A DNA stretch of 42,540 bases from Methanobacteriota archaeon (GTDB lineage: Archaea > Thermoplasmatota > Poseidoniia > Poseidoniales > Poseidoniaceae), in contig JABIGM010000057.1 of assembly GCA_018650165.1 (NCBI GenBank), positions 1-42,540 of the forward strand. Direction: 5' to 3'. The notes under the pieces are model-generated. The model saw only the letters and a program-made list of their open reading frames with translations. It did no database searches and was not told where the DNA came from. The position numbers were made by a program, and so were the translations under genes. Numbering within the stretch: the first letter of the stretch is position 1; every line of letters begins with the position of its first letter. Below are positions 1 to 42,540 of this stretch, piece by piece.

Positions 1-585
1 GCCAACTTCAGGATTAACACATCCAATGACACGAGCAACTTGACGCACTCCGTGAGCGGGATCGCCAGGATTGAATCTTTCAGGACAGTATGCAATTTCA
101 ACATCAACACCAATTTCAAGCCCGATATCTTCAACTTCAGGTAGCCAAGTTTGAGCAGTAACTCCTGGATATACTGTCGATTCAAGAACTACAATCGTTC
201 GAGAACCCTTTTCCAGAGATTCAAAGACTGCTCTACCTGCCTTTTGCACATACGACAAATCTGGTTTGAGGTCCTCAGTTACTGGCGTTGGTACAGTCAC
301 AAGCACTACGTCACAGTGAGGCACTGCTTCTGCTGTTGATGTAGTGATATTCCATCTTTCAGTCCCAGGTGCTGGAATGATATCGTTAACATCAGGATCG
401 CCAGTGGGGTTTTCTCCGCGCTTCACCATATCTACGGTACGCTGTGAAATGTCAACTCCCCATACAGTGAAGCCAGCATCATGGAATCCAATCGCTGTGG
501 GTAGGCCAACATAACCTAGACCAATAATGCCAACGGTGAGGTCACCCTCAGCAGCCCGCTCAGCAAACTCGGATGTCCACCCCAT
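1..585 (-). CDS. Nucleotide-sugar dehydrogenase (UDP-glucose/GDP-mannose/UDP-ManNAc dehydrogenase family), 3' end outside window
   Basis: Absent from ORF track (runs off the edge). Manual translation from ATG 585: MGWTSEFAERAAEGDLTVGIIGLGYVGLPTA (Rossmann GxGxxG), VTVPTP, LESTVYPG, YCPERFNPG. Confidence 0.93.
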   Translation of the reverse strand, partial: MGWTSEFAERAAEGDLTVGIIGLGYVGLPTAIGFHDAGFTVWGVDISQRTVDMVKRGENPTGDPDVNDIIPAPGTERWNITTSTAEAVPHCDVVLVTVPTPVTEDLKPDLSYVQKAGRAVFESLEKGSRTIVVLESTVYPGVTAQTWLPEVEDIGLEIGVDVEIAYCPERFNPGDPAHGVRQVARVIGCVNPEVG

Positions 586-669
586 GTCTGCAAGGTATAG
601 GGCCGAGTTTTTCAACCCAATGGCTTATTCCAGCGAAGGTATGTTGACCTCAAGCGCCAACCGACTGGC

Positions 670-1524
670 ATGGCGAGTGTGCTTGTGACTGGCGGAGCCG
701 GCTTCATCGGCACCCACCTTTGCCGCTTTTTACACGATAACGGCCATCAAGTAGTCTCCTTAGACTGCGACCAGACCGGAGAACAGCCATGGGAGTGTAT
801 TACTGCTGATATTCGTGACCAATTGCAATTTGATGGCATTGATGCAATCGTTCACCTTGCAGCCCAAGTATCAGTAGTTAGATCGGTTGAAAACCCTGAT
901 GAAACTTTGTCTGTGAATATCGATGGAACTTCTTCGATAATTTCAGCTGCTGAATTATCTGGTGTCAAAAGATTACTTTTCGCATCTAGCGCAGCAGTGT
1001 ACGGAGATTCACAGCATATACCAATTCCCGAAACAGCACCTCTTATTCCACAATCACCCTACGCGGTTTCAAAAATTGTCGGTGAGGAGTTATGCCGCCG
1101 TAGTGAAATTGAAACCTGTGCTATGCGTTTCTTCAATGTCTATGGGCCAGGCCAATCTGCCGAGGGGGGATATGCTGCAGTGATTCCAGCATTCAAACAA
1201 GCAATCGCTAAAGGAGACAATTGCCGTATCTTTGGAGACGGTACACAAATCAGAGATTTTGTTCACATTAATGATCTAGTTAAGGTGATTAGTCTTGCAT
1301 TAAATGTTGAGAAACTACCCTCTGAAATGAATATTGCATCTGGCCAGCCTACAAGTTTGTTAGATTTAGTGAAAGTATTTTCTGGTTCGAATCCAGAAAT
1401 GAAACCGCCACTTTTTGAAGAAGAAAGACCCGGTGATATACACACATCTCTTGCAGACATTACACGAATGCAGGAATCGCTATCGATTGATGAAATGGTC
1501 TCTCTTGAGGAGGGTCTTTCTTGA
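670..1524 (+). CDS. NAD-dependent epimerase/dehydratase (extended SDR, UDP-glucose 4-epimerase-like)
   Basis: TGGAGFIG, SSAAVYG, YAVSK (YxxxK), RFFNVYGP, RDFVHIND. Confidence 0.93.
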   Translation: MASVLVTGGAGFIGTHLCRFLHDNGHQVVSLDCDQTGEQPWECITADIRDQLQFDGIDAIVHLAAQVSVVRSVENPDETLSVNIDGTSSIISAAELSGVKRLLFASSAAVYGDSQHIPIPETAPLIPQSPYAVSKIVGEELCRRSEIETCAMRFFNVYGPGQSAEGGYAAVIPAFKQAIAKGDNCRIFGDGTQIRDFVHINDLVKVISLALNVEKLPSEMNIASGQPTSLLDLVKVFSGSNPEMKPPLFEEERPGDIHTSLADITRMQESLSIDEMVSLEEGLS

Positions 1525-2564
1525 AGATAGTTTGGCTATCGTCTAGAATGCTCGGCGGCGATTTGAGTTCTACTACTCAGATTCAATTAGCTAATGGTTT
1601 GGTAAAAAAAGGTCATTCAGTGGACCTTTATTCACCGGGAAAATCAGTTGGTAATTCGTTTGAGCACCATTCGATTACTCGTAGTAATATTCGGGGATTA
1701 CAAGCACGAAGTGTGGTTAAGCAACTCAGAAAGCGCACTCTTGAATTCAAAGATGCTGACGCAGTTTTAATCGATTGGCCAATATTCTCATTGGCTAGTA
1801 TAATTCAGTCTCCAGTTATTTTAATGGATAGAAGCCCCCCTGCTGACAAGGGATTTTTAGCAAAATTGCAATGGCCGAAATGGACGAAAGCATGGTCAAA
1901 AGCAATTCGAGGGACAGTCGTCTCTCAGGCCCATCGGGAATTCGTCTCAGAACAAACTCAAACCCCTAAAGCATCAATTGGCGTAATTCCTGCAGGAGTT
2001 GATTTAGAGCGTTTCCAAATTGGAGAGAAGGATGGTCCAATCCAGATGGTATATCATGGGAGAGTCGATTCAAATCGTGGCGTTTTAGGTTTACCAATGG
2101 TATTATCGGGACTCCTGTCCAAAGGCATTGATGCAACGATGCACATCTATGGTTCTGGCGATGCAGTAAATCGTTTGCGCAAGATAGGTATGCCCGGTTT
2201 GGAGATTACAGACACTATACCTCAAGACGAGGTTGCACAAAAATTAGCAAAATATGATGTTGGACTACTGCCAATGCCCGAGGATAAAGTTTGGAATCTC
2301 GCCAGCCCACTCAAACGGTCAGAATACTTAGCTAGTGGGTTGGTAGTTTGTGGTACTGACCATGATGGCCATCGTATCAAGGATTCAGGAGATTGGCTCC
2401 AATTATACAATCAAGATGAATATATTTCTCGGACCATAAATTGGCTGAGTAGTTTGGACCGTCAATTGCTGACTGCGTTGCAAAAAGAGTCTAGAGCCTA
2501 TGCTGAAGAACACCTTTCGTGGTCTCATTCTGTCGATGTTTTAGAATCTATGATATTGTCATAG
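1521..2564 (+). CDS. Glycosyltransferase family 4 (GT-B)
   Basis: PAGVDLERF, YHGRVDSNRG, PLKRSEYLASG; TTG start overlaps the epimerase stop by 4 bp. Confidence 0.85.
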   Translation: MKIVWLSSRMLGGDLSSTTQIQLANGLVKKGHSVDLYSPGKSVGNSFEHHSITRSNIRGLQARSVVKQLRKRTLEFKDADAVLIDWPIFSLASIIQSPVILMDRSPPADKGFLAKLQWPKWTKAWSKAIRGTVVSQAHREFVSEQTQTPKASIGVIPAGVDLERFQIGEKDGPIQMVYHGRVDSNRGVLGLPMVLSGLLSKGIDATMHIYGSGDAVNRLRKIGMPGLEITDTIPQDEVAQKLAKYDVGLLPMPEDKVWNLASPLKRSEYLASGLVVCGTDHDGHRIKDSGDWLQLYNQDEYISRTINWLSSLDRQLLTALQKESRAYAEEHLSWSHSVDVLESMILS

Positions 2565-3418
2565 ATCTCACCCCATTGGCGCCTTACATTTTCAATAAGG
2601 TGCTCTGAGATTGCCTCTTCTAAGTTTTCAGTAACCGGGTTATTAATCGCAGATTTCCAACTATCTATGTCACCAAGTGTTGCGGTTTTGACGCATGAAG
2701 GAAGGTCTGGAACATTTTCTGAAGCAATAACAGGGCATCCCGCAGCAAGGGCTTCTAGGATTACCATCGGCTGCCCTTCATATTCGGATGGCACAATCAG
2801 CACCCCTGCAGTTTGCAGAAGGTTCCATTTTTCTTCTTCAGTAACCCATCCCAAGGCAGTTACTCCCTCGGGAGCCGAATCAACTCCTGTAACTCTAAGG
2901 TCATCAAGGTCTAACGAATATGCGAACTTGTGACCCTTAACGGGGTCATTCCTTCCCATTAGCAAAGTGAAATTTTCTCTTTCAACACCATCTTTCAATT
3001 GGGCATCCACTGGATTTGGTACAGCGATTGAATCTCCAATCAATGGATGTAATTTTTCACTCCATCCTTCAGATAAGCAAACAACCTGGTACTCATCTAA
3101 GTCTGATTTCGTGTCGATATCGAATTTACCAGAATGTATGTGGAATATTACCGGACAATTTGCAACTTTAGCAATCGAAATTTTACGACGGTAAGACCAA
3201 TCGGAAGCACAGTGTATGTGGACCAAATCGAAATCACCGGTTTTGATTTGTTTCTTAGCAATTCTCCATCGCTTTATCTTTCTTCTGATTCCTTTGGTGG
3301 AGTATGTGTTGCATGATGACCCCCTCCAACCATCGGGCGGTTTTGCTGCTAAGAGGTGAATTACAGAAGCCATGCCCCCTGGGGCCATAGTCGGCCCGAC
3401 ATGAACGACTCTTCGCAT
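2525..3418 (-). CDS. Glycosyltransferase family 4 (GT-B)
   Basis: GGMASV N-terminal motif, GRNDPVKG, PSEYEGQPMVILEALAAG; AAGGAGG SD upstream. Confidence 0.88.
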   Translation of the reverse strand: MRRVVHVGPTMAPGGMASVIHLLAAKPPDGWRGSSCNTYSTKGIRRKIKRWRIAKKQIKTGDFDLVHIHCASDWSYRRKISIAKVANCPVIFHIHSGKFDIDTKSDLDEYQVVCLSEGWSEKLHPLIGDSIAVPNPVDAQLKDGVERENFTLLMGRNDPVKGHKFAYSLDLDDLRVTGVDSAPEGVTALGWVTEEEKWNLLQTAGVLIVPSEYEGQPMVILEALAAGCPVIASENVPDLPSCVKTATLGDIDSWKSAINNPVTENLEEAISEHLIENVRRQWGEIYDNIIDSKTSTE

Positions 3419-3476
3419 GTTGCCTCCTTCTAACTACACAGCAATAGCCTTGGTGCCGTTCTTAGCAGGGGTTTTG

Positions 3477-3482
3477 TTGAAG
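3477..3482 (+). promoter_or_regulatory. Putative TATA-like box (TTGAAG) of the GT2 gene
   Basis: First base 29 nt upstream of ATG 3506; same motif and spacing recur at many starts. Confidence 0.55.
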
Positions 3483-3505
3483 AAAGAGAGGTTTAGTCGC
3501 TAACC

Positions 3506-4690
3506 ATGGCAGGTGAGTGGTTAGCCTATGGTGAATTTAGTTTAGCCGTAATTGGACTAACTCCATTTGCTTTACACCGTTGGTCGTGTGGAAAGTGGGC
3601 TAAGAGTCGATTAGTATGCCCTCAAGATGATTCTGAACTTGCAATTACAGTACTCTTGCCAGTTTGGAATGAAGGCCTAATTATTGAGAAGAAACTTGCG
3701 AGCCTTGCTCAACAAAGTGTAAAGGTAAATTTATTGTTAATAGATTCAGCATCTACCGATGATACATTATCAAAATCCCGTACTTGGTTGGAAGACTTTC
3801 CAAATGCTTTCACTTCTCACCAAATTATTGCCATGCCCAAAAGATTGGGAAAGACTACAGCAGTTATGCAAGCTCTCGATGCGTTAGAAGGAAATGATGG
3901 AATAATTGTAATGACCGATGCCGATGCAACTCTTATGGCGGGAGCATTGGAAAGAGTAAGGCGCTGGTTTAGTGATTCACAAATTGGAGCAGTAGGGGGG
4001 ACACCCCAACGAATCGGTGAGTTTGGTGGGGAAGAAGTGCATCGGAATATGTACACACTACTGAGAGTTGGAGAATCCGCTCACGATAGTACACCTTTCC
4101 TCGAAGGCTCGTTACTTGCTTGGAAGTCGGGATTAGTGAAGTCCTCCGATCTGTATGCTACTGCAAATGCAGATGATGCTCAAATTGCGACTGCTGTGCG
4201 TCTAAATGGTCGACGTGCTATTCAGGACCCAGAATTAACTTTCACTGACCAAATGCCATTAACTTCCAAAGAGCAACGGCGACAGAAAGTTCGTAGAGGC
4301 CAAGGTCTGATTCGTCTTTTATCGCGTAAACGCAAGTTTTGGTTTTCTAAGAAAGAGGGTCGTTTTTCTAAGATACTAGGGCGTAACGCATGGATGCATC
4401 TACTTTCACCATTAGCAATTGCGGGGGGCGCTATTATTGCGGTACTGCGTAATGTAACCTATTTGCCAGATTCAAATCTAATGGTCGCACTTTCTGCGAT
4501 AGAAGCATATTGTTTACTTGCGTGGACCTTTACAAGAATTAACAAATCATTTTTTGGAATAAGGTCAGCCGGAACCATACTTTGTGGTTTGGAGAATTTG
4601 TTGGTTGCTCTAATTCTAGCAGGACGTGGCAAGAGTCTACACATGTGGGATCAACATTCAGATGTAAGAGAAACTCTTGCAGAACGGTAG
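3506..4690 (+). CDS. Glycosyltransferase family 2, membrane-bound (CesA-like)
   Basis: LLPVWNE, DSASTDDT, GKTTA, TDADA (DxD), ADD, QKVRR in place of QxxRW; N- and C-terminal hydrophobic helices. Confidence 0.88.
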   Translation: MAGEWLAYGEFSLAVIGLTPFALHRWSCGKWAKSRLVCPQDDSELAITVLLPVWNEGLIIEKKLASLAQQSVKVNLLLIDSASTDDTLSKSRTWLEDFPNAFTSHQIIAMPKRLGKTTAVMQALDALEGNDGIIVMTDADATLMAGALERVRRWFSDSQIGAVGGTPQRIGEFGGEEVHRNMYTLLRVGESAHDSTPFLEGSLLAWKSGLVKSSDLYATANADDAQIATAVRLNGRRAIQDPELTFTDQMPLTSKEQRRQKVRRGQGLIRLLSRKRKFWFSKKEGRFSKILGRNAWMHLLSPLAIAGGAIIAVLRNVTYLPDSNLMVALSAIEAYCLLAWTFTRINKSFFGIRSAGTILCGLENLLVALILAGRGKSLHMWDQHSDVRETLAER

Positions 4691-4708
4691 TGTCCAATTA
4701 ATGAAATT

Positions 4709-4747
4709 AAAAAAAGCCCCCCTGGGAACCGAAGTTCCCAGAAGGGC
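4709..4747 (-). terminator. Hairpin plus U-tract terminator downstream of the pilin
   Basis: Minus strand: GCCC-UU-CUGGGAAC-UUCG-GUUCCCAG-GG-GGGC then 7 U. The cUUCGg loop and two G:U pairs favour the minus strand. Confidence 0.8.
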
Positions 4748-4796
4748 GGATTTGAGCGAGTGCTCGTTAACTAAGGCAATCAGATATTATCCGACT

Positions 4797-5312
4797 TCAG
4801 TTACCATCAGCGTATGCTGTGACGGTTGCGATGACCTTGTCATCTTCATCGCCAACACCAATCTTGGTTAGAGTAACTACGACATCACAGCCGCCGTTTT
4901 CTCCATTACATAGGTCAGTACCAGATTCAGAGATTGTGATCTCTTCTGATGTGTCCCAGCTCTTGTCACCATCTGCAGGTTCACCAATGGTACATTCGTT
5001 AGTTGCGTCAGTGCTGCATGTGTATGAAGCACCATCGTCAACTACGATTGATACCTTTAGTACAGCCCAACTTAGGCCGTCACCTTGGGTCATCTGAACG
5101 TGCACTAGTGCATCGTCCATTGTTTCGCCCATGTCTCCACTTGCATCTCGGTCGCTAAATGTATAGGTATCTAGACCTCCGCCAGTGGAATCACCAGCTA
5201 AGCTAGAAGCCCATACGTATAGTACACCAGCCAGAACTACAGTAATTGCAACCATTAGGATGGTAGCGATAACTGGGCTGACTGCCTCTTCGTTTCGGTT
5301 CTCGTTGTTCAT
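4797..5312 (-). CDS. Archaeal type IV pilin (class III signal peptide, Pilin_N/DUF1628-like)
   Basis: MNNENRNEEA|VSPVIATILMVAITVVLAGVLYVW; GGAGGAGG SD 8 nt before ATG 5312 (ORF-track start 5444 too long); 4 Cys in the globular domain. Confidence 0.92.
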   Translation of the reverse strand: MNNENRNEEAVSPVIATILMVAITVVLAGVLYVWASSLAGDSTGGGLDTYTFSDRDASGDMGETMDDALVHVQMTQGDGLSWAVLKVSIVVDDGASYTCSTDATNECTIGEPADGDKSWDTSEEITISESGTDLCNGENGGCDVVVTLTKIGVGDEDDKVIATVTAYADGN

Positions 5313-5320
5313 TTTTTTGT

Positions 5321-5371
5321 CCTCCTCCCCCAAGTAGGGGATAACTTCCCGACAACAGCCGCCGTATTTAA
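5321..5371 (-). promoter_or_regulatory. Pilin promoter and leader (TATA TTAAAT, 5' hairpin, SD)
   Basis: TTAAAT at 5371-5366; predicted start near 5341 coincides with hairpin UCCCC-UACUUG-GGGGA; SD GGAGGAGG at 5328-5321. Confidence 0.65.
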
Positions 5372-5401
5372 TCTCTCCGCATAACAAAGTCGAATAAGTG
5401 C

Positions 5402-5431
5402 CGAAAAACAGGGCTACTGCGCCCTTGTTCC
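5402..5431 (-). terminator. Terminator-like hairpin upstream of the pilin promoter
   Basis: Minus strand GAACA-A-GGGC-GCAGUA-GCCC-UGUU followed by further U residues. Confidence 0.4.
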
Positions 5432-5555
5432 AACTTGGACCCATTCATGAAAAGTAACACCGAACTAATTGGTACATACAATTTGTAGGCGCGACATTAC
5501 ATTTTCACGAACGAAATAACATTTTTCTCAGCCTTTCGGCTAATTCGATCAAAGG

Positions 5556-5623
5556 TGAACAGGGTGAGAGCCAACGGAGAGGGGATGGGATGCACTCAAC
5601 GGGAACTTCTACAGCCCTGTTCA
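5556..5623 (-). ncRNA. Candidate small non-coding RNA (~68 nt) with paired ends
   Basis: 9-bp terminal helix 5623-5615/5564-5556; TTAATT box 29-30 nt upstream; CU-rich interior; CCUUU after the stem. No family recognised. Confidence 0.45.
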
Positions 5624-5717
5624 ATCTAAGCCCAAGGTGTCACGGCAATTAACCATTTTGACTTAGAAATCTATTTCCATAGCATTATTTGCTAATTTTT
5701 GGTTTTATTATTCGCAC

Positions 5718-6731
5718 TTATTCCACAGTAAGTATCTCTGGTCCGCCAGAATTTACCATTACGGTATGCTCAAACTGTCCAATCATTCCTCCGTCATGGC
5801 AACCTAATGCATGGTATGTTTCGAGGAATCTGATGCTGATTAATTTCTTTACTAATGCATTCCATTTACTCAAGCGACTTTCCTCATCAGCTTCCGGAAA
5901 CGGTTTTTCTAGCATAGGGAATGCCCATCTTTCAGCAAAGGGTAGGGTCGAATAGCGTTCTTCCAAATTCCGGGCTAATTGAGCGCCTAATGGTTTCAAT
6001 TGTTTTCTGGAAAGAGCCTTTCTCCATAGGCCCTTTGAGGTGATGCGGTAAATGTTAGATGAATTTCTTTCACCTATGTTTTTGATCAAACCACTATCCC
6101 CGGTTGTGTTGAAGGGTTCAATCGCATAGACACTGCCTTCTTCAACAACTCCCTTGAAACCAGGATTGTCTGGCCCGCATGCATATGATGGGACACTAAC
6201 TCCTGCATGTAGTTCCCATGGTTTGAGTTGATGACCACATAAATTTCGGATTGGTTGGAATCCAGCATCAATTGTTGGCTGTGCTGCAGCGGCTCCAACT
6301 TTGTACCATGGAGTACCAGGATGCAGCATTTCAATTGCAGCATCACGAGATTCTCTTGCAGCATTAATTTGTTCAGTGTATTTTCCTTTGTTACCTATTT
6401 CAAGACTGAGCGCATTATCTCCTATGTGACCATTAATGTGTACGCCAACATCAAGTTTTACGAGGTCTCCGTTTTGGAAAACCATGTCTCGCTCCCATCC
6501 TTCAGGAGCATTTAGCCCATGGTCGGTAGTATAGTGTGCTGCTAAATTATCCACAGCAATAGTTACAGGAAATGCAGGTTTTCCACCATTACGTCTAATG
6601 AATCGTTCTGCAGATTCGATAACGGAATGCCATGTTTTACCTGCTGTAATTTCTTCTCGCATTGCTTCTAAAGTACGACGCGCAACATGGCCAGCATCAT
6701 GCCAATACTTCAGGTTCGATTCGTCCACCAT
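5718..6731 (-). CDS. map: Methionine aminopeptidase type II
   Basis: AFPV, AAHYT, KLDVGVHING-IGDNA, GHQL, AIEPF, QFEHTV metal-ligand motifs; type II insertion present. Confidence 0.95.
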   Translation of the reverse strand: MVDESNLKYWHDAGHVARRTLEAMREEITAGKTWHSVIESAERFIRRNGGKPAFPVTIAVDNLAAHYTTDHGLNAPEGWERDMVFQNGDLVKLDVGVHINGHIGDNALSLEIGNKGKYTEQINAARESRDAAIEMLHPGTPWYKVGAAAAQPTIDAGFQPIRNLCGHQLKPWELHAGVSVPSYACGPDNPGFKGVVEEGSVYAIEPFNTTGDSGLIKNIGERNSSNIYRITSKGLWRKALSRKQLKPLGAQLARNLEERYSTLPFAERWAFPMLEKPFPEADEESRLSKWNALVKKLISIRFLETYHALGCHDGGMIGQFEHTVMVNSGGPEILTVE

Positions 6732-7321
6732 TCGACCACGTCTTCACGAGGTACAACGCCCTCTCTCATAACGGTTAGCCTCCAACCACGATTTTCTGCA
6801 TCATCTTTTACTAGGTTAATGTATGTACTACCAAGTCCATTTGGACAGATTCCAGGAATAACATATGCAAGTCCTAATTCCTTTGCAGCATCTTCTGTGT
6901 TTTCTTCGGGTTCACTACCAGATTTATTTGCACTAGTGGCTGTAATTGGGCCAAATTCATTAGCTAATTCAATAGCAGCAGGATGTGAGAAAACACGTAT
7001 TGCTATTTGCCCCCCTCCCAATCTTTCATCTAATAAATTGATACTTGGGAGAATAGTAGTGATGCCGCCTTTAGGAAAGTTATCAAGCAAATTTGTTAGA
7101 AACCCAGGAATATGAACTAGAGTTTTGACCTGTTCCAAGGACGCAACCCCTAGACTTACTGGCATCGAATCGAGACGATTTTTTTTTGAAAATAAATTAT
7201 TTAGCCCTGATTTGGTAGGCAGGCACCCTAATCCTGGAAGAGTACTAGTCGGATAGACAATCAGTCCACCTGAATTCAAATGATCTTTCATCCAATCACG
7301 CCCGAACCCAACGATTGACAT
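6710..7321 (-). CDS. sua5: Threonylcarbamoyl-AMP synthase (TsaC/Sua5 YrdC domain only)
   Basis: GGLIVYPTSTLPGLG, KNR..MPV, RVFSHP, TSANKSG, STYI; start 7321 or 7291. Confidence 0.85.
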   Translation of the reverse strand: MSIVGFGRDWMKDHLNSGGLIVYPTSTLPGLGCLPTKSGLNNLFSKKNRLDSMPVSLGVASLEQVKTLVHIPGFLTNLLDNFPKGGITTILPSINLLDERLGGGQIAIRVFSHPAAIELANEFGPITATSANKSGSEPEENTEDAAKELGLAYVIPGICPNGLGSTYINLVKDDAENRGWRLTVMREGVVPREDVVEWWTNRT

Positions 7322-7571
7322 GGTCTTCAGCAATTTGTGCTGCAATCTCTCTATCCTCTGTTTTTACTAGTAATTTACCACTTGGATAGAGAGTTAACTC
7401 TGCAGGGCCAGAGAAAGTCCAAGCCAAACGAGTGCGTATTCCAATTGTATAGCCGGCAGATTCAATTTCTAACCCCACAGCTTCGAGATTTATTTTTTCA
7501 ATCCCATCAACTACTATTTGCCATGCAGATTTATTTCCGCACATTTCCATGATGAAAGAATCTTCGGCCAA
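7296..7571 (-). CDS. Small protein with TBP-like fold / ThiF C-terminal-like domain
   Basis: 91 aa; MCGNKSAWQI...INLEAV...LTLYPSGKLLVKTEDREIA; TTG start with GAGGGA upstream; co-oriented with tsaC. Confidence 0.7.
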   Translation of the reverse strand: MAEDSFIMEMCGNKSAWQIVVDGIEKINLEAVGLEIESAGYTIGIRTRLAWTFSGPAELTLYPSGKLLVKTEDREIAAQIAEDHVNRWVRA

Positions 7572-7580
7572 ATTAATCCC

Positions 7581-8594
7581 TCAAAGGTCAGGCCGTTCCG
7601 GCATTTCTAACGAAGACTTGGAATCGCTGTCTGGAGGGCCAGCAGGTGGGCCGGACGGCGGACCAGTTGGCGGACCAGTTGGCGGACCAGTTGGCGGACC
7701 AGTTGGTGGACCAGTTGGTGGACCAGCTGGAGGGCCAGTTGGAGGGTCGGTTGGAGGACCAGCTGGAATTACCGGTTCCGCAGGGGAGTTTTTTGGAGGC
7801 GTTGGTGGTGGCGTTGGTGGTGGCGTTGGTGGTGGAGTTGGCGGAGAAGACGGGGGTTTAGGAGGACCTGGTGGGGGCAATGGGACCTCGGCAGGGGCAC
7901 TTTCTTCAGCGGGACTGGCTGTTACTAGAGGCGCTGGGCCAGAATATGACAGTAGAGGGTCTTCCATTGTAGAGGGCTGTGGAGGAGGGGCTTCTCGGAT
8001 TGGATTAGCATTCAAAATCGGGGCTTCATGCGCTCCTTCACTCGAAGTAGAGGTTAATCCAGTTGATAATTTATCTAAATCTGCTTTGATTAAAGTATCT
8101 CCACCCGCTGCATTTTCAGCAGCATAGGATGTCATGACCACTTTGGAGGAGTCAATCATCTCACGCTCTTTGACATTTCCGAAATCAGATAGATTATCTG
8201 TGAATGCACCAGAAAACAAGGAAGAACCCATTGTATTTGCCATCTTTCTTCCTTGAAGAACACTGTACTCAAAATCGAATTCATAAGGACCCATCTTGAT
8301 TTCATCAGATGAACTTTTCAGGACAAATGTCCACTCGCCCGAATCAAGATTAAATTCGAAAGTCCATTCCCTTTCTACTCCAGGACCAAGGCTACTAACA
8401 CCTTCCTTTGAAGGATGTTTAACCCCGGAATTTGTAATTACAGAAACATCTAATCCACCCATTGGAACAGGTGCTTCATTTGAAATCGAAATTATTGCAA
8501 GAACGACATCTTCATCGTCATCATTGATATCCATTTTGACACTGATGACCTCTGCCTTCAATGAACCACTACTTCCCGAAGTTGGTACACCCAT
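7581..8594 (-). CDS. Hypothetical protein: N-terminal beta-rich domain and proline-rich C-terminal half
   Basis: 337-aa ORF, acidic ordered N-terminal part, (PPT/GPPT)n tail; no signal peptide. Confidence 0.75.
   Translation of the reverse strand: MGVPTSGSSGSLKAEVISVKMDINDDDEDVVLAIISISNEAPVPMGGLDVSVITNSGVKHPSKEGVSSLGPGVEREWTFEFNLDSGEWTFVLKSSSDEIKMGPYEFDFEYSVLQGRKMANTMGSSLFSGAFTDNLSDFGNVKEREMIDSSKVVMTSYAAENAAGGDTLIKADLDKLSTGLTSTSSEGAHEAPILNANPIREAPPPQPSTMEDPLLSYSGPAPLVTASPAEESAPAEVPLPPPGPPKPPSSPPTPPPTPPPTPPPTPPKNSPAEPVIPAGPPTDPPTGPPAGPPTGPPTGPPTGPPTGPPTGPPSGPPAGPPDSDSKSSLEMPERPDL
7657..7764. repeat. 12-bp tandem repeat (GGCGGACCAGTT), 4 perfect plus 5 degenerate copies, coding GPPT
   Basis: Perfect copies start at 7657, 7669, 7681 and 7693; variants continue to 7764. 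Confidence 0.95.
7798..7845. repeat. 12-bp tandem repeat (GGCGTTGGTGGT), 3 perfect plus 1 degenerate copy, coding PPTP
   Basis: Copies at 7798, 7810 and 7822; variant at 7834. Confidence 0.9.
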
Positions 8595-8654
8595 GTCGCT
8601 CGCCTACCTTGCCACTAACGCAACCATACTTGAAGCCAACCATACAACGAGTGC

Positions 8655-9233
8655 CTAACGAAGCCCACCACGGGTAGTCGCTGGAAGAGACCAGTCGACG
8701 GCAGCCACGGTATGGTTTGCAAGATCAACCGGGCTCCTTTTGGTTTCATGCCTCGAGGTCATCAATGCATCCCAAAGTCCTAGCAATACCCCGATGAATG
8801 GAATAATGTACTTGATTTTGTGAGCTGCTCTTCGACCCCAATGCGAAATTCCAAGCAGACTACCATCATCGTGAACAATAGCGATTCTCATCGCCCGTTG
8901 CCCTAAGCTTCTTCCGTAATACCGGCCTGTATACTTGAAGTATAGCCAGTAGAAGGTGATATGCATAATCCATGCAGCAATAACATACGGGGCATCTTTG
9001 GTTAGCAGTGAATTTAATGACATCAAAGAGATGTAGAAATAACCACTTGATGAATCGATTAATGCAACGATTAGAGTGATTAGAAAAGCATCTAAGCATA
9101 AAGCGACAATTCGCTTCCAGATAGGAGCAATAAGCATACCTTCAGGAGCGGTAGAAGCTATCGCTGCTTGAGCCATAGTACCCGGTTTGTGCACACTGAC
9201 AGGAGAGTCCGCCATGGTGCTGGGTTGGGCCAT
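8655..9233 (-). CDS. RDD family membrane protein
   Basis: APIWKRIVALCLDAFLI, GRSLGQRAMRIAIV, DLANHTVA; true start may be ATG 9215. Confidence 0.85.
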   Translation of the reverse strand: MAQPSTMADSPVSVHKPGTMAQAAIASTAPEGMLIAPIWKRIVALCLDAFLITLIVALIDSSSGYFYISLMSLNSLLTKDAPYVIAAWIMHITFYWLYFKYTGRYYGRSLGQRAMRIAIVHDDGSLLGISHWGRRAAHKIKYIIPFIGVLLGLWDALMTSRHETKRSPVDLANHTVAAVDWSLPATTRGGLR

Positions 9234-9251
9234 GCCTTTGAAAGGCTGTCC

Positions 9252-11204
9252 TCACGAATTTACAACATGCCACGCCATAAGATTGAATTCAGTTATCCAA
9301 TCAAGCCAACTAGCCCATGTCGAATCATTACGTAGTGTTCTATCATCACCAATAACTATCAATCCGCGTTTGGCTCTAGTCAGTGCAACATTTAGACGGC
9401 GGTAATTTGAGAGGAAACCAACAGTTCCGTTTTCATTCGCACGTACAGTAGATAGCACAATGATTTCTTTCTCACGACCTTGATATCCATCTACAGACTT
9501 AACTTCAAGACCTTCAATTTGGTCTCCAAACATTTCACGAATTAAACGAACTTGACCCGCATAAGGGGAGATTACTCCTATGTCATCTGGAGTTAAATCC
9601 CCAGGTGCTAGTAAATCATTTACAATCTTGACGACGATTGCAGCTTCATCCATATTGGAGCGCGACGAACCAGATTCTTCTTGAATTTCAGAACCATGAA
9701 CTGGAACAAAGGCAACCGGTTTATCCCAATCAGGCCACAAAAAACCAGCAACAGGGGGCCTCTCTGATTCAGAACACCCATCCTCAAGACGGTTTTCATA
9801 AAACCTAGAGGATGGAAATTCGCGGATGGTAGGATGCATTCGATACTGAGTCGTAAGCATGTGTGCCGGAACACCATTTGCTAGCAACCTTTCGAAAAGA
9901 GGAATATCCAAACCCCCTTCCTCTGCATTCTGACTGGTTACGGTTGGTGGAAGTTGACGGTGATCGCCAACTAGAATCAGTTGCCGTGCCCCTTTGACGA
10001 TTGGGACCAATGAAGACGGCTCGGTTGCCTGGGTTGCTTCATCAATTAACACAATCGAAAACTTCCTATTGGATAATGTGAAATGGCCTGCACCAATATT
10101 TGTTGTACACAATACTTCAGCCCCCGATAAAACATCATCAGTAATCCGTTGCTCTAATTCCCTAATCTCCCGATAATTCTTGTTAATATCTCGGTGAGCA
10201 AGGCCTTTCTCTTTGCCTTTCAGGTCATGAAGTTTTGATTTCATAGCATCGGTTTCTTCACGAATAAATGCGATTTCATCTTGCTTTGGATGGCGTGAAA
10301 CTTGAGCATCTAAAGTAGCATCCCTTAGACTCTCTCTAACCTTTACAGGTCTTCCGAAGCGAATTGCTTTCACTCCAAGTTCAAGTAAACCTTCTAGCAA
10401 ATTATCGACTGCTACGTTTGATTCTGCACATGCAAGAATAGGACCTCTGCCCATTTCAATTAAAGATTTCAAGAGATGTACTGCTGTGTGGGTTTTACCG
10501 GTTCCTGGAGGTCCTTGAATCATTGTAAGTCGCTGACTAACAGCGGTTTCAATCGCATCCGATTGACTCTCATCAAGAAGCATCCCTGACAAGTTTAGGG
10601 GCCGGGTTTTCTGTCCACGAATTTCAGGAGGCCTTTGGGCAGATGCGGCCAAGTCATGTGGTTGACAAAGTAGCAAGTCTCTCAAGACAGTACCACCGTC
10701 GCCTTCTGTTGAATGGAAAGATACCAACGCTTCATGCATACGGTCATGAGCAACTCTGTTAGCACCCCTATCTAGTCTCCAACCACCTTTCCGTAAGTCA
10801 CTTGGCTTCTCCTTTGTTACAATTCTAATTCTTCGATTAGTTCTGTCTAATACAACACCCTCAACGACCTTTTCACCCCAAGGCCTAGCGCGTGAGATTA
10901 TCACCATGTCACCATGGCCAAAACGATGGAATGGAAGTGAACCCCCTCCGCGAGATTCAAACACTAGAATCGGTTCTCCAAAAAAACGTCCTGATGTTCT
11001 TCCAACCAAATCAAAAAGTGCTAATCCGGCACTTGCCATTTTTTGTTTTGACCAATTTTTCCAGCGTTCTTGAACTTGATTTAATTCATCTTCGAGTTCA
11101 ATTCCAATTAAATTGGTAAAGCACTGAAAATGGTCTTGTGATTTTCGCCACTTGTTTTCATGGGCAACCGATGGGGTGCCTTTGCCGTTAGAACGAGTAT
11201 TCAT
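9252..11204 (-). CDS. Superfamily 1B helicase, Upf1/IGHMBP2 (DNA2/NAM7) family
   Basis: QGPPGTGKT, ESNVAVDN, LIDEATQA, VGDHRQLPP, QYRMHP, SPYAGQV, VDGYQGREKE, RRLNVALTRA; ATG 11204 has a GGAGGGGTG SD. Confidence 0.93.
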   Translation of the reverse strand: MNTRSNGKGTPSVAHENKWRKSQDHFQCFTNLIGIELEDELNQVQERWKNWSKQKMASAGLALFDLVGRTSGRFFGEPILVFESRGGGSLPFHRFGHGDMVIISRARPWGEKVVEGVVLDRTNRRIRIVTKEKPSDLRKGGWRLDRGANRVAHDRMHEALVSFHSTEGDGGTVLRDLLLCQPHDLAASAQRPPEIRGQKTRPLNLSGMLLDESQSDAIETAVSQRLTMIQGPPGTGKTHTAVHLLKSLIEMGRGPILACAESNVAVDNLLEGLLELGVKAIRFGRPVKVRESLRDATLDAQVSRHPKQDEIAFIREETDAMKSKLHDLKGKEKGLAHRDINKNYREIRELEQRITDDVLSGAEVLCTTNIGAGHFTLSNRKFSIVLIDEATQATEPSSLVPIVKGARQLILVGDHRQLPPTVTSQNAEEGGLDIPLFERLLANGVPAHMLTTQYRMHPTIREFPSSRFYENRLEDGCSESERPPVAGFLWPDWDKPVAFVPVHGSEIQEESGSSRSNMDEAAIVVKIVNDLLAPGDLTPDDIGVISPYAGQVRLIREMFGDQIEGLEVKSVDGYQGREKEIIVLSTVRANENGTVGFLSNYRRLNVALTRAKRGLIVIGDDRTLRNDSTWASWLDWITEFNLMAWHVVNS

Positions 11205-11322
11205 TCTATGCACCCCTCCCTTCTCGGCCATGTCAAAACCGTAGTGATGCTGGTATAGCATGCTGCCGGTGGTCGGGAATAGGTGAGACTTAACAAGGAA
11301 ATGAGACGCGGAATGTTTGCTG

Positions 11323-12450
11323 ATGGGAATGTTCCGACGTAAAGAGGCCGCAAATATCGAGGGCGAAGTTTGTCCCTATTGCGAGTTTGTTAACAGCACT
11401 GGTGCTACTACTTGCTCTCAGTGTTATTACGATTTAAACAAGGCACCGAGAGACCAAGGCGAACAACTTTCACCAGAAATTAGTAATTCATTATTTGATG
11501 AATTAATGTCAGACGAAGATGATTCTTGGGAAGATGGCGATGCATTGGAGGTAGTTTTGACGCTCGACCAGGACCCCTTGGAAGTCGAGCAATACGCTAC
11601 AACCGATTTTTCCGCCGAAGAACCAGAGAAAATTGATTTCCTCGACTCTTCAAAGCCCGAATTAAACGAAACAGTTACACACAGGCCAAATGAAGTTACG
11701 GTTGAAGATGTCGGCGAGGCAATTACGAATGTTGAAAAATTGGATTTTTCGAAAGATGACCCGTTTGCTGAAATCTCCGAACCGGTTCACCAAGGCAAGG
11801 GCGCAGTATTCTCACCAAGCACTCCTTCCAAGCTAGATGATGATTTATTGGGTCATGTTGGGGGCAAAGAATTACCGTCGCTTCCTTCAGATGATGAAAT
11901 CTATGGCAATAAAATCGATCTTACTGCGAAGAAAGCACCGTCCCCAACACCTTCGGTAGTATTACCATCAAGCCCCTTGGTTCAATCTACAACTGTAGAG
12001 CCCCACAATGTTCCATTATCGGATTCAATTCCCGATGATAAACCGGTTGCTACAATCGTTGAACAACAAACAGATGAACCAGTGAGCGTCGAGGACGAAC
12101 CTGTTTCTGAACCTGTTATACCAACAAATCCCGTTTTCCCAGAGCCAAGTATCGAACAGAGAATTTGGCCATGGGCAGCCGGTGAACTTTGGGACCCACG
12201 CATAGTTCATCGTGAAGTCGTATCTGCATTAGAGCAAGTAAAGAGTGGGCATATTGCAGAAGCGACGGTTACAATTGATGCACTTGGACCGCATTTGGGT
12301 GATGAAAATATCGATCTAATCTACCATATTGGAATGGTACTAAAGCAACTAAATCGTATTGATGAAGTAAAAACAATGCTTGAAACAGCTCAAGTTAAAA
12401 TGCCTGGCAATGAACATGTTTCATCAGCATTAACTTATCTCGATGTATGA
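11323..12450 (+). CDS. Zinc-ribbon / acidic linker / TPR-like protein
   Basis: CPYC-x10-CSQC at the N-terminus, long D/E/P-rich linker, C-terminal helical repeats (LIYHIGMVLKQLNRIDEV). Confidence 0.75.
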   Translation: MGMFRRKEAANIEGEVCPYCEFVNSTGATTCSQCYYDLNKAPRDQGEQLSPEISNSLFDELMSDEDDSWEDGDALEVVLTLDQDPLEVEQYATTDFSAEEPEKIDFLDSSKPELNETVTHRPNEVTVEDVGEAITNVEKLDFSKDDPFAEISEPVHQGKGAVFSPSTPSKLDDDLLGHVGGKELPSLPSDDEIYGNKIDLTAKKAPSPTPSVVLPSSPLVQSTTVEPHNVPLSDSIPDDKPVATIVEQQTDEPVSVEDEPVSEPVIPTNPVFPEPSIEQRIWPWAAGELWDPRIVHREVVSALEQVKSGHIAEATVTIDALGPHLGDENIDLIYHIGMVLKQLNRIDEVKTMLETAQVKMPGNEHVSSALTYLDV

Positions 12451-12456
12451 GGGGGC

Positions 12457-13029
12457 ATGAAAATGGACATTCCGGTGCTAGAAATCGAATCGGAAGTTAT
12501 ACTACGCCCGGTTAGTAGACGCATTTTACCTGAAGTGATGGAATCTTATTACGAGGACCCCGAAGCAGCTAAAGCCGCATTACCTTGGCTAAAAGAAGGT
12601 GAAAAGGCAAGAAGTCAAATCGCCGATTTAATGATTGATCTTGAAATGCACAAAGAAGGAAACTCCATACATTTCTGGGCAATTCATTCATCGGAAGATA
12701 ATTCATTTGTTGGATTAGTTGGCCTAGGGGACGAGTTACAATTGGCAGCATCTGCTTACAATTTGGGATATTGGGTGCGTCGTGATTGGAGGCGAAAGGG
12801 GATCGCCCGTGCATGTGTAGATGCAATTTTTAAGTGGCAATCTGCACGTACAGAGCATTCATTGATAGAAATTACAGTACATCCACATAATGAGGCTGGG
12901 TTAGCAGTTTGTAAATCGATTTGTAAAAAGTGGAAGGGTCTCGCAGTAGAAGGTTTTGTCCCAATAGAAATCGACGGCCGAACAATCCCTCATGTTCTAC
13001 ATCTTGTGCAATTAAATCGTGGTGATTAG
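12457..13029 (+). CDS. GNAT N-acetyltransferase, RimJ/RimL family
   Basis: FVGLVGL, YNLGYWVRRDWRRKGIA (acetyl-CoA loop), HPHNEAG. Confidence 0.88.
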   Translation: MKMDIPVLEIESEVILRPVSRRILPEVMESYYEDPEAAKAALPWLKEGEKARSQIADLMIDLEMHKEGNSIHFWAIHSSEDNSFVGLVGLGDELQLAASAYNLGYWVRRDWRRKGIARACVDAIFKWQSARTEHSLIEITVHPHNEAGLAVCKSICKKWKGLAVEGFVPIEIDGRTIPHVLHLVQLNRGD

Positions 13030-13785
13030 ATGAAGCCTACTTGGCTTACAGTCGATTCTGACGACCTCCGACACATTCCTTCATCCCAAGGACATCCAAC
13101 TAGATCGAAAGGAATTCCTCATGAAGGGACCTCTTTAGAAATGAAAAGTGCGATGGTCGCATTTCAAAATTGGCTTGATAGAACACAAGTCACGCTTACG
13201 ATATTTGTAATTGCGGACCAACTCGACGATCCCATTTTCAGCGACTGGCTTACAAAAATTCTAGCAAAGCATCCACAAGTCACAATTGGTTGCCACGGTC
13301 TAACACATCGCTGTTGGTCCGCCTACCCTGAAGACGAAGAAGGTCTTCTTGCGGCTATAGTCGAAGCCGATATCAAACTCCATCAATTTGCGGGAGACTC
13401 TTGGCGTCCTTGGTTTAGAGCACCTGCTGGTTACATAGCACCATGGATGGCACCAATAATTGCCAAAGCAGGATTTGAGTTAGATAGCAGCGTCAATCCC
13501 TCTTGGTTAGTTAGGAAAAAAGCTGGACCATGGAAGGATTGGAATGCAGTCAAAAAAGCATTGAAAGATTCTGGCTTAGAGAGTAAGCCCTGGCTTTGTA
13601 GATATTCATTACCAACATGCGGACCCGCCCTTTCAATTCCGTTTTTAAGTTGGAATGCAAAACGCGCATGGCGAAAACTGGGCCCGTTTGTAGAACCGGT
13701 TGAGGCTGAAGAAACCGTATATTGGCACATTCTTGACCATGGCAAAAAAAATGGACAATGGAAACCACCTCTTCTGATAGAATGA
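13030..13785 (+). CDS. Polysaccharide deacetylase (CE4/NodB-like)
   Basis: TVDSDD (motif 1), GCHGLTH (HxxxH), FRAPAG (motif 3), DSS; ATG directly follows the GNAT stop. Confidence 0.85.
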   Translation: MKPTWLTVDSDDLRHIPSSQGHPTRSKGIPHEGTSLEMKSAMVAFQNWLDRTQVTLTIFVIADQLDDPIFSDWLTKILAKHPQVTIGCHGLTHRCWSAYPEDEEGLLAAIVEADIKLHQFAGDSWRPWFRAPAGYIAPWMAPIIAKAGFELDSSVNPSWLVRKKAGPWKDWNAVKKALKDSGLESKPWLCRYSLPTCGPALSIPFLSWNAKRAWRKLGPFVEPVEAEETVYWHILDHGKKNGQWKPPLLIE

Positions 13786-13809
13786 GCCCAAAGGGCTCAA
13801 GGCATCATC

Positions 13810-15279
13810 ATGCTACGGGCATGTATGGAGAAGAAATTCTGGAAGGGTCTTCTCCTCATAGGAATTGTAATGCACATTCTTGCTGCAATGCTAATGCCGC
13901 TTGGTCTTGATGCACATATCCATGCGACATATGTTACGGATGGAATGGATGATGGAGAACCTCATTTGGAGTGGGGTGAACTAAGACCGGATTCACCCGA
14001 CAGTTCTACTCCAAAAGAAATTCCGGCTGAAGACAAATGGTTTGCTTGGCATGCAATAATAGAAATCTGGTTCTCAATTTTCGCTCCATCAATGGCCATT
14101 TTGCATGTCCTTGGATTGGTTGGCGGGTTGGGATGTTTGGCAATAATTTTCTTAGCAACTAGAGATTTATTTGGTGAAGAACAGGCTTTGAAATTAACTG
14201 CACTCGGATCAATATATCCGCCATTGATTAGAGCAGCAGGCCGTTTTTATCAAGAAGGAATTATTCTAATTCTAGTAACAATAGCCATCTATTGTATCAT
14301 TAAAGCGATTAGAGATTCAAAGACATGGAATGCCTGGTGGGTCCCGCCAATATTTTGTGCAATAGTTATTCTTTCATTCAAAGGAATGCCGTTATGGTAC
14401 ATCTTCCCAACAATAATTGCTCTTTGGGTTGCATCGAGAATTAGGATGGATCAAATAAAAATTTCAATAATTGCAATCTTAGTTGAATTGATTATAATCA
14501 ACCGCAATGGAATTTCATTATCTAATCCTGACATAATTCCTGCACTACTTTCAGCGTTTATCGGTTGCTTCATCTTCGTTTATGGTGGGATGCTTTTGTT
14601 TTCGAAATCAACTGGCGAGAGTAATGACGAATCAAGGATTATTGAAAATGGGTCACTGATGGTTTTGGCTTGCTTAGTTGGGTGGATTGCAGCATTATGG
14701 GTCACTGAAGCGGTTGCTTTAGAATCCAATTTCTTTGATATTATTCGTTCCTTCAGAAACAACCCAAGATATCTCTCTTTGTTATTGGTCCCATTGTGGT
14801 TTGGCCGAATGCTAAAAACGGATTCGGAGGGATTAACCATCGAAGGCCCAGGTCGCAAAATTACTATTGTCACAATATGCCTTATGTTATTGGTAAATGC
14901 ATCTGTATTAGCGGCTACTGGTGAAAGAGGAACCGAGGTTATTGGAACACACTTAAATGAAGAAATTGAAGAGGGTGAAGATATTCTTTTCATAGCAAAC
15001 TCGCCTCTTTCAATGCACCGAATATATTCAATTAAATTCCCTATGGATCCAAATAATGACATGGATAGTATGGGATACTGGCGCCATAATAGTACTGATT
15101 GGCATGCTGAATTATTAGAATGCGATACGTTGCAAGATGTGAACTGGATAATCAATTATCCGACGGGGCATGCGATTGCTCCTGAAGGATGGGTTGAAGT
15201 AGAATTCAAAGGTTCTGAAAAGGTTAGTGAAAACTACCATTTGTATACATGGGGTGGAGAAAATGAACGCTGTGCTTGA
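13810..15279 (+). CDS. Polytopic membrane protein, probable GT-C fold glycosyltransferase
   Basis: About 11-12 hydrophobic segments, acidic first external loop (GLDAHIHATY), YPPL...RFYQE, soluble C-terminal domain; layout of PMT/ArnT-type enzymes. Confidence 0.6.
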   Translation: MLRACMEKKFWKGLLLIGIVMHILAAMLMPLGLDAHIHATYVTDGMDDGEPHLEWGELRPDSPDSSTPKEIPAEDKWFAWHAIIEIWFSIFAPSMAILHVLGLVGGLGCLAIIFLATRDLFGEEQALKLTALGSIYPPLIRAAGRFYQEGIILILVTIAIYCIIKAIRDSKTWNAWWVPPIFCAIVILSFKGMPLWYIFPTIIALWVASRIRMDQIKISIIAILVELIIINRNGISLSNPDIIPALLSAFIGCFIFVYGGMLLFSKSTGESNDESRIIENGSLMVLACLVGWIAALWVTEAVALESNFFDIIRSFRNNPRYLSLLLVPLWFGRMLKTDSEGLTIEGPGRKITIVTICLMLLVNASVLAATGERGTEVIGTHLNEEIEEGEDILFIANSPLSMHRIYSIKFPMDPNNDMDSMGYWRHNSTDWHAELLECDTLQDVNWIINYPTGHAIAPEGWVEVEFKGSEKVSENYHLYTWGGENERCA

Positions 15280-16285
15280 TGGAATAAAAGTTCTTGATTT
15301 ATCTCGAATTTTAGCAGGCCCATATTGCGCACAAATGCTAGCAGACCTTGGAGCTGAAGTAACCAAAGTAGAAGCTCCTTGGGGCGACGATACACGTGGT
15401 TGGGGACCACCTTTCACCGCAGATGGTAATGCTGCATACTATCTATCATGTAATCGTGGTAAGGAGATAATTTTTCATAATCTTAAGGAAGACAAAGAAG
15501 CAATCCATAAATTGATTTCTGAATCGGATGTTGTAATAGAAAACTTTCGCCCTGGGCAACTTGAAAAACTAATTGGACCAATTTCCAAAGATGTAATTTT
15601 ATGCTCGATTACTGGATTTGGGCAAAATGGTCCACGTGCACAAGAACCGGGATATGACCTCGCTTTACAAGCGATGAGTGGAATAATGAGCATCACTGGA
15701 GAGCCAGGAGGGGGTCCAGTCAAAGTTGGAGTCGCTTGGATAGACATAATTACGGGGCTTTATGCAGGGAATGCAATAATCGCTTCACTATTTCATCGAG
15801 AAAGAACAGGTAACAATAATCATCTAGATATTTCGTTATGGGATTGTGCAATTGCGTCGCTAGCAAACCAAGGCCAAAACCAACTTGTAAGTGGAAATGA
15901 CCCCGGACTATTGGGTTCAGGGCACCCAAATTTAGTCCCCTATCAAGCGTTTGAAGCCAAAGACGGATGGGTCGTAATAGCAGTAGGTTCAGATCCACAA
16001 TTCGAAAAATTATCTGAATTATTTGGATTTGAAAACGAATGGCCTACTAACCAGATGCGCGTAGATTCACGAGAAGATGTAGTTGGTGTAATCCAATCGA
16101 AAGTTACAGAACTAACGCGACACGAAGTTTGCGAATTACTTCAAGACATTCCAACTTCACCAATTAACAAAATTAGCGAATCACTAGCCGATATCCAAAG
16201 TATTGCCCGTGGAGTAATTACGGAATGGAATGGCCAACCGGTTCTTGCAAGCCCACTTCGATTTATCTCAGAAAGAGAACAGTGA
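15263..16285 (+). CDS. CoA-transferase family III (CaiB/BaiF)
   Basis: LDGIKVLDLSRILAGPYCAQMLADLGAEVTKVE, NRGK, ENFRPG, PGYDLALQAMSG, DIITGLYA. Confidence 0.93.
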   Translation: MNAVLDGIKVLDLSRILAGPYCAQMLADLGAEVTKVEAPWGDDTRGWGPPFTADGNAAYYLSCNRGKEIIFHNLKEDKEAIHKLISESDVVIENFRPGQLEKLIGPISKDVILCSITGFGQNGPRAQEPGYDLALQAMSGIMSITGEPGGGPVKVGVAWIDIITGLYAGNAIIASLFHRERTGNNNHLDISLWDCAIASLANQGQNQLVSGNDPGLLGSGHPNLVPYQAFEAKDGWVVIAVGSDPQFEKLSELFGFENEWPTNQMRVDSREDVVGVIQSKVTELTRHEVCELLQDIPTSPINKISESLADIQSIARGVITEWNGQPVLASPLRFISEREQ

Positions 16286-17296
16286 GGTTTGGCCTCCGGT
16301 TCGAACCAACCCTGCACTCTCGAGTAATTCCATTGCATTATCAAATCGCTTTTGTGAAAATTGTCTATCCTCAACTAAGAATTTCTTGAGGCCTTCAACA
16401 TCAACATCGCCTTGCACTAAATCTTCATCTGCGATTTCAACAACAGGATGATTTCGAAAAACCTCTCTAATTTCATCGAGGCGTTCTGGAACATCCTTCT
16501 CTTTGATTTTACAAATTTCCTCGATGGTTCCAAATTCTTTGATGAGTTTGATTCCGGTTTTTGGGCCAATTCCGCTAATACCTGGGTGGAAATCTGTTCC
16601 AATCATTATTGCTAAATCGATTAACTGGTCTCTAGATAATTCGTTATCAGTCAAAACTTGTGATAAATCAATTCGCTGAGCACGAATGATTCGCCCCATT
16701 CTTTTACTTCCATCAGATGTAAGGTTTCGAATTACAACAGGCGCTCCATATAGCAAAGCATCCCAATCTTGTGTGGCTACTGCATCGAGTTGCCCATTTG
16801 CAGCCATTACAGCAGCTTGCGCCTCTCCCTCTGCCTTTGCACGGATAGCAGGTATGCCCATCAACGAGAGCATTTCCATTGATTCTTCAACCATTTCAGG
16901 AGTATATTTGACACATCGCTGTGCCATTTTTTGGGCAGTAACAAAATCACCAGCATCTAATGCGGCCTTCCACTCCAGTTCGGCTTGTTCTCTACGGGCC
17001 CTTCTTGCGGCCATCTCATCTTTCTTCAGTTCAGGGTGCGTCCCATCAAATATGAATACAGGCTTGACCCCTTTAGAAAGCAATAGGGAAGCTCTTGATA
17101 AAAATCCCATTAGGTGTGCGACGACCTTTCCATTTGCCGCTTTGAGAGAACCACCGTCACCAGTAGGGGACCGGTCTCTTATTGTTGTAAGAAATTGGAA
17201 CGCCAAAAGGAAACTATCGATACCAACCCGCTTGCCTTTCATGGCATCCATGGTAGTATCTTCAGCGTTTGCTAGGTCGCGCAGATTGCAGCCCAT
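16268..17296 (-). CDS. fen: Flap endonuclease 1
   Basis: MGCNLRDL, GIDSF..AFQFLTTIR, PVFIFDG, EGEAQAA, TQDWDALLYG, GTDFHPGISGIGPKT, C-terminal PIP box QTSLFSF. Confidence 0.96.
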   Translation of the reverse strand: MGCNLRDLANAEDTTMDAMKGKRVGIDSFLLAFQFLTTIRDRSPTGDGGSLKAANGKVVAHLMGFLSRASLLLSKGVKPVFIFDGTHPELKKDEMAARRARREQAELEWKAALDAGDFVTAQKMAQRCVKYTPEMVEESMEMLSLMGIPAIRAKAEGEAQAAVMAANGQLDAVATQDWDALLYGAPVVIRNLTSDGSKRMGRIIRAQRIDLSQVLTDNELSRDQLIDLAIMIGTDFHPGISGIGPKTGIKLIKEFGTIEEICKIKEKDVPERLDEIREVFRNHPVVEIADEDLVQGDVDVEGLKKFLVEDRQFSQKRFDNAMELLESAGLVRTGGQTSLFSF

Positions 17297-17351
17297 GACA
17301 GGGGCTGTGATAGGATACACTTGAGCCTCACGGCCAAAGCCTAGGAAAAAG

Positions 17352-17425
17352 CGGGCAATGCAGGATTCGAACCCACGTATTCGGCTCCGAAGGCCGAAAG
17401 GATATCCAGACTACCCCAATTGCCC
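17352..17425 (-). tRNA. tRNA-Arg(TCG)
   Basis: Acceptor GGGCAAT/ATTGCCC, anticodon arm TCGGC-CTTCGGA-GCCGA, TTCGAAT T-loop; 74 nt, no intron, no encoded CCA, T-tract downstream. Confidence 0.95.
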
Positions 17426-17500
17426 AAACCGACCCAAAAGCCCCCCCTTCTTGAACCACACCCTCGCGTCATTGAAGTGCTTATCAGTATTGGACGCTGT

Positions 17501-17905
17501 ATGGCTAAGTCTCTGCCCTGCATTCGTAATGGCTGCAGTATGTGTTGCAGAGAGACAATAATGCCGATTACTGCAACCGAGGCGAGCCGACTTTCACGCA
17601 GAACAGGAATGGCAGAAAGTGATTTTTGTAGTAAAGATGAATTGGGAATCCGCCGATTATTGAATAGCCAATCCACCAAAGCGTGTGTCTTCCTTGCAAC
17701 AGAATCAGATTTACCAACCGCGCCAGGTATTTGTTCGGTTTATGACAGCCGTCCGCTTGGGTGTAAGACATACCCTTCTGTCCTTAATGACGAAGATATA
17801 GCAATCCTAGATGATGAGATATGCCCTCATACGGATGAATTCGATGAACCCGATGAAGAAGTTGCGTTACGACTTCTCAATCTTGAGGCGAAATTGAAGC
17901 AATAA
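17501..17905 (+). CDS. YkgJ family cysteine-cluster (Zn/Fe-S) protein
   Basis: CIRNGCSMCC, ACVFL, CSVYDSRPLGCKTYP, final C; ORF-track start 17420 overlaps the tRNA. Confidence 0.88.
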   Translation: MAKSLPCIRNGCSMCCRETIMPITATEASRLSRRTGMAESDFCSKDELGIRRLLNSQSTKACVFLATESDLPTAPGICSVYDSRPLGCKTYPSVLNDEDIAILDDEICPHTDEFDEPDEEVALRLLNLEAKLKQ

Positions 17906-18908
17906 TCAACACCCGTCCAAGAGATTTGTGTACCGGTATTCCATAAGCGACTTCGATATCAAATCCCGGCAATTCCACATCACAAGTAACCATTTCATCG
18001 AGATTGTCTTTGCCTGCTTCACATGGCATAATGATAACTAAACGGCATTCGCTTTTTTGATTACAAATATTACTCAGAGTATCTTCAAGTAATTTTACAT
18101 CACCTTGAGAATTTCGCCCATATGGTGGGTCAACGACCACAGCAGCCAGGCTTTCAGGTAGTTCCATTCTAGTTGCATCTCCTCTTTTCACCTCTGCAAT
18201 AACTCCGGCCCATTGCAGATTTTCCTTCGCCCCATCCACCATTACAGGATCAAAATCAACGCCCAGTGTTGGGCGATTTGTGAGTCCCGATTCAATCAAT
18301 ATGCCCCCAGTGCCACACATTGGGTCAACAACATAACCACTCCTGGTTCCTGCTGCAATATTTACAGCCGCCCTTGCTAAGCGCGGCTCAATACTGACTG
18401 GTCGGAAAAACGGGCGTTTGTTTGCCCTCATTGCAGCCCAGCCATGTTTGCCTGGACCTTGTCCAATCATCCACCCCCAAGCGACATAACCTGCAGATGC
18501 ATCAAGGATTATTCCAAACCTATGAGACGGATTGTCCAGATTAAAAGTTGAACCTAAATCATGAAAAATCCCACCGACCTGCCTTTCAATCTCTTTAGTT
18601 GCGACCGGTAATTTACCTTCATGTCTCCAACATTCTATTGCCATATCTTCCTTTTTTTCACAGTGAATTAGGGATAATAATTCTTCTACTGAGCTCCATT
18701 TTGCTATGCCGCCGCCTGTTAATACGCATTCACACCCTGACATTATGTTGGCAAGGGACCAATCACTTTCTCCCTCAGCCAACACTAAGCGTCTAGCCTC
18801 GGTTTGGATTATGTTTGCTTCAGGAAACATTGCATCTGCCTCAGCTCTAGAGATTGCAGGGTGCCAACCCCTTAGTGCAATCACTGTGGACTCATGTTCA
18901 CTTTGCAT
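17877..18908 (-). CDS. THUMP-type tRNA m2G10 methyltransferase (Trm11/TrmG10-like)
   Basis: VDPMCGTGGILIE (motif I), VDFD, GDA, VVDPPYGR (motif IV), RPFFRPVSIEPRLARAAVN. Confidence 0.8.
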   Translation of the reverse strand: MQSEHESTVIALRGWHPAISRAEADAMFPEANIIQTEARRLVLAEGESDWSLANIMSGCECVLTGGGIAKWSSVEELLSLIHCEKKEDMAIECWRHEGKLPVATKEIERQVGGIFHDLGSTFNLDNPSHRFGIILDASAGYVAWGWMIGQGPGKHGWAAMRANKRPFFRPVSIEPRLARAAVNIAAGTRSGYVVDPMCGTGGILIESGLTNRPTLGVDFDPVMVDGAKENLQWAGVIAEVKRGDATRMELPESLAAVVVDPPYGRNSQGDVKLLEDTLSNICNQKSECRLVIIMPCEAGKDNLDEMVTCDVELPGFDIEVAYGIPVHKSLGRVLIIASISPQD

Positions 18909-18912
18909 CTAT

Positions 18913-19911
18913 TCACCTCGTGTAGATAGATACCGATTCATTTCCCCAATTGGTACGTGAGATATTGCTAAAGTGTGCTAAATTGAAATTGGTCGGAACT
19001 GGATTGGTGTGTGTAACATCTGATTGGACAATAATGAATTCATCAACCAGATCTGCTTCTAAAAAATGATTAATTGTAGTCGGACCTCCTTCTACTAGTA
19101 ATCTCTGAATTTCCAAATCTCCAAGCATATCAAGCATTGGACCAAGTCCCCTAAACTCTTCACTCAAGTGTTTAGTCCCAAAGCCGTCGGTCAATACTTT
19201 GGCCTCGGATTGAATTCGGTTATTTGGGTCGATTATTACACGAAGGGGTTGCCTTTGTGAATCAACTAACCGTACTGTGAGAGAGGGGTCGTCTCGGATT
19301 ACGGTATTTGCTCCAACTAGTATTGCACAACAATCCTTGCGTAGTTGGTGAACTTTAACCAAGCATTGTTCGCTAGTGAATCTACCTGAATTACCAGATA
19401 AATCATCGACTGAACCCTTGCAGTCGGTGGCAATTTTAACAGTAACAAATGGCCTGCGCAACTTGCACCAATGCAAAAACTCACGCATTTGTTCAGCAGC
19501 CTCATCTTCTAACAGTCCAGACTTTACAGAAATTCCCGCTTGCTCTAAGACCGCAATTCCATTGCCTCGAACAAGGGGGTTGGGGTCTCCATGAGCAACA
19601 ATTACTTCACTAATTCCTGCCCAAAGCAATGCTTCAGTGCAAGGGGGGGTTCGTCCAAAGTGGTTGCATGGTTCCAGCGTTACAAATGCAGTTGCACCGT
19701 TGGTACTGTGCCCCTTTTCTTCTGCATCATGTATTGCCATTTGCTCTGCATGCAATCCTCCAAGGTGGTCATGCCATCCTTCAGCAATTACAATTCCATC
19801 CTTTACAATAACACAACCAACTAGAGGATTTGGTCGAACAAGACCTCTTCCCTTTTCGGCGACATTGAGCGCGCGGCGCATATGCTCCCCCTCCTCCGCA
19901 CTCCAAGTCAT
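18913..19911 (-). CDS. ribD: Bifunctional riboflavin biosynthesis deaminase/reductase RibD
   Basis: PNPLVGCVIV, HAE, TLEPCNHFGRTPPC (Zn deaminase); ILVGANTVIRDDPSL, LLVEGG (reductase). Confidence 0.94.
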   Translation of the reverse strand: MTWSAEEGEHMRRALNVAEKGRGLVRPNPLVGCVIVKDGIVIAEGWHDHLGGLHAEQMAIHDAEEKGHSTNGATAFVTLEPCNHFGRTPPCTEALLWAGISEVIVAHGDPNPLVRGNGIAVLEQAGISVKSGLLEDEAAEQMREFLHWCKLRRPFVTVKIATDCKGSVDDLSGNSGRFTSEQCLVKVHQLRKDCCAILVGANTVIRDDPSLTVRLVDSQRQPLRVIIDPNNRIQSEAKVLTDGFGTKHLSEEFRGLGPMLDMLGDLEIQRLLVEGGPTTINHFLEADLVDEFIIVQSDVTHTNPVPTNFNLAHFSNISRTNWGNESVSIYTR

Positions 19912-19996
19912 GATGCTGGCTGGTTAGGCATCAGACATGAGTTCATCGCTTGTTTCAGCAATAGGTTTGATTGCCTCGACCTTTTCTACAATATTC

Positions 19997-21025
19997 ATGG
20001 GCCCCCTCCACTGTATCGTCAATCCAGCCAGCAGAGACCATACTTGTGGTAAGAGGTGGCCGAATATAGTTGCAAAATTAGAGTCAAGAGGTTTTGAGAT
20101 TAATTCTTACATTACCGAGGGTGTTGGACACGCCAGCGAACTTGCTTGGAAATTACGAAATGACAATGTTGAGGGTTTGATTGTTGCAGTCGGTGGCGAC
20201 GGAACCGTTCACGAGGTTGCTAGTGCTTTACGCGGGGGAGATATTCCAATGGGGATTTTACCATTTGGTTCTGGTAATGATTATGCTATAACCCAAGGAA
20301 TTTCTCGAAAGAATCTCGATTTGGCGATTGATGTATTGGCCAATGGAGTGGACCGTAGGTGCGCAGCATGGCGCTTGGAAGGGTTTCCTGCAACTAATGC
20401 TGGAGATTACCCCTCTCCTAAACCCAATGAATGGGACGGTGAAGCTAAGGATAAAGGAAGAGTCGTCAGGTGGGTATTTCTTGAATCCGATGCAGGGATT
20501 ACCAGTGCAATATCACGAGCAAAACTGTATCGTGCAAAATGGATTAAAGGTGGGAAAAAATACACTTACCTTGGAATCACAACAATTCCCTTTTGGCAGC
20601 GTCGAAAAGTTTGGCTCAAATTGGATGATGCCGAAGGACAAATTCTTGATTTTACTATGTTTGCTGCAACAACCGGGGAAACATTTGGTGGCGGATACCA
20701 GGTTTGCCCGGGTGTAACTCCTGTTGATGAAAGTGGGACAATTGTATATGCGCCACGCCTTTCAAGAATTGCAATGTTATCATTGATGGGGCCAATGAAG
20801 AAAGGAAAACACATCGGAAAGTGGGGGATCACTCAACAAAAAGCCAATCGTATAGAAATTAAGCCAGTAGATAAGGATGGTAATATCAGTGAATCACCAT
20901 TGGACCTATCAACATGGGTCCAAGCAGATGGAGAGCCGGTTATTGTAAGCCCTGCAACGCTGGAATGGCACACAGAACAATTACTCGTTAGAGGAGCAGT
21001 AGATGTTCCTTGGGCTTCAGAATGA
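19997..21025 (+). CDS. Diacylglycerol/lipid kinase family protein (YegS/DAGK-like)
   Basis: IVNPAS, VGGDGTVHEV, LPFGSGNDYA, FGGG, QADGEP. Confidence 0.9.
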   Translation: MGPLHCIVNPASRDHTCGKRWPNIVAKLESRGFEINSYITEGVGHASELAWKLRNDNVEGLIVAVGGDGTVHEVASALRGGDIPMGILPFGSGNDYAITQGISRKNLDLAIDVLANGVDRRCAAWRLEGFPATNAGDYPSPKPNEWDGEAKDKGRVVRWVFLESDAGITSAISRAKLYRAKWIKGGKKYTYLGITTIPFWQRRKVWLKLDDAEGQILDFTMFAATTGETFGGGYQVCPGVTPVDESGTIVYAPRLSRIAMLSLMGPMKKGKHIGKWGITQQKANRIEIKPVDKDGNISESPLDLSTWVQADGEPVIVSPATLEWHTEQLLVRGAVDVPWASE

Positions 21026-22378
21026 GAAATCACTGAAATCATCATCGTTAGCAATTGATGCTGATTTGTTTTGAGATACAGGGGCAGGTTCCGTTTCGAC
21101 TTCAGGTTCAGATTTCACAGCCCTCTTCTTAACAGAACGACGCTTTACCGGTTTATTTGCAGGAGCAGAGGCCGGTTTGGAAGTTTGAGTTCCTCTAGCA
21201 GAAGTTGAGAAATGGCTGCGACTTTGAGATGGTTCGGGCTGTGTTGAAACAACATTTCCAGAGGGCATAGGTCCTTTTTGCACCGGTTGGCTGCTGACCA
21301 CCGGTTGCGATTGCATTTGTTTGGCCCCACTTGCCACCACTACTGAGCCGCCACCGAATGTCTTTGGTGCCTCATCCTTATCCCCGGATGCCAAAACACT
21401 GTCTAGGCTGAAACCAGAGATCGCAATTTCATCTTCAGATTTCTTTTTTGGAGGTGGACTGCTCTTACGCTCTTTTGCAGCACGTTCTGTCGAACTTTCC
21501 AACCCTTCTTTCTTAGAAGATTTCAAGTCCTTCTTCATTTGAATAACCTTTGCCAATCCTTCTCTGCCAAGTAATGTCTCAGCAGTAGCTTTTGCTCCTT
21601 GACGAATAATCATTGTAGAGAGTATGAATAGTCCTACTCCGCCGCCTCCGGCAACAACTAGGAAGAACATTACGAATGACCATCTACCAAAAAAATCAGT
21701 ATCTCCAAGGTAGTATTCGTCATCATTTTCACCATCTAAACTTACAATTCCTTCAGCGGTTTTAATATTCGTGATGACCATTCCATGGCCCTGTCCTACA
21801 ACTACACAATTTTCATCAATTTCAGTTGTGCCAGCATCCATAATATATCCACTTAATTCGATAGGTTGGTGCCAATGCTCCAAAACATTGAGCCCATCAG
21901 CAATATTTTCTGAGCCAGGCACGATTCCGATAACAGCCCAATCATCTTCATTTGTTGATATTTTTGACCCAACAGCTTCGACAGGCATTGTAGGAGAATC
22001 CCAGTTTTTTAGATTAACTCTAGCAGCGGAGCCTTCTTCGATCGCTTCGGCATCACTCCATTTCATTTTGTCAATTATTACTGCGGCACCCATTGCAGAC
22101 TCAACATCATTGAGAGCCGGGTGTTCACTATACACTCTCGAAGTGATTAGCATTCCTGTGACTTTAATTTTTGAATTTTCAACTCCACACCCAATCAGTG
22201 AAACTTCCTCGTCATAGCCATCACCTAATTTTGATTGGATATGTGCTTTATCATCATCAATTTCAACTTGGAGTTGACCGTCCTCGCCCCCCCATTCTGG
22301 CGTAGAGGCATAGATACAACCTGCCATGAACATGAGTAGGACCAGCAGCATCGCTAGTGGTGCTCGTGTGCGGGCCAT
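21017..22378 (-). CDS. Putative lipoprotein with an additional TM helix and low-complexity cytoplasmic tail
   Basis: MARTRAPLAMLLVLLMFMAGC lipobox-like signal; internal TM WSFVMFFLVVAGGGGVGLFIL; K/S/P-rich tail ending DDDFSDFSF. Confidence 0.7.
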   Translation of the reverse strand: MARTRAPLAMLLVLLMFMAGCIYASTPEWGGEDGQLQVEIDDDKAHIQSKLGDGYDEEVSLIGCGVENSKIKVTGMLITSRVYSEHPALNDVESAMGAAVIIDKMKWSDAEAIEEGSAARVNLKNWDSPTMPVEAVGSKISTNEDDWAVIGIVPGSENIADGLNVLEHWHQPIELSGYIMDAGTTEIDENCVVVGQGHGMVITNIKTAEGIVSLDGENDDEYYLGDTDFFGRWSFVMFFLVVAGGGGVGLFILSTMIIRQGAKATAETLLGREGLAKVIQMKKDLKSSKKEGLESSTERAAKERKSSPPPKKKSEDEIAISGFSLDSVLASGDKDEAPKTFGGGSVVVASGAKQMQSQPVVSSQPVQKGPMPSGNVVSTQPEPSQSRSHFSTSARGTQTSKPASAPANKPVKRRSVKKRAVKSEPEVETEPAPVSQNKSASIANDDDFSDFSF

Positions 22379-22448
22379 GAGGTGCCTACGGCACCTTGAG
22401 TTGTTGAACCCTTTCCTACGATTCACCTATCGGTAAGATAAATTGAAG

Positions 22449-22531
22449 CGCGGAGAGAGAGATTCGAACTCCCGTGTCCGAGGGACAGTGGATTTCAAGT
22501 CCACCGCGATACCAGGCTATGCGATCTCCGC
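22449..22531 (-). tRNA. tRNA-Ser(TGA)
   Basis: Acceptor GCGGAGA/TCTCCGC, discriminator G, anticodon arm GTGGA-CTTGAAA-TCCAC, long variable arm TGTCC-CTC-GGACA, GTTCGAAT; 83 nt. Confidence 0.96.
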
Positions 22532-22574
22532 TTATTTTGACGGGGGGGCCTTTCTTTCAAGAATCTATCTTATG

Positions 22575-24320
22575 CTATTCCTCTCTGCTAATGGCAATAA
22601 TCGCTAGACTAAGGCTTGTAGCAACGGTTGCAAAGGCGAATCCCGGTAAGCCAGAACCTTCGTCCTTTGGATCATTAACCGAGTTCGCAGCTCTTTCAAT
22701 ATCTTCGACAAAATCATTTACATCCCAATCATATCCAATGAATACGACCAATGGCTCCCAGTCATCATTAAGAATAAACGTCTGAGTAGAGTGAGAGGTA
22801 GTTGTTTCATTTTCTTGTTCGTCATGCTCCATTACTGGCGACATTAGAGTAGTAGAATCTTCACCATCTGCAATCCATGCATAGTGGTTAGCATCTTCCA
22901 TCAAAATACTATCAGATGCAGAATCTGATGTCGACATCCAATGGCTATAATCGCCCATGTCGTGCCAAATGTAGAGGTTATATTCTGCTTCAATTCCATT
23001 GATTGAAGTGACTGTACCGTTTTCCATTTCATGCGAGATATCATTTTGATTTAGCGCGGTCATTGTATGCTCCATAGCACTAACTTCGCCCATCCCAGAA
23101 TAAGTTCCATTGAATATTGCGGTATTTCCACCGGGATAGATTACTCCCAATTTGTGAGTCATCTCTCCAGACATAGACATCTGTGGGGGCGGAATCATGG
23201 AATCCATTGTCGAATTTGGAGCCCAAGCAATATGCTCCTGTTCATGCAGATTATCCATACTAGATTCACTGTTCGCCCAAGATTCATTGTTCACGTCCCA
23301 GTAATGCAATTGCCACCACCATGACGAATCATTTGGTTCGCTAACACCAGCAATAGTAGACATATTATGGCCAGATTCAGAATTTGGGGCATCAAATGAT
23401 TCTAGGGCAGCTAAGGACATATGCCATGCGTTGATGTGAGTAAGAGTTGAAGACACATTAGTTCCATCTTCTTGAATAATTACAAAGGATTCATTTTCCA
23501 TATCAGGCATTGGAATAAGTGAATCATCGGATATGTTTGGAGCGAATGCCAGATTACCGGCATCTACGGAATCGATTCCACTAAGACTTTCTTCCCACAT
23601 GTGACTAGACATATTCCATGTATGTAATTGCCACCACCATGAATTGTCAGATGGGGTCTCATCTCCATTAATTCCTGTAATATAGTGCCCCCATTCACTT
23701 TCGGTCGAATTAATCGTCCAATTATTTTCAAATTCTGCTGCAACTAGTTGGTCCCACCCAGTAGGCATAACGGGGTAGACACTCTGACTTCCGTCAGGCA
23801 TTATTACAGAAACAGAAGATTCGACTTCGTTGTATTCCATGCTATGATTCTCCATCTCTTCATGGTCATGTGACTGAACTTCTTCAGTTACAACAGAAAT
23901 TTGGAAATCAGCCCAGACCTGTTCAAGGTCTACTAATTCGCCAGTTAGGTGGGGCCACGTTGCTCCAAAATTATCCATGTATGTTTTGAAAACTTCTGGT
24001 GAATCAGTAGCGGGGTCAACAGTAATTGAAATGAATTGGTAATCAATATCATCTAATTGTTTTTCAGCTTGAACGAGATTGTTAGTAATCGCTGGGCAAA
24101 CATCGACACAGGTCGTAAAAACAAAAGCGACTACAGTGACATCAGCATTCCCTTTTTGCATCGAATATGGGTTACCATCCTGGTCGATAAGTACTCTATT
24201 CGGAATCGGATCTCGGTCTAGGTCATAGCCATTCCAATGAACGCCATCTCCACTAGCACTGCTTGAAGGGATGGTCGAGGCACAAAGTAGAGTGACTATG
24301 GCTACAGCGAAAAAGCGCAT
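22575..24320 (-). CDS. SCO1/SenC copper chaperone with three inserted DUF4430-like repeats and a PGF-CTERM anchor
   Basis: Signal peptide; FVFTTCVDVCP (CxxxC), ISITVDPATD, WPHLTG; C-terminal half of the Sco fold (SHSTQTFILN) resumes at aa 509; LPGF + TM + REE. Confidence 0.88.
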   Translation of the reverse strand: MRFFAVAIVTLLCASTIPSSSASGDGVHWNGYDLDRDPIPNRVLIDQDGNPYSMQKGNADVTVVAFVFTTCVDVCPAITNNLVQAEKQLDDIDYQFISITVDPATDSPEVFKTYMDNFGATWPHLTGELVDLEQVWADFQISVVTEEVQSHDHEEMENHSMEYNEVESSVSVIMPDGSQSVYPVMPTGWDQLVAAEFENNWTINSTESEWGHYITGINGDETPSDNSWWWQLHTWNMSSHMWEESLSGIDSVDAGNLAFAPNISDDSLIPMPDMENESFVIIQEDGTNVSSTLTHINAWHMSLAALESFDAPNSESGHNMSTIAGVSEPNDSSWWWQLHYWDVNNESWANSESSMDNLHEQEHIAWAPNSTMDSMIPPPQMSMSGEMTHKLGVIYPGGNTAIFNGTYSGMGEVSAMEHTMTALNQNDISHEMENGTVTSINGIEAEYNLYIWHDMGDYSHWMSTSDSASDSILMEDANHYAWIADGEDSTTLMSPVMEHDEQENETTTSHSTQTFILNDDWEPLVVFIGYDWDVNDFVEDIERAANSVNDPKDEGSGLPGFAFATVATSLSLAIIAISREE

Positions 24321-24370
24321 AAATAACGCTCTAAGGGGTTGTTTATCAAACCTATTCCGAATATGTTTGA

Positions 24371-24775
24371 TTATTCAGTTACGTAAGAATAATCCCAATT
24401 TGGAGTGCACCAAGACGGTAGCCCATCGATTCCATCGGGGTTAGAAAGTCCAATTCCCCAAATCATCAATACAACAAACAGAACTGGGAACAGTGCAGTT
24501 CTTGTGTAAATGAAAGGGTCACCCTTCAGATGCATAAAAAATGCTGCAATACCGTACCCTTTGATAATTCCAACAATAATTAAAACTGCCCAAACAGCAC
24601 CTCTTGTGATTACTATGTCAGTACCTGGTATTGTGTCAAAGAACACTGCTGCGACTTCGAATAGTGTAAAGAACATCAGTATTAGGAAGTTCACATAGTA
24701 AACATCCTTGCCGATCATATCAGCCATTTTCTGGAAGAGTCCTGCAATTAGCCCTGTATATTTTTCCTCACTCAT
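24371..24775 (-). CDS. coxD: Cytochrome c oxidase subunit IV (prokaryotic)
   Basis: Three TM helices, FTLFEV, KGYGIAAFFMHLK; follows subunit III. Confidence 0.85.
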   Translation of the reverse strand: MSEEKYTGLIAGLFQKMADMIGKDVYYVNFLILMFFTLFEVAAVFFDTIPGTDIVITRGAVWAVLIIVGIIKGYGIAAFFMHLKGDPFIYTRTALFPVLFVVLMIWGIGLSNPDGIDGLPSWCTPNWDYSYVTE

Positions 24776-24784
24776 ATTATCGCC

Positions 24785-26149
24785 TCAGTACAGATAGAAT
24801 GCTGGGAAGATGGCCACCCAAGCCAAATCCACGAAGTGCCAATACAAACCGAAGTATTCGATTCCACGACCATTATTTTCATCATAGCCCACAGTATCAG
24901 CCTTGAATACCATGAATAGCATAACTAGTAGCCCAATGAATACGTGGAGCCCGTGAGCACCAGTTGCCACATAGAAGATAGAACCGGCTTGACTATCAAT
25001 GGTAAATCCTTCAGCGATTAGATGGCTCCATTCAACCAATTTCAAGACTATGAACAGTGAACCTAGTGCAATAGTAATCAGTAGGTAATTGCGAACAGCT
25101 TTCTTTCTTGAAGGGAATAGTTTTGCTAACAGAGCATTCTTCGAAGGCTCCCAATTTACATTCTTAGCAGTCTTAAGGGCAAGCACGATTGTGTATGAAG
25201 ATATAATCAGAGCAAAAGTATTGATTGCTCCGGGTAGTAAAGTCATAATGTCACCACGAAGTAAATCCGAAGCAGTAGTTGTGTCTACATCACTACACTT
25301 TCCAGCATCTACTGCCCATTGAGTACACCATCCTGTTCTCATTCTTAGGTAAGATGAGAAGAAGGATGCGAAGACCATCATCTCAGAGATAAGGAAAATC
25401 CACATTCCGGCTTTACGAATATCTTGGCCTTCAAATGGATGCGATGTGGCTACTTGTTCAGGGTGTCCTTTCAGATCCTCATTCCACCAGTTACCAATTC
25501 CCATTATCAAAAGAATTGTACCAAATCCAGATAATGCAAATCCAGACAAATCAGCATCATAATCCAAACCTAACCATGCTTTGCAGGTCGTAACAAATCC
25601 AGGGAATCCCATCATGAAGAATAAAATTCCACCAGCCATCATAATCGGTGAGGCTGAACCATGATGTTCTTCGTGGTCATCACCATGGTGTTCTTCTTCA
25701 TCAGGCTTGATACTATTGAAGAATCCAGCAACGCCATAAAATGCAGCGTAAACGATGAACATTACCATAATTGTCTTTCCTGCAGTACTCCAAGTTAGGT
25801 ATGATAGATGCGCATCTACTTGATGATGATGCGCATCATCAGCGACTTGAGTTGCTTCGTCTGATGCAGCTTTAGATTCTAGGTACTCCTCATACAAGGC
25901 ACCCTCTTCTTGGCTACCATTATTTTCCCAGCGACTTTCTGCGAATTTGAATTCTTCTAGTGCCAAATCAGCAGCATTCTTTGCAGCCTCGTATTCCTCA
26001 TTCGCATCATCCCAATCTTGATGCATCATCGAGCCTATTCCTCCGGCCATTACACCGTATGCAAGGACACCAACAACTAGTAGGCCAACTGCAATTACAA
26101 CAGTTCTCATCCAGATGCTATTCTTAACATCGTGCAAGCTTCCGCTCAT
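24785..26149 (-). CDS. coxC: Cytochrome c oxidase subunit III with N-terminal extension
   Basis: GMWIFLISE, NTFALIISS, TGAHGLHV, YWHFVDLAW; canonical start (HHGSASP...WWNED) only at about aa 162. Confidence 0.93.
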   Translation of the reverse strand: MSGSLHDVKNSIWMRTVVIAVGLLVVGVLAYGVMAGGIGSMMHQDWDDANEEYEAAKNAADLALEEFKFAESRWENNGSQEEGALYEEYLESKAASDEATQVADDAHHHQVDAHLSYLTWSTAGKTIMVMFIVYAAFYGVAGFFNSIKPDEEEHHGDDHEEHHGSASPIMMAGGILFFMMGFPGFVTTCKAWLGLDYDADLSGFALSGFGTILLIMGIGNWWNEDLKGHPEQVATSHPFEGQDIRKAGMWIFLISEMMVFASFFSSYLRMRTGWCTQWAVDAGKCSDVDTTTASDLLRGDIMTLLPGAINTFALIISSYTIVLALKTAKNVNWEPSKNALLAKLFPSRKKAVRNYLLITIALGSLFIVLKLVEWSHLIAEGFTIDSQAGSIFYVATGAHGLHVFIGLLVMLFMVFKADTVGYDENNGRGIEYFGLYWHFVDLAWVAIFPAFYLY

Positions 26150-28440
26150 GATTTCTCCTCCTTATTCCAAAGATTGCTCATCGTCCTAAACGGAGAACGC
26201 AACATTGATTCTAATTTCGACTCGTGATGAGGAGCGCCTTCGTTAGCATCTTTCTGAATTGGATTAACTGCGAACGATGGAGTCGGAGGAGGGGACGTGA
26301 CTGCCCATTCTAATGACCAACCGCCCCATGGGTCTTTTCCGACCTTTTCGCCCTTCTTTACTGAACGGATAATGTTCCAAACCAATATGAGTTGAGAGAT
26401 TCCGAATATGATTGCAAATATTGAAATCGCCATGTTCAATTCAGCAAACCCTGAATCCGCAGCATAGGTATGGGTTCTTCTTGGCATGCCCATAATTCCA
26501 ACTGCGTGCATTGGCCAGAAGGCCGCATTGTAAGAACAGAATGCAATCAAGAAGTGCCAAAGACCTAGGGTTTCATTCATCTTACGCCCTGTTACCTTCG
26601 GGAACCAATAGTAAATTCCTGAGAATAGTGCAAAGATAATTCCTCCAATGAATACATAGTGGAAGTGGGCAACTACGAAGTATCCGTCGTGGAATTGTGT
26701 GTCAAGTCCAGCAACAGGGAAGAACATCCCCGATAGTCCTCCTAGTGTAAATGTGATCAAGAACCCTAGTGACCAAAGTGTGTGTGTCTTGAATACCAAA
26801 CTTCCACCCCATAAAGTAGCAAGCCAGTTGAAGATCTTAACTCCGGTTGGAATCGCTACAGCCATTGTGGTAATCATGAATGCAGAACGCCATGCTGGAC
26901 TCATACCACTTGTTAGCATATGGTGCCCCCATACAATGAAACCTACTACTCCGATACCGACCATGGCATAAACCATCGAACGATATCCAAAGATAGAACG
27001 CCTTGCACTAGTGGCAAGAACTTCTGATACAATTCCGAATGCGGGAACCACAACCACGTATACCTCAGGGTGTCCGAAGAACCAGAACAAGTGCTGGAAC
27101 AAGAGAGGGTCTCCGCCTGATGTGAAGAAGGTTGTACCGATTGTAGAATCGAATAATAGGAAGAATACTCCTATGACGAATGCAGGCAGGCTAACGTATA
27201 GCATGAATACACTGATTAGAACAGACCAAGTAAATAGTGGCATTCTCATCCATCCAACACCCTTTGCTCTCATGGTAAAAGTCGTGGTAACGAAATTTAC
27301 ACCAGATAACGTAGAGGATGCTCCCAGTAAGGCAATTCCGGATATGAACGAAATCGTCCCGGCATTCGGACCATAGTCAGTACCTAGTCCTGCAAGACTG
27401 GAATATGGCGGATACATAACCCAAGTAATGTCAGCCCCTTCTCCACTCCAAACTCCAGCAAAGATAAGTGGTGCTGCTGCAACAATTATCCAGAAACCTA
27501 ACGCATTGATTCTAGGGAATGCTAGATCCTTTGCGCCTATTTGTAGAGGTAGAATATAGTTCATAAAACCAGCAATCATTGGCATTGCTGCTAAGAAAAT
27601 CATCGTAGTGCCATGTAAAGTAAAGAACGAATTGTATTCTGATTGTGATAAGAAATCGTTCTCTGGTAGTGCTAATTGTATACGGAATAGCAGTGCTAGT
27701 AATCCTCCAACTAAGAAGAAGAAGAACCCGTAAAGGAAGTATAGAATACCAACCATCTTGTGGTCGGTAGTAGTTAGCCATGGTTTGAGATAAGCCCAGA
27801 AGTTTCCTATGGAGAAATTCTCAGGGTTGCGTGTGTAGAACACCCACATACTTCCAACTAAGATTAGACCAAGGGCTAGCCCGATTACAGTCATCAAAAT
27901 AGTCAGAGCGGCAGCACTTGGAGCGGTAGGGTTCGCATTAACTCCGGATACGGTGATTTCTTCACGGTTCCAATCATCAGCATCTGACGCATCGCCATCT
28001 CCATTTACAGCATTACCATAAACGACGAAGTTTGCTACAGCTGTGTCGTCAGCGGGGGCAGTCCATTTGAATGACCAACTTCTTTGACCATTGATTTCAT
28101 TATTATGAGTTAGTCCACCATCCATTTCGGATGCGCCATCAAGCGATTCAAGAGTTCCGACTCCATCTTCAACGAATATTCTGAATCCACCATTTTGGTC
28201 AGGATTATCAATAGGAACCTTTTCATTAGAAATTGTTAATGTGAAAAGGAATTCTTCTGAAGCATTGAATACTTCAGGAAGCCCATCGATAGTAATTACA
28301 GTATCATCGGTCATACCTCCGTGGCACAGGCAGCCGGAAGGTTCTACATTGCCAATTCCATTCTGTCTTGCTTCAAAAGATGACGTGGATGCTAAAGCAA
28401 CCAATAGTAGGGCGAGAATCGCAACGGTTCGTCCTTTCAT
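26146..28440 (-). CDS. coxA: Heme-copper oxidase subunit I, type A1, with N-terminal extracytoplasmic domain
   Basis: TLHGTTM, KDLAFPRIN (D channel), GHPEVY, WGHHM, PTGVKIF (K channel), VAHFHYV; about 220 extra N-terminal residues. Confidence 0.97.
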   Translation of the reverse strand: MKGRTVAILALLLVALASTSSFEARQNGIGNVEPSGCLCHGGMTDDTVITIDGLPEVFNASEEFLFTLTISNEKVPIDNPDQNGGFRIFVEDGVGTLESLDGASEMDGGLTHNNEINGQRSWSFKWTAPADDTAVANFVVYGNAVNGDGDASDADDWNREEITVSGVNANPTAPSAAALTILMTVIGLALGLILVGSMWVFYTRNPENFSIGNFWAYLKPWLTTTDHKMVGILYFLYGFFFFLVGGLLALLFRIQLALPENDFLSQSEYNSFFTLHGTTMIFLAAMPMIAGFMNYILPLQIGAKDLAFPRINALGFWIIVAAAPLIFAGVWSGEGADITWVMYPPYSSLAGLGTDYGPNAGTISFISGIALLGASSTLSGVNFVTTTFTMRAKGVGWMRMPLFTWSVLISVFMLYVSLPAFVIGVFFLLFDSTIGTTFFTSGGDPLLFQHLFWFFGHPEVYVVVVPAFGIVSEVLATSARRSIFGYRSMVYAMVGIGVVGFIVWGHHMLTSGMSPAWRSAFMITTMAVAIPTGVKIFNWLATLWGGSLVFKTHTLWSLGFLITFTLGGLSGMFFPVAGLDTQFHDGYFVVAHFHYVFIGGIIFALFSGIYYWFPKVTGRKMNETLGLWHFLIAFCSYNAAFWPMHAVGIMGMPRRTHTYAADSGFAELNMAISIFAIIFGISQLILVWNIIRSVKKGEKVGKDPWGGWSLEWAVTSPPPTPSFAVNPIQKDANEGAPHHESKLESMLRSPFRTMSNLWNKEEKS

Positions 28441-29450
28441 ACTAATTCCCCTCCATGGTCAAAGTAGACGCCGAAGTCAGCATCGCAAGTCATACCCTCT
28501 CTAGCAACAACTTCGACTTGTCCATTCATGACAGAGTGTTGTTGGCCACAGTATTCTGCACATCGGATTGGGAATACACCTGCATCATTTGGCTGAACAT
28601 ACATCCAAGTTCCACCTTCTAGTCCCGGGACAGCATCTTCCTTCATGCCCCATTCTTGGAGCCAGAAAGCGTGTTGAACGCCTTGGTATACATTTGATTC
28701 ATTGAACTCGGAATCTCTTATCGGATTGTTACTATGTATGTTGAACATTACATTGATGTCGCACGGGATGATTAGATCTCCGCTCAACTTGTGCTCAACT
28801 GGAATGTGCTGCCAGCGATGTAATACATTCCCTTCTGCATCCAAAATATCCACGGATTGGAATATGAATTCGTTGAACAAAACATCCATTGTTGAATTAT
28901 TGGCCAAGTCCAGATTTTCGGAATTTAAACCGTAGGTTACCGCAGCGGTAGTTGCGCCGGACCCAGCATCAATAGAAAGGCCAGTAAAGGCATCCCAGGT
29001 TACGTTATGACCGGTATCCATGTCCTCCCATGTCAAAGCATCTTGGTAATAGAAATCCCAGTACCATTGTAATCCATTTACTTCAACAGTGAAGGTATCT
29101 TCTTCATATTCTGGATCCAACATGTTCTGTACATCTCCCCAAACAATATTCATTGAACCGAAAGCGAGTATTGTAACCCAAATCACTAGAATGGTTGGTC
29201 CAGCGAACCAAACGAGTTCGAGGTTGAAATCATGGCGTTCTTTCGGGAAAGTACCAACCACCAACCGTTCCTCGTCACTTGTGACCATCTTGTCGATTTT
29301 TGGGTCGACGCCTTCACGGTAACGCAGGATTGCAATTAGCAACCATGCAAACGTGAAGAGACCGACTAATATCGACCAAAACATAAATTTGTCATACAGT
29401 ATATTGAACACCGTATATTCGTCTGGCCACAACTCACGGTCAGCGCCCAT
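28437..29450 (-). CDS. coxB: Cytochrome c oxidase subunit II (CuA)
   Basis: Two TM helices with LELVW, QWYW, QHAFW, CAEYCGQQHSVM; ATGA overlap with subunit I. Confidence 0.95.
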   Translation of the reverse strand: MGADRELWPDEYTVFNILYDKFMFWSILVGLFTFAWLLIAILRYREGVDPKIDKMVTSDEERLVVGTFPKERHDFNLELVWFAGPTILVIWVTILAFGSMNIVWGDVQNMLDPEYEEDTFTVEVNGLQWYWDFYYQDALTWEDMDTGHNVTWDAFTGLSIDAGSGATTAAVTYGLNSENLDLANNSTMDVLFNEFIFQSVDILDAEGNVLHRWQHIPVEHKLSGDLIIPCDINVMFNIHSNNPIRDSEFNESNVYQGVQHAFWLQEWGMKEDAVPGLEGGTWMYVQPNDAGVFPIRCAEYCGQQHSVMNGQVEVVAREGMTCDADFGVYFDHGGELV

Positions 29451-29472
29451 AGTTTGAGCGGTTAGACGGCCG

Positions 29473-29478
29473 TATTAA
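29473..29478 (-). promoter_or_regulatory. Putative TATA box (TTAATA) of the cox operon
   Basis: First base 28 nt upstream of the coxB ATG; implies a leaderless or near-leaderless transcript. Confidence 0.55.
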
Positions 29479-29548
29479 TTGATTGCGTATCATTGAGACC
29501 CTCCCGTAGGGAGGTTTGTTGATGTGCTGTCGCTGCATCGGATATTTT

Positions 29549-29857
29549 GTGGGACTTGCTGCTTGTGTCCAAACCACTCTTGATGGTGCAGTTTTAGTTG
29601 AAATTGAAGTTCAACCGGGTTCATCGCGTCAAGGAATTATTGGTTTCAATCAGTGGCGTAGCCGTATCCAGGTAGCGGTTAAAGCAGAAGCAGAAAAAGG
29701 CAAAGCAAATCATGCGGTTTGCAATGTTCTTTCCAAGATATTTTCAGTACCAGTAACAGTAGTTTCTGGACATACTAGTCGGCAGAAAAAAGTCAGTGTA
29801 GAGAGTTTGAGCTCGACTGAAATCATTTCAATAATGGAGGGTTATGTTGAATCGTGA
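29549..29857 (+). CDS. DUF167 / YggU family protein
   Basis: EIEVQPGSSR, VAVKAEAEKGKAN, VSGHTSRQK; GTG 29549 chosen because TTGATG lies 30 nt upstream. Confidence 0.88.
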   Translation: MGLAACVQTTLDGAVLVEIEVQPGSSRQGIIGFNQWRSRIQVAVKAEAEKGKANHAVCNVLSKIFSVPVTVVSGHTSRQKKVSVESLSSTEIISIMEGYVES

Positions 29858-30236
29858 AATTCGATATAATTTGGCAAATAGGGCCTTGGCTTCAGGTATC
29901 GAAGAAAATGCCGAAGGAACGGTGATTCTCGTTGAAGGAAAGCGTGACGAGGCGGCATTACGACTTCTCGGTTTCACTGGGCCGATTGAAAAATTAAACC
30001 GGGGCTGGGCCGTTGACAGAGTCGTAGTGTATATTGTTGAAACCTATGGTTGCTGCATTGTATTGATGGATTGGGATAGAACGGGGGGGCGGCTTCAAAG
30101 AAGACTGATGGATTCTATGTCCAGCCTCGACATCAAACCTTCGGATGAGTTACGAAAGGCTCTCTCTAAAGCTATGAAGCCGGATACAATGTGCGTAGAA
30201 GATTTACCTTCATTCCTCGGGGAGCCTGACTCCTGA
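29844..30236 (+). CDS. Standalone Toprim-domain protein (UPF0292-like)
   Basis: ILVEGKRDEAALR, LMDWDRTGG (DxD). Confidence 0.87.
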   Translation: MLNREIRYNLANRALASGIEENAEGTVILVEGKRDEAALRLLGFTGPIEKLNRGWAVDRVVVYIVETYGCCIVLMDWDRTGGRLQRRLMDSMSSLDIKPSDELRKALSKAMKPDTMCVEDLPSFLGEPDS

Positions 30237-30662
30237 CTCTTTGACAGTGTTTAGAACAACATGTGTATAAGATCGAGTGATTCCCTCAAGGGTAAATACC
30301 GCTTTAGTTAAGTCATCAAGGTCCGCCCTATTCTTTACTCTTGCAAGAACCATAGAATCCCAATCGCCAGTTACATCATAGACACTGAATACCCGATAAT
30401 CTGCTGAGATTTGTCTCTGAACATCCATAATCTTACCTTTCTCAATACAGAGTCCAGCCATTACAGTCATGCCCCACCCCACCGAATCAGCATTAAGCAG
30501 TGGAGCGTAACCCAGTATTGTACCGTCGGCCTCAAGTTTTCTTAAGCGGTTAGTGATTGTGCCTTGAGCCACACCTACAACTTTGGCAAGTTGACGTTGT
30601 GATAGACGAGCGTCTTGGCAAAGCGCTTCAATGATTGCACGATCGGTAGAGTCGACTGCCAT
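30210..30662 (-). CDS. Lrp/AsnC family transcriptional regulator
   Basis: VDSTDRAIIEALCQDARLSQRQLAK..GVAQGTITNRLRKLE HTH; VYDVTGDWD RAM domain. Confidence 0.93.
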   Translation of the reverse strand: MAVDSTDRAIIEALCQDARLSQRQLAKVVGVAQGTITNRLRKLEADGTILGYAPLLNADSVGWGMTVMAGLCIEKGKIMDVQRQISADYRVFSVYDVTGDWDSMVLARVKNRADLDDLTKAVFTLEGITRSYTHVVLNTVKESGVRLPEE

Positions 30663-30684
30663 ATTGGTGAACGATAAGAGATAT

Positions 30685-31824
30685 CTATTCAATTATTCGA
30701 TGTGGGTCTGGTAAATTCAAGTCGAGAATCCATTCTCCGAGAACATCGACTTTCACGGCAAGGCGTAATGACAAATCCCCACTACCGCTTACCCTCAGAG
30801 TCCCTTTGTGGGTTTTACCGCCTGCTAATGTTTCTTTCTTTATTCGGCCATTGGCTCTCCACCCATCGCCCATGGTCAATTCACCAACTTCAACCGAATT
30901 TCCAGTTATCAAATGGTAATCAATCACGTTTTCTTCTGATGACCACGAACCTTCTAAACGCGGTAAACCAATCTCGCGCTTACGTTCTGCCATTACTATA
31001 AATCCAATACAAATTACAACAATAATAAGAAGAATTAACGGAGTTAGAATTGCACTTTGGTCTACCGACTGCCAATATGTAGGCATCTCGGCTCTTTGCA
31101 ATGATAATACGCGATTTGCTGAATCGTTTTCAAAGCCTCCAATCATTACTAACATAATCTCATATTCATTCGAAAAACTAGCATCACCGATCTCAATACC
31201 TGCGCCGTCTAGATGCTCTTTAGTGATGGTTGAATTCCATTGGTTAGTCGTATTATTAGCAAAATAAAACGAAGTAGAAGGGGCCCAATCTCGTACTAAA
31301 TTAGGCACCTCTCGCCCTCTGTTGTCAACCGCATTAGTCTCAACGATGAATATGTGAATTTGTGTTGCGGAATTAAGTGCTTGAGGATTAGTCCATGTCG
31401 CTGTAATATTGAGCAATTCAACTTCAGTAGAACCAATTAATTGAACATTCCAATCTATTTCAATTTCATTTGTATGAACACTTGGCGCAATGTCTGTGAT
31501 ATTTTCAGGAAATCCATCAATTGTTACAGATGGTGTTTCGTTTAGGGCATGGTACATCAAGCGAGATTTAGCATCATCATCAGGTAAACCCCCATTCTCC
31601 TCATCTGCGCCAGTACGCCAATGAAGAAGTGTGATTTCGCCCTCACGGTCCATCTTAGTCAATTCCCGGACAGTTTCATCATCGTCACTGCCATGAAACC
31701 ATTCTACCAATACCGGAGCATCTTTTTGATTTTCATAGTGGGATTCTGCATATATTGTAAGGTCGGAGAGGGCAGTAACTAATGGTAGAAGCAGCAGAGC
31801 TACAAATATCGCAAATCCCCTCAC
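30685..31824 (-). CDS. Secreted/membrane hypothetical protein (degenerate thioredoxin-like domain, one internal TM)
   Basis: Signal peptide; PVLVEWFHG and TPSVTIDG resemble Trx strands without CxxC; TM LTPLILLIIVVICIGFIVM; GTGA overlap with the upstream gene. Confidence 0.65.
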   Translation of the reverse strand: MRGFAIFVALLLLPLVTALSDLTIYAESHYENQKDAPVLVEWFHGSDDDETVRELTKMDREGEITLLHWRTGADEENGGLPDDDAKSRLMYHALNETPSVTIDGFPENITDIAPSVHTNEIEIDWNVQLIGSTEVELLNITATWTNPQALNSATQIHIFIVETNAVDNRGREVPNLVRDWAPSTSFYFANNTTNQWNSTITKEHLDGAGIEIGDASFSNEYEIMLVMIGGFENDSANRVLSLQRAEMPTYWQSVDQSAILTPLILLIIVVICIGFIVMAERKREIGLPRLEGSWSSEENVIDYHLITGNSVEVGELTMGDGWRANGRIKKETLAGGKTHKGTLRVSGSGDLSLRLAVKVDVLGEWILDLNLPDPHRIIE

Positions 31825-33515
31825 TCTTCTTCATCCCCTAGTATTACACCTAATTTCAGCCGGAGAATTTCTTGTTCCTTATCATCAATCATCAACGATA
31901 CTCTTGCAGCGACCCACACCGGGAGTAAATATTCACCGCAACGTAAAATCGCAGAACCTCGTTCAATTGGGACTGGGAATTCTTCAGTAAGAGGAACATC
32001 GCCTCTAATCATCGATAACATGGTCTCCTCATCAATATCTACCAAACCCTTTGTAATGTGAGGGCGGAGTAGTTCTAATGCTTCTTGGCGCGTTCTCCAG
32101 ATTCCTTTGTTATCGGTAAATGCAGGTTGGCCAACATGAATTACCCTTAAGGGATGAAAATCATTACCTGGCCAAAAATCTCCTTTGCTATTTTCTATTT
32201 TGGGATTGTAGAGTTTCTCTAAGGCATTAATCGTTGATAGATTAACGCGTTTACCTCGGTGCCACCATGAAAATAGAGATTCATCAATGCCCCAATGTTC
32301 GCAAATATTAGCGATTACTTCAGGCGGGGCGATATTGGTAGTGTGGCGATTCTTATTCTGCCTCGGTAATTCAACAGGATCGCGATTGAGTTTGCGTTTC
32401 AGAATCATCGATCGAGCAACACCCTCTGGCGTTCTTTCAGCAACATGCTCAAACAGTGCGACAAAAAATCCGCCTGTGTCATTATCATGTTGATGGACTC
32501 GAATTGTTGATGAGAGATTTGGGGCTTCCGTCCCCCTTTGTTTAGGATTCAGCATTTCTTCGGATAGGCCAGGAAGTTTTGGTAACTGCCCACTCCAATC
32601 CACAACGTTCGATTCTTCATCTAGAATTGGCCAATTATCAATTCCTTTGTGATGAATTAGTGATGGAAATAACCTCTCAGCCTCAACCTCAATCAATTCT
32701 AGCCATGGGCACTTTTGCAATATTTCACAAACTACAGCTTCATTTTCGATGGGGTCGAGTGAGCAAGTTGAGTAGACCATTCTCCCGCCCGGGCGTAATA
32801 ATTGGGCGGCACGGAAAGAAATGTCGACTTGCAGTTTGAACAAACTCCGGCCCACGCGCGGGGTCCAAGAGTGCCACAATTCGCGGTTTTTCCTAGTAGT
32901 TGCAGTTCCACTACACGGCGCATCAACAACAATTCCATCGATGCCTGGCGATGGCATTCTTCCTATGTGTCGCCCATCATGTTGCATAATCAACATATTT
33001 TCAATTCCGAGCCTACCTCGGTTTGTTACTAACAAGTTCAACCTTCCAGATGAAGGTTCATTTGCAAGAACCAGCCCTTTTGGTATTGCCTCAGCTAATT
33101 GGGTTGCTTTTGAGCCCGGTGCTGCACAGGTATCCATAACTAAGTCGTCTTCTTCTGGTTCAAGTACAACAGGTGGTAGCATTGAAACAGCCTCCTGTCT
33201 AGTAATCCGGCCAGTTTCATGAAGTACCATCATCAACTTCTTAGTTTCAGGACTGGGGTAATCTCCCTTTGAGAAAGGCATTACCCAAGATTCAGACATT
33301 ACCATCCAAGGAATACGTTGGCCACCAACAGACTCCAATTGACGTCTTGTCCACCCAATATCATGCCTGCGAGGAGTTACTCGTAATGTCACAGGCAGGG
33401 GAGATGAGGCAACAGGTAGCCACTTGCCAACATCTATTCCCAAAGATCTGGACAATCCGGAAAGCGGCGATACAGCCAATTGTTGGATTAACTCCTCATC
33501 GGCGGGCCGCACCAT
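31821..33515 (-). CDS. RsmB/NOP2/NSUN family RNA cytosine-C5 methyltransferase
   Basis: RQEAVSM, DTCAAPGSKATQ, NEPSSGR, DAPCSG (motif IV), YSTCSL..ENE (motif VI). Confidence 0.93.
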   Translation of the reverse strand: MVRPADEELIQQLAVSPLSGLSRSLGIDVGKWLPVASSPLPVTLRVTPRRHDIGWTRRQLESVGGQRIPWMVMSESWVMPFSKGDYPSPETKKLMMVLHETGRITRQEAVSMLPPVVLEPEEDDLVMDTCAAPGSKATQLAEAIPKGLVLANEPSSGRLNLLVTNRGRLGIENMLIMQHDGRHIGRMPSPGIDGIVVDAPCSGTATTRKNRELWHSWTPRVGRSLFKLQVDISFRAAQLLRPGGRMVYSTCSLDPIENEAVVCEILQKCPWLELIEVEAERLFPSLIHHKGIDNWPILDEESNVVDWSGQLPKLPGLSEEMLNPKQRGTEAPNLSSTIRVHQHDNDTGGFFVALFEHVAERTPEGVARSMILKRKLNRDPVELPRQNKNRHTTNIAPPEVIANICEHWGIDESLFSWWHRGKRVNLSTINALEKLYNPKIENSKGDFWPGNDFHPLRVIHVGQPAFTDNKGIWRTRQEALELLRPHITKGLVDIDEETMLSMIRGDVPLTEEFPVPIERGSAILRCGEYLLPVWVAARVSLMIDDKEQEILRLKLGVILGDEEE

Positions 33516-33585
33516 GTTACTGGGTCAGGCCTCTCACACTTGTTGGTTGTGCAAGCCTAATGGGTCAGTTGTATGTGGCGTGGGT

Positions 33586-34524
33586 ATGGGAGAAACGCTG
33601 GCGACCCTCGCATTCCTCTCAGCAATCGCCATGCTATTGTCTACAACTACCTCTTATGGCAAATGGTTGGCTAGCCTTACAGGAGCGTTTTGTAGTCTCG
33701 AATTTTTACAATCTCCCTTCGAATCTATTCAACAACCTGGGGGCTCGGCTTTACTCGTTGCTGCTAGCATGTCATTTTTACTTCAATACCACATTACCAA
33801 AGATGTTTCACAAAAAACACTCAATGGAATCGGAGGCTCGATAATTTTGATAATTCTACTATCGATGTTTCCTGAAGACGGCCTTCAAGGTACAATCCAT
33901 GACTATTCTGTTTTTGAAAATATACGCGAATTAGTTATATCACTCTCAATCGGTCTTTTAATTGCTCAATTAATAGTGAATGCACTTTCATTTAACAAGA
34001 AATTGAGTCTCATAATAGCATTAATGGTGTTCATTTTGGTAATATTTGGGGAACTCATGCAGAGAACACCACTCACAATTATTTTGACATCGTGTATGAT
34101 GATAGGATATTTACCAATTTTAGAAGAGAAAATCAATAATCGGATTGGTTCAGGAAGAGGGAGGGCAATTGCACTTGGTGTTCCGGTATTACTTGGTATA
34201 ATATTGATATTTGCAACCACTTATGTTTCAATTACATCAGTAAGTAGAATCGGCTCAGGTGATGGGGCAATTGCCGTTGCATTATGGTTAACCTTAGGCG
34301 CAACCGGAATCGGCCTAATTGGAATGTTGTTGCCGTTATTGGGGTTAGATGCACATCCTCGACCGGAGGCGTGGGGGTGGAGATATTGCTTAGCACTCAG
34401 CCCAATTGTTATGGCACTTCAAACCGATTTGTCAGGCCACGTTCTTTTAGGCATATTTTTGGCAATAATAATTTCAATCAGCGCACCTTTGGTTCTGGAA
34501 AGTAACCCCGCGAAAGGCGCCTAA
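33586..34524 (+). CDS. Hypothetical polytopic membrane protein
   Basis: About 10 hydrophobic segments; ORF-track start 33424 overlaps the divergent methyltransferase, so ATG 33586 is preferred. Confidence 0.72.
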   Translation: MGETLATLAFLSAIAMLLSTTTSYGKWLASLTGAFCSLEFLQSPFESIQQPGGSALLVAASMSFLLQYHITKDVSQKTLNGIGGSIILIILLSMFPEDGLQGTIHDYSVFENIRELVISLSIGLLIAQLIVNALSFNKKLSLIIALMVFILVIFGELMQRTPLTIILTSCMMIGYLPILEEKINNRIGSGRGRAIALGVPVLLGIILIFATTYVSITSVSRIGSGDGAIAVALWLTLGATGIGLIGMLLPLLGLDAHPRPEAWGWRYCLALSPIVMALQTDLSGHVLLGIFLAIIISISAPLVLESNPAKGA

Positions 34525-34553
34525 ATAATGGGAAGTCCCCCTAACTCTTATGA

Positions 34554-34973
34554 ATGGATGAAAGCGGATTGGGTTTTGGAGAACTACAATTCTCCAAACG
34601 GATGGGGATCCTGATGGGCAGAGCATTTACAGATGGCGTTAGCCAAGAGAACAAAGTTACTTTGAGAACTCGAAAGAGGTCTTGGAAGCCACTAGCAGAC
34701 TTACAAGGACTTAGTGGTCGAACGAAAGCCATAGGCAGCGACATGGGTTCTCTTGTCGATGTACCTGCAATGGTTAGAATTGAAAATGAGAAATGGATTT
34801 TTGAGAGAATTAGCCAAGAAACCTTGACACACCTTACTCACAGATTGGTAATTCATGAAAGCGAGGGCCCTAGAACTCTAGGGGCGACTTTAGATCTAGA
34901 AACCGCTATGCAGGTAGCGCAAGGAATGGCTAGAACCGAAGGGTCTGTTGTTTTGATTGAACCACTAGTGTGA
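34554..34973 (+). CDS. Hypothetical protein
   Basis: 139-aa ORF filling the gap; TAAATA about 30 nt upstream; no motif recognised. Confidence 0.6.
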   Translation: MDESGLGFGELQFSKRMGILMGRAFTDGVSQENKVTLRTRKRSWKPLADLQGLSGRTKAIGSDMGSLVDVPAMVRIENEKWIFERISQETLTHLTHRLVIHESEGPRTLGATLDLETAMQVAQGMARTEGSVVLIEPLV

Positions 34974-35156
34974 TCAAAACATATCCATAATCCAGGATAT
35001 AACGCCCTCATTAACGAGGTAGATAAATCCCGATAGCCCAATACAAGCCAAGTAAATCTGAGTAGGAGTGATTTTCCAAGCATCTTCGGACTCTTCATCG
35101 AAGTATCGAATTAGACCTGCGGCTTGCTGGATACCGCCACCGTCTTTCTTTGCCAT
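34974..35156 (-). CDS. secG: Preprotein translocase subunit Sec61beta
   Basis: 60 aa; AAGLIRYFDEE...KITP plus a single C-terminal TM, the archaeal Sec61beta signature. Confidence 0.9.
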   Translation of the reverse strand: MAKKDGGGIQQAAGLIRYFDEESEDAWKITPTQIYLACIGLSGFIYLVNEGVISWIMDMF

Positions 35157-35201
35157 ATCATCGCCGAGACTGGTTTCCTTTATGAACGCGACGCGCGGTG
35201 A

Positions 35202-35924
35202 TTATTCCTCTTCCGAAGACAAATCAACGAATGGTATTGCCTCCTCGCCTAATTCTAATGCCAACCCATCCGGGGAGACATCTTCCACTTCAATTTCAAT
35301 AGAATCGGCTTCAATTCTCGCAAGAGCACGAAGTACAGCCGGTGCGTTATCATCTGCTAAAGCATTCCTTGCAATTTCAATTTCAACCGAATCGCCTTTC
35401 TGTAAAAGGGTGAGTTCTATCATTTCACCAAGGTCTTCTCTTGCTTTCTCAATATGCGAGGCCCATGAATTTTCATTTTGTATACTATCTCCAACCTTTG
35501 AATCAAAACGCCCCCTCCATGCCATCTCCCAAGGTTTGTGAGGTAATGCTGCAACTAGGTCGAAGATAATTCTAGCTCGTTCGCTAAGTGGCCCGTTCAT
35601 CGTTATAGTATTGGCATAGCATTTTGTGATAAGCCCAAATCCCCAATAAGAATAACTTTCAACGCTTAATGAAATATCTCCGATTCGAGTAGTAAATTCC
35701 CATCGCTGTTCATTAAATCCGGGCATTTCTTTCATCACAGGGGTAGTATTTCCTTGTAGAACCTTCAGTAAAGTTTGAGCAACATCACCGAGGTATACGG
35801 CTGAAATATTCGCTGGATGCGCGCGCGACCTAAGATTCCCTTCTGCATCATGTCCATGAGTTGGGCCTGCATTACGGATTTGTGCATGCAGAACCGATTT
35901 AGTAGGGTCTAAATCACTCAGCAT
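35202..35924 (-). CDS. Hypothetical protein
   Basis: 240-aa ORF with TTGAAG 31 nt upstream and an acidic C-terminus; no motif recognised. Confidence 0.65.
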   Translation of the reverse strand: MLSDLDPTKSVLHAQIRNAGPTHGHDAEGNLRSRAHPANISAVYLGDVAQTLLKVLQGNTTPVMKEMPGFNEQRWEFTTRIGDISLSVESYSYWGFGLITKCYANTITMNGPLSERARIIFDLVAALPHKPWEMAWRGRFDSKVGDSIQNENSWASHIEKAREDLGEMIELTLLQKGDSVEIEIARNALADDNAPAVLRALARIEADSIEIEVEDVSPDGLALELGEEAIPFVDLSSEEE

Positions 35925-36018
35925 ATTTCACAGCACACTATATCTCATCCTTCAATCATACCCCTTGTTGAGAGAAGGGTTCATCATGGGGGCGACTCAT
36001 CGCTAATTCGGTGAAGAC

Positions 36019-36477
36019 ATGACGGGCAAGTCAAAAAAGGACCCACTCGCTACTCTATTGGCACTGCCAGGAGTCGGTAAAGCAACTGCAAAGAAACTCA
36101 GTGACGCAGGAATCAAGTCGTCATCCGGTATAGTAAAAGCCGGTTCAAAGGGCTTGATTAAAGCAGGACTTAGTGCTGCAATTTCTAAAAAATTACTTTC
36201 GGTTGTTTCAAAGAAAGCACCAGCAAAGAAGACTGCTGCTAAGAAGCCAGCAGCCAAAAAATCAGCAGCCAAAAAAATGGCAGGGAAAGCAAAATCTACT
36301 GCAAAGAAAGCAGCATCTAAAGCAACAGCTGCTGGAAGAAAGGTTGCTGAAAAAACCGCTAAGAGTACAGGGGGGCGCAATACGGTGCCGTCATCAAAAT
36401 CAAATGATGGAAGAAAAGGCAAAACTCTGAAGATCCCTCCCTCAGTAAAAGACATGCCGTGGTTCCGTAAAAATTGA
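36019..36477 (+). CDS. Helix-hairpin-helix protein with histone H1-like Lys/Ala-rich tail
   Basis: LLALPGVGKATAKKL HhH; KKxAA-type pentapeptide x5; hand count 36 K + 4 R versus 5 D/E. Confidence 0.85.
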   Translation: MTGKSKKDPLATLLALPGVGKATAKKLSDAGIKSSSGIVKAGSKGLIKAGLSAAISKKLLSVVSKKAPAKKTAAKKPAAKKSAAKKMAGKAKSTAKKAASKATAAGRKVAEKTAKSTGGRNTVPSSKSNDGRKGKTLKIPPSVKDMPWFRKN

Positions 36478-36523
36478 TTAATTCTACCGTTATGTTGTAA
36501 GACTGTCAAGAAGTACCATGTAT

Positions 36524-36706
36524 ATGCCTAGGCGCAAATATGGTAAATTGCGCAAGACGGTCGAACTTCCTCCTAAATCTAATTGTTCTCGATGTAGAAG
36601 CGGAAAGTACTGTCCAATCGAAGGTCATGAAGGTTACACGACTGCTAGCCACAGAGAATGGAGCGGGCCCCCTAAAACTGAGAAACGCAAAAAAGTGCGT
36701 TCATGA
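36524..36706 (+). CDS. Small basic protein with putative CCCH zinc site
   Basis: 60 aa; C-x2-C-x5-C-x4-H; 17 K/R; TTGTAA 29 nt upstream of ATG 36524. Confidence 0.6.
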   Translation: MPRRKYGKLRKTVELPPKSNCSRCRSGKYCPIEGHEGYTTASHREWSGPPKTEKRKKVRS

Positions 36707-37720
36707 GTCTTCAGTATCGATTTCAATCGTCTGAGCACGTTTGTAAATCTCTCTCAAAGTCTGGTCACTAATTTCCAGATACACACGTGTCGTTGCTATA
36801 CTTGCATGTCCTAGTAATCTCTGAATGCTAACAAGATCAGCACCCCGCTCAAGTAAACCAGTAGCAAAGTTATGGCGAAGAACGTGAGGTGTAAGGCGGC
36901 CGCGTGGAATTCCAGCATCATCTGCCAACCTATCCATTAGCCGCTGAACAGTTCTAGACTGTAGTGCGCCACCAGTCTTTGTGACTAACAAATGGTCGCC
37001 ATGCGGGTTTCGTGCATCGCGCAGTGGTAACCAAGCAAGAATTCGAGCAACAGTTGATTGTGTAAATAGAACTAACCGGTCCTTCCCGCCTTTTCCATCT
37101 ATGACCATTGCCGAATGGTCGGCAAGGTCGATGTCTGAAAGTGCGAGGTCACATAATTCGCTCACACGTAAACCGGTATCCAGGATCATTGTGACTACAA
37201 GATTTGCCACCGGGTCCTCGCTGCATGCCGCTGCCTCTTTTACCATAGTCAACTCCCTACTGGTCAAAGTCCTGGGCAATTTTTTACCACTCTTAGGCCG
37301 AGTTAGATGTTCAGGCCATTTTTGCCCTAGCCAATTCATGAGATGGTTAGCTGCGGCCAGCCTCGCCTTCACGGTCGAAGGCGAACGGTCGATGAGAGAG
37401 TGAACCCAAAGGTCGAGTCTTCCATTGAACGGTTCAATTCTATCCAGTAACTGCGCAATACTCATCGAGTCTCTTTCAAATTCACTGATGATGTTTTCAC
37501 CAGGTAGAGGCGTTTCAATCAAATGACGCAATCCAATCATATACGATTTTTGAGTATTCATTGATTTTCCTTCGGCCTGCATTTGTGTTGTGTAAGATGT
37601 GAGCCAAGAAAGATGTCCGCGATGAACAAGACGCGGCGGTAGCACTGGGCCCTCTGCGTACAGACGTTGCTGTACAGCCTTTTGCTTCGCCTTGTATGGC
37701 TCTGTTCTCATTGGCGTCAC
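36701..37720 (-). CDS. xerA: Site-specific tyrosine recombinase XerA
   Basis: TGLRVSEL (R), GKGGKDR (K), TPHVLRH (HxxR), LGHASIATTRVY (H, Y); start GTG 37720 or ATG 37711; housekeeping context. Confidence 0.85.
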   Translation of the reverse strand: MTPMRTEPYKAKQKAVQQRLYAEGPVLPPRLVHRGHLSWLTSYTTQMQAEGKSMNTQKSYMIGLRHLIETPLPGENIISEFERDSMSIAQLLDRIEPFNGRLDLWVHSLIDRSPSTVKARLAAANHLMNWLGQKWPEHLTRPKSGKKLPRTLTSRELTMVKEAAACSEDPVANLVVTMILDTGLRVSELCDLALSDIDLADHSAMVIDGKGGKDRLVLFTQSTVARILAWLPLRDARNPHGDHLLVTKTGGALQSRTVQRLMDRLADDAGIPRGRLTPHVLRHNFATGLLERGADLVSIQRLLGHASIATTRVYLEISDQTLREIYKRAQTIEIDTEDS

Positions 37721-37849
37721 CGCCTAACTCGCCGAAGCGAGCCGTGCATCCCGTGTCCCGAAGGACATAGTGCATTCACAGGTTCCGAGATATGAAGCCT
37801 TCGCGCGATAACCCACATCAGCCCCTCGAATCTAAAGGTCAATGATTAA
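37721..37849 (-). promoter_or_regulatory. xerA promoter and structured 5' leader
   Basis: TTAATC at 37849-37844; three consecutive stems, two capped by cUUCGg loops (37767-37754 and 37741-37728). Confidence 0.55.
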
Positions 37850-38052
37850 TCGGTTTAGAAAAAACACATCAACAAAAAACGTTTTTCATTTTGCAATAAC
37901 GGAGGTTTATCTTCGTGAAAAGATAGAATACCCTTAAATTATGCTAAACGCATCAGACTATATGCGGGAAGAATAGAAGGGGCACTGGGGGCCACAAAAT
38001 GTCTTTATTGACCGATGTTACCGCTAAAAATCTATTTCTGGATGACTTTTAG

Positions 38053-39237
38053 TCATACATCGGTTTCATTAGACTCAATATTGGAAATCTGAGGCAGATC
38101 TAGTAATGTTCTCTTGATATTAGCCCTGAGTAAGTCAAGGTCCCCATAACAAATCAATGAGTCGCGAAATCTCAGTTGCATATCTGGCTCTGGGTTCCAA
38201 ATCAAATTCCCGGCACGCGATAGTGCGAATACAGGAATTTCACCTTTGAAAATATCACTTATTGGGGACCCGATTAGGTGTGGGTGATTGCGTAAGTGGA
38301 CAGATAGAACTCCTTGGCCCGGAATTGTTCTGAGTAATTGGTCAACATTTACTTCTGAGAAGTCCGATTCTGACACTACATAGTCGATAATCGCTCCGGC
38401 AACATTTACGCCACTAGATTTTTCGATTCCTTCAAGTCCAGGGGACGAGTTCACTTCGAGTACAAGCGGTCCATCATTTCCTTCGAGTAGATCTACACCC
38501 GCTACATTCAACCCAAGTACACGTGCGGCTCGACATGCCACTTCAGCATATTCTTGGTTAATTTCCACCGTTTCAATAGTGCCGTTAAGATGGTAATTGG
38601 AACGGAATTCCCGCCCACGTGCTTTGCGCCTCATGCAAGCTACAACCTTACCACCGACAATCAATGCACGGATGTCTTTACCATGACTTTCAGCAATATA
38701 TTCCTGAATTAATACCGCTTTACCAGTAACTAATAGTCCCTGTACTAAATTTCTAGTCTCATGTATAGTGTGACGCAAAAATACACCTTGACCCTGCGTC
38801 CCTTGTGTGACTTTAACTACTACAGGAAGCCCTCCAACTGCTTCTGTTGCATGTTCAATATCTTTCATATCACGAACATATGCAGTTTTTGGAGTTGGTA
38901 TTTTATTTCGAGCAAGAATTTGCGAAGAATGTAATTTATCACGGCTTTGCAATATGCCCTGGCTGGTATTTGCGGTCCACACATCTAGTTGCTCTAAGTG
39001 ACGCAGAACAGAAACACCGTGTCTTGTAATAGAGTGCCCAATTCTTGGAATAACTGCATCATAATCGAATTTATTTCCTTGATGATGAATGCCGATTTCC
39101 TGTTCGGCAACAAACAATGAGAACTGCATTGGATCAAGAACTGCAACATCCAAATCCCGAATCCTTGCTTCCTCAACAAGACGGCGCGTGCTATACAAAC
39201 GCGGGCCGCGCGACAGAATCGCCAACCTAGTCGTCAT
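38053..39237 (-). CDS. rimK: RimK family ATP-grasp alpha-L-glutamate ligase fused to a C-terminal RCK_C (TrkA-C) domain
   Basis: AILSRGPRLYSTRRL, DAVIPRIG, RDK, QEYIAE, DIR, FRSNYH, GVDLL, EVNSSPG; C-terminal LIGSPISD...SRAG..NPEPDMQLRFRDSLICYG. Confidence 0.9.
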   Translation of the reverse strand: MTTRLAILSRGPRLYSTRRLVEEARIRDLDVAVLDPMQFSLFVAEQEIGIHHQGNKFDYDAVIPRIGHSITRHGVSVLRHLEQLDVWTANTSQGILQSRDKLHSSQILARNKIPTPKTAYVRDMKDIEHATEAVGGLPVVVKVTQGTQGQGVFLRHTIHETRNLVQGLLVTGKAVLIQEYIAESHGKDIRALIVGGKVVACMRRKARGREFRSNYHLNGTIETVEINQEYAEVACRAARVLGLNVAGVDLLEGNDGPLVLEVNSSPGLEGIEKSSGVNVAGAIIDYVVSESDFSEVNVDQLLRTIPGQGVLSVHLRNHPHLIGSPISDIFKGEIPVFALSRAGNLIWNPEPDMQLRFRDSLICYGDLDLLRANIKRTLLDLPQISNIESNETDV

Positions 39238-39325
39238 GCTCCTTGTCGGAACCTGTTACTTTTTGATTCCATCGCCCAACATTGGCAATCGTTCACTTGA
39301 AGTCCTGATTAGCGATGGGCCAAAC

Positions 39326-40348
39326 ATGGGCGAAGAAATTGAAGAAGAACCATCAGTCAATTCTGAGGATGATTCAGTCCCAGAAATGACCATAGAAGAA
39401 CGTAAAGATGCGTTAAAGAAATCTCGTTGGAATGTCTTCATGTATCTTGGACTAGCAGCATTATTCTTCAGTTTCGCATTATATCCATTCATGGGAATTA
39501 GTATGTCTGCGGACGAAGGTTTTGGCGACTCCAGTCAACCGATTACTGTGTGGGGTTTACCTATTCCTGGAGAAGATTTCACCGATATTCCAGTTGAAAT
39601 AAATGTTGTAATTCAAGCGCTACCAACCGATGTCAACAGCATTGAGATATTTATGATTGAAAACGCTGAAGGATGCGATGCAACTGATGGGTCTATTGAA
39701 AGCACCCGTAACGATCTCAGAATTGGCAAATCTGAGCATCCAAATAGTTACCACATAATTGAGAACCCTGTTGAGTCACAGAGTTATGAGATCGAATTTG
39801 ATATCGACCCCGGAATTTATTGCGTTCAATTAGTAATAAACACTCAAAGTCAAAACTTTGCTGGAATAAATGTAGAAGTAGATATTGACTTGTATCCAAC
39901 ACAATTCCCATTAGCGATTTTTGGAACAGTATGTCTCTTGCTTTCTGTATTTGCCTTTATTGGAGCACAGAAACATGGAAAATTGGTAAAGAGTTTAATT
40001 GAGCCGAAAGAAGAACCAACAATCGAGGAAACCGTTCTTGCTCAAACCTCTAGTGCCAGAATTACTGCAGGTCCAAGCGGCCCACCTGCACCTGGGCCCT
40101 CCGGCCCACCAACCCCCGGACCAACAGGCCCACCTGCGGGACCGCCGGCAGAATCACCCGAATCAGTGGATTCAACCGAGGAACCTGTCGAATCGGAATC
40201 TGAAGTCCAAAGCGAAGAAGGTGGAGATGTTTACGAGGACCAAGGAGATGGGTGGTTCTTCCGAAAGTTCCCGGACGGAACATACGACCAAGCGCCGTAC
40301 ATGATACATGAAGGCGAGTATATCCCGTACGTTGACCCTGAGGCCTGA
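39326..40348 (+). CDS. Two-TM hypothetical protein with external domain, Gly-Pro-Pro tract and aromatic C-terminal mini-domain
   Basis: TM WNVFMYLGLAALFFSFAL and FPLAIFGTVCLLLSVFAFIG; GPSGPPAPGPSGPPTPGPTGPPAGPP; ORF-track start overlaps rimK; TTGAAG 29 nt upstream. Confidence 0.75.
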   Translation: MGEEIEEEPSVNSEDDSVPEMTIEERKDALKKSRWNVFMYLGLAALFFSFALYPFMGISMSADEGFGDSSQPITVWGLPIPGEDFTDIPVEINVVIQALPTDVNSIEIFMIENAEGCDATDGSIESTRNDLRIGKSEHPNSYHIIENPVESQSYEIEFDIDPGIYCVQLVINTQSQNFAGINVEVDIDLYPTQFPLAIFGTVCLLLSVFAFIGAQKHGKLVKSLIEPKEEPTIEETVLAQTSSARITAGPSGPPAPGPSGPPTPGPTGPPAGPPAESPESVDSTEEPVESESEVQSEEGGDVYEDQGDGWFFRKFPDGTYDQAPYMIHEGEYIPYVDPEA

Positions 40349-40396
40349 TACATCTATCCCCATCCTTGAAAGAGGGTGAAGGGTCCGTCATTAGTG

Positions 40397-42499
40397 ATGA
40401 GTGCGCAGACATCTGATGACATGTCCTCTCTCACAGTGGCCGAATTAAAGGCACTGTGTAAAGAAAATGGACTTTCAATGTCGGGCCGTAAAGCCGATTT
40501 AATCACCAGATTAGATGAACATATCAACGAAGAATCCATTTCACTAGAAGAAGTAGAAACCGTGCCACTGCCCTCATCTAAAAAAGAAGCAGAAACGGTC
40601 CCTTTGCCCGAATCTCAAGATGATGAAGTATTAGTTGCTGAATTCATTGATGCTGAAATAATCGAGGAAGAAATTGAACCAACGCCGGCATCTGCCAAGG
40701 GTAGTTCCAATTCTGTAACATTGATGGATCAAATAAAAAATCCTAAAATTGCGGCTGTTTTGATTACGATTCTCTTAGCATCAGGTGGCTGGTATTGGTA
40801 TGTTAATTCACAGTTACAACCCTTTACGGCTGATGATTTGAGGTACGGAGATTCAATGGAATATATCATCTTGAATGGCGATTTAGATGCCGATGGCGAA
40901 TATGTAGAATTGTTACGAGATAATTTCGAGACAGACCAATTGAATAATTCATGTCGTCTTCAATTAACATTTTCTGGAATGGGTACGACATCGGTTACTA
41001 ATGGCAATTCAAATGAATTAGCCTTCGAGCCCGATAGTTCTTTATTGGGCGCAGTACAAGCTAAAGGCGCATATGGTCTTGATTGGTTAGCAGTTGAAAA
41101 GGTACAGACTCGTAACTTCGACTCATTCCAATTATCACGTTACAATCCTAAACCACTGCAACCAGATGAATGCATGAGTCAATCCACGGGGGGTGTTGGC
41201 GGGACTCTAGAGTTTGATACAAAAACGTGGACTGAAATTTCCGAGCGTGATATAATTTCAACTCAAGCAGATTGGAAACTGAATCTAGATGGAGATTATA
41301 GTCAAGGTACCACAATGTCATATGGTTTAGGAGGCGTATTAGGGCTGTTAGAAGAAATTGCTCCAGGTGTGGCCATTGTTATTTCTCCTGTAGAAATCCG
41401 TGAAATGATGGGTTCACAATTAATCGATACCGGTACTAATGGAACACATTTGGGTTGGGAATGGAATGTAGTTGGCCCCGACGAAGTCGGCGATGAAGAA
41501 ATGTGGAAGGTTTCAATGGAAAACCGTCAAATCAGAGACAATTGTTTCGGACATGCAAGAATTACAATGTGGGTAATCGAAGACTCACCTTGGGCTGTAA
41601 AGCAAAACGTGGATGTTCAAATTTCAGGTGATGAAGGTGACAAATCTTCTTGCGGCACAATTAGTAAAGAATTTGCCGACCTAGTTCTCCCTGAAGGAAG
41701 TATTAGTCTTGCATTAGAGATGTCGAAAAACACCCTTACTCGTGGTGAGAAGTTGTTAGATATGGGTCGTAGTTATTCTTCAACTCCAAACGCTGGAGCT
41801 TATGTTCCAACGACGGAAGAATTGGTAGACTGGGGGGATTATGACATTCATTTGCCAGATAATAGCAGTCTTCGTTCTGAAACATTGGAAGACGCAATCG
41901 GTTGTCTAAGTTCAGGATTTGTCTCTGAAGCCGTAGCTGCTAATTCTGCATTAAACGATGACGGATACATATGGAGGGCGAGAGACGACCGCAACAGTGA
42001 GCCCGACGCCACTCGCTGGAATCTATCGTGGATCAGCACAGACCCTAATTCGGGCTGGGTTGTTATCGATGTGTCAGGGGCTCCAAGTTCAAATAATTGC
42101 GAATACATTGCACATGGAGGCCACGATGATAGCGTATCCCATAGTCGAAACGACATACCTTCAGCCCTGAACATAAGCATGCTTGAATCAGATTTAGTAG
42201 ATGCAATGCGATTCCCATCCCTGAATGGAGATAATGGATTCTTTACATCACAGGGCCAATACCATCCTGAAACAAGACTTGGCGTATTGGTGGTCACACC
42301 AGATAGTGAATATACAGATTGGTTAAATCGACTTAATTCAGGAGACACGGGTGCTACAACATTAGACCTGACGCGTTCTTGGACATCTTCAACTATAGTT
42401 GATGGCATAACCACACAATGGGACAATTCACTATCGTTAGCGATGGATGCCACTACAGGTCAAGTTATTGGTTGGAATCATATCCAAACGCCAATCTGA
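40397..42499 (+). CDS. SAP-domain single-pass membrane protein with large external domain
   Basis: LTVAELKALCKENGLSMSGRKADLITRL (SAP), acidic linker, TM IAAVLITILLASGGWYWYV, about 570-aa C-terminal region with several Cys. Confidence 0.85.
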   Translation: MSAQTSDDMSSLTVAELKALCKENGLSMSGRKADLITRLDEHINEESISLEEVETVPLPSSKKEAETVPLPESQDDEVLVAEFIDAEIIEEEIEPTPASAKGSSNSVTLMDQIKNPKIAAVLITILLASGGWYWYVNSQLQPFTADDLRYGDSMEYIILNGDLDADGEYVELLRDNFETDQLNNSCRLQLTFSGMGTTSVTNGNSNELAFEPDSSLLGAVQAKGAYGLDWLAVEKVQTRNFDSFQLSRYNPKPLQPDECMSQSTGGVGGTLEFDTKTWTEISERDIISTQADWKLNLDGDYSQGTTMSYGLGGVLGLLEEIAPGVAIVISPVEIREMMGSQLIDTGTNGTHLGWEWNVVGPDEVGDEEMWKVSMENRQIRDNCFGHARITMWVIEDSPWAVKQNVDVQISGDEGDKSSCGTISKEFADLVLPEGSISLALEMSKNTLTRGEKLLDMGRSYSSTPNAGAYVPTTEELVDWGDYDIHLPDNSSLRSETLEDAIGCLSSGFVSEAVAANSALNDDGYIWRARDDRNSEPDATRWNLSWISTDPNSGWVVIDVSGAPSSNNCEYIAHGGHDDSVSHSRNDIPSALNISMLESDLVDAMRFPSLNGDNGFFTSQGQYHPETRLGVLVVTPDSEYTDWLNRLNSGDTGATTLDLTRSWTSSTIVDGITTQWDNSLSLAMDATTGQVIGWNHIQTPI

Positions 42500-42508
42500 G
42501 GTGGGTAA

Positions 42509-42540
42509 ATGTCGGGAAGAGGGTTAGACGATTTAATGGA
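42509..42540 (+). CDS. Probable 5' end of the next gene (MSGRGLDDLM...)
   Basis: GAGGTG SD overlapping the previous stop, ATG 42509, frame open to the window edge; too short to identify. Confidence 0.35.
   Translation, partial: MSGRGLDDLM

Follow-up and report, generated by a model that had tools for sequence, protein, structure and literature searches.

The locus

The gene discussed here lies on the reverse strand of the window, that is, the whole 42,540-nucleotide stretch of archaeal DNA that was analysed, and it encodes a Sco protein whose fold is interrupted by a long insert (Table 1). The open reading frame is real, and its translation holds every motif quoted in a preliminary description of the locus. 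From one end to the other the chain consists of the Sco N-terminal part, a His/acid-rich linker, three repeats of about 110 residues, an acidic linker and the Sco C-terminal part. The insert of about 360 aa sits at the tip of the Sco-specific β-hairpin, just ahead of the His ligand. We are highly confident of this anatomy, a complete Sco fold split at its His-bearing hairpin by linkers and three β-grasp domains.

Table 1. Positions of the split Sco gene, its parts and its neighbours in the window.
Feature	Position	Strand	Basis or remark
Split Sco gene, whole	22575..24320	(-)	581 aa + stop
N-terminal signal peptide, aa 1-23	24252..24320	(-)	Read from sequence
Sco thioredoxin fold, N-terminal part, aa 27-146	23883..24242	(-)	Pfam PF02630, PDB Sco sequence matches, VIA-align Z 21
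CxxxC copper/redox motif, C71-V-D-V-C75	24096..24110	(-)	Cys conservation
N-side linker, aa 147-167, His/Met/acidic-rich, predicted disordered	23820..23882	(-)	pLDDT <50 over aa 147-166
Module R1, aa 168-272, SLBB/DUF4430 β-grasp, SWWWQLHTWN strand	23505..23819	(-)	AF2, fold searches, weak Pfam
Module R2, aa 273-384, SLBB/DUF4430-like	23169..23504	(-)	Identity to R1, profile match
Module R3, aa 385-492, divergent SLBB-like	22845..23168	(-)	Identity to R1, profile match
R3-specific motif W-H-D-M-G-x-x-S-H-W-M, aa 452-462	22935..22967	(-)	Conservation, three-module homologs
C-side acidic linker, aa 493-506	22803..22844	(-)	pLDDT <50 over aa 498-507
Sco thioredoxin fold, C-terminal part, aa 507-548	22677..22802	(-)	VIA-align and unsplit-paralog alignment
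H510, third copper ligand	22791..22793	(-)	Conservation, alignment to paralog's canonical His
Probable C-terminal anchor, aa 556-581	22578..22655	(-)	PGF motif, hydrophobic helix, short charged tail
Upstream genes cox2 (28437-29450), cox1 (26146-28440), cox3 (24785-26149), cox4 (24371-24775)	24371..29450	(-)	Pfam
Downstream gene, 469 aa, no known family	21017..22426	(-)	Co-conservation

The haem-copper oxidase operon of Poseidoniales thus has its own dedicated Sco protein, for assembly of the CuA site, and this is the split Sco. The order cox2-cox1-cox3-cox4-sco is kept at all informative loci among 80 Poseidoniales loci, and subunit II (cox2) carries the CuA motif CAEYCGQQHSVM. The gene for the 469-aa protein, which has no Pfam or NCBIfam match, is found downstream of the Sco gene, in the same orientation, at 75 of these 80 loci. 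Lineage-specific additions on the external side are present in all oxidase subunits of the operon; in cox1 the Pfam COX1 match starts no earlier than aa 230, and in cox3 the COX3 match no earlier than aa 347. The aa3-type oxidase with which Poseidoniales respire was apparently acquired from bacteria (PMC9287336).

The search for homologs of the split Sco found 109, and relatives are encoded on 449 genome contigs. Might the layout be an assembly artefact, an intein or a mobile-element insertion? All three are ruled out by its presence on those 449 contigs from many samples and by the separate orthologous clade formed by each module position (see below). NCBIfam gave no match for the whole protein, and open-access full text on DUF4430 or on Poseidoniales cytochrome c oxidase and copper contained no description of this layout. 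A Sco protein that carries a His-rich tether and between one and three folded domains in its ligand-bearing hairpin is apparently undescribed.

Both ends of the chain bear on where the protein resides. The AF2 model has a hydrophobic helix at aa 2-15, then SSSAS and a low-confidence tail, and cleavage would probably occur after aa 23. On these sequence features the split Sco is an exported protein. At the other end, the model has a helix at 561-580, and across 88 homologs P559 and G560 are invariant and F561 nearly so. This end resembles a PGF-CTERM archaeosortase signal, and the genome encodes archaeosortase A (TIGR04125; 89.7 bits against a 75-bit cut-off). The NCBIfam PGF-CTERM signal HMM matched neither the whole protein nor its C-terminal 41 aa, and Pfam Exosortase_EpsH was found neither in the genome nor in a Haloferax control, which makes the latter search uninformative. 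The protein is probably attached to the membrane through this C-terminal PGF-type anchor.

The Sco fold and its copper site

The Pfam SCO1-SenC family (PF02630) matches aa 44-160 (E 1e-21, 77.7 bits against a 22.8-bit cut-off), and all 88 of 88 homologs match it as well. Among these homologs C71, C75 and H510 are invariant, as are W122, P123, H124, L125 and T126 of the WPHLTG stretch, but not its G127.

The preliminary description had the Sco fold breaking off after about aa 145 and resuming near H510, with the insertion point in the His-bearing loop. Two approaches bear this out. One is superposition of the AF2 model on solved Sco structures with VIA-align. Against 6n5u, 157 of 161 residues align (Z 21.4, rmsd 1.9 Å) over the model range 37..548, and values are similar for 1wp0, 2ggt, 4hde and 2b7j. 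Copper-bound and apo Sco structures together give Z 20-21 over 155-162 residues with an rmsd of 1.7-2.3 Å, the aligned model range reaching 545-549. Therefore, in the model, aa ~505-548 complete the thioredoxin fold, which agrees with the earlier claim for aa 505-545. This part contributes the second hairpin strand, H510, the STQTFILN strand and the final helix; the two hairpin strands are aa 143-148 and 505-510. The inter-domain geometry of the model is unreliable (pTM 0.41). The other approach is alignment to an unsplit Sco paralog of the same genome, which is collinear in two pieces (split-Sco aa 4-155 and 493-542). The C-terminal part pairs with paralog residues 145-194 and H510 falls on the paralog's canonical His. 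Together with its invariance, this upholds H510 as the third copper ligand. When the C-terminal 51 aa were searched alone against PDB sequences, only chance matches to poxvirus uracil-DNA glycosylase were returned (E 0.17-1.3).

The Cys71/Cys75/His510 site is thus intact on a complete thioredoxin fold, as modelled. A Sco1/SenC protein would be expected to bind one Cu(I)/Cu(II) and to be required for CuA assembly. The hairpin that bears the insert is the element of Sco that changes most upon copper binding (PMC7558416).

The Pfam SCO1-SenC alignment extends into the stretch containing H150 and H152. Neither of these is the real copper ligand, because neither is invariant, whereas H510 is invariant and lies on the canonical strand.

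The protein resembles other Sco1/SenC/PrrC proteins. It has the thioredoxin fold of Bacillus subtilis Sco (1xzo), human SCO1 (1wp0/2ggt) and Arabidopsis Sco1 (6n5u), with a CxxxC motif and a distal His on a solvent-exposed β-hairpin, and in common with them it is associated with aa3-type oxidase genes, extracytoplasmic and probably tethered to the membrane. However, it differs from Sco1/SenC in having, at the hairpin tip, an extra 21-aa His-rich linker, three β-grasp domains and a 14-aa acidic linker. Its probable anchor is C-terminal and PGF-type, rather than an N-terminal transmembrane helix or lipobox. No such insert is present in the matched solved Sco structures (target chains of 152-181 residues) or in the unsplit paralogs of the same genome.

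The linkers

In this protein the N-side linker is 14% His and 38% Asp+Glu. The family mean is 18% His, and 71 of 88 homologs have at least three His here, in linkers that range from 7 to 91 aa. Homologs P0096 and P0097 have Met-rich MxM variants. The feature is not universal, and the His-rich linker is short or missing in P0014, P0070/72, P0087/89 and P0098-100. The C-side linker is 36% Asp+Glu. The cox3 product of the same operon also has His/Asp-rich low-complexity segments, so stretches of this type may be common to these acidic exported proteins in general.

The inserted modules

Self-BLAST of the whole protein produced nothing but the diagonal, so the protein had to be cut into segments to reveal the repeats. 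Three had been reported between the Sco halves, and segment comparison recovers all of them: R1 and R2 are 41% identical over 74 aa (E 1e-21), R1 and R3 30% identical (E 3e-5), and R2 matches R3 with E 4e-4. A module profile has only three matches in the organism's own genome, all within this ORF (E 4e-37, then 4e-33 for R2 and 9e-19 for R3). In the module tree each position forms its own old orthologous clade, with support of 99/97 for m2 and 100/100 for m3, the latter on a long branch. Repeat number across Marine Group II, raised in the preliminary description, varies by clade. There is one module in MGIIb and the sister order, there are two in most MGIIa, and there are three in the clade of this protein, to which R3 is confined.

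The same description called the repeats His/Met-rich, and this holds only in part. R3 does have a conserved His/Met motif, whereas R1 and R2 are Trp-rich (6-8%) and acidic, without Lys and Arg, and the His is concentrated in the N-side linker. His makes up 2-5% of R1 and R2, and few conserved residues there are likely ligands. These two modules carry four conserved N-x-S/T sequons, and R2 ends in a conserved AWAPNST.DS.IP.P linker. The R3 motif, WHDMG..SHWM, sits on the β3-β4 hairpin. Its His, Met and Trp residues are more than 85% conserved among three-module homologs (W452 in 56/56, H453 in 51/57, M455 in 53/59, H460 in 63/64, W461 in 56/64 and M462 in 61/64), and its composition makes it a candidate Cu(I) site. 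[quoted passage not shown] The R3 hairpin conserves the same residue types, but the resemblance is one of residue types only, and the β-grasp of R3 and the OB-like barrel of CusF are unrelated folds. Nor can the R3 motif explain the insert as a whole, because the commoner one- and two-module forms lack R3.

What kind of domain is this? R1 modelled alone reaches an AF2 pLDDT of 92.4. Compared with 48,161 PDB chains, the module has as its best five matches haptocorrin, two transcobalamins, intrinsic factor and 3u7z (Z 7.0-8.5), and the next-best chain scores Z 3.2. Foldseek returned the same top set. The transcobalamin-like clade of the SLBB superfamily is recognized by a two-strand hairpin inserted after the helix (PMC1796856). 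The modelled module has this hairpin (38-43/46-52) behind helix 23-34, on a β-grasp core with strands 3-8, 14-19, 65-71, 76-79 and 92-96. At the level of sequence, Pfam DUF4430 (PF14478) scores weakly on aa 198-229 of R1 (E 0.38, 11.7 bits against a 23.8-bit gathering score) and reaches E<=1 in 17 of 88 homologs, with a best E of 0.001. The module profile A2 matches P0117 (E 1e-57), P0123, P0132 and P0134, and these four are DUF4430 by Pfam, above cut-off (E 4e-29 to 2e-13). Against PDB sequences the profile finds 3u7z only (E 0.66), which is weak alone but in agreement with the fold search. R1-R3 are divergent DUF4430/transcobalamin-β (SLBB β-grasp) domains, on the strength of the fold searches and the transitive profile link, though below the Pfam cut-off, and the earlier assignment to this group is therefore retained.

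The modules share with transcobalamin, intrinsic factor, haptocorrin and DUF4430 proteins the β-grasp core with the hairpin after the helix. Common to them all, too, are secretion and frequent occurrence as tandem copies on surface proteins. Unlike members of the clade, they lie inside the loop of another domain, and they have a distinctive SWWW.LH.WN strand and AWAPNST linker. They also differ in having no detected toroid partner: scans of the split Sco and of eight neighbouring ORFs revealed no α/α-toroid or prenyltransferase-like family. Among the relatives of the module are generic surface proteins that contain β-helix and CarboxypepD_reg domains.

Other copper and zinc proteins

The genome encodes two further Sco proteins, unsplit and in tandem. 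PF02630 matches nothing but the split form in 10 Poseidoniaceae genomes (88-94% complete), and the split form is likewise the only Sco found in the 97% complete sister-order genome G104. PCuAC (PF04314) was found in none of 61 Poseidoniales genomes searched, with a control search positive in four reference genomes. Bacillus subtilis had no match in that control, and the absence of PCuAC is not unusual.

A parallel comes from zinc uptake. The same module (44% identity) occurs inside the His/Asp-rich mega-loop of giant Poseidoniales ZnuA binding proteins, just ahead of the DPHSW ligand motif, and the gene belongs to a znuA-ABC-permease operon beside a P1B ATPase. The His-rich loop of ZnuA is a flexible segment near the metal site and is believed to pick up metal and hand it over. 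[quoted passage not shown] What links them to the split Sco is a flexible His-rich segment that adjoins the metal site in a protein which handles metal outside the cytoplasm; the difference is that here the host is a Sco and the segment is combined with folded domains.

What might the insert do?

The His-rich linker, the ZnuA parallel, the R3 motif and the failure to find PCuAC are circumstantial pointers to a role in metal handling. We tentatively favour, at somewhat short of an even chance, an extracellular appendage for copper capture and hand-off. The His-rich linker would transiently bind Cu(II)/Cu(I), as would the WHDMG..SHWM patch of R3 in three-module forms, taking the metal from nanomolar seawater copper or from a copper exporter. 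These sites would then hand the metal to the adjacent Cys2His centre, a transfer that we propose is possible because the capture sites hang on the very hairpin that closes the site. The Trp-rich, putatively glycosylated β-grasp modules would be a stable scaffold that projects the linkers, and may also dock onto the oxidase at its remodelled outer face. The split Sco would then replace a separate periplasmic copper donor in cells that have neither an outer membrane nor PCuAC.

What if the modules have no metal role at all? They might bind a protein or glycan partner, the His-rich linker being incidental low-complexity sequence. Candidate partners are the enlarged external parts of cox1, cox2 and cox3, the downstream 469-aa protein or the S-layer, and the effect would be to hold Sco permanently at the oxidase or to lift it through the cell envelope. 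The additions to every oxidase subunit of the operon and the co-conservation of the 469-aa gene (75/80 loci) fit this idea, and a part in modulating partner interaction has been suggested for the Sco hairpin (PMC7558416). The four sequons and the conserved Pro-rich inter-module linker are typical of structural surface domains, and the old clade for every module position and the relatives in generic surface proteins point the same way. Nevertheless, we consider such a docking or structural appendage rather unlikely. It does not account for the presence of this module in the metal-site loop of ZnuA, an unrelated metal-binding protein, for the consistently His-rich flanking linker or for the conservation of HxM...HWM in R3. 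Moreover, one would look for a stalk or spacer at a terminus and not within a functional hairpin.

The fold raises another alternative, that the modules are receptors for a soluble ligand (a corrinoid, a tetrapyrrole/haem or organically complexed copper) and couple its scavenging to oxidase assembly. To our knowledge Sco has no role in haem or corrinoid handling, which counts against this, as does the failure to detect the toroid half of the corrinoid pocket of transcobalamin and its bacterial relatives in the protein or its eight scanned neighbours. Membership of the transcobalamin-like SLBB clade by fold and profile, including the clade-defining hairpin, is what recommends it, and scavenging of B12, or in archaea of a distinct metabolite, has been predicted for that clade (PMC1796856). 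Haem binding has been suggested for a pair of Lactobacillus homologs (bioRxiv 10.1101/864751), and the conserved, exposed-looking SWWW.LH.W strand could perhaps stack on a planar ligand. However, shared fold is not proof of shared ligand specificity, similarity to bona fide DUF4430 is below the Pfam cut-off, and no ECF/CbiQ-CbiO genes were among the nearby ORFs scanned. For cobalamin the modelled fold itself would be the sole support. We regard a receptor of this kind as improbable.

In surface seawater, strong organic ligands complex nearly all of the dissolved copper and zinc. Perhaps the modules are receptors for such organically complexed trace metals, placed in the metal-site loops of Sco (copper) and ZnuA (zinc). 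A chelate would dock on the module, the adjacent His-rich linker would strip it, and the metal would enter the protein's own site. We give this a slim chance. If true, the modules would form a new class of metallophore-capture domain, inserted in loops, and would represent a new route by which single-membrane marine archaea supply their respiratory oxidase.

Finally, it is highly improbable that the large mass on its hairpin has turned the split Sco into a mere thiol-disulfide reductase for the CuA cysteines, or a redox/stress sensor, that no longer carries copper and leaves copper delivery to the unsplit paralogs, for although its own genome has two of these and reductase-only Sco roles are documented (Thermus model, PMC7558416), H510 and its flanking motif are invariant when a pure reductase would not need H510, the split form is the sole Sco found in 10 Poseidoniaceae genomes and in G104, and the Sco fold appears undistorted in the model.

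Significance

Few archaea of the surface ocean are as abundant as the Poseidoniales (Marine Group II), whose cells have no outer membrane. The archaeon analysed here is uncultured. Without that membrane, and with PCuAC in 0 of 61 genomes, how CuA is loaded at nanomolar, ligand-bound copper becomes a practical question. The split Sco is a candidate adaptation for copper capture, and the module at an equivalent spot in Sco and ZnuA suggests a reusable device for trace-metal acquisition. The clade-specific module number (1, 2 or 3) could be set against copper availability in ocean metagenomes. The protein is also a natural experiment on how far the 'mobile loop' of Sco tolerates insertion.

The split Sco fold

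The 581-aa split Sco is a complete Sco protein, encoded in an oxidase operon and carrying a domain insertion at its ligand hairpin. Every motif quoted for it in a preliminary description was found in the translation at the residue named there. From sequence alone the protein appears to be without the C-terminal quarter of a normal Sco. The Pfam SCO1-SenC match covers aa 44-160 (E 1e-21; profile positions 6-122 of 134), and sequence searches of the PDB matched Sco proteins with aa 45-136 only. Rather than being truncated, the fold is split: the missing part comes from aa ~505-548, beyond the insert (aa 147-506).

Three independent lines of evidence bear out the earlier proposal that aa 505-545 complete the thioredoxin fold. 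One is the alignment to an unsplit Sco paralog of 200 aa in this genome; it is collinear in two pieces (query 4-155 with subject 8-156; query 493-542 with subject 145-194), which places H510, the third copper ligand, opposite the His of T-V-A-H-T-S-P-T-Y-I-L-D. Another is conservation. C71 and C75 of the CxxxC motif and H510 are invariant in an alignment of 88 homologs, as are T514, I516, P523, G529, and W532 in the C-terminal piece. The third is an AlphaFold2 model built on that alignment (mean pLDDT 78.8, with low values confined to the signal peptide, aa 147-166, 381-385, 498-507, and the segment before the anchor). Solved Sco structures can be superposed on it almost from end to end: copper-bound Arabidopsis Sco1 (Z 21.4, 157/161 residues, rmsd 1.9 Å, model range 37..548), human SCO1 (Z 21.1), B. 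anthracis Sco (Z 20.7) and copper-bound yeast Sco1 (Z 20.1). Since the N-terminal piece has only ~115 residues, the C-terminal piece must take part in these alignments.

In the model, the Sco-specific hairpin consists of strands 143-148 and 505-510. The insert therefore exits and re-enters at the hairpin tip, 4-5 residues before the His ligand. This and the paralog alignment uphold the placement of the insertion in the His-bearing loop. According to a review of copper homeostasis in bacteria (PMC7558416), the Sco hairpin is exposed to solvent and carries the His ligand; disordered in apo-Sco, it becomes ordered once metal is bound, and it probably modulates how the protein interacts with its partners.

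A signal peptide forms the N-terminus. At the other end, G-L-P-G-F precedes a hydrophobic helix of 20 residues and a final R-E-E; P559 and G560 do not vary among the homologs, and F561 hardly does. This is a probable PGF-CTERM archaeosortase signal, and it stays at probable because the signal's own HMM gave no match on this C-terminus. An archaeosortase A homolog is encoded in the genome (TIGR04125; 89.7 bits, where the cut-off is 75), which implies that PGF-CTERM sorting operates in the organism. In contrast, the two unsplit paralogs have lipobox-like N-termini (LLPGC, IIPGC).

Positions of the features discussed (P, homologous protein; L, locus; C, contig of the same genome)
Feature	Position	Strand	Remarks
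Split Sco ORF	window 22575-24320	minus	581 aa, translation
Modules R1, R2, R3 of split Sco	aa 168-272, 273-384, 385-492		
469-aa protein	window 21017-22426	minus	directly 3' of Sco, conserved in 75/80 loci
cox1, cox3	window 24785-28440	minus	
Two unsplit Sco paralogs	C34, L084:1414-2591	minus	200 and 192 aa, tandem
Archaeosortase A homolog	C37:31365-32171, L097	plus	
Giant ZnuA-type proteins	P0106-P0109, P0111, P0115; L093:6374-9172	plus (L093)	650-1012 aa, Poseidoniales
Two-Cys mini-module	P0016 aa ~432-460; P0086 aa ~165-235; P0107 aa ~279-345		
EGF-like piece	P0101-P0103 aa ~385-427		

Oxidase operon and Sco complement

Upstream of the split gene, on the same strand, lie cox2, cox1, cox3, and cox4, and subunit II has the CuA motif C-A-E-Y-C-G-Q-Q-H-S-V-M. 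Among 80 loci taken from genomes of different Poseidoniales species, every one on a sufficiently long contig keeps the order cox2-cox1-cox3-cox4-sco-469aa. The 469-aa protein has a TM at its N-terminus, then a large domain presumed to be external, another TM and a tail rich in Lys, Ser and Pro. It matches neither Pfam nor NCBIfam, and may be one more factor associated with the oxidase. Lineage-specific additions are not restricted to Sco, because the Pfam matches start only at aa 230 of 764 in cox1 and at aa 347 of 454 in cox3, whose extension has His-rich runs (HHHQVDAH, EEEHHGDDHEEHHG). One contig, CAXQWT010000071.1 (L055), has the typical Poseidoniales cox3-cox4-sco-469aa-DAGK arrangement, yet the public record assigns it to a MAG of the alphaproteobacterium Salipiger bermudensis, probably through an error in binning.

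Of 39 Poseidoniaceae genomes, 10 (88-94% complete) have no PF02630 match other than the split gene, which must do Sco's job there. In the genome studied here, the second unsplit paralog keeps CxxxC and has an altered His region (D-I-H-L-Q-P). The neighbours of the pair are not oxidase genes but an ORF of Fpg/Nei-like glycosylase type and a LysE-like membrane ORF. PCuAC, a separate periplasmic Cu(I) donor, was found in none of the 61 genomes searched, whereas control genomes gave matches.

The inserted modules

On sequence comparison, the thirds of the insert are true repeats (R1 against R2, 41% identity over 74 aa, E 1e-21; R1 against R3, 30%, E 3e-5; R2 against R3, E 4e-4). A profile of 91 module copies from the window and 80 related loci has exactly three matches in this genome, all within the split Sco ORF. 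To what family do they belong? Modelled alone, R1 (pLDDT 92.4) is a beta-grasp whose helix is followed by an additional hairpin of two strands; within the SLBB superfamily, this hairpin marks the transcobalamin-like clade (PMC1796856). Exhaustive comparison with 48,161 PDB representatives ranked haptocorrin first (Z 8.5), followed by bovine and human transcobalamin beta-domains (8.2, 8.2), intrinsic factor (7.9) and the DUF4430 protein 3u7z (7.0); the sixth chain reached only 3.2. Independently, Foldseek placed only haptocorrin, transcobalamin, intrinsic factor, and 3u7z above noise. Pfam DUF4430 stays under cut-off in the split Sco (aa 198-229, E 0.38) and its homologs (best E 0.001). A search of 1.84 billion representatives with the profile gave only 188 matching clusters, among them multi-repeat proteins well above Pfam's DUF4430 threshold (P0117: profile E 1e-57, Pfam DUF4430 3.8e-29). 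We assign the repeats to the DUF4430/transcobalamin-beta family, as a divergent branch specific to this lineage; the fold matches and the profile link confirm the likeness first proposed. Distant relatives occur in multi-DUF4430 Firmicutes proteins and in surface proteins of Altiarchaeales that have NosD-like beta-helices and putative copper-binding motifs of the MopE type.

Among 79 species loci, two modules are present in 63, three in 13 and one in 3. The homologs fall into length classes of ~580, 465-500, and 365 aa, all with both Sco pieces. Genome searches found two or three modules in 24/25 Poseidoniaceae and one divergent module in 12/16 Thalassarchaeaceae (~360-400-aa frames, coinciding with Sco matches where checked), so that repeat number does vary across MGII. 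A 97% complete genome from another order of the class has one module, in the only Sco found. In the module tree, positions 1, 2, and 3 are separate clades (support 99/91, 99/97, and 100/100), 1 and 2 weakly sister and 3 on a long branch. The copies are therefore old and orthologous by position, not products of recent slippage. Recurrence and this orthology also exclude an artefact or a mobile insertion as the source of the insert.

The repeats had been called His/Met-rich. This stands for a motif in R3 and fails for R1 and R2, where His is ordinary, Lys/Arg are absent and Trp makes up 6-8%. The His-rich element is the N-side linker (aa 147-167): 14% His here, 18% on family average, with 38% Asp+Glu. 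It is 7 to 91 aa long, typically with H-D-H-x-H repeats, and has at least three His in 71/88 homologs; in P0096 and P0097 it is Met-rich instead (M-x-M-x-x-x-M). The R3 beta3-beta4 hairpin conserves W452 (56/56), H453 (51/57), M455 (53/59), H460 (63/64), W461 (56/64), and M462 (61/64). It resembles the CusF Cu(I) site, made of one His, two Met and a capping Trp (PMC7558416), in residue types only. R3 gives way to a Cys-rich EGF-like piece (C-S-G-H-G-W...C-M-C-D-D-G-Y...C) in one distant subgroup of the two-module forms. Sequons (N-x-S/T) at N204, N236, N262, and N369, the last within the conserved inter-module linker A-W-A-P-N-S-T-x-D-S-x-I-P-x-P, are kept in at least 70% of homologs and fit glycosylated extracellular domains.

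The same module in ZnuA-type proteins

The homolog search also retrieved 650-925-aa proteins with a ZnuA domain and EF-hands, which have only the module in common with the split Sco (44% identity to R1). Relatives of the giant forms are present in many Poseidoniales genomes. Here too the host fold is split. The N-lobe ends at ~aa 135-150 and the C-lobe resumes at D-P-H-S-W-L, with ~600 aa between holding His/Asp-rich runs, EF-hands, two-Cys units and one or two module copies. The ~30-aa two-Cys mini-module (C-H-D-x-x-T-H-E-N...E-E-D-C-E-A-A-G-x-x-W) is repeated in these inserts and recurs in the Sco linkers of P0016 and P0086. A 933-aa ZnuA-type gene heads a znuA-ABC ATPase-ABC-3 permease operon and adjoins an ArsR-type regulator and a P1B heavy-metal ATPase. 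The insert occupies the place of the His-rich loop in canonical ZnuA, directly ahead of the His ligand in the D-P-H motif. Thus, in two metal-binding proteins of these archaea that are extracytoplasmic and unrelated to each other, the same module and His-rich sequence sit in the flexible loop that immediately precedes a metal-ligand His.

Possible function of the insert

The database name is simply 'SCO family protein', and a full-text search of open-access papers turned up neither a Sco with a domain in its His hairpin nor DUF4430 in a Sco. Both families are already known; their combination, its position, the ZnuA parallel and the copy-number series appear new to the literature.

Our tentative preference is that the insert serves metal acquisition. 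Could it be purely structural, or for docking? The lineage-specific external additions on every oxidase subunit and the glycosylation sequons point that way, and we consider this rather unlikely. A soluble-ligand receptor in the manner of transcobalamin is suggested by the fold, its sole support, and is improbable; no toroid partner domain was detected in the protein or in the eight neighbouring ORFs scanned. That the split Sco is only a reductase is very unlikely in view of the invariant His ligand and the genomes where it is the sole Sco.

For metal acquisition, the His-rich tether, plus the His/Met/Trp patch of R3 in the three-module clade, would hold copper near the Cys2His site and hand it over upon closure of the hairpin, with the glycosylated beta-grasp domains serving as a stable scaffold and perhaps as a docking surface.

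What the first reader, a model, noticed from the sequence alone, without database searches (positions are those of the whole stretch)
22575..29450. Candidate new system: an A1 oxidase whose external face is rebuilt, possibly for a non-cytochrome-c electron donor
Seen: catalytic, proton-channel and CuA residues are canonical, yet subunits I, II, III and Sco each carry a large extra external module. No CxxCH cytochrome c, heme A synthase (CtaA) or heme O synthase (CtaB) gene is in the locus. Known: CuA oxidases need an external one-electron donor, cytochrome c in bacteria or halocyanin/sulfocyanin in some archaea. Inference: the added modules together form a built-in electron-entry or metal-loading platform.
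Basis: partly seen in the sequence, partly recalled or inferred. Interest (0 to 1): 0.78.

Follow-up and report, generated by a model that had tools for sequence, protein, structure and literature searches.

The report
Archaeal oxidase with built-in cytochrome-f-like domain
This is the ordinary oxygen-reducing respiratory enzyme of an abundant ocean archaeon (Marine Group II), but its core subunit carries an outward-facing domain with a Cys-x-Cys-His site that folds like cytochrome f and is probably the enzyme's built-in electron inlet, which could explain how these cells respire without any recognisable cytochrome c.

Summary
Window 22575-29450 (minus strand) is a coxB-coxA-coxC-coxD-sco operon of a Poseidoniaceae (Marine Group IIa) archaeon. 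Catalytic, channel and CuA residues are canonical A1-type, and subunits I, II, III and Sco each carry extra external sequence.

The four additions are not one co-evolved platform:
- The CoxA N-terminal domain occurs class-wide.
- The CoxB insert and the CoxC extension occur only in this family.
- The Sco tail occurs in this family and a few other genera.

Only the CoxA module looks redox-related. It belongs to NCBIfam NF041895 (choice-of-anchor V, Reeler-like) and has an invariant C-x-C-H. Relatives carry CxxCH, Cx3CH or Cx4CH at the same place. Its best structural matches are cytochrome f. A paralogue heads the Rieske/cytochrome b operon, where cytochrome c1 or f would sit.

The genome has an intact archaeal Ccm system but no canonical cytochrome c. 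CtaA/CtaB, a Rieske/cyt b complex and a halocyanin-like protein are encoded elsewhere.

Best reading (about 0.55): the domain is a built-in, probably haem-c-type, electron entry analogous to caa3 oxidases. This scan had already noted the fusion in other genomes. I found no paper describing it.

The parts
28437..29450 (-). coxB, subunit II (337 aa): two TM helices plus a CuA cupredoxin domain
   Evidence: PF00116 and TIGR02866. CuA ligands H260, C297, E299, C301, H305 and M308, and W129, are invariant in 45 orthologues. VIA-align matches to CyoA/CoxB have Z 12.5-10.
28776..29045 (-). CoxB inserted all-beta subdomain (residues about 136-225) between cupredoxin strands 1 and 2, with a conserved H211-x-W213-x-H215
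   Evidence: AF2 pLDDT is 88-95 across residues 130-240, with eight extra strands. Cupredoxin matches align only about 90-110 of residues 118-320; residues 144-216 match only generic small beta proteins. The insert is present in 15/15 genomes of family f1 and was not found in f3, f4 or G171, whose CoxB ORFs are 224-265 aa.
26146..28440 (-). coxA, subunit I (764 aa): A1-type haem-copper oxidase core (residues about 216-740) behind an N-terminal fusion
   Evidence: PF00115 E=2e-142. PDB sequence match to 6adq_F at E=7e-143 over residues 219-730. Motifs located.
27946..28368 (-). Choice-of-anchor V (Reeler-like) beta-sandwich ectodomain of CoxA, residues about 25-165, preceded by a Sec-type signal peptide
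   Evidence: NF041895 scores 72 bits against a cut-off of 42. AF2 mean pLDDT is 89.8. Top VIA-align matches are cytochrome f, Z 9.4 and 9.2. Reeler domain matches appear.
28321..28332 (-). C37-L-C39-H40 codons: the invariant C-Xn-CH site of the family
   Evidence: C37, C39 and H40 are invariant in 86 sequences. n = 1 in 80, 2 in 2 and 4 in 3 of 85 sequences.
27844..27912 (-). Extra transmembrane helix TM0 (residues 177-199). It returns the chain to the cytoplasmic side before canonical TM1
   Evidence: Hydropathy peak of 2.62 at residues 177-195. The canonical COX1 match starts at about residue 216-230.
24785..26149 (-). coxC, subunit III (454 aa)
   Evidence: PF00510, NF050119 and TIGR02842 match residues about 245-453.
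25655..26149 (-). CoxC N-terminal extension (residues 1-165): a TM helix, an acidic helical stretch of about 80-90 residues (predicted external), a second TM helix and a His/acid-rich linker (EEEHHGDDHEEHHG)
   Evidence: Translation and hydropathy. Present only in family f1; f2 and f3 orthologues match from about residue 155 onwards. Topology is inferred.
24371..24775 (-). coxD, small subunit IV (134 aa, 3-4 TM helices)
   Evidence: PF03626 E=5e-10.
22575..24320 (-). sco, copper chaperone (581 aa): signal peptide and a thioredoxin-fold Sco domain with C71-VDV-C75
   Evidence: PF02630 E=1e-21 at residues 44-160. Motif positions.
22656..23825 (-). Sco C-terminal module (residues about 166-555): three repeats of about 105 residues (SWWWQLH...AWAPN). 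Very acidic, rich in Trp, Met and His
   Evidence: Translation and composition. Only a weak DUF4430 hit, E=0.1. Relatives are almost all Poseidoniaceae Sco proteins, plus two ZnuA-domain proteins. Distribution.
22578..22655 (-). PGF-CTERM-type archaeosortase sorting signal at the Sco C-terminus (…GLPGFAFATVATSLSLAIIAISREE)
   Evidence: Read from the translation; PGF at residue 559 and a hydrophobic tail at 560-578. No HMM hit was obtained for this protein itself, so this rests on the motif.

Best explanation
The locus is the housekeeping A1-type aa3 haem-copper oxidase operon (coxBACD-sco) of a Poseidoniaceae archaeon.

Its only functionally suggestive novelty is the N-terminus of subunit I:
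- a Sec signal peptide;
- a 140-residue beta-sandwich of the choice-of-anchor V / Reeler-like family, carrying C37-x-C39-H40 about 13 residues from the predicted mature N-terminus;
- an 11-residue linker;
- an extra TM helix that anchors the domain on the outer face.

I propose that this domain binds a redox cofactor, most likely haem attached through the two cysteines by the genome's archaeal CcmABCEF system. His40 would be one axial ligand. The other would be His112 or the N-terminal amino group, as in cytochrome f.

On this reading the domain is the oxidase's built-in electron acceptor and passes electrons to CuA, as the fused cytochrome c domain does in caa3 oxidases. Its sister copy is membrane-anchored at the C-terminus and is the first gene of the Rieske/cyt b operon. 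That copy would play the cytochrome c1/f role. Electrons would pass between the two copies directly or through the anchored halocyanin-like protein.

Shown: the anatomy, the conservation, the fold similarity, the gene contexts, and the presence of Ccm without canonical cytochrome c.

Inferred: cofactor identity, electron transfer and proximity to CuA.

The CoxB insert, the CoxC extension and the Sco tail are later, lineage-specific, non-redox decorations. The Sco tail is a stalk with a PGF-CTERM anchor and possibly helps capture metal.
For: Family and fold:
- NF041895 scores 72 bits.
- C37, C39 and H40 are invariant and T111-H112 nearly so.
- The spacing between the cysteines varies while His always follows the second Cys. 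In 85 sequences n = 1 in 80, n = 2 in 2 and n = 4 in 3.
- Variants at the same position: CGSCH in a Poseidoniales paralogue, which also gives the only (weak) Cytochrome_CBB3 HMM hit in 61 genomes; CGGGYCH in this genome's C35 paralogue; CVNSCH and CASCH in other Thermoplasmatota.
- Of 48,161 PDB chains the two best structural matches are cytochrome f (2jxm_B: Z 9.4, 136 residues, 3.4 A; 4ogq_C: Z 9.2). They are among the few listed matches whose range reaches back to model residue 25, before the CxCH motif; most start at residue 41 or later.
- The predicted signal-peptidase site lies at a fixed distance from the motif. Position -4 from the invariant Gly is A, S or G in 83 of 85 sequences.

Gene context:
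- A paralogue with a C-terminal TM anchor is the first gene of the chV-p151-Rieske-cyt b operon, here and in family f3.
- In G146 a free chV gene lies directly beside an unfused second coxA.
- P0056 fuses chV to a plastocyanin domain.
- P0147, a CxxCH member, lies next to a ccmB-ccmA-ccmE-ccmC-ccmF cluster.

Maturation system:
- Ccm looks intact here: CcmF with WGGYWAWD, CcmC, a fused ABC/membrane protein, and CcmE ending in CPSKY.
- Ccm is conserved in the order: CcmE in 54/61 genomes, and PF01578 in all 25 order genomes plus the one other class genome sampled.
- No class I cytochrome c was found in 61 genomes, and no credible CxxCH cytochrome in this genome.
- All 46 or so genomes of the phylum sample with strong chV hits also have PF01578.

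Fusion distribution:
- Full-length fused CoxA occurs in about 57 of 61 order genomes across all three families, and also in G146 and G171. Other Thermoplasmatota CoxA proteins match only residues 215-740.

Literature:
- MGII has cytochrome b and Rieske proteins but no canonical bc1 (PMC6336850).
- CcmABCEF with a CxxxY CcmE suffices for maturation in archaea (PMC9084895).
Against: - C-x-C-H is not an established haem-c attachment motif. From my own knowledge, not checked here, the E. coli Ccm system does not mature CXCH variants.
- There is no sequence-level link to cytochrome f. Pfam relates family members to the non-redox Reeler domain instead (26 of 86 members).
- The cytochrome f Z scores are within 1 of cohesin and Ig-like folds, so they count as ties.
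- The same domain heads large adhesin-like surface proteins (C18, C35) and occurs in non-respiratory contexts.
- One single-contig genome, G246, has two motif-bearing relatives but no detectable CcmC/F or CcmE.
- A halocyanin-like protein is present and could reduce CuA directly.
- The distance from the domain to CuA could not be measured.
Confidence: 0.55

Rival explanations
1. The chV domain is an electron relay, but its cofactor is not covalent haem. The Cys-x-Cys-His site, with His112, would bind copper or another metal loaded outside the cell. Alternatively the two cysteines would form a redox-active disulfide.
For: Cys, Cys, His and a nearly invariant second His (H112) make a plausible metal ligand set. 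The proteins use Sec-type signal peptides, which is compatible with metal loading outside the cell. G246 has motif-bearing relatives but no Ccm. CXCH is not a known haem-c motif. A Sco chaperone is encoded in the same operon.
Against: A metal site using both cysteines would not be expected to tolerate Cys-Cys spacings of 1, 2, 3 and 4 residues. An intact, order-wide Ccm system would have no obvious substrate. One family member lies beside a ccm cluster. The structural match to cytochrome f includes the motif-bearing N-terminal segment.
Confidence: 0.15
2. The chV domain is a non-redox, Reeler-like surface module. It might act as a structural cap, an envelope or S-layer contact, or an assembly aid. 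Poseidoniales attach it to many exported proteins, the oxidase and the Rieske/cyt b complex among them. On this view electrons reach CuA directly from halocyanin.
For: Every genome of the order has 2-10 copies on very different proteins. In this genome the domain also heads repeat-rich surface proteins of 683 and 810 aa. Sequence-level kinship is to the Reeler domain. Other contexts are unrelated to respiration. A halocyanin-like protein is present, and halocyanin is highly transcribed in MGII (PMC9723583).
Against: This view does not explain the invariant C-Xn-CH site, the fixed mature N-terminus, or the operon position where cytochrome c1/f sits. It does not explain the fusion to a plastocyanin domain. 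It also leaves a conserved Ccm system without a canonical substrate.
Confidence: 0.25
3. One reading: the four extra modules (I, II, III and Sco) evolved together. They would form a single electron-entry or metal-loading platform for a new kind of donor.
For: All four modules are present together in every genome of family f1 that was sampled. The CoxB insert is well folded and sits in the CuA domain, with a conserved H-x-W-x-H. The Sco tail is rich in Met, His and Trp and also occurs on ZnuA-type metal-binding proteins.
Against: The modules were acquired at different depths of the tree: class, family, and family plus two genera. The oxidase therefore works with the CoxA domain alone in f3, f4 and G171. 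The CoxB, CoxC and Sco additions have no redox motif. Ordinary donor candidates are encoded elsewhere in the genome.
Confidence: 0.07

Closest known systems
caa3-type cytochrome c oxidase (e.g. Thermus thermophilus, PDB 2YEV; Bacillus)
   Same: An A-type oxidase with an electron-carrier domain built into a core subunit on the outer face. The CoxA and CoxB cores match 2yev chains.
   Different: In caa3 a class I cytochrome c domain with CxxCH is fused to the C-terminus of subunit II. Here a beta-sandwich with CxCH is fused to the N-terminus of subunit I through an extra TM helix. The cofactor is unproven.
Cytochrome f (PetA) of the cytochrome b6f complex (PDB 2JXM, 4OGQ, 1CTM)
   Same: It is the best structural match (Z 9.4 and 9.2). 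Both have a beta-sandwich with a C-Xn-CH segment close to the mature N-terminus, followed by a single TM helix. The sister copy sits in a Rieske/cyt b operon.
   Different: The motif is CxCH rather than CxxCH. The fold search gave no alignment or coordinates, so whether cytochrome f's small inserted domain has a counterpart was not examined. No Pfam or sequence-level similarity was found. Z scores tie with generic Ig-like folds. Homology is not shown.
NCBIfam NF041895, choice-of-anchor V domain (with NF041894, the MXAN_6652 family), and the Pfam Reeler domain PF02014
   Same: The CoxA N-domain is a member by HMM score (72 bits). Of 86 relatives, 26 also hit Reeler. The F-spondin reeler domain is a structural match.
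   Different: The family has no assigned function. Fusion to a respiratory oxidase, and a role as a complex III subunit, are not part of its description.
Archaeal terminal oxidases served by blue copper proteins (halocyanin in haloarchaea, sulfocyanin in Sulfolobales), and Sulfolobus CbsA cytochrome b558/566 as a cytochrome c1 substitute (my own knowledge)
   Same: These are archaeal respiratory chains without cytochrome c1/c. An anchored cupredoxin or an unusual external haem protein bridges the Rieske/cyt b complex and the oxidase. A halocyanin-like gene is present here.
   Different: In those systems the carrier is not fused to subunit I, and the fold and motif differ.

Membership tests
A1-type haem-copper oxygen reductase (aa3 cytochrome c oxidase) | Subunit I with six His ligands, helix VI GHPEVY (Glu and the cross-linked Tyr), D-channel Asp/Asn and K-channel Lys | tested here: met
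   Motifs located at residues 275, 291, 304, 456, 504, 532 and 591. Aligned to 6adq_F at E=7e-143.
A1-type haem-copper oxygen reductase (aa3 cytochrome c oxidase) | Subunit II with a binuclear CuA site (H, C, E, C, H, M) and the electron-entry Trp | tested here: met
   H260, C297, E299, C301, H305, M308 and W129 are invariant in 45 orthologues.
A1-type haem-copper oxygen reductase (aa3 cytochrome c oxidase) | Haem O and haem A synthases present in the genome | tested here: met
   CtaB (TIGR01473, 239.7 bits) and CtaA (PF02628, 140.5 bits) are adjacent on contig C28.
caa3-type oxidase | Class I cytochrome c domain (CxxCH) fused to the C-terminus of subunit II | tested here: not met
   CoxB ends after the CuA domain. 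No CxxCH lies in the locus. The fused domain is on subunit I and is a beta-sandwich.
NF041895 choice-of-anchor V domain | HMM score above the curated cut-off | tested here: met
   72 bits against a cut-off of 42, residues 12-161.
Reeler domain (PF02014) | Pfam HMM match | tested here: inconclusive
   The window's own domain gives no hit. Of 86 family members, 26 hit, best E=2e-5. A family profile hits Spondin-1 at E=0.02. VIA-align Z is 7.7.
Cytochrome f (PetA) | Beta-sandwich large domain whose N-terminal segment carries the haem-binding Cys-Cys-His | tested here: inconclusive
   Top structural matches are Z 9.4 and 9.2 and span model residues 25-170. The Z scores tie with other folds. Residue-level equivalence of the motif could not be read out. 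The motif is CxCH, not CxxCH.
Cytochrome f (PetA) | Sequence membership (Pfam apocytochrome f models) | tested here: not met
   No such hit for the domain or for any of 86 relatives at E up to 10.
c-type cytochrome (covalent haem) | C-Xn-C-H attachment motif on an exported polypeptide | tested here: inconclusive
   The motif is invariant but n=1 is not canonical. n=2, 3 and 4 occur in relatives. The signal peptide is judged by eye and by the -3/-1 rule.
c-type cytochrome (covalent haem) | A cytochrome c maturation system in the same genome | tested here: met
   CcmF, CcmC, an ABC protein, CcmE (CPSKY) and a thioredoxin-CcdA-like protein are present.
c-type cytochrome (covalent haem) | Haem actually bound through thioether links | not testable with these tools
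   Needs haem staining, a pyridine haemochrome spectrum or mass spectrometry.
Sco1/SenC copper chaperone | Thioredoxin fold with CxxxC and a distal His | tested here: met
   PF02630 E=1e-21. C71-VDV-C75 is present. Candidate His151 or His153 identified by eye only.

The most novel reading that the evidence does not exclude
The choice-of-anchor V / Reeler-like family would be an unrecognised class of c-type cytochromes. Haem would be attached at a C-x-C-H site (n usually 1) next to the mature N-terminus of a cytochrome-f-like beta-sandwich. In Marine Group II/III archaea one copy would replace cytochrome c1/f in the Rieske/cyt b complex. Another copy, fused to CoxA, would replace soluble cytochrome c. 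The family might be evolutionary kin of cytochrome f, which currently has no known relatives.
Probability: 0.35. Interest if true: 0.88.

Novelty: new variant of a known kind. Interest (0 to 1): 0.7.

Why it matters
Marine Group II archaea are among the most abundant heterotrophs of the surface ocean. No member has been cultured. Genome surveys report that they have a cytochrome b, a Rieske protein and a 'cytochrome c' oxidase, but no cytochrome c1 and no canonical complex III (PMC6336850). How electrons get from quinol to oxygen is therefore an open gap.

A conserved exported domain that sits both in the Rieske/cyt b operon and on the oxidase is a concrete candidate for the missing carrier. 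These genomes keep a complete haem-attachment system and have no ordinary cytochrome c, which fits that role.

If the domain binds haem through CxCH, three things would follow:
- The rules used to find c-type cytochromes in genomes would need extending.
- Cytochrome f would gain its first relatives.
- A function would be proposed for a family of at least 678 cluster representatives that currently has none.

Expression and haem staining can test this directly.

Tried and rejected
- Pfam on the isolated CoxA N-domain, the CoxB insert, the CoxC extension and the Sco tail at E up to 10 gave only a weak DUF4430 hit (E=0.1) for Sco and chance hits for CoxC.
- The search for related loci with alignment A1 failed, because no stretch was conserved enough.
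- The Pfam Rieske model found nothing in the genome. The protein upstream of cytochrome b nevertheless has a Tat signal and the CTHLCC...CICH boxes, so that negative was discounted.
- All 11 CxxCH ORFs in the genome were inspected. They are thioredoxin-type CxxC proteins (C12, C49), a TSP3-repeat surface protein (C51), or spurious frames. None is a credible cytochrome c.
- An Atlas search with the Sco tail returned only unnamed Thermoplasmatota clusters.
- Literature searches for 'choice-of-anchor V', CXCH + heme, Poseidoniales + ccmF, and reeler domain + heme found nothing relevant.
- A self-BLAST of Sco did not report the three repeats. They are described from reading the sequence.
- Cluster names gave little taxonomy for the CxxCH and Cx4CH variants.
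- I considered and rejected the 469-aa ORF at 21017-22426 as part of the operon. A tRNA-Ser gene separates it from sco.
- Whether the CoxA domain sits near CuA could not be tested. Only single-chain prediction is offered and no coordinates are returned.
Full report
**What is there.** Window 22575-29450 holds five co-directional, abutting or overlapping ORFs on the minus strand. Pfam and NCBIfam identify them as CoxB (337 aa), CoxA (764 aa), CoxC (454 aa), CoxD (134 aa) and Sco (581 aa). A tRNA-Ser(UGA) gene at 22448-22531 follows sco and closes the unit. Source names of near-identical proteins place the DNA in Candidatus Poseidoniales / Poseidoniaceae, that is Marine Group IIa. The assembly is 1.75 Mb in 66 contigs and is estimated 80% complete.

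**The enzyme core is canonical.**
- CoxA has the haem a and a3 and CuB histidines, GHPEVY (A1-type Glu and Tyr), the D-channel Asp/Asn and the K-channel Lys.
- CoxA aligns to solved A-type oxidases at E=7e-143 over residues 219-730.
- CoxB keeps W129 and all CuA ligands, which are invariant in 45 orthologues.
- No CxxCH cytochrome, CtaA or CtaB lies in the window. CtaA and CtaB are adjacent on contig C28.

**The four additions.**

CoxA residues 1-215:
- A Sec-type signal peptide, a domain scoring 72 bits on NF041895 (choice-of-anchor V; cut-off 42), an 11-residue linker and an extra TM helix at 177-199.
- The extra helix puts the domain outside and returns the chain to the cytoplasmic side for canonical TM1.

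CoxB residues about 136-225:
- A confidently predicted all-beta subdomain (pLDDT 88-95) inserted in the cupredoxin domain.
- It has a conserved H211-x-W213-x-H215 and no informative fold relative.

CoxC residues 1-165:
- A TM helix, an acidic helical stretch of about 80-90 residues that is predicted to be external, a second TM helix and a His/acid-rich linker.

Sco residues about 166-581:
- Three Trp/Met/His-rich acidic repeats of about 105 residues, with only a weak DUF4430 resemblance (E=0.1).
- It ends in a PGF-CTERM-type sorting signal.
- The same tail occurs on two ZnuA-domain proteins. It looks like a stalk or anchor, possibly a metal-gathering appendage of exported metal-handling proteins.

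**Do the additions co-occur?** Only within one family.
- The CoxA fusion covers the full query in about 57 of 61 sampled genomes of the order, across all three families. It is also found in a genome of the sister order (G146) and in one other Thermoplasmatota lineage (G171). All other CoxA proteins of the phylum match only residues 215-740.
- The CoxB insert is present in 15/15 genomes of family f1. It was not found in f3, f4 or G171, whose CoxB ORFs are 224-265 aa.
- CoxC residues 1-150 are f1-only. Residues 155-454 are order-wide.
- The Sco tail is in all of f1 and in two f3 genera. Other f3 Sco proteins are about 245 aa.
- The additions were therefore acquired stepwise. They are not sporadic, but they are not a co-evolved set either.

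**What the CoxA domain is.**
- A full-library search finds 678 cluster representatives at E<=0.001. Most are proteins of about 200 aa with a signal peptide, the domain and a C-terminal anchor (TM helix or PGF-CTERM-like).
- G28, C37, C39, H40, G85 and W122 are invariant. T111-H112 is nearly so.
- The Cys-Cys spacing varies while His always follows the second Cys. In 85 sequences n = 1 in 80, n = 2 in 2 and n = 4 in 3.
- Variants at the homologous position: CGSCH in a Poseidoniales paralogue, which also gives the only (sub-threshold) Cytochrome_CBB3 hit in 61 genomes; CGGGYCH in this genome's C35 paralogue; CVNSCH and CASCH in other Thermoplasmatota. This is the behaviour of haem-c attachment sites, where n = 2-4 is known, more than of a metal site.
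- The AF2 model is confident overall (pLDDT 89.8) but weaker around the motif.
- Aligned to 48,161 PDB representatives, its two best matches are cytochrome f (Z 9.4, 136 residues, 3.4 A; and Z 9.2). They are among the few listed matches whose range extends back to residue 25, before the motif. Cohesin and Ig-like folds are within one Z unit, so this is suggestive and not proof. Foldseek also lists cytochrome f and the F-spondin reeler domain.
- At sequence level the kinship is to the Reeler domain: 26 of 86 members by Pfam, and a family profile against Spondin-1 at E=0.02. No kinship to apocytochrome f models was found.
- A new detail: the predicted signal-peptidase site sits at a fixed distance from the motif. 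Position -4 from the invariant Gly is A, S or G in 83 of 85 sequences, and the first Cys lies 9-10 residues after that Gly in 68 of 85. Many mature N-termini begin with an aromatic residue followed by Pro; the complex III copy begins YPDGIG. This recalls cytochrome f, whose N-terminal amino group ligates the haem (established knowledge). It remains only a parallel.

**Context linking the domain to electron transfer.**
- This genome has six copies.
- One copy (262 aa, with a C-terminal TM anchor) is the first gene of an operon. It is followed by a 151-aa membrane protein, a Tat-exported Rieske protein (CTHLCC...CICH), cytochrome b and a 936-aa protein. That order is conserved in family f3. This is the position a cytochrome c1 or f gene would occupy.
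- In G146 a free chV gene lies directly beside an unfused second coxA, which is a split form of the fusion.
- One relative fuses chV to CARDB repeats and a plastocyanin domain.
- One CxxCH member lies next to a ccmB-ccmA-ccmE-ccmC-ccmF cluster and a multihaem cytochrome gene.

**The maturation argument.**
- The genome encodes CcmF (WGGYWAWD), CcmC, a fused ABC/membrane protein, and CcmE ending in CPSKY, the archaeal CxxxY form. It also encodes a thioredoxin-CcdA-like protein.
- CcmABCEF is sufficient for maturation in archaea (PMC9084895).
- In the order, CcmE is found in 54/61 genomes. PF01578 is found in all 25 order genomes and the one other class genome of the phylum sample.
- No class I cytochrome c passes threshold in 61 genomes.
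- None of this genome's 11 CxxCH ORFs is a credible cytochrome.
- In a 151-genome sample of the phylum, all 46 or so genomes with strong chV hits also have PF01578, against 86 of 151 overall. Relatedness and aerobic lifestyle confound this comparison.
- One counter-example: G246, a single 3.6-Mb contig, has two motif-bearing relatives but no detectable CcmC/F or CcmE.

**Donors.**
- A 163-aa plastocyanin/halocyanin-like protein with a signal peptide, a C-x2-H-x4-M copper site and a C-terminal anchor is encoded on C38.
- Halocyanin is among the most transcribed MGII genes (PMC9723583).
The chain may run from the Rieske protein to chV(III), then through halocyanin if it is needed, to chV(CoxA) and finally to CuA.

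**Verdict.**
The subunit I module is a good candidate for a built-in electron entry. By its motif, fold and the Ccm evidence it points to a cytochrome-like carrier, not a non-cytochrome one.
- The CoxB, CoxC and Sco additions are younger, family-specific decorations with no sign of redox function.
- Weighing against this: the domain also heads adhesin-like surface proteins and occurs in unrelated contexts. CXCH is not an established haem motif. A purely structural role therefore keeps about a quarter of the probability.

**Earlier notes of this scan.** Notes on other genomes (e1-5120877, e1-3789932, e1-1162242, e1-4890636) describe the same CoxI fusion and the Rieske-operon paralogue. I reached the same reading before seeing them, and they are not independent evidence.

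Added here:
- cytochrome f as the best structural match;
- the fixed mature N-terminus;
- the CxxCH, Cx3CH and Cx4CH variants;
- the Ccm-without-cytochrome-c tallies;
- the neighbour of a ccm cluster;
- the stepwise history of the four modules.

I found no published description in the searched library.

Noticed in passing
window 22448-22531 (-): A tRNA-Ser(UGA) gene lies immediately downstream of sco. It separates the oxidase operon from the next ORF.
   Followed up: yes
window 21017-22426 (-): A 469-aa ORF with no Pfam or NCBIfam match. It has a lipoprotein-like N-terminus, one TM helix and a long Lys/Ser/Pro-rich tail.
   Followed up: partly
L016:5203-8013 (G000 contig C16): The last gene of the Rieske/cyt b operon encodes a 936-aa protein. 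It has a membrane part after cytochrome b, a large middle region, a 4Fe-4S dicluster domain and CCG (HdrD-like) domains. This is an unusual partner for a Rieske/cyt b complex.
   Followed up: no
L016:3456-4316 (G000 contig C16): The Rieske protein has a Tat signal and the CTHLCC...CICH boxes, yet the Pfam Rieske model (PF00355) does not detect it in the whole-genome search. Surveys based on this HMM could miscount Rieske proteins in this group.
   Followed up: partly
P0344, P0345 (metagenome proteins): The Trp-rich repeat of the Sco tail also occurs on two large ZnuA-domain (PF01297) proteins. It may be a general appendage of exported metal-binding proteins in this lineage.
   Followed up: no
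L064:3051-3644 (Logan SRR30888634 contig): A 197-aa choice-of-anchor V protein with a canonical CTPCH motif lies next to ccmB, ccmA, ccmE, ccmC and ccmF genes and a multihaem cytochrome gene.
   Followed up: partly
L055, L059 (G246, single 3.6-Mb contig): Two choice-of-anchor-V-like proteins carry CVNSCH and CICH motifs. The genome has no detectable CcmC/F or CcmE. This is a possible counter-example to haem-c attachment.
   Followed up: partly
L011:2993-4702 (G000 contig C12): A 569-aa fusion of a thioredoxin-like domain (CANC) with a CcdA/DsbD-like membrane part. It probably belongs to the thiol-reduction branch of cytochrome c maturation.
   Followed up: partly
L063:5506-6459 (G000 contig C1): Another choice-of-anchor V paralogue (317 aa, CTCH) with several C-terminal TM helices. 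It lies between pntAB (transhydrogenase) and tatC.
   Followed up: partly
window 36701-37720 (-) and 40376-42499 (+): A phage-integrase-family gene and a 707-aa SAP-domain protein lie near the window's end.
   Followed up: no
window 28437-29450 (-), CoxB residues 230 and 322: Two invariant cysteines lie outside the CuA site (IIPC and MTCD). They may form an external disulfide that braces the enlarged CuA domain.
   Followed up: no

What the first reader, a model, noticed from the sequence alone, without database searches (positions are those of the whole stretch)
27781..28440. Oxidase subunit I fused to an exported Reeler-like domain with a CxCH motif
Seen: signal peptide, GCLCH (C37, C39, H40), GGFRI, GLTH (H112), WSFKWTAP, YGNAVNGDG, then an extra TM before the normal WLTTTDHK start at about aa 221. 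Known from memory: this pattern matches the Reeler-like choice-of-anchor V domain, often with CxxCH; related beta-sandwiches (DOMON, cellobiose dehydrogenase cytochrome) bind heme. In caa3 oxidases cytochrome c is fused to subunit II, not I. Inference: a heme- or metal-binding electron-input domain with H40 and H112 as possible ligands and an atypical CxCH spacing.
Basis: partly seen in the sequence, partly recalled or inferred. Interest (0 to 1): 0.8.

Follow-up and report, generated by a model that had tools for sequence, protein, structure and literature searches.

The report
Cytochrome f-like CxCH domain on oxidase
In these very abundant marine archaea the main subunit of the oxygen-reducing enzyme carries an extra outward-facing domain, shaped like plant cytochrome f with an invariant Cys-x-Cys-His site, that probably holds a covalently bound haem and feeds electrons into the enzyme, though haem binding has not been shown.

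Summary
The minus-strand ORF 26146-28440 (764 aa) has five parts in order. They are a Sec signal peptide, a 150-aa choice-of-anchor V domain (NCBIfam NF041895, 72 bits against a cut-off of 42), one extra TM helix, a short cytoplasmic loop, and a canonical A1-type oxidase subunit I.

The fusion is real. It occurs in 41 protein clusters of Marine Group II and related archaea. C37, C39 and H40 are invariant; H112 is conserved in 97%.

CxCH is the family norm (130 of 138 homologues), not an atypical spacing.

A paralogue heads the Rieske/cytochrome b operon. In another genome a paralogue lies between nrfCD-like genes and ccmABC.

This genome has an archaeal Ccm system but no canonical cytochrome c.

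Best reading (about 0.5): a haem c domain that passes electrons to CuA. Rivals are a copper site, or a structural module.

No cofactor was tested, and the 3D clustering of the candidate ligands could not be measured.

The scan found this family before on other genomes, with the same reading. I found no publication describing it.

The parts
26146..28440 (-). Whole fused gene: signal peptide, choice-of-anchor V domain, extra TM helix, then A1-type oxidase subunit I (764 aa)
   Evidence: ORF and translation. Pfam COX1 at aa 230-678. TIGR02891 at 647 bits and NF041895 at 72 bits. 41 fused homologues.
28369..28440 (-). Sec-type signal peptide, aa 1-24. It has no twin arginine. Predicted cleavage is after A24.
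   Evidence: Read from the sequence. The -1 column is A, S or G in 86 of 87 family members. It lies a fixed 3 residues before the invariant G28.
27931..28368 (-). Exported beta-sandwich domain, aa 25 to about 170 (choice-of-anchor V, Reeler-like, cytochrome f-like fold)
28321..28332 (-). C37-L38-C39-H40, the candidate haem c attachment motif (or a metal site)
   Evidence: Invariant in 39 fused homologues and in 87 diverse family members. It sits in a short helical turn of the model.
28105..28107 (-). H112 codon, within the T-H motif
   Evidence: His in 39 of 39 fused forms. His in 84 of 87 family members and Gln in 3.
27841..27915 (-). Extra transmembrane helix (TM0), aa 176-200, running from outside to inside
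   Evidence: Hydrophobic stretch ALTILMTVIGLALGLILVGSMWVFY, conserved in the fused homologues.
27757..27840 (-). Conserved cytoplasmic loop, aa 201-228, ending in WLTTTDHK
   Evidence: Y202, P206, F209, F214, W221, D226, H227 and K228 are invariant or nearly so.
26146..27756 (-). Canonical subunit I core. It carries the haem a, haem a3 and CuB histidines and the GHPEVY motif.
   Evidence: Pfam COX1 over the full profile length. The motifs were read in the translation.
28437..29450 (-). coxII (337 aa). The CuA ligands H260, C297, E299, C301, H305 and M308 are present. There is no cytochrome c domain.
   Evidence: Translation. Pfam COX2. These residues are invariant in 28 homologues.
24785..26149 (-). 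coxIII (454 aa, with an N-terminal extension). Its start overlaps the end of coxI by 4 bases.
24371..24775 (-). coxIV-like small subunit
   Evidence: Pfam COX4_pro.

Best explanation
The N-terminal 220 residues are a built-in, outward-facing redox domain of the terminal oxidase. Shown: a Sec signal peptide exports a 150-aa beta-sandwich domain. One extra TM helix then returns the chain to the cytoplasm, so that the 12-helix subunit I core starts in its normal orientation. The domain therefore sits on the same side of the membrane as the CuA domain of subunit II. Inferred: the archaeal Ccm system attaches haem covalently to C37 and C39, with H40 as the proximal iron ligand. The distal ligand would be either the alpha-amino group of the mature N-terminus, as in cytochrome f, or H112. 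This haem would accept electrons from a paralogous domain and pass them to CuA, playing the part that the cytochrome c domain of subunit II plays in caa3 oxidases. Candidate donors are the membrane-anchored subunit encoded first in the Rieske/cytochrome b operon, possibly acting through small anchored paralogues. I put about 0.65 on a redox or electron-input role and about 0.5 on haem c as the cofactor.
Confidence: 0.5

Rival explanations
1. The domain binds copper, or another metal, through C37, C39, H40 and perhaps H112. It would act either as a copper-based electron carrier or as a built-in metallochaperone. In the chaperone case it would deliver copper to CuB or CuA, by analogy with the CFCF site of Cox11 on an Ig-like domain tethered by one TM helix.
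Against: The fold is not a cupredoxin, and no conserved Met or third His exists. A pure chaperone role does not explain the paralogue in the Rieske/cytochrome b operon or the one beside ccmABC. It leaves the complete Ccm system without a substrate. The fold hits to copper proteins cover only the generic sandwich, from residue 25 onward, and not the CxCH segment.
Confidence: 0.17
2. The domain is a structural or adhesive Reeler-type module with no redox cofactor. CxCH would form a small disulfide loop or a structural zinc site. On CoxI it would only stabilise the complex or dock other externally extended subunits.
For: The family is remotely related to Reeler: 27 of 87 members hit PF02014 and the profile hits F-spondin at E 0.02. 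Reeler domains in CYBDOM proteins are regarded as adhesion modules of unknown function (PMC10691727). Paralogues sit on long surface proteins carrying TSP3 or Ig-like repeats. CoxII, CoxIII and Sco in this operon also carry extra external modules.
Against: A purely structural motif rarely keeps an invariant His next to the second Cys while the Cys spacing varies. The family is repeatedly recruited to redox gene clusters: Rieske/cytochrome b, CoxI, nrfCD-ccmABC and a multicopper oxidase. The Ccm system would again lack clients.
Confidence: 0.15
3. The fusion is an assembly or gene-calling artefact, and the domain and CoxI are really separate genes.
For: None found.
Against: There is one uninterrupted ORF, whose start overlaps the coxII stop. 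The same architecture appears in 41 clusters from independent assemblies, on contigs up to 200 kb, and in other genomes. The linker, TM0 and the cytoplasmic loop are themselves conserved.
Confidence: 0.01

Closest known systems
Cytochrome f (PetA) of cytochrome b6f complexes
   Different: There is no detectable sequence similarity. The motif is CxCH rather than CxxCH. The small domain of cytochrome f is absent. In this gene the domain is fused to oxidase subunit I rather than being a bc-complex subunit. Haem binding is unproven.
Cytochrome c domain of caa3-type oxidases (Thermus, Bacillus, Rhodothermus)
   Same: A redox domain built into an A-type haem-copper oxidase on the outer face, positioned to deliver electrons to CuA.
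   Different: In caa3 oxidases it is a class I, all-alpha cytochrome c with CxxCH, fused to the C-terminus of subunit II. Here it is a beta-sandwich with CxCH, fused to the N-terminus of subunit I through an extra TM helix. CoxII here has no such domain.
NCBIfam NF041895, the choice-of-anchor V domain (and NF041894, the MXAN_6652 family)
   Same: This domain is a member by score: 72 bits against a cut-off of 42.
   Different: In the library used here the family carries only a name, with no function attached. The fusion to CoxI, the link to Rieske/cytochrome b and the ccm context are not part of its name.
Reeler domain (Pfam PF02014; F-spondin 2zou/3coo; SDR2/CG8399 CYBDOM proteins)
   Different: The structural alignments to the F-spondin reeler domain begin at model residue 7, and the sequence match covers only the sandwich core downstream of CxCH. 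This protein does not reach any Pfam Reeler score.
Halocyanin-Rieske/cytochrome b gene cluster of Haloarchaea (PMC3509893)
   Same: It is an archaeal complex III-like cluster with no cytochrome c1. A non-cytochrome-c1 protein encoded in the cluster is proposed to accept electrons from it and to donate them to the oxidase.
   Different: That carrier is a type 1 copper cupredoxin. Here it is a Reeler/cytochrome f-like CxCH domain, and one copy is fused to the oxidase itself.

Membership tests
NCBIfam NF041895 choice-of-anchor V domain | HMM score above the curated cut-off (42 bits) | tested here: met
   72 bits, E 5.3e-20, aa 12-161, profile positions 4-148 of 150. The genome search gave 76.3 bits.
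Pfam Reeler (PF02014) | HMM match at the gathering threshold | tested here: inconclusive
c-type cytochrome | Canonical CXXCH haem-attachment motif | tested here: not met
   The motif is C37-L-C39-H40, with one residue between the cysteines. This is so in 130 of 138 homologues; 4 have CxxCH and 3 have Cx4CH.
c-type cytochrome | Export of the apoprotein to the outer face by the Sec route | tested here: met
   The N-terminal signal peptide has no twin arginine, and the -1 position is A, S or G across the family.
c-type cytochrome | A cytochrome c maturation system is encoded by the organism | tested here: met
   CcmF-like and CcmC-like, a CcmA-like ABC ATPase, CcmE with CPSKY, and exported thioredoxin-like proteins. 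All 60 genomes with strong hits in the sample also have PF01578.
c-type cytochrome | Covalently bound haem (haem stain, pyridine haemochrome, mass adduct) | not testable with these tools
   This needs protein biochemistry or metaproteomics.
Cytochrome f (PetA) | Sequence membership (apocytochrome f Pfam families) | tested here: not met
   No apocytochrome f family appears among the Pfam hits for this protein or among the 25 families listed for its 87 relatives. The profile search of PDB sequences found only Spondin-1.
Cytochrome f (PetA) | Large-domain fold, including the N-terminal haem-binding segment | tested here: inconclusive
Cytochrome f (PetA) | Subunit of a Rieske/cytochrome b complex with a C-terminal TM anchor | tested here: not met
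   This copy is fused to CoxI. The paralogue at L009:3222-4010 does meet the feature.
caa3-type oxidase | Class I cytochrome c domain fused to the C-terminus of subunit II | tested here: not met
   CoxII (337 aa) has only the Pfam COX2 domain and no CxxCH. No PF00034 or PF13442 was found in the genome, which is 80% complete.
A1-type haem-copper oxidase subunit I | Full-length COX1 profile match with the GHPEVY motif and the haem and CuB histidines | tested here: met
   PF00115 positions 2-436 of 436, E 2e-142. TIGR02891 scores 647 bits, just under its equivalog cut-off of 670.75. The motifs WFFGHPEVY, WGHHM and VAHFHYV were read in the translation.
Cox11/CtaG copper chaperone | PF04442 membership | tested here: not met
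   There is no PF04442 match anywhere in the genome, so this ORF has none either. The shared feature is only a Cys-x-Cys motif on a TM-tethered beta domain, recalled from memory.
Cupredoxin (type 1 copper, halocyanin-like) | His...Cys...His...Met ligand set on a cupredoxin fold | tested here: not met
   The only conserved candidate ligands are C37, C39, H40 and H112, with no conserved Met. No cupredoxin appears among the 50 entries listed in either VIA table.

The most novel reading that the evidence does not exclude
The choice-of-anchor V/Reeler-like CxCH domain is a previously unrecognised class of c-type cytochrome. It would be a beta-sandwich like cytochrome f, with haem attached covalently to Cys-x-Cys-His by the streamlined archaeal Ccm system. 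In Marine Group II and related archaea, paralogues of this one domain would supply the whole high-potential chain: the c1/f-like subunit of the Rieske/cytochrome b complex, small membrane-anchored shuttles, and the electron-entry domain fused to oxidase subunit I. Copies on long surface proteins could carry out extracellular redox chemistry. This would also suggest an unsuspected cofactor-binding ancestry for Reeler domains.
Probability: 0.42. Interest if true: 0.9.

Novelty: new variant of a known kind. Interest (0 to 1): 0.78.

Why it matters
Marine Group II archaea are among the most abundant heterotrophs in surface oceans, yet none has been cultured. Their genomes show a Rieske/cytochrome b complex and a CuA-type oxidase. 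I found no recognised cytochrome c in this genome, and neither gene cluster examined encodes a recognised carrier between them.

This domain family is built into both complexes. That makes it a concrete, testable candidate for the missing link.

If it binds haem through CxCH, three things follow:
- The known range of haem c attachment motifs, and of Ccm substrate specificity, would widen.
- A second cytochrome f-like fold would be known, outside photosynthesis.
- Motif-based counts of cytochromes c, which rely on CxxCH, would be undercounting in archaeal and some bacterial genomes.

If it binds copper instead, it would be a new copper-site fold in respiration. Either result can be reached with ordinary expression and spectroscopy.

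Tried and rejected
(1) Complex prediction: the domain (alignment A1) with haem riding along, against the CoxII soluble domain (A2, aa 105-337). Score 0.02 against a mark of 0.32, so no verdict. It is not evidence either way.

(2) The 3D clustering of C37, C39, H40 and H112 could not be measured. The structure tool returns no coordinates.

(3) Fe-S (Rieske-like) reading. Rieske proteins also carry a CxCH box (PMC4122944). I rejected this because the signal peptide is Sec-type with no twin arginine, and because the family has only two conserved Cys.

(4) Cox11 homology. There is no PF04442 hit in the genome, and no Cox11, PCuAC, DOMON or cupredoxin entry appeared in the listed structural matches. 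This is absence from the lists only.

(5) Canonical cytochromes c as alternative Ccm clients.
- The 24 CxxCH ORFs of at least 60 aa were inspected.
- The two plausible exported ones are thioredoxin-like: CANCH within an AhpC/TSA-thioredoxin domain, and WVSTGCSGCH.
- A third lies deep inside a TSP3-repeat surface protein.

(6) The search for related loci with the 87-sequence alignment failed because it has no conserved stretch. It was rerun with a 12-sequence sub-alignment.

(7) Literature searches for CXCH haem motifs, choice-of-anchor with Reeler and haem, cytochrome f-like proteins in archaea, and MGII respiratory chains found no description. Allen et al. 2009 could not be read.

(8) Gene contexts of the other paralogues in this genome were uninformative. 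They lie next to FtsZ/RadA genes and to TatC/transhydrogenase genes.

Full report
**The gene.**
The finding lies on the minus strand. The ORF 26146-28440 encodes 764 aa with no stops. Its ATG overlaps the stop codon of coxII (ATGA) and follows a GGAGG. The ORF sits in the operon coxII, coxI, coxIII, coxIV, Sco.

Residues 230-678 match Pfam COX1 over the whole profile (E 2e-142). The translation carries the GHPEVY motif and the haem and CuB histidines, so the core is an ordinary A1-type subunit I.

Residues 1-220 are extra. NCBIfam NF041895 (choice-of-anchor V) matches aa 12-161 at 72 bits against a cut-off of 42.

**Topology.**
- A Sec-type signal peptide (no twin arginine) is followed by about 150 exported residues.
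- Next come a Pro/Ala linker and a hydrophobic helix (aa 176-200).
- A conserved cytoplasmic loop ends in WLTTTDHK.
- One extra helix is exactly what is needed to place the domain outside while subunit I begins on the cytoplasmic side as usual.
- The domain therefore shares the outer face with the CuA domain of CoxII. The CuA ligands of CoxII are intact and invariant.

**The fusion is real and conserved.**
- A search with aa 1-220 found 41 protein clusters of 430-793 aa. All carry COX1, and they come from independent assemblies of Poseidoniales and related archaea.
- In 39 distinct N-termini, down to 32% identity, these residues are invariant: G28, G36, C37, C39, H40, H112, W122, N143 and D155. 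The linker, TM0 and the loop are also conserved.
- tblastn found the same fusion in a genome of another family of the class and in one of another family of the phylum.
- A CoxI with only 38% core identity carries the domain too.

**The wider family.**
An exhaustive HMMER search found 554 relatives at E up to 1e-3. Most are about 200 aa, with a signal peptide, the domain and a C-terminal anchor.

Of the 138 top hits that retain the N-terminus:

| Motif | Count |
|---|---|
| CxCH | 130 |
| CxxCH | 4 |
| Cx4CH | 3 |

. So CxCH is the norm, not an oddity.

In an 87-sequence alignment the only invariant polar residues are C37, C39 and H40. H112 is His in 84 and Gln in 3. The column just before the mature N-terminus is A, S or G in 86 of 87. 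It lies a fixed three residues before the invariant G28.

**Fold.**
The AlphaFold2 model of aa 24-175 is confident (pLDDT 90.8, pTM 0.86). It is a nine-strand sandwich with a short helical turn at C-H-G.
- Foldseek gave weak hits to Bacteroides conjugative-transposon lipoproteins (the top three), F-spondin reeler domains and cytochrome f.
- Only the cytochrome f alignments start at model residue 2, the predicted mature N-terminus, paired with cytochrome f residue 1. They therefore cover the segment that holds CxCH. Generic sandwiches align only from about residue 20.
- By sequence the family is remotely Reeler-like: 27 of 87 members hit PF02014, and the family profile hits F-spondin at E 0.02. 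It shows no similarity to apocytochrome f.
- The margins are modest. A shared fold does not prove a shared cofactor.

**Genomic evidence on the cofactor.**
The genome (1.75 Mb, 80% complete) has six copies of the domain. Five have GCxCH and one has Cx4CH.

It encodes CcmF-like, CcmC-like and CcmA-like proteins and a CcmE with the archaeal Cys motif CPSKY. This matches the streamlined archaeal Ccm set shown to work in Methanosarcina (PMC9084895).

No class I cytochrome c was found. The plausible exported CxxCH ORFs are thioredoxin-like, probably CcmG/ResA-type. The CxCH proteins are thus the obvious Ccm clients.

In a 201-genome sample of the phylum:
- All 60 genomes with strong NF041895 hits, spread over 13 families, also have PF01578.
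- Families lacking PF01578 have no strong hits.
- This is a necessary condition passed, not proof. Relatives are not independent, and both traits track aerobic respiration.
- Two possible exceptions have the domain but no PF01578 hit. G150 is 78% complete, and the completeness of the Binatota MAG is unknown.

**Gene context.**
- One paralogue (262 aa, C-terminal TM anchor) is the first gene of an operon: caV, a 151-aa ORF, a Rieske-like protein (CTHLCC...CICH, Tat signal), cytochrome b, and a 936-aa FeS/CCG protein.
- The same five genes are syntenic in another family of the order.
- No cytochrome c1 or f gene lies in this operon. Haloarchaea encode halocyanin in the same kind of cluster (PMC3509893).
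- In genome G018 a CTCH paralogue lies between a Tat-exported 4Fe-4S protein plus NrfD and, two genes further on, ccmA-ccmB-ccmC. From general knowledge, NrfCD-type modules normally work with c-type cytochromes.
- A second paralogue in G018 abuts a multicopper oxidase.
- The family is therefore repeatedly recruited to one-electron redox enzymes.

**Interpretation.**
The best-supported reading is that this is the electron-entry domain of the oxidase. It would be functionally like the cytochrome c domain of caa3 oxidases, but with three differences: a different fold, attachment to subunit I, and an unprecedented attachment motif.

Haem c is the most likely cofactor (about 0.5). H40 would be the proximal ligand. 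The distal ligand would be either the free N-terminus or H112.

**Rivals.**
- A Cys2His(2) copper site, acting as carrier or as a Cox11-like chaperone: about 0.17.
- A cofactor-less structural Reeler module: about 0.15.

**Points against haem.**
- CxCH has never been shown to bind haem.
- From memory only, E. coli Ccm does not mature CXCH.
- H112 is not strictly invariant.
- Some paralogues sit at the tips of long surface proteins.

**Prior work.**
This scan had already noted the same family on other genomes, both fused to CoxI and heading the Rieske/cytochrome b operon, with the same reading. I reached the cytochrome f, Ccm and operon results before reading those notes.

The points I did not see in those notes are:
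- the nrfCD-caV-ccmABC cluster;
- the 60/60 co-occurrence count;
- the fixed distance from the signal-peptidase site;
- the His-to-Gln variation at position 112.

Seven literature searches found no published description.

Noticed in passing
L020:7785-16722 (genome G018, contig C3): A plus-strand cluster of eight genes in this order: a Tat-signal 4Fe-4S protein (Fer4_11), NrfD, a choice-of-anchor V protein (CTCH, 354 aa, C-terminal TM), two exported Ig-like proteins of 487 and 531 aa, then CcmA, CcmB and CcmC. CcmF lies a few kb further on. It looks like an NrfCD-type quinol module whose only candidate cytochrome is the CxCH protein.
   Followed up: partly
L020:605-3444 (minus strand): A second CxCH paralogue (332 aa, with an fn3 domain) overlaps the end of a 614-aa multicopper oxidase gene (Cu-oxidase_2/_3), as if co-transcribed.
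   Followed up: partly
L009:3222-9013 (own genome, contig C16:22221-28012): A Rieske/cytochrome b operon headed by a CxCH paralogue. Its last gene encodes a 936-aa protein with 4Fe-4S dicluster and CCG (HdrD/GlpC-like) domains at aa 560-890. The Rieske-like protein has box I as CTHLCC and does not reach any Pfam Rieske score.
   Followed up: partly
L002 and L004 (own genome, contigs C18 and C35): Two paralogues carry the CxCH (or CGGGYCH) domain at the N-terminal tip of surface proteins of 690 aa or more. These are built of TSP3-like Asp-rich repeats or many Ig-like repeats, with a C-terminal TM anchor. Why a putative redox domain sits on such a stalk is unexplained.
   Followed up: no
L012:493-2202 and L013:339-968 (own genome, contigs C12 and C49): The only plausible exported CxxCH proteins of the genome are thioredoxin-like. 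One is 569 aa, with an N-terminal membrane segment and CANCH inside an AhpC/TSA-thioredoxin domain. The other is a 209-aa lipoprotein-like protein with WVSTGCSGCH. Both are probably CcmG/ResA-type apocytochrome reductases.
   Followed up: partly
window 26146-26149 and 28437-28440: The coxII/coxI and coxI/coxIII junctions both overlap by 4 bases (coxII/coxI read as ATGA), which suggests translational coupling along the operon.
   Followed up: partly
L023 / genome G201: A MAG labelled 'uncultured Halobacteriales archaeon' gave PF01578 hits at the same three contig positions (C157, C4, C27), with the same E-values, as genome G066 of the window's own phylum sample. The public label and the genome-taxonomy placement seem to disagree.
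   Followed up: no
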